From a virus (taxonomy: Duplodnaviria; Caudoviricetes): 26,018 nucleotides of DNA. Within the stretch, counting starts at the first letter, position 1, and each line of letters begins with the position of its first letter. Below the pieces are notes generated by a model. The model was not told where the DNA came from. It was given only the letters and a program-made list of their open reading frames with translations, and made no database searches. Shown here piece by piece: positions 1-26,018 of the stretch. The stretch lies in the IMG/VR virus record IMGVR_UViG_3300021957_000258, positions 1 through 26,018 of that record; one strand, written 5' to 3'. The translations under genes and the position numbers were made by a program.

Positions 1-317
1 TCGATAGCAAACTGTCCGTCGCCACCGTCTGCATTACGCATTTCTCTACCGTAATTAAATTTAAGTTTTCTAATTTCATCGTTGTATTTAGCAATAAGTG
101 GAGGAATCGCAAGTTTTGCTCCTGCTCCTGCACCACCACCTAAATAGTTAAACGGGTCTTCTATTAAATCTTTCATAAAACCTGCCGCACCCGAAACTTT
201 TTGAAAAACAGGATCGTTTTGTAATGAAGGATTTAATTGATTTAATAAATCCATTAAAGGATTGTAATCACCGAAACGGTTTTCTATAGGTGCTGCAATA
301 GATTCAGGTGTCGCCAT
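1..317 (-). CDS. hypothetical protein, runs off the left edge (3' part missing)
   Basis: Read manually: MATPESIAAPIENRFGDYNPLMDLLNQ..., open to position 1. An alternative ATG lies at 320. Confidence 0.7.
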   Translation of the reverse strand, partial: MATPESIAAPIENRFGDYNPLMDLLNQLNPSLQNDPVFQKVSGAAGFMKDLIEDPFNYLGGGAGAGAKLAIPPLIAKYNDEIRKLKFNYGREMRNADGGDGQFAI

Positions 318-323
318 CATCGA

Positions 324-353
324 AGTATAAGCTAACTAATAACTAAATGTAAA
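324..353 (-). promoter_or_regulatory. putative sigma70-type promoter giving a leaderless transcript
   Basis: TTTACA-N18-TATACT-N6-ATG(317) with no SD. A copy of the TGCTTTACT motif also lies at 363-371. Confidence 0.5.
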
Positions 354-372
354 ACGAATTAAAGTAAAGCAG

Positions 373-741
373 TTAAGCGGCGGGGTGGGATCCTTGGTTC
401 GCGTTAGCTTTTTTCTTAGCTCGTCTTTCACGAGCACGTGCGTTAAGGCTATCTTTCGTATTCCGTATTTCATCTTCCATGTCTTGCCAAAAGGCATCCC
501 TGAACAACTGTTCGTGGTCCGCGGATAGTTTAGTATGAATAATTAGATCTTTATCTTTAGGAATCCAATCTTCCCAAAACTGTTTACGTTGATCTGACCA
601 TTGCCATTTGATCTCGCCTAGTTCAGGTCTAGCGTGAATGTAATACCCGAATATTAGCGGTTTGTTGAACTTTGGTACTGTTTTTGGCATCTTTCTTTCC
701 GAATATCTTTTCCCAGTTCTCTGCGTACTTTTTGGCGTCAT
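373..741 (-). CDS. hypothetical protein
   Basis: 122-aa ORF in line with its neighbours; no recognised motif. Confidence 0.6.
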   Translation of the reverse strand: MTPKSTQRTGKRYSERKMPKTVPKFNKPLIFGYYIHARPELGEIKWQWSDQRKQFWEDWIPKDKDLIIHTKLSADHEQLFRDAFWQDMEDEIRNTKDSLNARARERRAKKKANANQGSHPAA

Positions 742-764
742 CGCCTTTACGTCGTTTAGAACCT

Positions 765-1121
765 TTACTCATCGTATTCCCTATAATACTCTACAATCGC
801 TAAAACGTTCTTTGTGTAACGGGTGATCTCTGCCATATTCATCGAAAGGTTTTCGTATTGTTGTGTAGTCAACGCATAGTAAGCAACCGCAGGAGCTTTA
901 CCGTCTTTAACAAGTTGTAGGTATTCTTCCATGATCTCGGGAGTTAACACTTCAAATGTTACCTCGGTCGCTTGGATTTCCATAGGTAACGGTGGGTGGT
1001 ACATAGGAGCAGGTAACGCTATCGTATTTACGTCTACAGGTTTTACAGTAGGAAAGAGCGAACAACCACTGACCGCGAACAACGCAATAATACTAAATTT
1101 TTTCAATAAGTTCTTCATCAT
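765..1121 (-). CDS. outer-membrane lipoprotein, o-spanin (Rz1-like)
   Basis: Basic N-terminus, hydrophobic stretch, lipobox VSG-C, Pro-rich segment (LPAPMYHPPLP). Overlaps the i-spanin-like gene upstream. Confidence 0.6.
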   Translation of the reverse strand: MMKNLLKKFSIIALFAVSGCSLFPTVKPVDVNTIALPAPMYHPPLPMEIQATEVTFEVLTPEIMEEYLQLVKDGKAPAVAYYALTTQQYENLSMNMAEITRYTKNVLAIVEYYREYDE

Positions 1122-1501
1122 CCACTTGGCTCCTCCTCACTGACCGTGGTCAACTCTACAAGATTATCTATTACTCGTTTAGTACCACGGTTAACCATCT
1201 TCTCAACAAGTTTAGGTTTGTTTAGTGCAAGGTTATCAAGATCGTGCTTAGCAAATGTGTTTCTGAGTTTAGTTACTTCACGGAGTGCGTTTTGTTTTTC
1301 GGCTTCTAACGTACCAAGACTCGCGGACAGTTGTTCTTGTTTAGCTAAGTATTGTTTAATTGATTCGTTTTGCTCGGATATCTTACTTTCCAGGATTAGC
1401 TGATTGCCTTTGAGCGTGGATATTTGGTCTAATAAGAACCACGAACCCGCCAAAGATGCCGCCAATAGGAGTCCTAGAACAAAGCTAATTTTATAACCCA
1501 T
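1118..1501 (-). CDS. inner-membrane spanin (Rz-like)
   Basis: Start revised to ATG 1501 (MGYKISFVLGLLLAASLAGSWFLL). Single N-terminal TM helix followed by a long coiled coil. Confidence 0.6.
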   Translation of the reverse strand: MGYKISFVLGLLLAASLAGSWFLLDQISTLKGNQLILESKISEQNESIKQYLAKQEQLSASLGTLEAEKQNALREVTKLRNTFAKHDLDNLALNKPKLVEKMVNRGTKRVIDNLVELTTVSEEEPSG

Positions 1502-1507
1502 CCCAAA

Positions 1508-1535
1508 AGTATAATCGTAAAAAATTTTTTCGCAA
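1508..1535 (-). promoter_or_regulatory. putative promoter giving a leaderless spanin transcript
   Basis: TTGCGA-N16-TATACT-N6-ATG(1501) with no SD. Confidence 0.5.
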
Positions 1536-1581
1536 AATATTTTTATTTGTAAAGTACTTGCAATCAAGGATGCAACACCAA

Positions 1582-1740
1582 GGGCGGGCGGGTGGGACCC
1601 GCGGCTAACTTTAAAAGGGGGGTATAGGGGTTGCTGTAGGGCGTTCTAAGGGCAGGTAAGGTAGGTCGTATACCTATGGGCTAGGGTTAAGGTTAGGCTA
1701 GGTGTGTGGTGGTGGTGTGTGTGTTGTGTGTGGGGTAGGC
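1582..1740. other. G/T-skewed non-coding tract, candidate genome terminus or packaging region
   Basis: Many GGG runs, a GGGGGGTATAGGGG stretch and GT-rich low-complexity sequence on the + strand. Confidence 0.45.
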
Positions 1741-1754
1741 TTTATTGTAGGCAC

Positions 1755-1778
1755 AAAAAAGGGCGGTGAGTACCGCCC
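1755..1778 (-). terminator. intrinsic terminator
   Basis: GGGCGGT/ACCGCCC stem followed by T6 on the minus strand, downstream of 1798..2199. Confidence 0.85.
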
Positions 1779-1797
1779 TAGGATAGGTAGTTAGTTG

Positions 1798-2199
1798 TTA
1801 GCTAACTAGTGGCTTGATGCCGTTAGACTTGTTCCATGCATCAAGACCTTTCATCTTCTTAATGTATGTACACATAATCTTTTGCGGTGTTTGTTCGTAC
1901 AATTCACCGTTAGGTCTACACCATGTCATATCGCCTTTAGCCTTAACAGATACTTCATTAATCTGCTGTACTGTAGCAGTACCGCCAAGGGTATGTATAT
2001 AACCTAAGACTAGCTGTACTTGTCTAGGGGCTACTATAAAGTCAGCCATGGCGTTATCAGTTAATGATAATGTCATGGTTAAAGGAACACCACCTTGACC
2101 GCCTTTACCTGTAGGGGTAAAAGGGTTAGCACTTATCTCAGCTTTACGCTCAGCTATGTTAGCTTTAGCGGTAGCCATTTCTTTTTGTTGTTTATTCAT
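1798..2199 (-). CDS. hypothetical protein, paralogue 1 of a small putative winged-helix family
   Basis: GAGG RBS and its own terminator. Shares P(x)Q...T[VA]...QxPxxIxxxY motifs with 2558..2851 and 10071..10442. Confidence 0.75.
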   Translation of the reverse strand: MNKQQKEMATAKANIAERKAEISANPFTPTGKGGQGGVPLTMTLSLTDNAMADFIVAPRQVQLVLGYIHTLGGTATVQQINEVSVKAKGDMTWCRPNGELYEQTPQKIMCTYIKKMKGLDAWNKSNGIKPLVS

Positions 2200-2367
2200 A
2201 ATGAATAACCTCTTAGGCTTAGTTAGTTAGATATTAATTAGTAGCCTATTACCTAATCAATAACCTATTATATAACTAAACTACTTTACTTGTATATAAA
2301 TAAACCTATTTATTTATTTTATTTATTAATTAAGATTTTAGGGATTTTAGGGATTAAATAACTATAA

Positions 2368-2412
2368 GAATCGCACGAATCTTTTTTTCTTCCTAAGCGA
2401 TTCGCACGAATC
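2368..2412. promoter_or_regulatory. two GANTC-GCAC-GANTC operator-like boxes
   Basis: gaatcgcacgaatc at 2368-2381 and gattcgcacgaatc at 2399-2412. Confidence 0.55.
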
Positions 2413-2425
2413 TATTTATTATGTA

Positions 2426-2511
2426 TAGAGTAGAGGGGAAGGGAATGGGATAGAGTGTGAGGGATAGAGTAGAGCGACGGATAGAGTGATAGAGTAGAGT
2501 GTAGAGTAGAG
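2426..2511 (+). repeat. purine-rich TAGAG repeat array
   Basis: 10 copies of TAGAG in 86 bp. Confidence 0.9.
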
Positions 2512-2518
2512 CGGACAC

Positions 2519-2540
2519 AAAAAAGGGGACCGAAGTCCCC
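2519..2540 (-). terminator. intrinsic terminator
   Basis: GGGGAC-TTCG-GTCCCC-TTTTTT on the minus strand (UUCG tetraloop). Confidence 0.92.
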
Positions 2541-2557
2541 TCGTTCGTTAACCGTGG

Positions 2558-2851
2558 TTAGCTGACAGTAATCAGCTTCTCCTCGATCATTCTAGCTCTG
2601 TAATGAGCCCAGATATGATTCGGCTCTTGGACTGTTACCAATCCAGCTTTGACCAATGCACTCTCGGTCGAACCATCCGTCCCGATCATCTCACCGACGG
2701 TCAAGGTGTTATCTTTCGCGGCAAGTAGTGCCTCGATGATTTTCCCTGCTTGTGGTGGGAACTTTCCTTTCGGTGTAGCAATCAAAGTGATCACTGCATT
2801 GTAGTTAATTGACCCTTTCTGGGCTCCTGCTTTATAGTTCTTATCTATCAT
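2558..2851 (-). CDS. hypothetical protein, paralogue 2 of the small putative winged-helix family
   Basis: Has its own promoter, AGAAAGGAG RBS and terminator. Motifs PPQAGKII, TLTVGEM and QEPNHIWAHY. Confidence 0.8.
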   Translation of the reverse strand: MIDKNYKAGAQKGSINYNAVITLIATPKGKFPPQAGKIIEALLAAKDNTLTVGEMIGTDGSTESALVKAGLVTVQEPNHIWAHYRARMIEEKLITVS

Positions 2852-2902
2852 ATAATTCTCCTTTCTAGTTAATTCTTAAATAACCCTATTTAAGATACAA
2901 CA

Positions 2903-2935
2903 ATTATATAACCGATTGTCGTGGAAGTAAAGCAG
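2903..2935 (-). promoter_or_regulatory. recurrent phage promoter
   Basis: CTGC-TTTACT-N17-TATAAT. Confidence 0.8.
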
Positions 2936-2967
2936 TATAAAGAGTCCAAGATTGTGCCACCAGGAAC

Positions 2968-2981
2968 GATTCGCACGAGTC
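2968..2981. promoter_or_regulatory. third GANTC-GCAC-GANTC box
   Basis: gattcgcacgagtc, about 35 bp upstream of the -35 element at 2926-2931. Confidence 0.55.
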
Positions 2982-3512
2982 TTAGTCCGTGGCTAGTTCT
3001 CCTTCAACAACCTTTGCATCCAAAGTTCTTTTCTTAATAAGGTTCTCGAGTCGATCGAGTATATCGTCCTTAGACATCAGATCGATTTTCGCGGTTAGTA
3101 TCTCGCGTCGATCGATGTAGAGTCCACCCGCCTTCCCTCGATGGACCTCGGCTGTGATGGCAGCGGATATTTGACCTTGGTCCTTCGCCTCCTCCCTGAG
3201 GTCATGTAGAGTAGAGAGGTGTGTCTCCAGGGAAACTGCATCTCTCTCCGAGGCTGCTATTTCCAAGTCTATCAAGTAGTTTCGTACAACTGGGTTATGG
3301 TTTAGTAATACGCTCCCTTGTGTCTTCGCACCCTTCCTGTCCTTTGTATACCCTGCTTTTACCGCGGCATCCGTGGCTGTTTGTCCTTTGAAGTACTCTT
3401 TACAAAACTTCTTTTGTTTAGAGTTGAGGTGCTGCCAAATCTTACCGTTATCGTCTACAAATGAATTACCGTCTTCTGTTGGTGTTAACGATGTGTAACT
3501 AAGTTGTTTCAT
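2982..3512 (-). CDS. terS: terminase small subunit
   Basis: N-terminal HTH typical of TerS: LNSKQKKFCKEY..GQTATDAAVKAGY...GSVLL..NPVVRNYL. GGAGG RBS. Confidence 0.85.
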   Translation of the reverse strand: MKQLSYTSLTPTEDGNSFVDDNGKIWQHLNSKQKKFCKEYFKGQTATDAAVKAGYTKDRKGAKTQGSVLLNHNPVVRNYLIDLEIAASERDAVSLETHLSTLHDLREEAKDQGQISAAITAEVHRGKAGGLYIDRREILTAKIDLMSKDDILDRLENLIKKRTLDAKVVEGELATD

Positions 3513-3571
3513 TCTACCTCCGAGTGTTGCATAAGGTTATTAGAATCATATTAGTTTTATTATCAAATAAA

Positions 3572-3746
3572 TAGTTTTCTCATGCCCTCTAGGTAATCTT
3601 ACCATAGTTTCTAATAGACTAATAGAATTCTATTAGTTTTGAAGAATCAAAGAATAGAGTAACCAAGAGACTTGTAGATTGATTCTATTAGTATATTAGC
3701 GATATTAGTACTTTTGCGAATGTTTTTTCAAAAACTTTTTTAATTT
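3572..3746. repeat. CTAATAGA-rich non-coding element, copy A (inverted homologue of 25284..25446)
   Basis: 3572-3590 is the exact reverse complement of 25428-25446, with further colinear blocks. Perfect 18-bp palindrome at 3619-3636. Confidence 0.85.
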
Positions 3747-3790
3747 ACCAGATAACAATACACATAGATTTAATAGAATATGACGGGCGT

Positions 3791-3813
3791 AAAAAACCCC
3801 GAGTAAATCGGGG
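3791..3813 (-). terminator. intrinsic terminator
   Basis: CCCCGA/TCGGGG stem followed by T6. Confidence 0.85.
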
Positions 3814-3838
3814 TCTATTGGTTGTGGTGGGTGGTTGT

Positions 3839-4159
3839 TTAAGAAGCCGTGCCACTCACCATGTGTTGTGCCTCGAACTCTTTGTTTTCCTTGGACATTT
3901 CATACACGGGGTGTATCGCTTTTAGTTCTTCTAAACTCATTCCTGTAACATCGTCCATCATTACATGGTCTCGATCAGGACTATAAGTTTCCCTCCATGC
4001 GTAGCCTTTCCCACAATACAACTGTCCGTTGTATGTGTAAGTATGTTTGTTTCGTGCGTACATACCTGCGTCTACAGTTTTAAGTGGAACTATTCCATGC
4101 TTCTTAAAGTTTTCTGTTGTAGGCTTATCGCCCCAATTATCACTTATTAATATACTCAT
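3839..4159 (-). CDS. hypothetical protein
   Basis: 106 aa, GAGGAG RBS, own promoter and terminator. Confidence 0.75.
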   Translation of the reverse strand: MSILISDNWGDKPTTENFKKHGIVPLKTVDAGMYARNKHTYTYNGQLYCGKGYAWRETYSPDRDHVMMDDVTGMSLEELKAIHPVYEMSKENKEFEAQHMVSGTAS

Positions 4160-4206
4160 TCTAATTCTCCTCTTTCTTTCGAAAGTATAGTTTTTTAACT
4201 AAGTAA

Positions 4207-4239
4207 ATTATAACCGCCAGTAAAGGCGAACTAAAGCAG
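4207..4239 (-). promoter_or_regulatory. recurrent phage promoter
   Basis: CTGC-TTTAGT-N17-TATAAT. Confidence 0.75.
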
Positions 4240-4274
4240 CCCCCGACCAACGCACCGTTGACCGAGGGCAAAGA

Positions 4275-4637
4275 TTAGACTATCTTATCTTCATATTCCC
4301 ATTGGCTCTCTCTTTCTTTGTCATGTCTCGTAATCTGAGCTAAATGACCTTCATGATGTTCACATCCTCCGCTGACCGTAAATATATTATAAATATAATC
4401 GTTATCTTCTAACATCATTCCGTAAGCAACTGTAGTATATGCATCTTTCGGATTAATCGTAGACTGTTCATTCTCGTGTAAGAATAAACCGTTTTGTTGG
4501 TGTCCTCCTGGATAACTCACCTCGGTCATATCGTCAACTAAAGACGCTCCATCTTCCGATAATGGTATAACTGAATGCCACTCATCAACTCGATGTTTAT
4601 CAAGTTCTATTTGTATTTTCTCGTATAGTTCTTTCAT
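4275..4637 (-). CDS. acidic hypothetical protein
   Basis: 120 aa, AGAAAGGAG RBS. Confidence 0.75.
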   Translation of the reverse strand: MKELYEKIQIELDKHRVDEWHSVIPLSEDGASLVDDMTEVSYPGGHQQNGLFLHENEQSTINPKDAYTTVAYGMMLEDNDYIYNIFTVSGGCEHHEGHLAQITRHDKERESQWEYEDKIV

Positions 4638-4694
4638 ATTCTTTCTCCTTTCTTTGTAGTTAAAATCGCTAAAACCTTTTTAGCGTATAGGTAT

Positions 4695-4729
4695 ATTATA
4701 ACTTAGAAAAAGCACACGACTAAAAGCAG
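4695..4729 (-). promoter_or_regulatory. recurrent phage promoter
   Basis: CTGCT-TTTAGT-N18-TATAAT. Confidence 0.7.
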
Positions 4730-4771
4730 TATTAGAGCCTTCGATTCGCCCGACTGTTAACAACCGAACAT

Positions 4772-4795
4772 AAAAAACCCCCGCATAAGCGAGGG
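4772..4795 (-). terminator. probable intrinsic terminator
   Basis: Imperfect GC stem followed by T6. Confidence 0.6.
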
Positions 4796-4833
4796 CAAAG
4801 CTCGAGGGAGTCAAGCTTATTAGATAGAGTAGA

Positions 4834-5112
4834 TTATGCCCACGCTGATTCGTAATTAGGAAATCCATCGTATGACAGATCCTCTGTTTCATCAGTCGAA
4901 TCTTCTAGTATCGTAGATTGATAATCTTCGTTCCTAGCTTCTAACTTCATCTCTGCAATGGCTAGTTTGTAACCATTGTAGTAATCGTTGACGAACTTTC
5001 CGAAGTAAGTCGCTCCCTCACGTTTTTGCGATGCGTCACAAGGTAGCCCTGCTTTCGCGTCCCTGATGCCTTGGTTCTGAGCGGCAATCTGCTCTTTAGT
5101 AAATATTTTCAT
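4834..5112 (-). CDS. hypothetical protein with acidic tail
   Basis: 92 aa, AGAAAGGAG RBS, structured ~110-nt leader. Confidence 0.75.
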   Translation of the reverse strand: MKIFTKEQIAAQNQGIRDAKAGLPCDASQKREGATYFGKFVNDYYNGYKLAIAEMKLEARNEDYQSTILEDSTDETEDLSYDGFPNYESAWA

Positions 5113-5232
5113 ATCTTTCTCCTTTCTTAGTTAGCGGGAGTCTTTTTCTGTAGGTAGACTCCCTGTTGTTAATTAACCTAGCAGTTCTGGTTTGCTATCC
5201 CGTTCGCTAAAAGTTATTTTTTAGCTATATAT

Positions 5233-5263
5233 AGTATAGCTAGGAATTAGTAGAAATAAAGCA
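5233..5263 (-). promoter_or_regulatory. recurrent phage promoter
   Basis: TGC-TTTATT-N16-TATACT. Confidence 0.7.
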
Positions 5264-5330
5264 ACGTACGACGCTATCAATAACGCCACCAAGCCGAACA
5301 TAAAGAACAATAACATATTGTCTGGGTCTC

Positions 5331-5603
5331 TCATACATACCTCCTTATTAGTTCTAAATGATCTCCTTCGATAGAGTTAACCTTTCCAATGTATGCTGTC
5401 ACCTCACCAACCCAATACTCCTCGGTGTGTTCTTTTCGATAAGCCACACGATCGGTCTCTTCTAATTCGGTTCCAAAGAACTCAGAAAGTAAGTCACGAT
5501 CGGTTATACCCCCATCGTTGTAATCTTGTATATCTACATCAACATAATCCCATTCACTATAGCGTTGTTCACCGTCTTGTATTTCTATCGTATAAATAAG
5601 CAT
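5331..5603 (-). CDS. acidic hypothetical protein
   Basis: 90 aa, GGAGG RBS. Confidence 0.75.
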   Translation of the reverse strand: MLIYTIEIQDGEQRYSEWDYVDVDIQDYNDGGITDRDLLSEFFGTELEETDRVAYRKEHTEEYWVGEVTAYIGKVNSIEGDHLELIRRYV

Positions 5604-5605
5604 AA

Positions 5606-5800
5606 CTACCTCCCAATAGTCTCTAAATCGTTTTCAGTTATATATTGATAAGCTCCTTTGTTATAAACTGGAGCAATCTGTTTTTTACGCTGTTCAGCTA
5701 ACTCGTTGGCTGCGGCTTCACCACAACCTAAACAAGTCATATAGCCAAGGCTTCTACGTCCTTGGCTAATAGGCTCATTACATATAGTGCAATCAGTCAT
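5606..5800 (-). CDS. DksA/TraR-type C4 zinc-finger protein
   Basis: CTICNEPISQGRRSLGYMTCLGC matches the CxxC-xx-I-xxxR...CxxC finger pattern. Confidence 0.6.
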   Translation of the reverse strand: MTDCTICNEPISQGRRSLGYMTCLGCGEAAANELAEQRKKQIAPVYNKGAYQYITENDLETIGR

Positions 5801-6003
5801 AATCCTAACTGTTTTAAATTACGGTCAACGATCGGTCTGTGATCTTCTGGAATAAAATCCCATAATTCATCAGTGATCATCATTAATAATTCTTGCAACT
5901 TATCTTTATCGGGACAAGCTGGACAATAAGGATATTCGATAGAGTGATTATCTCCGAATACTGTACTTTTACAATTAGTACATAATAAAGTTGGTTCACT
6001 CAT
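5797..6003 (-). CDS. small Cys-rich hypothetical protein
   Basis: CTNC...CPAC, ATGA coupling with neighbours. Confidence 0.7.
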   Translation of the reverse strand: MSEPTLLCTNCKSTVFGDNHSIEYPYCPACPDKDKLQELLMMITDELWDFIPEDHRPIVDRNLKQLGL

Positions 6004-6233
6004 GCTTCTTTCCTCCTGAACAATGGACCTGCTGCAACAAACTCGGTGTTCTCAATACCGTACTTCAATACGGTGCTGACAATCAAGTTCTGCTGGAATG
6101 CACACGCCATATGCATCAGTACAGCCTCTTCAGGTCTATACAAATCTATACGTGCAGTTAACTGCTCTGAACTCTCTGGAGTCCAGAATAAATTCGATTC
6201 GTGAATCGAAAGGGTTTTAGTTTTATCACTCAT
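6000..6233 (-). CDS. hypothetical protein
   Basis: 77 aa, TAAGGAG RBS, first gene after a promoter. Confidence 0.75.
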   Translation of the reverse strand: MSDKTKTLSIHESNLFWTPESSEQLTARIDLYRPEEAVLMHMACAFQQNLIVSTVLKYGIENTEFVAAGPLFRRKEA

Positions 6234-6267
6234 AGTAAATCTCCTTAGTTATTTTTTACCTATATAT

Positions 6268-6299
6268 AGTATAAAGCCGAGCATAGCGAATAAAAGCAG
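6268..6299 (-). promoter_or_regulatory. recurrent phage promoter
   Basis: CTGC-TTTTAT-N16-TATACT. Confidence 0.7.
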
Positions 6300-6306
6300 C
6301 CTTGCA

Positions 6307-6735
6307 TTACCACCAGCACACCATTCTCGCACCACGTTCACTCGCACAGCGTAATAACAATTCTAAGTCTTGAACTTCTTGGTAGGTATACTCGGCTTCC
6401 ATTCGATCTGTTTTATAAACAATAGTTTCTGGTTCTAAGGTTTGTTCCAGATGTTTAGCGTCCGATTCGACCGCGTGTAATAGATCAGCTAGAGCTTGAG
6501 CTTGTTCTTTTAACTCACAAGCTTGAACATGAATACTTTCTTCTATGTGCCATATAAACTGTTCCTCCATCAAGTCATCCATTAAAGGCTCGTACCATTT
6601 ACCTCGAAACGATCCGTCAGCACCGTTGCCGCTCATTATCCCACCACATAGATTCACGTCTTTTATACGTGGGTCATCTTCTGATGTAAAATCTGTCTCA
6701 CAATTACCGTGAACAATATAACAATCTAATCCCAT
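6307..6735 (-). CDS. hypothetical phage protein
   Basis: Start revised to ATG 6735 (MGLDCYI), preceded by GGAGG. Confidence 0.75.
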   Translation of the reverse strand: MGLDCYIVHGNCETDFTSEDDPRIKDVNLCGGIMSGNGADGSFRGKWYEPLMDDLMEEQFIWHIEESIHVQACELKEQAQALADLLHAVESDAKHLEQTLEPETIVYKTDRMEAEYTYQEVQDLELLLRCASERGARMVCWW

Positions 6736-6737
6736 AA

Positions 6738-6911
6738 CTAGTCCTCCGTTGGATCCCACTCGGGGTTATCAAGTATTTCTTGGCGTAACTCTTTAAAAGT
6801 CATTTCGCTGTTAGCGATCATTGCAATAACCTCATTAAATTCATAATCATTAGTTTCTAACCAACACTGCACCTGTTCCTCTTTTATGTGAGGTAAGTAT
6901 GTTATTTTCAT
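6738..6911 (-). CDS. hypothetical protein (57 aa, not in ORF track)
   Basis: MKITYLPHIKEEQVQCWLE...DPTED*. TAAGGAGGTG RBS and TGATG overlap with the upstream gene. Confidence 0.75.
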   Translation of the reverse strand: MKITYLPHIKEEQVQCWLETNDYEFNEVIAMIANSEMTFKELRQEILDNPEWDPTED

Positions 6912-7282
6912 CAGTGCACCTCCTTATCATCAGACATTGGTATAAACTGCATAAAAGGTTCTTCTATATGATCCTCAGGCATCCACTCGATCGTATCAGC
7001 ATTATAACTACCACTAATAGTCTCACCCTCATCATCATAACCAACAATAATGGCACGACCTGCTAATGGCTGATGGAACTCTGATAGTTTGAAATATCGA
7101 TTATTGTTTTTTAATAAACCTTCATCGTCAACTATGACCATCGTATCGTCACTTAATGTAACAACGTCGAGGGGTCCATCAAGTTGCATATGTTTTTTAG
7201 CGTCGGCAAAGGTAGAGTCTTCTGACAACTCTACCTCTGTAACAGTTTGCTCGAACGGGTCGATAAGTAGTCCGTGTATCAT
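6911..7282 (-). CDS. DUF3846-like phage protein
   Basis: LLIDP...IVDDEGLL...LAGRAIIVG pattern. Confidence 0.6.
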   Translation of the reverse strand: MIHGLLIDPFEQTVTEVELSEDSTFADAKKHMQLDGPLDVVTLSDDTMVIVDDEGLLKNNNRYFKLSEFHQPLAGRAIIVGYDDEGETISGSYNADTIEWMPEDHIEEPFMQFIPMSDDKEVH

Positions 7283-7611
7283 TGTGCGTACACATCCACG
7301 TCAGCTCGGAAATCTGTATTTCTAATTTCCGTTGAGACAATTTCTTCAACACGTTCTTCAGTCCACATAGCACCCTCTACTGCATCAATACGAGCAGTAA
7401 GTTCACTTAATGTATTAAGCACTTTTTGCTCGGCTTCTTTCGATAAATCAGCAGGATCGATTACTCGAGGCTGTAAATCATCTAAAACATCGGTAATACG
7501 ATGTAATGAAGTCAGTAAGTCTGAATTAAATTCGCTGACTGTAGCATGTTCTAATAAACTGACATTGTTTTTAAGGTCAGCCACCTGTTGTTGGATTTTT
7601 TCAATATCCAT
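7279..7611 (-). CDS. coiled-coil hypothetical protein
   Basis: 110 aa, AGAAAGGAG RBS. Confidence 0.75.
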   Translation of the reverse strand: MDIEKIQQQVADLKNNVSLLEHATVSEFNSDLLTSLHRITDVLDDLQPRVIDPADLSKEAEQKVLNTLSELTARIDAVEGAMWTEERVEEIVSTEIRNTDFRADVDVYAQ

Positions 7612-7661
7612 ATCTTTCTCCTTTCTAGTTAATGTTATTAAACCATTTAATAACTAATACA

Positions 7662-7693
7662 AGTATGCCTAAGAGTACCGCGAAGTAAAGCAG
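7662..7693 (-). promoter_or_regulatory. recurrent phage promoter
   Basis: CTGC-TTTACT-N16-CATACT. Confidence 0.7.
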
Positions 7694-7708
7694 TAGTAGA
7701 AGGCAGGA

Positions 7709-8011
7709 TTAACCCTCGTCTTTTTTCCACAATCCGTCTTCTAATCGACCTGTACGACCAGATATCTCTTTGTAAGCCGCTTGCATGCACTCCTCGAGCG
7801 TTAAACCTTTTTGTTCAGCTAAAACGATCAAACAAACCGCACAATCTCCTATCCCGTCTATTAACCCTGCTTGGTCACCGTAGGCGAGTGCTTTAGCTGT
7901 TTCACCGACTTCTTCTACAAGTTTTAACATCTGTTTTTCAGGTTGTATATCTTGTCCGTAAATTAATCCACGGACTTCCGCCCAATCAGCTATATCATCA
8001 ATTACTTTCAT
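7709..8011 (-). CDS. MazG-like nucleotide pyrophosphohydrolase
   Basis: KLVEEVGE...DGIGD...LEECMQAAYKEI.GRTG. Confidence 0.85.
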   Translation of the reverse strand: MKVIDDIADWAEVRGLIYGQDIQPEKQMLKLVEEVGETAKALAYGDQAGLIDGIGDCAVCLIVLAEQKGLTLEECMQAAYKEISGRTGRLEDGLWKKDEG

Positions 8012-8238
8012 ATTGAAGGCTCCTGCGGTGGTTGTGGAGGTAAAGTTAAATCAAAAGATATTTGTTTTTTATCGATCATCCTGCGTAAAGCTTCATGAAC
8101 GTGAAACATTTCGATTCGACCGTTTTCGCCTTCAGGCATCTTAAATGCTATTTTAATGGTAGCAATCGGATAATCTTGTGATTCGTCCGTATGTGAGATT
8201 CTATAACCTACCGCACCCATCATATTGAAATTACTCAT
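8008..8238 (-). CDS. hypothetical protein
   Basis: Probable start at ATG 8238 (MSNFN), coupled to neighbours. Confidence 0.65.
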   Translation of the reverse strand: MSNFNMMGAVGYRISHTDESQDYPIATIKIAFKMPEGENGRIEMFHVHEALRRMIDKKQISFDLTLPPQPPQEPSI

Positions 8239-8404
8239 CTTTACCACTCAAATCTGTTGTAACAACTCGACCGCTTTTGTATTTAAGTTCACGGTAATGT
8301 GTTGTTTCACTTTTTTGAAAATAATATGAAATTAGTTTGTTATTATCTTCTTCTTGTGCAAGTTTTTCGCGTTGTTGCTCAACGACTGCCTTATGTTGTG
8401 TCAT
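8231..8404 (-). CDS. hypothetical protein (57 aa, not in ORF track)
   Basis: MTQHKAVVEQQREKLAQEED...GKDE*. AAGGAGG RBS and ATGA overlap. Confidence 0.75.
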   Translation of the reverse strand: MTQHKAVVEQQREKLAQEEDNNKLISYYFQKSETTHYRELKYKSGRVVTTDLSGKDE

Positions 8405-8649
8405 AAGTCCTCCTTATAATCGAAACCTTCTAACATAGCATCGGTTATTTTGTCATAATCGATAACGTCATCAGCTTCTAATGTATCAAATAATAATGCT
8501 ATACCCCGTTCGACTCTATTACGATCCATACGTGCTAAATATTCTTCAGACGTTTGATCAGCAATATAAGGTTCTAAAGCTATAGCGATCGTCGCAACAG
8601 CTCGTTCTATAGGATTTAAATCAAATTTGGGTTTAGCTTTTCGTGGCAT
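8401..8649 (-). CDS. hypothetical protein
   Basis: 82 aa, tightly packed in the operon. Confidence 0.7.
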   Translation of the reverse strand: MPRKAKPKFDLNPIERAVATIAIALEPYIADQTSEEYLARMDRNRVERGIALLFDTLEADDVIDYDKITDAMLEGFDYKEDL

Positions 8650-8887
8650 CTTCGTTTTCTTTTTTGAAACGATTAATCATCGTATCAAAGATATCGTTAA
8701 TCACAACAGGTTCTTCTGTTTTGACCACGTTGGCTTCAACTTCTAGCTTTTTAAGGCGTTGAATTAACATTTTATTCACATCGAGTTGACTATTCATAAA
8801 CTCTTGTGTTTTACGTTGCGTTTGTACTAATAAATCGAGGCTTTGTGTAAGCGTATCGATCATTTGCATTATTTCATTCTTATCCAT
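8633..8887 (-). CDS. coiled-coil hypothetical protein
   Basis: 84 aa, AGAAAGGAG RBS. Confidence 0.75.
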   Translation of the reverse strand: MDKNEIMQMIDTLTQSLDLLVQTQRKTQEFMNSQLDVNKMLIQRLKKLEVEANVVKTEEPVVINDIFDTMINRFKKENEDATKS

Positions 8888-8966
8888 TTATTTCTCCTTT
8901 CTTATTAATAAACTGTAAAAAGTGTGGCGTTGTATTAGGATTGTTCCTTTAAGCCTCATCCTTGTA

Positions 8967-9089
8967 TTAAGGCACCACGTTTTGTGCCAGAGAGGTGAGC
9001 GGTCTAACTAAAAAATCCCGCTCGGTGTACTTAATTATTGGAGTAATTATGAGTCTCTCTGGGCTTATCAAACTTGTTCTAGTAAACAT
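8967..9089 (-). other. structured leader RNA and/or 40-aa leaderless uORF
   Basis: Stems 8987-8994/9055-9062, 8997-9002/9018-9023 and 9032-9037/9044-9049. ATG 9089 lies 6 nt after the -10 and is open to TAA at 8967. Confidence 0.45.
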
Positions 9090-9095
9090 ACTTAT

Positions 9096-9129
9096 AGTAT
9101 AAAGTACGAAAGTTAGCAAAGTAAAGCAC
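9096..9129 (-). promoter_or_regulatory. recurrent phage promoter
   Basis: GTGC-TTTACT-N18-TATACT. Confidence 0.75.
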
Positions 9130-9131
9130 TA

Positions 9132-9320
9132 TTAAGAACCTCTGATTCTTGCCATTGCTTTTGTTCTTTGATATATTGCACGACCGCACTTTGGATCTAA
9201 AAAGATCGTAGGAGATAGATTGCCAAACCTATCGTTAGTTTGTACGTGTTTAACGTCTTGCCAATCAGCTCCACCTGTTGCTAACACTTTGCGTAATAAT
9301 TTAGCTTTCTTTAAGTTCAT
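9132..9320 (-). CDS. basic hypothetical protein (62 aa)
   Basis: Start revised to ATG 9320 (MNLKKAKLLRK) after GGAG, which avoids a long overlap with 9301..9513. Confidence 0.7.
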   Translation of the reverse strand: MNLKKAKLLRKVLATGGADWQDVKHVQTNDRFGNLSPTIFLDPKCGRAIYQRTKAMARIRGS

Positions 9321-9513
9321 AGTTTTTCTCCATACATTTTGACCATTCATCTCTTTTGACTTCTTCAGGATAATTTGTATAAAACAATCCTTTACATTCT
9401 TCAAACTGTTTACGCCAAGCCGCAGGGTCATATCGATTGTTCCACTCTTTAGTTTGCGGAACGTATGACGCACAGCCTGTAATGATAAACATGGTTAATA
9501 ATCGATAGATCAT
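9301..9513 (-). CDS. small lipoprotein
   Basis: MIYRLLTMFIITG-C lipobox and two further Cys. Confidence 0.65.
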   Translation of the reverse strand: MIYRLLTMFIITGCASYVPQTKEWNNRYDPAAWRKQFEECKGLFYTNYPEEVKRDEWSKCMEKNYELKES

Positions 9514-9827
9514 AATTCGTCGGCTTCTATATTATCAGGTAATTCTACACAAGGTAGGTTGTTGTAATCTTCGTATTCCATATCTAAATAGAAAGCTTCG
9601 TTTTGTTCTGGATCGGGTCCAGGAATTACAAATCTAGCTCTAACTTCGACATCGTTATGATCCATTGTAAATGTTATTGGAAGTTTGACGAGTTCTAAAT
9701 CGTAGCCTAATTCTATTAAAGCATTTTTAACCATGCTTACATCAGGGTATCTATTTTTGCCAAACTCTTCTGCTTGTTGAGATAGTTTTTCTAATATCTC
9801 AACCGTTGTATATTTAACTTGTCCCAT
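9510..9827 (-). CDS. acidic hypothetical protein
   Basis: 105 aa, AGGAG RBS. Confidence 0.75.
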   Translation of the reverse strand: MGQVKYTTVEILEKLSQQAEEFGKNRYPDVSMVKNALIELGYDLELVKLPITFTMDHNDVEVRARFVIPGPDPEQNEAFYLDMEYEDYNNLPCVELPDNIEADEL

Positions 9828-10017
9828 CTTTTTCTCCTATAAGATTATCAATAGCTTCGTACATAACGTTATGAACTGCTTTTTCAAAAAGCTCAGCGTC
9901 TTGGTTTTTAATTTCAATAAACGGATCTTTTAACATTGCATGTATTACGTGTCGTGCTAAAACTGCTACATTGGTTTTACATGTCAATCCGCTTTGTTTA
10001 GTTATTTCTATTTCCAT
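9814..10017 (-). CDS. hypothetical protein
   Basis: 67 aa, packed in the operon. Confidence 0.7.
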   Translation of the reverse strand: MEIEITKQSGLTCKTNVAVLARHVIHAMLKDPFIEIKNQDAELFEKAVHNVMYEAIDNLIGEKDGTS

Positions 10018-10028
10018 CGTTTTCCCCT

Positions 10029-10065
10029 AAAAAATAAGTGCACAACGATCACCGCTGTGCACTTA
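10029..10065 (-). terminator. hairpin / probable terminator
   Basis: TAAGTGCACA/TGTGCACTTA 10-bp stem followed by a T run. Confidence 0.65.
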
Positions 10066-10070
10066 CATGA

Positions 10071-10442
10071 TTATACCTTTGCGAAGTAGCCTTCGACAAC
10101 AAGTCTTTTCGCATAAAATCTAAAGATTCTAAGCGGATCTTGACCTGTAGTCAGATTGCCTTTCTTCACTGCGAGAGATACTAAATCCTGTGCTGTAAAA
10201 CCAGATGAATTAAGTTCATCTTTTTTAGCTTCACTAACGGTCAAGATTAAGGCTCTCATCTGTGGAGTAAAACCTTTAGACTCAGGAACTTTGCCTATGA
10301 ACTTATATAAAGTTCTAGAAGCTCCTTTGCCTGTTGAACTAGGCTTAGGGACTGCTGTCACTTTAGCTTTGCTCAAAGGTTTAGTTACTGCTTTCGCAGG
10401 AACTCTCTTCGCAGAGGTAGATGTAGATGTTGCTGTATGCAT
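10071..10442 (-). CDS. basic hypothetical protein, paralogue 3 of the small putative winged-helix family
   Basis: Start revised to ATG 10442 after AGAAAGGAG. K/A/T/P-rich N-tail, then TPQMRALI, FTAQDL and QDPLRIFRFY. Confidence 0.8.
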   Translation of the reverse strand: MHTATSTSTSAKRVPAKAVTKPLSKAKVTAVPKPSSTGKGASRTLYKFIGKVPESKGFTPQMRALILTVSEAKKDELNSSGFTAQDLVSLAVKKGNLTTGQDPLRIFRFYAKRLVVEGYFAKV

Positions 10443-10499
10443 ATCTTTCTCCTTTCTTATGGTTAACAAATTCTAACCTGCGTTAGAACAACTATTAAT

Positions 10500-10532
10500 A
10501 GTATGCCTACGAAATACACGAAAGTAAAGCAC
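10500..10532 (-). promoter_or_regulatory. recurrent phage promoter
   Basis: GTGC-TTTACT-N17-CATACT. Confidence 0.75.
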
Positions 10533-10560
10533 TATAACGAGCACCTCATAGGCAGACTGT

Positions 10561-10821
10561 TTACAAGCTACGCCAAACGCGGACGCCTGAGATTTCGTCT
10601 TCTAAACGATATCTAATGACGAACTTCCATTCGGGTTCTTGTTTTTTGCCAAAGCCTCGACTGGCTTGGGCTAAACGGTTTTTCATTCGCTGAGAGTTAT
10701 CGCTTGGGCTAAGTTGAAAGAAGATCGAATCTCCTACATTCATCTTAGCAAACGGATAGCTTGTCTGCGAACGTTGATCCTCAGGTAAAGGTATACCTGA
10801 TTCTATTATAGGGTCTTGCAT
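10561..10821 (-). CDS. conserved small phage protein, putative DNA-binding
   Basis: IESGIPLP...YPFAKMNVGDS...GVRVWR pattern, familiar from small phage proteins. Confidence 0.7.
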   Translation of the reverse strand: MQDPIIESGIPLPEDQRSQTSYPFAKMNVGDSIFFQLSPSDNSQRMKNRLAQASRGFGKKQEPEWKFVIRYRLEDEISGVRVWRSL

Positions 10822-11060
10822 TAGTGCACCTCCTTAGGTGGGTCGGAAAACTCAACTAGACCTTTTTCTTCTAGGTAGTTTTTCCAAAACATTAAAATTA
10901 ATCCAGGATCAGTGATCCCATGTAGTTCCTGACAGCCTTGAGCAATCATGGTGTCACGTATAACGGAAGCCAACTCATCGTTGGCTCCGTCATAAAGTGC
11001 CGCCCATACCATGCCTAAAACCTCACCATCAACTAAATATGATTTAGGGTCTTTCGGCAT
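10821..11060 (-). CDS. hypothetical protein
   Basis: 79 aa, TAATG coupling at both ends. Confidence 0.75.
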   Translation of the reverse strand: MPKDPKSYLVDGEVLGMVWAALYDGANDELASVIRDTMIAQGCQELHGITDPGLILMFWKNYLEEKGLVEFSDPPKEVH

Positions 11061-12094
11061 TACACAGCCTCCGCGTACTTCACAGCTAAGTCTAGGGCTT
11101 TGGCTTTACGATTAGCCGCTGCTCCGAACCATGAGCTATGTAGAGCGTTGCCTTCGGTTACAGACTCACGTAAATGGTCTTCAACGTAGGTGACAGCATT
11201 TAATGCTCCCCACCACGTACCTTTGGCAGACTTCAGGTTTGCACCTGGAGACTGTTCTAACGCATCAACAGCTAGAAGTGGGAACTTGTTAAATTGATCA
11301 ACAAGAGGTTCTTGCATACCTATCAACTTACCTTCAGCTTTGAGCTGCTGGTCGTGTCTATAAGCTGCAATCATATCAGGTTGATAAATATCACCTACAA
11401 ACTCAAGGAACTGAGAATGTTTAGCTTTCTTCTTAGAGAGTAAGGTTGCAGCTTCTCTAAACTCTGTCATACGCTCAGCAGATAGCCCTAAAGCTTCTTC
11501 TGCAATCTGTATAACATCGTCATCGAATGCTTTAACGTGTGGCATACGGAAAGACGCTGTCCCACCGTGTTGTAAAGCCATCGTTAAAGTGTTGTTGCAA
11601 ACAACTCTAATAGGTGTCAACTTAATAGTCATTGCTCGACCAACTATGTGAGGTTGGTTAATAAGCAAATAACCTTTAATAAGGTCGTCACCCGCTAGTT
11701 CGAAGTCTTCTGAGATTTTAGCTAAACCCCAAATTTCTCCACCATCTTTTAAACTACCTGCGGTTTCCATGGTCATATGACCAGCATCCGTAAAGCGTTT
11801 AAAGAATTTGAATACGTCTTCATTTTGTATAGGGACATAGTCTCTACCACAATGCGATAGTATTCGGTTATCGCTATCTCGAACAACGTGGAAGGTATTT
11901 TCCGCTTGGATAAGACCAACATCGTCACTCCATTCAGGAGCGTCTATAGTATAACTAGGACGTTTGCTAACTGTCCAGTCTAACTGAGCCGCTTTCTGCA
12001 TTTCAGATGGTTTCAGATTTGAATCCACCTCAACACCTAATCCGTGCCAAGGTACATCCCCCGTCCAAGCCATCGTTTCTACTTGGTGTGCCAT
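11060..12094 (-). CDS. DUF932-family phage/plasmid protein
   Basis: Start revised to 12094. MAHQVETMAW...PWHGLG, ETAGSL.GG..W, TPIRVVCNNTL, GTWWGALNAVT. Confidence 0.85.
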   Translation of the reverse strand: MAHQVETMAWTGDVPWHGLGVEVDSNLKPSEMQKAAQLDWTVSKRPSYTIDAPEWSDDVGLIQAENTFHVVRDSDNRILSHCGRDYVPIQNEDVFKFFKRFTDAGHMTMETAGSLKDGGEIWGLAKISEDFELAGDDLIKGYLLINQPHIVGRAMTIKLTPIRVVCNNTLTMALQHGGTASFRMPHVKAFDDDVIQIAEEALGLSAERMTEFREAATLLSKKKAKHSQFLEFVGDIYQPDMIAAYRHDQQLKAEGKLIGMQEPLVDQFNKFPLLAVDALEQSPGANLKSAKGTWWGALNAVTYVEDHLRESVTEGNALHSSWFGAAANRKAKALDLAVKYAEAV

Positions 12095-12162
12095 AATTTT
12101 CTCCTTTCTAATGTGCATGGCTGCACTGGTTAATCACGTAGCCGTTTAGCTACCTTTTAAAT

Positions 12163-12193
12163 AGTATATAAGAACGTTAGGAAAGTAAAGCAC
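12163..12193 (-). promoter_or_regulatory. recurrent phage promoter overlapping the nuclease 3' end
   Basis: GTGC-TTTACT-N15-TATACT (short spacer). Confidence 0.6.
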
Positions 12194-12566
12194 TAGTAAG
12201 AGCCTCCCAATCGTAAGGAATCGTGAGAGTCACTAGAGCCTTAGATTTATATCCAGTCTTAACCAGTTCTTGAATCCCTGTCAGACTGTCGATATGGTAG
12301 AGCTTAATCTCATCGTTTTTACGAGCCATAACAAAGACTTGACCACCAAACGATGCACGTTTAGCTAACCACGATATTTGCATAGGTCGTAGAGTAAGAG
12401 CATTGCCCGAATGTATTTCTTTTAACTCGATCCAGAACTCTTTGCCTTTAGCACAACCGTTAACGTCAGGAACACCTGCTCCTGTCATACCTGTTTCAAT
12501 TCGTTGTAAATGTATTTCAGGTAGATTTGACCTTAACAAGAGCCATAAATTTTTTTCTTTCGCCAT
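12177..12566 (-). CDS. PD-(D/E)XK nuclease (VRR-NUC / Holliday junction resolvase-like)
   Basis: RIE..GVPD...FWIELK...LRPMQISW. Confidence 0.85.
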   Translation of the reverse strand: MAKEKNLWLLLRSNLPEIHLQRIETGMTGAGVPDVNGCAKGKEFWIELKEIHSGNALTLRPMQISWLAKRASFGGQVFVMARKNDEIKLYHIDSLTGIQELVKTGYKSKALVTLTIPYDWEALTSALLS

Positions 12567-13218
12567 ATTTCATTTTACGGTAACGTTTCATAATCGAGCG
12601 TTTTGTTAATACCGACCATTTAGCGTTTCTGTATTTTGCTCGTTTTCGATGTTTAGATATATTAGGTTCTCGCCACCAATAATTCCTCCATTTTTTCAAT
12701 TTAAAAAATAAAGGATCAGGTTTGTATACAGTACCGTCTGAGTATCTAGGTGTTGTATGTTCTTCATGTAACACACGTTCGAGCCATCGCATATCTTCTT
12801 GTACGTAAGGTTCATCGGTCGCTAAATATTCTATATGGTCTAAAATATCGTTATCTATAACCGCTTCGTCATAAGCACAACAAGACCAATTTTGATATTT
12901 ATTTGATAATATCTGTTTACGTTTGCCTGATCCATAAGTTGAATGTGGGTCTTTATTTTTAGAATACTGATGTTGTTTTTGACAATCTTTAGAACAATAG
13001 TTTAATAATCCAGTCTGACTCTTAAAAAACTCAACGGAACAATTTACACACGATCGAGGAGCTTCTACATATAATCGTTTATGTCTATCTTTATCATGAA
13101 ACTTAACACTACATTTAGAACTACAAAATTTCCGTCTTTGTCCGTATAAAGGTTTCGAACATACCTTGCATTCTCCGTTGTTCGGTAGTTCTATTTGTGT
13201 GTTACTTGCTAAAAACAT
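12517..13218 (-). CDS. zinc-finger-containing hypothetical protein
   Basis: Two CxxC...[FY]CSxxC units and a basic C-terminus. Confidence 0.7.
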   Translation of the reverse strand: MFLASNTQIELPNNGECKVCSKPLYGQRRKFCSSKCSVKFHDKDRHKRLYVEAPRSCVNCSVEFFKSQTGLLNYCSKDCQKQHQYSKNKDPHSTYGSGKRKQILSNKYQNWSCCAYDEAVIDNDILDHIEYLATDEPYVQEDMRWLERVLHEEHTTPRYSDGTVYKPDPLFFKLKKWRNYWWREPNISKHRKRAKYRNAKWSVLTKRSIMKRYRKMKYGERKKFMALVKVKST

Positions 13219-13226
13219 ATACCTTA

Positions 13227-13259
13227 AATATAAAAGGCAAAGTTTAGAAAGTAAAGCAC
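13227..13259 (-). promoter_or_regulatory. recurrent phage promoter (near-leaderless)
   Basis: GTGC-TTTACT-N17-TATATT, 8 nt before ATG 13218. Confidence 0.7.
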
Positions 13260-13263
13260 TGCC

Positions 13264-13608
13264 CTAGCCCGACCAGTCCCAACCAGTATGTGGAGCGGCT
13301 TTTTGGTTATTAGCAATAAGTTTGATGTCCCTTTCTTTTAACCAGTCATCGAAAGCACGTTTAGTCTGATCGAGGTCATCGTACATATTTTTAAATTCAG
13401 ACCATTTGTTCCGAGCAAGTTGAGTACCGTAATAGTAATCACCTTCACCGAGTTTACAACGTGTAATAATTTGCCACATACGTTGTTTCGTTAGATTGTG
13501 TTCTTTACCCATTCGTTCTAGAGTAGTAGAGTCAGTAGACCATTGTTCGTACATTCTTCTATACCTAATCGAGTTTTCTTTAGCTTTTTCTTGTGAGATA
13601 CCTTTCAT
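13264..13608 (-). CDS. HTH protein (sigma70 region 4-like)
   Basis: TLERMGKEHNLTKQRMWQII. Start revised to 13608, ATGA-coupled to the polymerase. Confidence 0.65.
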   Translation of the reverse strand: MKGISQEKAKENSIRYRRMYEQWSTDSTTLERMGKEHNLTKQRMWQIITRCKLGEGDYYYGTQLARNKWSEFKNMYDDLDQTKRAFDDWLKERDIKLIANNQKAAPHTGWDWSG

Positions 13609-15470
13609 TTTATTTCCTTTGTTTCGCCCCATGAACTACCGAGTTCCTTATCCACTAGTAGGGGTACTGCAAGTTCTACACAAGATTCCATTATTTCTGC
13701 AATCTTATTAGCTTGTTCAGTGTTCTCTACTGAGATGTCAACCTCATCGTGGACTTGTAGGTGAGGAACTATTCCTTCCTCCCACAGACCAAGCATAGCT
13801 AACTTTGTCATGTCAGCAGCTGATCCTTGAATCAATCGATTCAGAGCTTTATATGTATATGATCTTTTTAAATTATCACCGTATTTTTCTTGTGCTTCTT
13901 CGTAGGGTAGAGGTAGAGTACGTTCATATCTATCTTCCCATAGATTAAAACGACAACGCCTACCAGCAAACGTTCTAATATAACCACGTTCCATAGCCAC
14001 CCTTGCACACTGATCTTGTAACCCTCTTATAAAAGGAACTTTATTATGATACTGCTGAAATAAAATCTCAGCTTCCGTATCGTCTATACCTAGTTCCTTA
14101 ATAAGTTTTTCCTTACCCATTCCGTAGCTAAGTCCTAGGTTAATGGTCTTAGCTTGTTTACGCGGTATTTTAGCCATATCTGCAACGATCTGGTGGAAGT
14201 CCGCATTCTTTTCTGTATATTCGATTACCGCATCTTTAGCCCCTGCTAAGTTCATACGATTAGCGTAATGAACTGTAAGTCTAGGTTCTTGTTGTGAATA
14301 ATCAAACACACCCCACTGACAACCGTCCTCTGGAATAAACAAAGATCGTATTAAATTACCGATCTCTGGATCTCTCGCAGGAACTTGTTGTAGATTAGGA
14401 TTGCTATAACTAAATCGACCACTAACTGTACCTCCGCGATCGTTACGCATAGCGTGGGCTTCAGCGTGTATACGACCATTGAAACAGTGATCTTTAATCA
14501 TCTTATCGATAAAAGTAGTTCTAGCTTTATTAAGTTTCCTTGCTCGAACAATAAGTTGTGGTAACTCGTGCTCGTGTCCTTCTAACCAGTCTTTTTGAAA
14601 ACTAGCCATACCTTTTGCAGTTCTAGGAAACCATATCTTGTTCTTTTCAAAGATAGCTTGTAACGATGCATTAGCCCATAAATTAACTTCTGCACCATAT
14701 TTACGTTTAATCTCAACCTGTAGCTTTTGTTCTTCGATCGATAACTTTTTACTAACATCGTCAGCTTTTTGTTCATCGATTCTAACACCCCGCCATCGCA
14801 TTTCTAACAATAGAGGAATCAGTCGACACTCCATGTCGAGTATCTTTTCTAACCCTTGCTCTTGAATTTCGATCTTTAATTTTTGCCAAAGTTTTAGAGT
14901 TAGTGCTGCATCTTGCTCACCATAAGGTCCAACGAACTTAGACGGTAACTTATACATTTCTGATTTAGGATTTACCCCAAACGATAAAGCAGCGTTTTGT
15001 AATAACGATTCATCTTTCTTTTCGTTACAGTAAAACTCACCGAGGTTATCTAAAGAATAAGAATACCTATTCTCGTTTACTAGGGGAGCCGCTACGATCG
15101 TATCTAATATTTTACCGCCTACGTGTACGCCTTCTCTACGGAGCCACCCTACGTCGTATAAGGCGTTATGAAATATAACGTCTCGCTTTTCCGATGCTAG
15201 AGTGTTGCGTAACCAACGTAATACAATATCTTCGTCAAGATTACCTCCGCCTTGATGACGGATCGGAAAGTAACCTTTCCAACCCTCTGTCGCAATACCA
15301 ACACCCACGATATACCCACGACCTGTTGCCCATCCTGGACCACAAGTCATAAGATGTGGATCGTAAGTTTCTAAATCTACTGCTATCGTCTCTGTTTCAG
15401 AAAACTGAGGAAAGACTTCAGGTATAGACCAGTCACTCGTTGGAGCGAACATAGGGGTTTGTAAAATCAC
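13605..15470 (-). CDS. polA: family A DNA polymerase with 3'-5' exonuclease
   Basis: Exonuclease motifs DLET, FHNALYD and YGEQD. Polymerase motifs GRFSYSNPNLQQVP, DYSQQEPR, RKQAKTINLGLSYG, IQGSAAD and QVHDE. GTG start. Confidence 0.97.
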   Translation of the reverse strand: MILQTPMFAPTSDWSIPEVFPQFSETETIAVDLETYDPHLMTCGPGWATGRGYIVGVGIATEGWKGYFPIRHQGGGNLDEDIVLRWLRNTLASEKRDVIFHNALYDVGWLRREGVHVGGKILDTIVAAPLVNENRYSYSLDNLGEFYCNEKKDESLLQNAALSFGVNPKSEMYKLPSKFVGPYGEQDAALTLKLWQKLKIEIQEQGLEKILDMECRLIPLLLEMRWRGVRIDEQKADDVSKKLSIEEQKLQVEIKRKYGAEVNLWANASLQAIFEKNKIWFPRTAKGMASFQKDWLEGHEHELPQLIVRARKLNKARTTFIDKMIKDHCFNGRIHAEAHAMRNDRGGTVSGRFSYSNPNLQQVPARDPEIGNLIRSLFIPEDGCQWGVFDYSQQEPRLTVHYANRMNLAGAKDAVIEYTEKNADFHQIVADMAKIPRKQAKTINLGLSYGMGKEKLIKELGIDDTEAEILFQQYHNKVPFIRGLQDQCARVAMERGYIRTFAGRRCRFNLWEDRYERTLPLPYEEAQEKYGDNLKRSYTYKALNRLIQGSAADMTKLAMLGLWEEGIVPHLQVHDEVDISVENTEQANKIAEIMESCVELAVPLLVDKELGSSWGETKEIK

Positions 15471-15787
15471 TTTTTCTTTTTAATACTCGTGACTTTAGTT
15501 TTCTTTGCCGCAGGTTTTTTACTCGTCTTCCTCTTAGGAGCTTTGCCACCTACCCAAGCTTCGTTAATATCTGCAGTAGACTTATCATCTGCTTTATAAC
15601 GACCTTTAGTACCACGTGCTCTTTTAGGTTCTTTAGCTACAACTTTATCGAATTTCTTTAAAGAAACTTCAGCTTCTTTAATCGCTTTTTCAAGAATATC
15701 TTCTTTAATAACGGTTTTCAATTCTTCTTTTGGTAAAGGTGTAAAAAATTTAACAAACTTTTTCCACCAACTATCTGTATTACTCAT
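15467..15787 (-). CDS. Lys-rich hypothetical protein
   Basis: RARGTKGRYKADDKSTADINEAW motif and a basic tail. Coupled on both sides. Confidence 0.7.
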   Translation of the reverse strand: MSNTDSWWKKFVKFFTPLPKEELKTVIKEDILEKAIKEAEVSLKKFDKVVAKEPKRARGTKGRYKADDKSTADINEAWVGGKAPKRKTSKKPAAKKTKVTSIKKKK

Positions 15788-16134
15788 TAGTAATCCTCCT
15801 TGCCATCTTCTGCGGCATAATTAACATCGTCAGCTTCAACGCTAACTTGGTTAGTATTAGCTAAAATGTATTCTTCAACTAATAATAAATATCTACGTAA
15901 GTCTCGAATATCATCGAGTAAACCTGCTTCGCCTTTATAGACTTCACCTGCTTCGAAGATATCCCACCCGTGCTTTTCAGACTGGTGTTCTATACGATCG
16001 AACTTACGTGCTAACATCATAAAGGCACCAACACCCCCACGACGTCTCCAAGAATCACCGTACGAAGTCTCTGCTCGTTTAAGAGCTTCAAGATCGTTTT
16101 GGGCAACTTCTTTCATATTTTCCCATTTGCTCAT
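15787..16134 (-). CDS. DUF1599/Nmad1-like all-alpha nucleotide pyrophosphatase-like protein
   Basis: Start revised to 16134. YGDSWRRRG..G..M.LARKFDR...DDIRDLRRYLLL, directly downstream of the hydroxymethylase. Confidence 0.65.
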   Translation of the reverse strand: MSKWENMKEVAQNDLEALKRAETSYGDSWRRRGGVGAFMMLARKFDRIEHQSEKHGWDIFEAGEVYKGEAGLLDDIRDLRRYLLLVEEYILANTNQVSVEADDVNYAAEDGKEDY

Positions 16135-17222
16135 TTGCTTTCTCCTATATCCGCATTGTTTAAAGTATAGGCGGTGTCTCGTTTGCGGATCCACTCAAAA
16201 CACGCCTCCATCCAATCGAGAGCCTTAATAGACTGTACTTCTCGATACGAATTCAAATAATCTCTTTGTTTGTGGTAGTAAAATGCTTTTACCATAGGTA
16301 TTGCTACGTCTGGGAAAATATTATTTTTCCATTTAATGTCGTCTGTCCTACCAATAATTTGTATTGAATCGTACCTAAAAGAATCGAAGTAATCGAAAAA
16401 GAATCTTACTTCTCTATTAAAAGAATCAAGATCGTTAACAATAGGTACAGGTTCATATTCATCGATAAGATCATAATGATTCTTTATCTGTTTATAAATG
16501 TAGACATCTAATTCTATATCTTTAACTTTTTCCCATACAGGTGTGTTGGGGTAAATATGAAAACTATCGCTAATTTGAATATAGTCTCCCATCGGTAAAT
16601 TTAGATTAAGAGCTACGAACTCTTGTAACATAGACATATGAACTACGTTCGCACCGTAAGCTCCCCAAAGCATATCGTTAGATCGATTACAAACAGTCAT
16701 ACATAATTTACCGTCTCTGATTTTGAAATAAATATTCGTATTACAAGGTACATCTTTCCTTTCTATTTCTTTATTACAAGTTCTTGCTAAATCTCCTTTT
16801 GGATCCCACATCTGTAAAACTGCTCGTCTTTCGTTAGGATTATCTTTTAATAACCCAATAATTGCAGCTATTTGATCTTTCTTAAAATAACTTCTCCATC
16901 GCCAACCATAAGCCCCCCACAAAGTTTCACCGTCGTCTGAGAAGTCTTCCATAGACTTAACAAAATAAGTTAATGGTTCTAAGTCGTTACGACCATCGAG
17001 CATCCATAGCCCTTCTATAAAATGAAAAAATGGATTAGCGTCTCTTTGCTTTATTAAACAAACTCTTTCCCATGGCTTTTCATACACAGTAGTTACAGGT
17101 GTATTAGCTTCATAAGTTAAACCATTACGACTTTCTTGTATCCTGTATTCCGTAGGGTCTTGAAATAAATCGATACCTCTTTCTAACGCATCGTTTACGT
17201 TTCTTGCTTTAATTACTTTCAT
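16131..17222 (-). CDS. thymidylate synthase-fold enzyme, probable dUMP hydroxymethylase
   Basis: FSDDG..LWGAYGWR, RRAVLQMWD, catalytic DVPCN, NRSNDMLWGAYGAN (Asn at the dUMP-specificity position) and SFHIY. The RSND and GAYG motifs are hydroxymethylase-like rather than ThyA-like. Confidence 0.85.
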   Translation of the reverse strand: MKVIKARNVNDALERGIDLFQDPTEYRIQESRNGLTYEANTPVTTVYEKPWERVCLIKQRDANPFFHFIEGLWMLDGRNDLEPLTYFVKSMEDFSDDGETLWGAYGWRWRSYFKKDQIAAIIGLLKDNPNERRAVLQMWDPKGDLARTCNKEIERKDVPCNTNIYFKIRDGKLCMTVCNRSNDMLWGAYGANVVHMSMLQEFVALNLNLPMGDYIQISDSFHIYPNTPVWEKVKDIELDVYIYKQIKNHYDLIDEYEPVPIVNDLDSFNREVRFFFDYFDSFRYDSIQIIGRTDDIKWKNNIFPDVAIPMVKAFYYHKQRDYLNSYREVQSIKALDWMEACFEWIRKRDTAYTLNNADIGESK

Positions 17223-17440
17223 AGCCCGTCTTGATAGCCCCCAACTATTTCATGTATCACAAAACGAATTTCTTCATCGTTTAACATAGGTACTTTTCTT
17301 TTTATAAAAGATATTGCAAGTCGCTCATCTGCGGCTACTTTTAAAAAGAATGCAACTTCTAAAAACTGTGTGTAATGTATATCGATTACATCACCATACT
17401 CTTCTAACAACTCTATTGCTCTATCACTCATACTGCCCAT
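17219..17440 (-). CDS. hypothetical protein
   Basis: 70-73 aa, overlaps both neighbours. The start could be 17431. Confidence 0.65.
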   Translation of the reverse strand: MGSMSDRAIELLEEYGDVIDIHYTQFLEVAFFLKVAADERLAISFIKRKVPMLNDEEIRFVIHEIVGGYQDGL

Positions 17441-18359
17441 ACTTACTTTCTCCTTCTATTAAGTCTTCCACCATTGGAAGATTATTATGTTTATACACCG
17501 ATCGTGTTCTTCCCTCGCTTTTATATATTCGAGAGTATTTATCAAACTCACACAGCCCACCTTCGATCTCTCGCATTTCGTAATTAGCACCATTTCTAAA
17601 GATGATTGAAGGAGCTAATATTTTCTTTACCTGTTCAAATAGATCTTGCATTTCTTCACACCATGGATGGCTTTTACGACTATAATCTAATGGTCTGCCT
17701 GTAAGACGATTAAGTCCTCGCATAGCTCCTGGACCTGCATTAGCCCATGTTAAAATATCTTTAGCATTCTCTAATAGATAAGTGTGTCTTAAATCAGTAA
17801 CAACCTCGTATGCCATAAATGGACCCATGTATGGATAATCTCTAAGAATTAACCACGTTGCTTCTAAAGAAGATTCATCCTTCACTAAATTCTCATGTAA
17901 TCTAGATAGAATAGATTCTTTAGCTTTCCAAATATGTGAAACACATTCAGCCACTCCTGTTACTTTATCCATACCGTTTGGTGTTTTAATAATGTAAGCA
18001 CCCGTGATCCACTTAGGTTGTTTAGTTATTTCACAAATAGCTTTCTTTCTATTCCACTTACGTAATAAATCATGATCGATTAAAGTTCTCCCTGTTTCTA
18101 TTAAATTAAACCAACGGAATATAATCGTAGCCATAAGAACGTCTTCTTCGTTCCGCATAGGTTCTCTTATATGTGTTCTAAACCAACGTGTTGTACGATC
18201 ATCTTCTCTAAACACTTGGCAGAACTTGAACTCCTGCAAAATTGGATCGTCAGTCCAGGGAGGGGAAAGAACTGCAGATTCTTTTTTAATGCGTATCGAC
18301 TCACGTTCAGTTTGCCAATAGCAATAACGATCCAACTCTGCGGGAATAAACTCGGTCAT
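17424..18359 (-). CDS. aGPT-Pplase1 / HMUDK_hel-type DNA base hypermodification protein
   Basis: PPWTDDPIL..F..V.REDD, FRWFN, GAYII, GPFMAYEVVTDL, GPGAMRGL and EGGLCEFDKY. Located next to the hydroxymethylase. Confidence 0.8.
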   Translation of the reverse strand: MTEFIPAELDRYCYWQTERESIRIKKESAVLSPPWTDDPILQEFKFCQVFREDDRTTRWFRTHIREPMRNEEDVLMATIIFRWFNLIETGRTLIDHDLLRKWNRKKAICEITKQPKWITGAYIIKTPNGMDKVTGVAECVSHIWKAKESILSRLHENLVKDESSLEATWLILRDYPYMGPFMAYEVVTDLRHTYLLENAKDILTWANAGPGAMRGLNRLTGRPLDYSRKSHPWCEEMQDLFEQVKKILAPSIIFRNGANYEMREIEGGLCEFDKYSRIYKSEGRTRSVYKHNNLPMVEDLIEGESKYGQYE

Positions 18360-19201
18360 TACTTTTTACGTAACACCCAAGAACAGTTATTAGCGACTTC
18401 AGGATAAAACGTAGCGGCAACAACTCGTAAAAACTGTCTACCGTATCTGTTTTGTAGTTTCTGAAACTGCTCAGGCGTCCATCCTGTTTCAGAATCTTCT
18501 TTCATCGCTTTCTTTAAATTAGGTAATTGTATAAACGTTCCTGTAACGTCTACTATCTCGAAGTTTCTTTCTAATTCTTCTTTTAGTTCTTGAAAACCCC
18601 ACTCGTATACGTGATCCTCGGGAAGCTTGTCGTTAGAACCGTCGTGGTTAGGTGTGGATACGAAAGCTAAACCATTTGGTCTTATAGCTCTAGCTGCATC
18701 ATCTAACCATGCAGAAATAAACTCTCTACCCATATGTTCAATAACTTCTGTCGTCCAGAAAAAATCTATACTTTCATTTTCTAGTTTAAATACAGGATCA
18801 ACAGTTAAGTCTTGTATACGTATTTCACCATTGAAATTTTGAAACCATGTAGATTTAGATAACTCACCCCCTGCATTAGACCAAAAAGGATTTTCTAATT
18901 CACAAGCAGGATCAATATCGTAACCGTAATAAGAGCTGATAATATCTGATTTCTTTACAACATAAGCTTTGTATAAATTACGTAAAGCCCAACACTCACC
19001 ACAACCTACTTCAAACGTATCAAGTGGTCGACCTAATCGTTTAGCTTCAGCTATACACATTGAGGAGATTTTATCGAACCGACTCATATGAGCAAGTTCA
19101 TCAGGTCTCCAGTTTCCTAACACTCCCGCAGAAGCAAGATCCATTCTAGTATTTTTACTGTCGTTTTCATTAACAGTTAGTTTCTTTCGTATTGATGACA
19201 T
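18359..19201 (-). CDS. class I SAM-dependent methyltransferase
   Basis: Motif I FEVGCG, GYDID, IQDL, EVIEHM and RPNGLAFVSTPN. No DPPY/NPPY or PCQ motif. Confidence 0.85.
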   Translation of the reverse strand: MSSIRKKLTVNENDSKNTRMDLASAGVLGNWRPDELAHMSRFDKISSMCIAEAKRLGRPLDTFEVGCGECWALRNLYKAYVVKKSDIISSYYGYDIDPACELENPFWSNAGGELSKSTWFQNFNGEIRIQDLTVDPVFKLENESIDFFWTTEVIEHMGREFISAWLDDAARAIRPNGLAFVSTPNHDGSNDKLPEDHVYEWGFQELKEELERNFEIVDVTGTFIQLPNLKKAMKEDSETGWTPEQFQKLQNRYGRQFLRVVAATFYPEVANNCSWVLRKK

Positions 19202-19205
19202 TTTA

Positions 19206-19688
19206 TTACCTCCACCAACTTGGTTTAGTTCTACCCTTTTCCCACTTAGCGTAATGTTTCTCGTTAATAACGTAATTACGATAAGCTAGAACAGAGTCCT
19301 CGTTTTTATATTCATCAGGCATGGCTTGAGCAACTGGTGTCATAAGCCTTCGTGTAATGTTTTTAGGCATTACGTATAAGGCGTCTGAGAGTTTCTCTAG
19401 ACTTGCGTGAGTCCGTTGGTAACGGTATGTATACTCATTACCTAACGCTATAAAATGTTTATAAAGCCAATAATAGTTACCACTGCATTCTCTAGCCCAG
19501 ATCGTACAAGGGTGGTTCATATAAGCTTTCTTATATAAACCTACGCTATCTGCATATTCGTCTCCGTCTAATAGACGGTGGGCTGTACAGAGCATCTGTG
19601 CGGTTTCTAATGGCATCTTCACTAGCATTTTATCTGGTTGCGACTTAGCCGCAATCACAGGATCTTCGTTAAAATAAAATATGTTCAT
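19206..19688 (-). CDS. pyrimidine-dimer DNA glycosylase (DenV)-like protein
   Basis: MNIF...DK..VKMPLETAQML...NHPCTIW...EYTYRY..H...AMPDEYK. Confidence 0.7.
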   Translation of the reverse strand: MNIFYFNEDPVIAAKSQPDKMLVKMPLETAQMLCTAHRLLDGDEYADSVGLYKKAYMNHPCTIWARECSGNYYWLYKHFIALGNEYTYRYQRTHASLEKLSDALYVMPKNITRRLMTPVAQAMPDEYKNEDSVLAYRNYVINEKHYAKWEKGRTKPSWWR

Positions 19689-19724
19689 AATTTTCTCCTT
19701 TCTTTAAACATAAATCTAAGTACC

Positions 19725-19758
19725 TTTATACTTTACTTTTATGTGCAAAGTAAAGCAC
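19725..19758 (-). promoter_or_regulatory. recurrent phage promoter for the modification/polymerase operon
   Basis: GTGC-TTTACT-N18-TATAAA, containing the inverted repeat ctttacttt/aaagtaaag. Confidence 0.65.
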
Positions 19759-19760
19759 TT

Positions 19761-21257
19761 TCATATTTGATAGCAGCGTGTTGTTTTAGGCTCTATTAAA
19801 TACAGGTTTTCTTTTGTTCTTGTAATACCTACATAGAATACTCTATTTTCCTCATCAGGATTTTGTTGGTAGTTTTTATAAACTCTTGTCGTTATATCCG
19901 TAAGTAATACAACATTAGTAGCTTCTCCACCTTTAGCCGCATGAATTGTAGATAACCGTATACGTGGTTGCTTAGTAATTTTTTCTCCTCGTCTAAGCAT
20001 GGCTCTTATATAACTGATCTCTTTAGGACTTAATAGAGTAAAAACATCGTACCAACGACCTTCAGGCAAGTCTGGGAAATGACTTTTGAGATCTTCATAC
20101 TGTAATATTAAATCACTATCGAGTAGATCGAGTTTCTTAGGTGTTTGAACTTTAATATATTTTAAAATGTTAGCACACTCAGCTAATGTAACTGTTTGTC
20201 CTTTTAATAATCTTTCCCAATAAACTACGGCTCTTACTTTTGCTTCTGATATAGAGGGTCTACCTTTTACTTCAAAAAACCATCCTTCGTTTCTACAATA
20301 CTCATCAACATCTTCTAATAGGTAATTTGTTCTAGCTAAAACAAGCCACTCACCTTTGTCCATGTTTACTAATTCGATCGTGGGTTCCCATCGTACCATC
20401 CCTTCATCTGTTCTAGGTTTCCATTCTTTATAGATTCTAGAACCCACCTGACCTATACATTGACTAGCTATCTTATGTACCGCTGACGGAACTCTATAAG
20501 ACTGTTTTAATACCATAGCATTTTTAGAATTATTAATCAAATACTCTACATCAGCTCCCGCCCAACGATAGATCGCTTGATCATCGTCTCCTGCTACGTA
20601 AATCTTTTTGGCTTTTTCTGCTAACTTACGAACCACCGCCCACTGCAAAGGAGATAAGTCCTGTGCTTCATCTACAAACATAACGTCTAACTCTGGAACA
20701 TCACCGTCGATTAGAAAGTTTTGTAACATATCGGTGTAGTCAACGAGCAATCGATCTTCTTTAAATAGTTTTAATCCTCGAGCAAATCGTTCTAATTCAA
20801 ACCAACCTACTGCATCTTCTACTTCGTGCCATTGTTCTTTTAAAGGTACGTCTCGCATCCTAGCAAGGTTTTCTATAAACGCTAAACGGTCATCGTGGGT
20901 CATACCGAATAAATGACCGTCGTCTGAGGTAGTTCTTCCTGTTAGTTTTAAATTAAGTTTTTCATTTAGATCGTATATATCTGAATTACTTACTACGCTT
21001 TCTCTAGTAAGTCCTAGTTGTCTAAAAGCTAATGAATGTAGAGTACGGAAAAAAGGCAGTTGTTTATTAGATACCTTGAAACGGTTCATTGCTCTTTCTT
21101 TGCCTTCGTTAACTGCTTTTTTAGTAAACGTGAAGAAGCCGATGTTCTCTGGTTCAGTACCGCTTTCTAGTTCGTCTTCGATTAAGCCAAGAAGTGTACT
21201 AGTTTTCCCTGTTCCTGGAGGTCCAAGGATCACTTGCGTGTGGCTAGGTAAGGTCAT
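19761..21257 (-). CDS. UvrD/Rep-like SF1 helicase
   Basis: GPPGTGKT, TLHSL, VDEAQD, GDDDQAIY, QSYR, LARTN, TIHAAKGGE and YVGITR. Confidence 0.95.
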   Translation of the reverse strand: MTLPSHTQVILGPPGTGKTSTLLGLIEDELESGTEPENIGFFTFTKKAVNEGKERAMNRFKVSNKQLPFFRTLHSLAFRQLGLTRESVVSNSDIYDLNEKLNLKLTGRTTSDDGHLFGMTHDDRLAFIENLARMRDVPLKEQWHEVEDAVGWFELERFARGLKLFKEDRLLVDYTDMLQNFLIDGDVPELDVMFVDEAQDLSPLQWAVVRKLAEKAKKIYVAGDDDQAIYRWAGADVEYLINNSKNAMVLKQSYRVPSAVHKIASQCIGQVGSRIYKEWKPRTDEGMVRWEPTIELVNMDKGEWLVLARTNYLLEDVDEYCRNEGWFFEVKGRPSISEAKVRAVVYWERLLKGQTVTLAECANILKYIKVQTPKKLDLLDSDLILQYEDLKSHFPDLPEGRWYDVFTLLSPKEISYIRAMLRRGEKITKQPRIRLSTIHAAKGGEATNVVLLTDITTRVYKNYQQNPDEENRVFYVGITRTKENLYLIEPKTTRCYQI

Positions 21258-21405
21258 CTTTTAAATTTTCAAAGCTGTGATACACATCGATATGAGAGTT
21301 ACATCCTGGACAACTTAGATTAGTCACTATGTCGTATTCCTCATCGTCTTCTAAGTCATGGTCGCCACCCCATATTAAGGGAGTTTTACAGTGCCAACAA
21401 TTCAT
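21244..21405 (-). CDS. small zinc-ribbon protein (53 aa, not in ORF track)
   Basis: MNCWHC...IWGGDHD...NLSCPGC. AGGAG RBS and ATGA overlap. Confidence 0.75.
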   Translation of the reverse strand: MNCWHCKTPLIWGGDHDLEDDEEYDIVTNLSCPGCNSHIDVYHSFENLKDDLT

Positions 21406-21980
21406 AGCCCACTCCTAAACGTTAAGTTGACTCTTTCTTCTGCTCCTACTAAATCAGGAACAGCGTGAGTAGCTTTCATCTGTGAATATCCATCGAACAT
21501 AATTACATCACCGTGATCAAGAAGATATAACTTTTCATCTTTTATGAAATTTTCTTTTAAATCTACATCACTAGTATTGGTGTGTTGTTTTATATTATTT
21601 TGATAAGTTCTCCAAGCAAAAACACGAGGAGCACCAAAACTTAAAGAAACGACTATATCATCAAGAGCGGGTACAGTATCACTGTGGTGTGGTATACCTT
21701 TATCATCAGGATAAAAACCACATAAACAAAAAGTAAATTTTATTTCTTTATTAAAAACTCTAGAAGCTACATCTTCTGCCGCAACTTTGATTAACTGCAT
21801 TTTATTAGTCCATGGTTCAGGCTCGTATAACTTCCCTGCATAATTAAAAGTTGAGTCACCAAACCCACGAGTCGGTCGACCTTTAACCATCGTACCTTCA
21901 AACATACGTTCACGAGGTTTATCCCATTTATCTATCCCGTGTTCGAACTCTGAAAATATATGTTTAATATGTTTAATCAT
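21402..21980 (-). CDS. AlkB-family 2OG-Fe(II) dioxygenase
   Basis: HSD...SLSFGAPRVF...HAVP...RVNLTFR (HxD...H...RxxxxxR). Confidence 0.85.
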   Translation of the reverse strand: MIKHIKHIFSEFEHGIDKWDKPRERMFEGTMVKGRPTRGFGDSTFNYAGKLYEPEPWTNKMQLIKVAAEDVASRVFNKEIKFTFCLCGFYPDDKGIPHHSDTVPALDDIVVSLSFGAPRVFAWRTYQNNIKQHTNTSDVDLKENFIKDEKLYLLDHGDVIMFDGYSQMKATHAVPDLVGAEERVNLTFRSGL

Positions 21981-23500
21981 AATAAGTTATCGTTAAAGTC
22001 AGGAAGATCATGTGATTCGTCTTGAGCTTTAAATTCTTCTATATACCAAACGTTTACTCCTCGTCCTTTAATATTAAAAAAGTGTGGTTCTCCGTGTAGT
22101 TGTTTTAGTTTAGATGTTAAGTTGTTTCTTTGATAGTCTTTAAAGTTATGTCTATGTAGATATTCCATTAAATCACCAAGTCGGAAATAGGTTTTACCAT
22201 TATCTGTCCATGGTTTATGTAATAAAAGCTCATCACGTTCCCTCGCAGGTCGTTCTGTACAAAAATTCTCCAATAGTTCTAAAAAGTGCCCTTCTGTGGA
22301 ACTTTCTTTCGGAACTTCGACCACAGTTAACGCATCGAGGAGCTGCTGGATAATCTGTCTCCAGACGTTTTCCTTAACCTTCTGAGGTATCTTGTTTAGA
22401 GCGTCCATGCATTTTCTTTGAAATCTATTTTGATTTAATAGGTCATCTGTCTCTAATTCTAACCTGCCACCTTCTACATCCAAGAACCAAATCGGTGGTT
22501 CACTATCTTGTTTAGTTAAATTACTAAATAACGGTGTACCACCGTTAGCACCAATCCCATATTTACGTGTTCGACATAGCGGACTATTACAATGACTAGC
22601 TATTGGCTGATCATTACATTTATAAAAGTAATCTTTACGTTGTACTTGTTTACCAATAGTTAAAACTTCTTGTGCTCCTAACGGTGGTTGCATATATTTT
22701 ATATTTACATCTTCTAATCTCTTTTCCCAATCGTCAGGAAATTTCTTTCTAAGGAATACTCCTACGTTAAACAATCCTGAATTACGTGTACCTTTAGGAA
22801 ACCCCTGTACGATTAAATGTTGTATACATGGGGGTGATTGATCTAACCAATCAATAGCTTCGTTTAATGGACTAGCTTCTAATTTTTCTAACTGGTTTGC
22901 AGTTAAAGATAATTCAGATGCGAAGTTAAGGAATTCTTCTGGAGTTAACGCTCCACCGTCTCTACCGTAAGCATAACGTGTTGAGTTCTCTCCTCCGAAG
23001 TAAGGCATATTTAACGTGCTACCTCTATCACCACGTTCTAATAACAGTTGTGTTTGTTTAGGAAATATCTCTGCTTGACCGTAGCCGATTGCCGCGGCTA
23101 ATTGTCTAAGCTTTCGTTGTAGCATCGAAGCCGCAACAGGTTCTTGTAGGAAGATATAAATGTGTGCTCCTCCGCTTTTACTTCGACAAAGTATTAGAGG
23201 TAATTCTTGTTTAGCTAGTTTCTTTGAAAGGTCTTTTAAATCTAGTTGATACTCATCAACATCGATCGCTCCCCATACACAGCTATTGTTTTCATCTATA
23301 GCTACAATCCCTACGCTTTGACGACCTGACAAGTGGTCATCCCACAGCTTCAGAAGATCTTTATCAGATAACTCCTTAGATATGGTGATGTTTTTTCCAC
23401 TTGCTTTGCCATCCTCTCGAGTTTCATCACTTGCGGTAAACGTACCGTAAGCTTTCCGCAATCCAGCATAGCGTGTAGCAAATTTCTCTGCTAACGACAT
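21977..23500 (-). CDS. AEP-family primase-polymerase
   Basis: WGAIDVD, RSKSGGAH, a PPC/GTRN helical domain and a Cys/His cluster. Confidence 0.85.
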   Translation of the reverse strand: MSLAEKFATRYAGLRKAYGTFTASDETREDGKASGKNITISKELSDKDLLKLWDDHLSGRQSVGIVAIDENNSCVWGAIDVDEYQLDLKDLSKKLAKQELPLILCRSKSGGAHIYIFLQEPVAASMLQRKLRQLAAAIGYGQAEIFPKQTQLLLERGDRGSTLNMPYFGGENSTRYAYGRDGGALTPEEFLNFASELSLTANQLEKLEASPLNEAIDWLDQSPPCIQHLIVQGFPKGTRNSGLFNVGVFLRKKFPDDWEKRLEDVNIKYMQPPLGAQEVLTIGKQVQRKDYFYKCNDQPIASHCNSPLCRTRKYGIGANGGTPLFSNLTKQDSEPPIWFLDVEGGRLELETDDLLNQNRFQRKCMDALNKIPQKVKENVWRQIIQQLLDALTVVEVPKESSTEGHFLELLENFCTERPARERDELLLHKPWTDNGKTYFRLGDLMEYLHRHNFKDYQRNNLTSKLKQLHGEPHFFNIKGRGVNVWYIEEFKAQDESHDLPDFNDNLL

Positions 23501-23514
23501 AAAACCCCTCCTTG

Positions 23515-24303
23515 TTAGATTGCGTCGTCAAACGTAGTATCTTTTACGTCCTCTCTTTGATGTTCCTCTTTAACTTGAACGTCTCCTGATCTAGCCGCAG
23601 ACATAAAGTCTTTAGCCATCATTGCAACAGGCATCTCTGTAGCACCTTCTTGATTAACAGAATATCCATTCCAACTACCTTTATCATTAGACTGAGTAGT
23701 TGTAGTAAGTCTATAAGTATAAGCAAACATTGGTGCTTCTACCGAATCACCTTTGCTATTTTCTACTCTAGCCATTCTTAACATGGTTAACCATTTTCTA
23801 GCTACACCTAATTGTGTAGAAGTAAAAGTTACTACCGCTTGTTGTGGAGCATTACCGTCTAATACTAAAACGAAAAACTGTGCAGTTTCTACAATCTCGT
23901 TACCGTCTGGTGTATATGACCGTCTAGTTTCAGGATCTTTAGTACATTTAGATAAGATAGAAATGTCATGGTTAGCGTTTACTAAACCACCACCCTTCTC
24001 TCTAGGGATCCATTCAATGTACTTTTTATTATAAGCACACGGAACAATTAATATTCCTTTTTCTCCGTCGTGGGCTTCACCTGTAACGGTGTTGTACAGA
24101 TCCCCTGCACTCGCACCTTGTACATAACTACCATGTTGTTTTTGTAGTTGTGGTGACATAGGTTGAAGAACTCTTATAAAGGGGATTGCAAAATCCTCAG
24201 TTGTAGTTTCTTCTAGTCCTGTACCGCCCGATAATAAATTATCATCGAACGTACTTATCGCTGTAGCTTTAGTTTCAGCTACTTCATTTTTATTCTCTGC
24301 CAT
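23515..24303 (-). CDS. putative single-stranded DNA-binding protein
   Basis: IPFIRVLQ..SPQ, YIEW.PR..GGG, NDKGSW and an acidic tail ending FDDAI. Adjacent to the primase. Confidence 0.65.
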   Translation of the reverse strand: MAENKNEVAETKATAISTFDDNLLSGGTGLEETTTEDFAIPFIRVLQPMSPQLQKQHGSYVQGASAGDLYNTVTGEAHDGEKGILIVPCAYNKKYIEWIPREKGGGLVNANHDISILSKCTKDPETRRSYTPDGNEIVETAQFFVLVLDGNAPQQAVVTFTSTQLGVARKWLTMLRMARVENSKGDSVEAPMFAYTYRLTTTTQSNDKGSWNGYSVNQEGATEMPVAMMAKDFMSAARSGDVQVKEEHQREDVKDTTFDDAI

Positions 24304-24305
24304 AA

Positions 24306-24878
24306 TTAATCCTTTTTAATGGTTGCTTTAGTACCTATATAGATACCAAATGGTTCGGTTGGTATATCGTTACCCGAAGTAAACTGCTCTTTTACAAAAG
24401 CTTTTAATGTACTCGGATGAACACTCTGTCGCACTTCTGGTGATAGACCTCTAGATTGCAGAGCCGAAACAGTTTCGTTTACGACTGTACTCTCCTCACG
24501 TCCGAACTTTAAAAGAACCTCGTTCTTTATAAGCCCCTCGTGACCGTTTTCTACTAACCACTGATATGCTACTTCTTGGTTTGCCTTCGATATATGAGCG
24601 TTATAGAACTCATTAATAGAGATTTTCTCTCCAGTACTGAGTACTATTTGATTAAGACCTGCGGATTGCATCGCGTCAGGTAGTTCTTGCTCCGAAGTCA
24701 AACGAAGTTCTTCTTTCTTAGCTTTTAAATCTTCTTCTAACGTAGACACTTGTCTTGCTAACTGAAGTTGTTTATTTGCTAAGGAAGAAACAATATTAAG
24801 TTCTCCGTCAGATACGTCATTCGTCCATTCTTCAACGGATTCGGTACCGACTAAGTCCTCAAAAGTTGGTTTATTCAT
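24306..24878 (-). CDS. conserved phage replication-module protein
   Basis: Coiled coil, then LPDAM, WL.ENGHEGLIKN and VHPSTLKAFVKE. Confidence 0.75.
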   Translation of the reverse strand: MNKPTFEDLVGTESVEEWTNDVSDGELNIVSSLANKQLQLARQVSTLEEDLKAKKEELRLTSEQELPDAMQSAGLNQIVLSTGEKISINEFYNAHISKANQEVAYQWLVENGHEGLIKNEVLLKFGREESTVVNETVSALQSRGLSPEVRQSVHPSTLKAFVKEQFTSGNDIPTEPFGIYIGTKATIKKD

Positions 24879-25197
24879 CTATTTCTCCTTTCTGATGTAG
24901 ATCGATATCAACAGGATAATATAATCCTTCCTGCCTATCCCACTTTAATATACTATATCTACCTCGGTTATAAAATGCAGCGATAGAACACGCTACGCCA
25001 ATGGCGGCAGGATCGCCAATTAATAATAAGTAATCTCCTTCTTTGAAGTCCTGTAGAATCTTTTTCATCCTACGAACAGAGGGAGCAGCACTTAACATAA
25101 TTTGTGTATTAGAAGGTAACAGAACTTCGAAATCACCATAGCTTCTAGCAGAGGCAATGTTTCGTCCTGGAACTTCCTGTACAACATATACTGTCAC
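24871..25197 (-). CDS. conserved hypothetical phage protein
   Basis: GTG start after AGAAAGGAG. DYLLLIGDP and LKWDRQ...YYPV. Confidence 0.75.
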   Translation of the reverse strand: MTVYVVQEVPGRNIASARSYGDFEVLLPSNTQIMLSAAPSVRRMKKILQDFKEGDYLLLIGDPAAIGVACSIAAFYNRGRYSILKWDRQEGLYYPVDIDLHQKGEIDE

Positions 25198-25228
25198 TTT
25201 TTTCTCCTTTCTTATTTCTAGAACTTAA

Positions 25229-25259
25229 ATAATATCTAGCAATTACGACAAAGTAAAGC
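25229..25259 (-). promoter_or_regulatory. recurrent phage promoter for the replication operon
   Basis: GC-TTTACT-N17-TATTAT. Confidence 0.65.
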
Positions 25260-25283
25260 TATTAGTTATATAGTAGTTTTCAG

Positions 25284-25446
25284 AATTAAAAAGTTTATCG
25301 GAAAAACTTTTCGAAAACTACTAATATCGGTAATAATCTAATAGATTTTTAAACAAACACAATGTTTAAGAGTGTTACAGTCTATTAGATTGTAACATTA
25401 ATTCTATTAGAAACTACTAATTCTATTAGAGGGCATGAGAAAACTA
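25284..25446. repeat. CTAATAGA-rich non-coding element, copy B, candidate replication origin
   Basis: CTAATAGA at 25338 and TCTATTAG at 25381, 25403 and 25422. Inverted homology to 3572..3746. Lies in the divergent intergenic region. Confidence 0.8.
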
Positions 25447-25511
25447 AATACTTTGGTGTTTTTTATAATTAAATTGTAATATATAATGGGAACTAGAAAT
25501 TAGAAAGTAAT

Positions 25512-26018
25512 ATGAAATATAAGTTTAAAACAGAGCCTTATGAGCATCAGCTTGAGGCGTTAAAAAGATCATGGAATAAGAAAGAATATGCTTATTTTAT
25601 GGAAATGGGTACGGGTAAATCTAAAGTACTCATAGATAATATAGCTATCCTTTATGACAAGGGTGGTATTAACGCGGCTATTATTATAGCTCCTAAAGGA
25701 GTCTATCGAAACTGGTCTGGGAAAGAGATACCTTTTCATATGCCTGACCATGTAGAACGGCACGTAGGCGTCTGGAATCCCGCACCAACTAGAAAACAAA
25801 AAGTAGAACTAACAAAACTGTTCGAAGTATCTCCTGAGTTAAAAATATTAGTTATTAATGTAGAAGCTTTTAGTACGAAAAAAGGCGTAGCTTTTGTTGA
25901 GAAGTTTATATTGGCTCATAACGCATTAATCGCGGTCGATGAGTCTACAACTATTAAAAACCCTAAAGCACAAAGAACTAAGAACTTATTAAAGTTAGCA
26001 ATTAATACAAAGTACCGT
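25512..26018 (+). CDS. SNF2-family helicase, N-terminal part (runs off the right edge)
   Basis: Read manually: MKYKFKTEPYEHQ...FMEMGTGKS...IIAPK...AVDESTTIKNPKAQRTK. Confidence 0.93.
   Translation, partial: MKYKFKTEPYEHQLEALKRSWNKKEYAYFMEMGTGKSKVLIDNIAILYDKGGINAAIIIAPKGVYRNWSGKEIPFHMPDHVERHVGVWNPAPTRKQKVELTKLFEVSPELKILVINVEAFSTKKGVAFVEKFILAHNALIAVDESTTIKNPKAQRTKNLLKLAINTKYR

Follow-up and report, generated by a model that had tools for sequence, protein, structure and literature searches.

The question raised by this locus is which DNA base is made by a phage whose replication operon holds a thymidylate-synthase-fold (TS-fold) enzyme, an aGPT-Pplase1 protein and a SAM methyltransferase. The initial annotation of the 26,018-nucleotide stretch of viral DNA analyzed here (the window; IMG/VR record IMGVR_UViG_3300021957_000258) proposed a methylated derivative of 5-hmdU: an O-methyl ether, a methyl-phosphate ester or an N-methylated substituent. 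The features concerned are the following.

19725..19758, minus strand: putative promoter at the head of the operon, TTTACT-N18-TATAAA, a motif found repeatedly in the window
19206..19688, minus strand: DenV-like pyrimidine-dimer glycosylase family protein (PF03013, E 9.5e-7)
18359..19201, minus strand: class I SAM methyltransferase with a predicted Hen1-type metal site (PF13489, E 3.3e-8)
17424..18359, minus strand: aGPT-Pplase1 (PF18723, E 3.9e-41)
17219..17440, minus strand: 73-aa acidic ORF, variable, without family assignment
16131..17222, minus strand: TS-fold enzyme with a dUMP hydroxymethylase signature (PF00303, E 3.3e-20)
15787..16134, minus strand: 115-aa Nmad1/DUF1599-like protein (ESM Atlas cluster; no Pfam match)
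15467..15787, minus strand: 106-aa basic ORF between the Nmad1/DUF1599-like ORF and PolA
13605..15470, minus strand: PolA, family A DNA polymerase (PF00476, E 4.4e-62)
7709..8011, minus strand: small MazG-like nucleotide pyrophosphohydrolase, outside the operon (PF03819, E 1e-5)

All cassette genes lie on the minus strand, where the initial annotation had placed them, in the order repeated promoter, optional DenV, methyltransferase, aGPT-Pplase1, 73-aa ORF, TS-fold enzyme, Nmad1-like protein, 106-aa ORF and PolA. ORF and profile scans confirmed the tightly packed run from the DenV-like protein to PolA, and the TAATG overlap of the methyltransferase and aGPT-Pplase1 genes at 18359 was read in the sequence. 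The genes first listed are as stated, but the list omitted the 106-aa ORF (15787-15467), which overlaps its neighbours by TAATG and GTGA; 62 of 126 cassette loci have a homolog of it within 3.5 kb. The DUF1599-like protein is present, but starts at ATG 16134 (115 aa), in an ATGA overlap with the TS stop, and not at GTG 16194. The promoter, TTTACT-18 nt-TATAAA at 19754-19725, was not listed by a generic sigma-70 scan of the window; on the other hand, CTTTAC-N17-19-TAT[AT] occurs there in five minus-strand copies, whereas 200 two-base-block shuffles averaged 0.27, and 64 of 79 relatives have a TTTAC..TA motif after UvrD. In relatives without DenV at the operon head the motif lies immediately 5' of the methyltransferase gene. 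DenV, found within 3.5 kb in 52 of the 126 cassette loci, is an optional passenger of the cassette.

The TS-fold enzyme carries the signature of a dUMP hydroxymethylase, D157, C160, D183 and N192 (ThyA L143D, D169 and N177), and would have that activity. Asp at the ThyA-143 position marks hydroxymethylases, hydroxylases have Asn at 169, and the 5-hydroxy-dCMP synthases of RB69 and DLP3 combine D169N with N177D (PMC13326640), whereas the window enzyme keeps D183 and N192. It is 41% identical to PaMx11 gp51, 45% to phiJL001 gp24 and 41% to the M6 enzyme, reaches the cut-off of none of the ThyA equivalog models that it matched, and shares its signature with all 126 cassette loci (L270 read by eye). 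Were the product dTMP or 5-hydroxy-dUMP, the base would be T or 5-methoxy-dU; in favor of this the enzyme is the sole TS in relative G001 and the operon has no clear dTTP-removing gene. Given D157, the retained D183 and full-length identity to the M6 and PaMx11 enzymes, we judge such a product very improbable.

Other genes may act on the nucleotide pool. The Nmad1/DUF1599-like protein, present in 125 of 126 cassette loci, is possibly a nucleotide pyrophosphohydrolase. A Pfam search found DUF1599 in 0 of 16 homologs, but the top ESM Atlas cluster was DUF1599 (score 0.91, 204 features shared; 56% of members PF07659), and the identity is therefore treated as a lead. The MazG-like protein, with homologs in relatives G001 and G003, is a candidate for lowering dTTP or dUTP. 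The 73-aa ORF gave no Pfam, PHROG or NCBIfam match and has a BLAST homolog in 50 of 126 cassette loci.

In the pathways known from other phages hmdU is processed by a kinase and transferases. No transferase, P-loop kinase, PLP or radical-SAM enzyme was found in the 30 window ORFs scanned, for which the absences first noted thus hold, and for transferase and kinase a search of whole relatives gave the same result. The aGPT-Pplase2 transferase (ADDT, PF18724) was matched in none of seven relatives 97-100% complete (PaMx11 control, E 3.3e-29) and the TAGT glycosyltransferase (PF20691) in none of four near-complete relatives (phiJL001 control, E 4.2e-55). The P-loop 5-hmdU DNA kinase (HMUDK, PF18748) was matched in none of three near-complete relatives; since its PaMx11 control matched only weakly (E 9.4e-5), a divergent kinase could be missed. 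Phmmer with the PaMx11 gp49 kinase gave nothing under E 0.6 on G001, G003 and G004, and the L125 kinase as query, run without a positive control, gave no match in five relatives. dCMP deaminase was found in none of four complete relatives, which counts against the pathway proposed below.

aGPT-Pplase1 is not the 5-hmdU kinase. Its counterpart in SP10 gp186 is a helical domain to which the kinase is fused (PMC5889632 Table 3), and gp186 is still active without its C-terminal part (PMC8989533; PMC5889632 Table 3), and M6 gp55 was dispensable in the kinase/transferase reaction tested (PMC8989533). The aGPT-Pplase1 model is all-helical, with a predicted helix-hairpin-helix glycosylase fold matching a queuine salvage enzyme (Z 10.6), OGG (Z 10.1) and PaMx11 gp46 (Z 10.1). 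Foldseek with this model gave nothing under E 0.001, and a PDB sequence search with the protein gave no useful match. An assignment of PF18723 as the kinase was rejected on the grounds that the activity sits in the P-loop protein, that M6 gp55 was dispensable in that reaction and that the fold is helix-hairpin-helix. The methyl-phosphate ester first considered, with its +80 and +94 Da shifts, needs a kinase: aGPT-Pplase1 or an unseen kinase would phosphorylate hmdU and the methyltransferase would cap the resulting phosphate by methyl esterification (+94 Da). The Pfam name of PF18723, '5-hmdU DNA kinase, helical domain', points to this route, as do the distant methyltransferase homologs of L125, L206, L444 and L445, which are accompanied by real kinases and by transferases. 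With the fold and the SP10 result above, and no kinase match in complete relatives, the phosphate route appears extremely improbable.

The methyltransferase is proposed to act on the hydroxymethyl group itself, as an O-methyltransferase. Its E152, E155, H156 and H197 fall on the Hen1 motifs when aligned with 4XRP and are kept in 32, 33, 33 and 33 of 33 homologs, respectively; the family profile matches Hen1 structures among PDB sequences across both metal motifs, whose ligands are defined in PMC10781085. This site indicates O-methylation of a hydroxyl, and the active-site motif is, judged by alignment, of the nucleic-acid O-methyltransferase type. The earlier label of a small-molecule-type enzyme was therefore too narrow, although the fold does tie with many class I enzymes: searches with the model (pLDDT 91.5) returned class I enzymes of every kind, none outstanding, with HEN1 (3HTX) at Z 14.8-14.9 (rmsd 3.0-3.3, 185-190 aligned) and CmoM best at Z 16.6-16.8. 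In the broad family profile Hen1 ties by E-value with UbiG and phosphoethanolamine N-methyltransferases. Profile A7, of close homologs only, matched one PDB sequence and the AXL3 methyltransferase alone matched two, none of them Hen1, so the Hen1 link depends on the broad profile. NCBIfam bacterial Hen1 (TIGR04074) did not match the window protein, and homologs scored 18.7-28 bits against its cut-off of 340. No C5, N4 or N6 DNA-methyltransferase family matched it in Pfam, PHROGs or NCBIfam, and DNA methyltransferases were also absent among the 60 PDB matches listed for the family profile. Its predicted complex with aGPT-Pplase1 scored 0.00, evidence neither way. The protein is acidic (pI 5.15), and in Hen1 the metal binds a vicinal diol, of which hmdU has none; both points count against the proposal.

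Gene context was determined for 152 distinct methyltransferase homologs with enough flank, counting neighbours within 3.5 kb; a TS-fold hydroxymethylase was found in 150, in counts that most deep branches of the broad methyltransferase alignments fall outside. All 150 adjoining TS folds have Asp at the ThyA-143 position and keep Asp169. The hydroxymethylase was of the dU type (Asn) in 126 loci, all with aGPT-Pplase1 beside it, and of the dC type (Asp) in 24, without aGPT-Pplase1. In 121 of the 126 cassette loci PolA lay no further than 3.5 kb from the methyltransferase. The two misses, L274 and L277, are long-branch, weak matches, L274 lying among glycosyltransferase genes. Together with the homologs of L446 and L449, which have no TS in view, and those of L125, L206, L444 and L445, accompanied by kinase and transferase, they count against the O-methylation proposed. 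The 152 loci amount to few lineages, 125 of them to one marine clade, for which no cultured member was matched among phage records, and the methyltransferase tree needs only one dU/dC switch. The synteny of methyltransferase, aGPT-Pplase1 and hydroxymethylase is thus conserved, and so, with no kinase or transferase match in near-complete relatives, is an hmdU cassette in which the methyltransferase replaces the kinase, transferase and tailoring genes. In L270, of a different phage backbone, it occupies the slot of the PaMx11 transferase, FAD lyase, acetyltransferase and kinase. Since one methyltransferase family stands beside dU- and dC-type hydroxymethylases, the 5-hydroxymethyl is the group common to both substrates. 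This shared context and the Hen1 metal site favor the O-methyl ether; an N-methylated substituent fits a Hen1-type site less well, and there is no transferase to supply its amine.

The same context bears on the suggestion that the DNA contains plain hmdU and that the methyltransferase, merely sharing the replication operon, acts on a small metabolite or, Hen1-like, on the 3' ends of RNA (or the ends of DNA). The metal motif is Hen1's, the fold ties include many small-molecule enzymes, and in L446 (33% complete record) a 54% identical homolog neighbours DnaB and primase genes, and no TS is in view. However, the link to hydroxymethylase extends across several phage backbones, both base specificities and about 25% identity, the neighbour genes and the relatives' ORFs scanned yielded no RNA ligase or Pnkp family, and the methyltransferase gene overlaps that of aGPT-Pplase1; we find this reading rather unlikely. 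In L449 a distant homolog between ParB and terminase, with no TS in view, suggests that the enzyme may act on DNA.

A larger new base would result if aGPT-Pplase1 attached a polyol, sugar or amine to hmdU via C270, with no phage kinase, and the methyltransferase then methylated a hydroxyl of the substituent. None of 29 homologs departs from E266-x3-C270, which corresponds to E243/C247 of PaMx11 gp46, a protein that also matches in fold, and all 72 close aGPT-Pplase1 loci whose flanks were long enough contain the methyltransferase. Moreover, in L445 a methyltransferase homolog is grouped with a kinase, a transferase and an inositol-1-phosphate synthase; vicinal diols of the kind bound by a Hen1 site are present in a cyclitol. 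Known transferases, though, require a phosphate leaving group, the motif also occurs in PaMx11 gp50 (42.5% identical) and phiJL001 gp19, M6 gp55 was dispensable in the reaction tested (PMC8989533), in all 24 dC-type cassettes the methyltransferase occurs in the absence of aGPT-Pplase1, and no substituent-making gene recurs in the cassette. Attachment by aGPT-Pplase1 is in our view unlikely. The catalytic-type Glu and Cys are left unexplained by direct O-methylation.

We consider kinase-free O-methylation of hmdU to 5-methoxymethyl-dU an even call for this phage. The TS-fold enzyme would convert dUMP to 5-hydroxymethyl-dUMP, host kinases would raise this to the triphosphate, and PolA would insert it in DNA in place of T, the latter two steps by extension from M6 and PaMx11. 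The methyltransferase would bind Mg or Mn via E152, E155, H156 and H197, and the metal, which may chelate the 5-CH2OH together with O4, would lower the pKa of this hydroxyl. Transfer of the SAM methyl would yield 5-methoxymethyl-2'-deoxyuridine (hmdU + 14 Da); phosphorylation would not be required, and post-replicative action on DNA seems somewhat likelier than action on the nucleotide. aGPT-Pplase1 may be an accessory hmdU-DNA binding, base-flipping or repair protein and not an activating enzyme. The likely purpose would be protection from restriction and from nucleases or glycosylases reading free hydroxymethyl groups. The same family would form 5-methoxymethyl-dC in AXL3-like phages. The wider statement, that widespread metal-dependent Hen1-type phage methyltransferases O-methylate DNA pyrimidine hydroxymethyls kinase-free, to 5-methoxymethyl-dU in the marine clade (with participation of aGPT-Pplase1) and 5-methoxymethyl-dC in AXL3-like phages, is tentative, a little short of even. 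The base would be new to description.

Restriction sites were also counted. The window has no CCGG, GCGC or GGCC (27, 22 and 23 expected) and avoids no T-containing 4-base palindrome, the comparison set being without unmodified phages of the same host, and 23 of 110 clade loci strongly avoid GATC. A modified T in the virion DNA would be consistent with this pattern; a search for nanopore runs containing this DNA returned none. Restriction enzymes commonly target G/C palindromes anyway, and since the PaMx11 and phiJL001 loci, known to modify T, show no G/C-site avoidance, palindrome avoidance is not diagnostic of modification. Of 37 enzymes tried on AXL3 DNA, two cut it, each at sites made up of A/T only (PMC7504290), as expected if C is modified.

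The thymidine hypermodification pathways of the cited papers use a phosphorylated intermediate, which the window pathway appears not to do. If true, a new natural DNA base would exist in a common uncultured marine phage group, and the Hen1 active site would have moved from RNA sugars to DNA bases. The virome survey of Lee et al. used kinase queries (PMC8989533), so such cassettes would have escaped it. Stenotrophomonas phage AXL3 and Pseudoxanthomonas phage PW916 are cultured and carry the same methyltransferase family, which makes the idea directly testable. Combined with SAM analogues, an enzyme methylating 5-hmC or 5-hmU would be useful for labelling, and the minimal cassette is a good place to learn the role of aGPT-Pplase1.

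Like the M6/YuA and PaMx11 clusters (PMC5889632, PMC8989533), the window cassette has a dUMP hydroxymethylase-type enzyme with aGPT-Pplase1 directly upstream and PolA downstream. Unlike them, it has no P-loop 5-hmdU kinase, amino acid:DNA transferase, PLP, radical-SAM, FAD or acetyltransferase enzyme, no dCMP deaminase, and a Hen1-type methyltransferase instead. The phiJL001 cluster (AY576273; gp19 aGPT-Pplase1, gp22 TAGT glycosyltransferase, gp23 Nmad5, gp24 hydroxymethylase) likewise has aGPT-Pplase1, a dU hydroxymethylase and a group transferase whose direct target could be the hydroxyl, in this case a sugar transferase where the window has a methyltransferase. AXL3 and PW916 have members of the window's methyltransferase family (28% identity, E 4e-12; E..EH and H..E motifs retained) beside a TS-fold hydroxymethylase, but with Asp (dCMP) specificity, an NTP pyrophosphatase, a kinase and a dCMP deaminase, and without aGPT-Pplase1; AXL3 DNA is restriction-resistant by a modification whose chemistry was reported as unknown (PMC7504290). 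With the Hen1/HENMT1 RNA 3'-terminal 2'-O-methyltransferases (PDB 3HTX, 3JWG, 4XRP, 4XCX) the window protein shares the class I fold, the E/E/H/H metal tetrad and E-x-x-E-H ... TPN ... D-H-x-x-E-W. It differs from Hen1 in being a 280-aa phage protein that stands alone and has a conserved basic N-terminal arm, in scoring far under the NCBIfam Hen1 cut-off, and in having a gene context of DNA base modification and not of RNA repair or silencing.

The window is a 26-kb tailed-phage fragment, and ORF and family scans confirmed that the genes named in the initial annotation lie tightly packed on its minus strand:

19688-19206, minus: DenV-like protein, four bases before the methyltransferase gene
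19201-18359, minus: methyltransferase, TAATG overlap with the PF18723 gene
18359-17424, minus: PF18723 protein (aGPT-Pplase1)
17440-17219, minus: 73-aa ORF
17222-16131, minus: thymidylate synthase (TS) fold
16134 (ATG) to 15787, minus: 115-aa ORF
between the 115-aa ORF and PolA, minus: 106-aa ORF, passed over in the initial annotation
15470-13605, minus: PolA

Upstream of this operon are genes for UvrD, an AlkB-like dioxygenase, an AEP primase and Pam3 gp32-34-like proteins. The AlkB-like 2OG-Fe(II) dioxygenase (window 21402-21980), which sits between primase and UvrD and is found in many, not all, relatives, probably has a role in repair and could have methylated bases as its target. The operon promoter was absent from the output of a sigma-70 scan of the window; a promoter-like TTTACT-N18-TATAAA is present at 19754-19725 on the minus strand. 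Five minus-strand copies of CTTTAC-N17-19-TAT[AT] were found in the window; 200 shuffles in two-base blocks gave 0.27 on average and 3 at most. Of 79 relatives, 64 have a looser form of the motif after UvrD. The promoter-like motif GCTTTACTT...TA(T/A) repeats before minus-strand gene blocks of the window, at about 25257, 19754, 13255 and 2931.

The conservation of the cassette was determined with the methyltransferase as query, which retrieved 80 IMG/VR loci (64-99% identity) keeping the order methyltransferase, aGPT-Pplase1, TS, PolA wherever the flank was long enough. The pooled loci (L007-L363, minus genome stretches L087-L097) contained 171 distinct methyltransferases, 152 of them with at least 3 kb downstream. 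A TS fold lay within 3.5 kb in 150 of these 152, aGPT-Pplase1 in 126, the 115-aa protein in 125, PolA in 121 and DenV in 52. In the reverse search, among the best 80 of 352 aGPT-Pplase1 loci, all 72 with at least 1.2 kb upstream carried the methyltransferase. The coupling of methyltransferase, aGPT-Pplase1 and hydroxymethylase proposed initially holds in related phages. Contig names (TARA and similar) and source labels indicate a marine clade. No cultured phage with the dU-type cassette was found among 50,697 phage records, five of which matched the methyltransferase, all at 25-29% identity.

The window TS enzyme is 41% identical to the M6 enzyme and, over its full length, 41% to PaMx11 gp51 and 45% to phiJL001 gp24. 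According to PMC13326640, an acidic residue at ThyA position 143 denotes a hydroxymethylase, D169N marks hydroxylases, and N or D at position 177 gives dUMP or dCMP specificity. These positions are occupied by D157, D183 and N192, a signature from which the enzyme is predicted to make hmdUMP. The same signature was present in 126 of 126 aGPT-Pplase1 loci (125 by script, L270, a locus on a different backbone, by eye), and the cassette TS is the sole TS of the 97%-complete relative G001. Beside this signature, a different product of the TS-fold enzyme appears very improbable.

A search for the methyltransferase among 1.8 billion representatives yielded 294 proteins at E <= 0.001, and the ESM Atlas clusters close to it were 95-100% viral. 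Fold searches with its model (pLDDT 91.5) singled out no family, the best match being CmoM (Z 16.6-16.8), with HEN1 at 14.8-14.9. When the family profile was compared with PDB sequences, seven Hen1 entries matched at E 3e-9 to 2e-7, level with UbiG and phosphoethanolamine N-methyltransferases. Six of these seven extend to profile positions 189-195, whereas UbiG alignments end at 171, and the 4XRP alignment spans both E-x-x-E-H and TPN...D-H-x-x-E-W. The Mg ligands of plant HEN1 are E796, E799, H800 and H860, the last adjoined by D859 (PMC10781085, in part). In an alignment of 32 full-length homologs and the window protein, the corresponding E152 is retained in 32 of the 33 sequences and E155, H156 and H197 in all 33; D196 is present in each of 29 closer homologs. 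The curated cut-off for bacterial Hen1 was not reached. We infer a metal-assisted O-methyltransferase that would act on an aliphatic hydroxyl. The window protein is acidic (pI 5.15), whereas its homologs in phage AXL3, L125 and L270 are basic (8.7-9.2).

Pfam currently names PF18723 '5-hmdU DNA kinase, helical domain'. In SP10 gp186 an N-terminal kinase is fused to a C-terminal aG/PT-PPlase1 (PMC5889632, Table 3). PMC8989533 describes 5-hmdU kinases as P-loop proteins, the SP10 kinase domain as active by itself, and M6 gp54 and gp51 as enough for the reaction, gp55 being dispensable. Together with the helical structure modelled for the window protein (pLDDT 89.6), these reports (PMC5889632, PMC8989533) indicate that aGPT-Pplase1 is not the 5-hmdU kinase. 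The model matched HhH folds, namely a queuine salvage enzyme (Z 10.6), archaeal-type OGG (10.1) and PaMx11 gp46 (10.1). Since all 29 homologs compared retain E266-x3-C270, the counterpart of E243/C247 in PaMx11 gp46 (PMC11472151, in part), aGPT-Pplase1 may have a catalytic role. Its addition of a substituent that the methyltransferase then methylates is an unlikely alternative. PaMx11 gp49, a proven 5-hmdU kinase, is labelled 'terminase small subunit' in NC_028770 (L006:7393-7962).

Relatives' genomes were searched for the missing kinase and transferase, as had been proposed, and no matches were found. The PF18724 transferase was absent from seven of seven relatives of 97-100% completeness (PaMx11 positive control, E 3.3e-29), and the PF18748 kinase from three of three near-complete relatives and the 78%-complete L270 record, with a weak PaMx11 control (E 9.4e-5). 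When relatives G001, G003 and G004 were queried by phmmer with PaMx11 gp49 and further genes of the pathway, no match fell under E 0.05. TAGT glycosyltransferase and dCMP deaminase were each absent from four of four relatives, the positive controls matching. Pfam was also run on 119 proteins, of which about 100 were selected ORFs of at least 90 aa from G001, G003 and G004. Among these ORFs no PLP, radical-SAM or kinase families were seen; G004 has a dUTPase, and G001 and G003 each have a small MazG, which in the window lies at 8011-7709. The methyl-phosphate ester offered initially is thus scarcely probable, aGPT-Pplase1 not being a kinase and PF18748 being absent from the three near-complete relatives, albeit with a weak control. 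The complete relative G003 carries curli-secretion CsgF and CsgG, FecR-domain and CHASE2-cyclase genes among its tail genes (L092:8170-12938), and a GroES-like (Cpn10) gene lies within the head module of G001 and G003 (L087:9253-9750).

The TS neighbours without aGPT-Pplase1 all (24/24) had Asp at the specificity position together with the hydroxymethylase Asp. They include the clade of the cultured phage AXL3, with methyltransferase, NTP pyrophosphatase, kinase, TS and dCMP deaminase. Of 37 enzymes applied to AXL3 DNA, 2 cut it, and the sites of both consist of A/T alone; the modification was reported as unknown (PMC7504290, in part). The annotated 'thymidylate synthase' in the AXL3 gp31-gp27 block (L001:7851-11885) carries the dCMP-hydroxymethylase signature, which would account for the resistance to G/C-site enzymes; the PW916 'deoxyuridylate hydroxymethyltransferase' is also of the Asp type. 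L270 encodes the methyltransferase (55%), aGPT-Pplase1, a dU hydroxymethylase, HD and DUF3310. The simplest common substrate of the family would be the 5-hydroxymethyl group. This reading is tempered by the small number of lineages, and a single change on the tree separates the dU-linked from the dC-linked loci. Downstream of an AXL3-type methyltransferase, L272:9134-10126 encodes a P-loop kinase that shows, close to the C-terminus, a weak match to the UDG family.

Further contexts came from distant homologs outside the 152 (L444, L445, L446, L449) and from L125 and L206 inside them. L444:2666-7894 carries aGPT-Pplase1, an Asn-type hydroxymethylase (TS), methyltransferase, dual-specificity phosphatase and 5-hmdU kinase. 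L445:3944-9878 carries aGPT-Pplase1, myo-inositol-1-phosphate synthase, methyltransferase, amino acid:DNA transferase, dual-specificity phosphatase, 5-hmdU kinase, Nmad1 and PolA, a set that suggests a methyl-inositol-substituted thymidine. The phosphatase-kinase pairing is common to both. In L446 the homolog (54%) adjoins DnaB and primase, with no TS within the 33%-complete record. L449:1794-6086, on a Ructibacterium MAG contig that resembles a prophage, has ParB, a gene of this methyltransferase family and radical-SAM, then terminase and portal, possibly linking DNA modification to packaging. L125:6480-10154 (G008, complete, 49 kb) and L206:11-2566 combine amino acid:DNA transferase, a 5-hmdU-kinase-family gene and methyltransferase with an Asp-type TS, the genome's only one, possibly a kinase/transferase pathway on cytosine instead of thymine. 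Taken as a whole, the gene contexts connect the family with DNA base modification, although in some phages a substituent may be the methylation target. An unrelated substrate of the methyltransferase, with plain hmdU in the DNA, is rather unlikely. The Rhodoferax phage P26218 locus has transferase, kinase and hydroxymethylase homologs and no aGPT-Pplase1 match; its gp14 and gp15 (L364:4555-5963, hypothetical proteins) are 29% identical to the PaMx11 transferase and kinase, respectively, beside a dU hydroxymethylase, and this cultured freshwater podovirus likely has hypermodified T.

CCGG, GCGC and GGCC do not occur in the window (27, 22 and 23 expected), whereas the counts of CGCG and of all 12 4-base palindromes that contain T are close to those expected. 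The three are also absent from the 60-kb relatives G001 and G003, and GATC from G003, the absence of the three pointing to strong host 4-base restriction pressure. Among 110 clade loci, with denominators varying by word, strong avoidance (O/E under 0.15) was found for GGCC (67/107), CCGG (49/83), GCGC (36/90), CGCG (4/82), GATC (23/110), GTAC (1/110) and no other 4-base palindrome; the 22 dC-type loci showed almost none. The pattern fits shielded T sites and unshielded G/C sites, but is not diagnostic given the GATC exception, the PaMx11 and phiJL001 loci without it and a comparison that holds no same-host unmodified control. PhiW-14 DNA is still partly digested by GATC cutters (PMC6449724, in part).

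Gene order, conservation, residue signatures and the lack of matches to known activating or transfer enzymes are directly established, and the cassette is genuine and conserved, a variant of hmdU hypermodification that appears to need no kinase. The TS-fold enzyme would supply hmdUMP, PolA would incorporate hmdU into DNA and the methyltransferase would O-methylate it; we consider O-methylation to 5-methoxymethyl-dU an even chance. The L270 slot, the ParB-terminase context of L449 and the polymer substrate of Hen1 favour action on DNA; the pool-enzyme block in AXL3 and the acidity of the window protein favour action on the nucleotide. The full-text literature, in which most subscription papers are not covered, yielded no methoxymethyl pyrimidine in phage DNA, no such cassette, and nothing joining Hen1, phage, hydroxymethylase and DNA modification. 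O-methyltransferases occur, without characterisation there, among genes near phage 5-methylpyrimidine dioxygenases (PMC13229309, in part), and the available portion of PMC11946847 does not mention methyltransferases. The chemical prediction is specific and credible, and a cultured relative makes it testable. Compared with PaMx11, L270 shares the gene order, but one enzyme stands for PaMx11's four.
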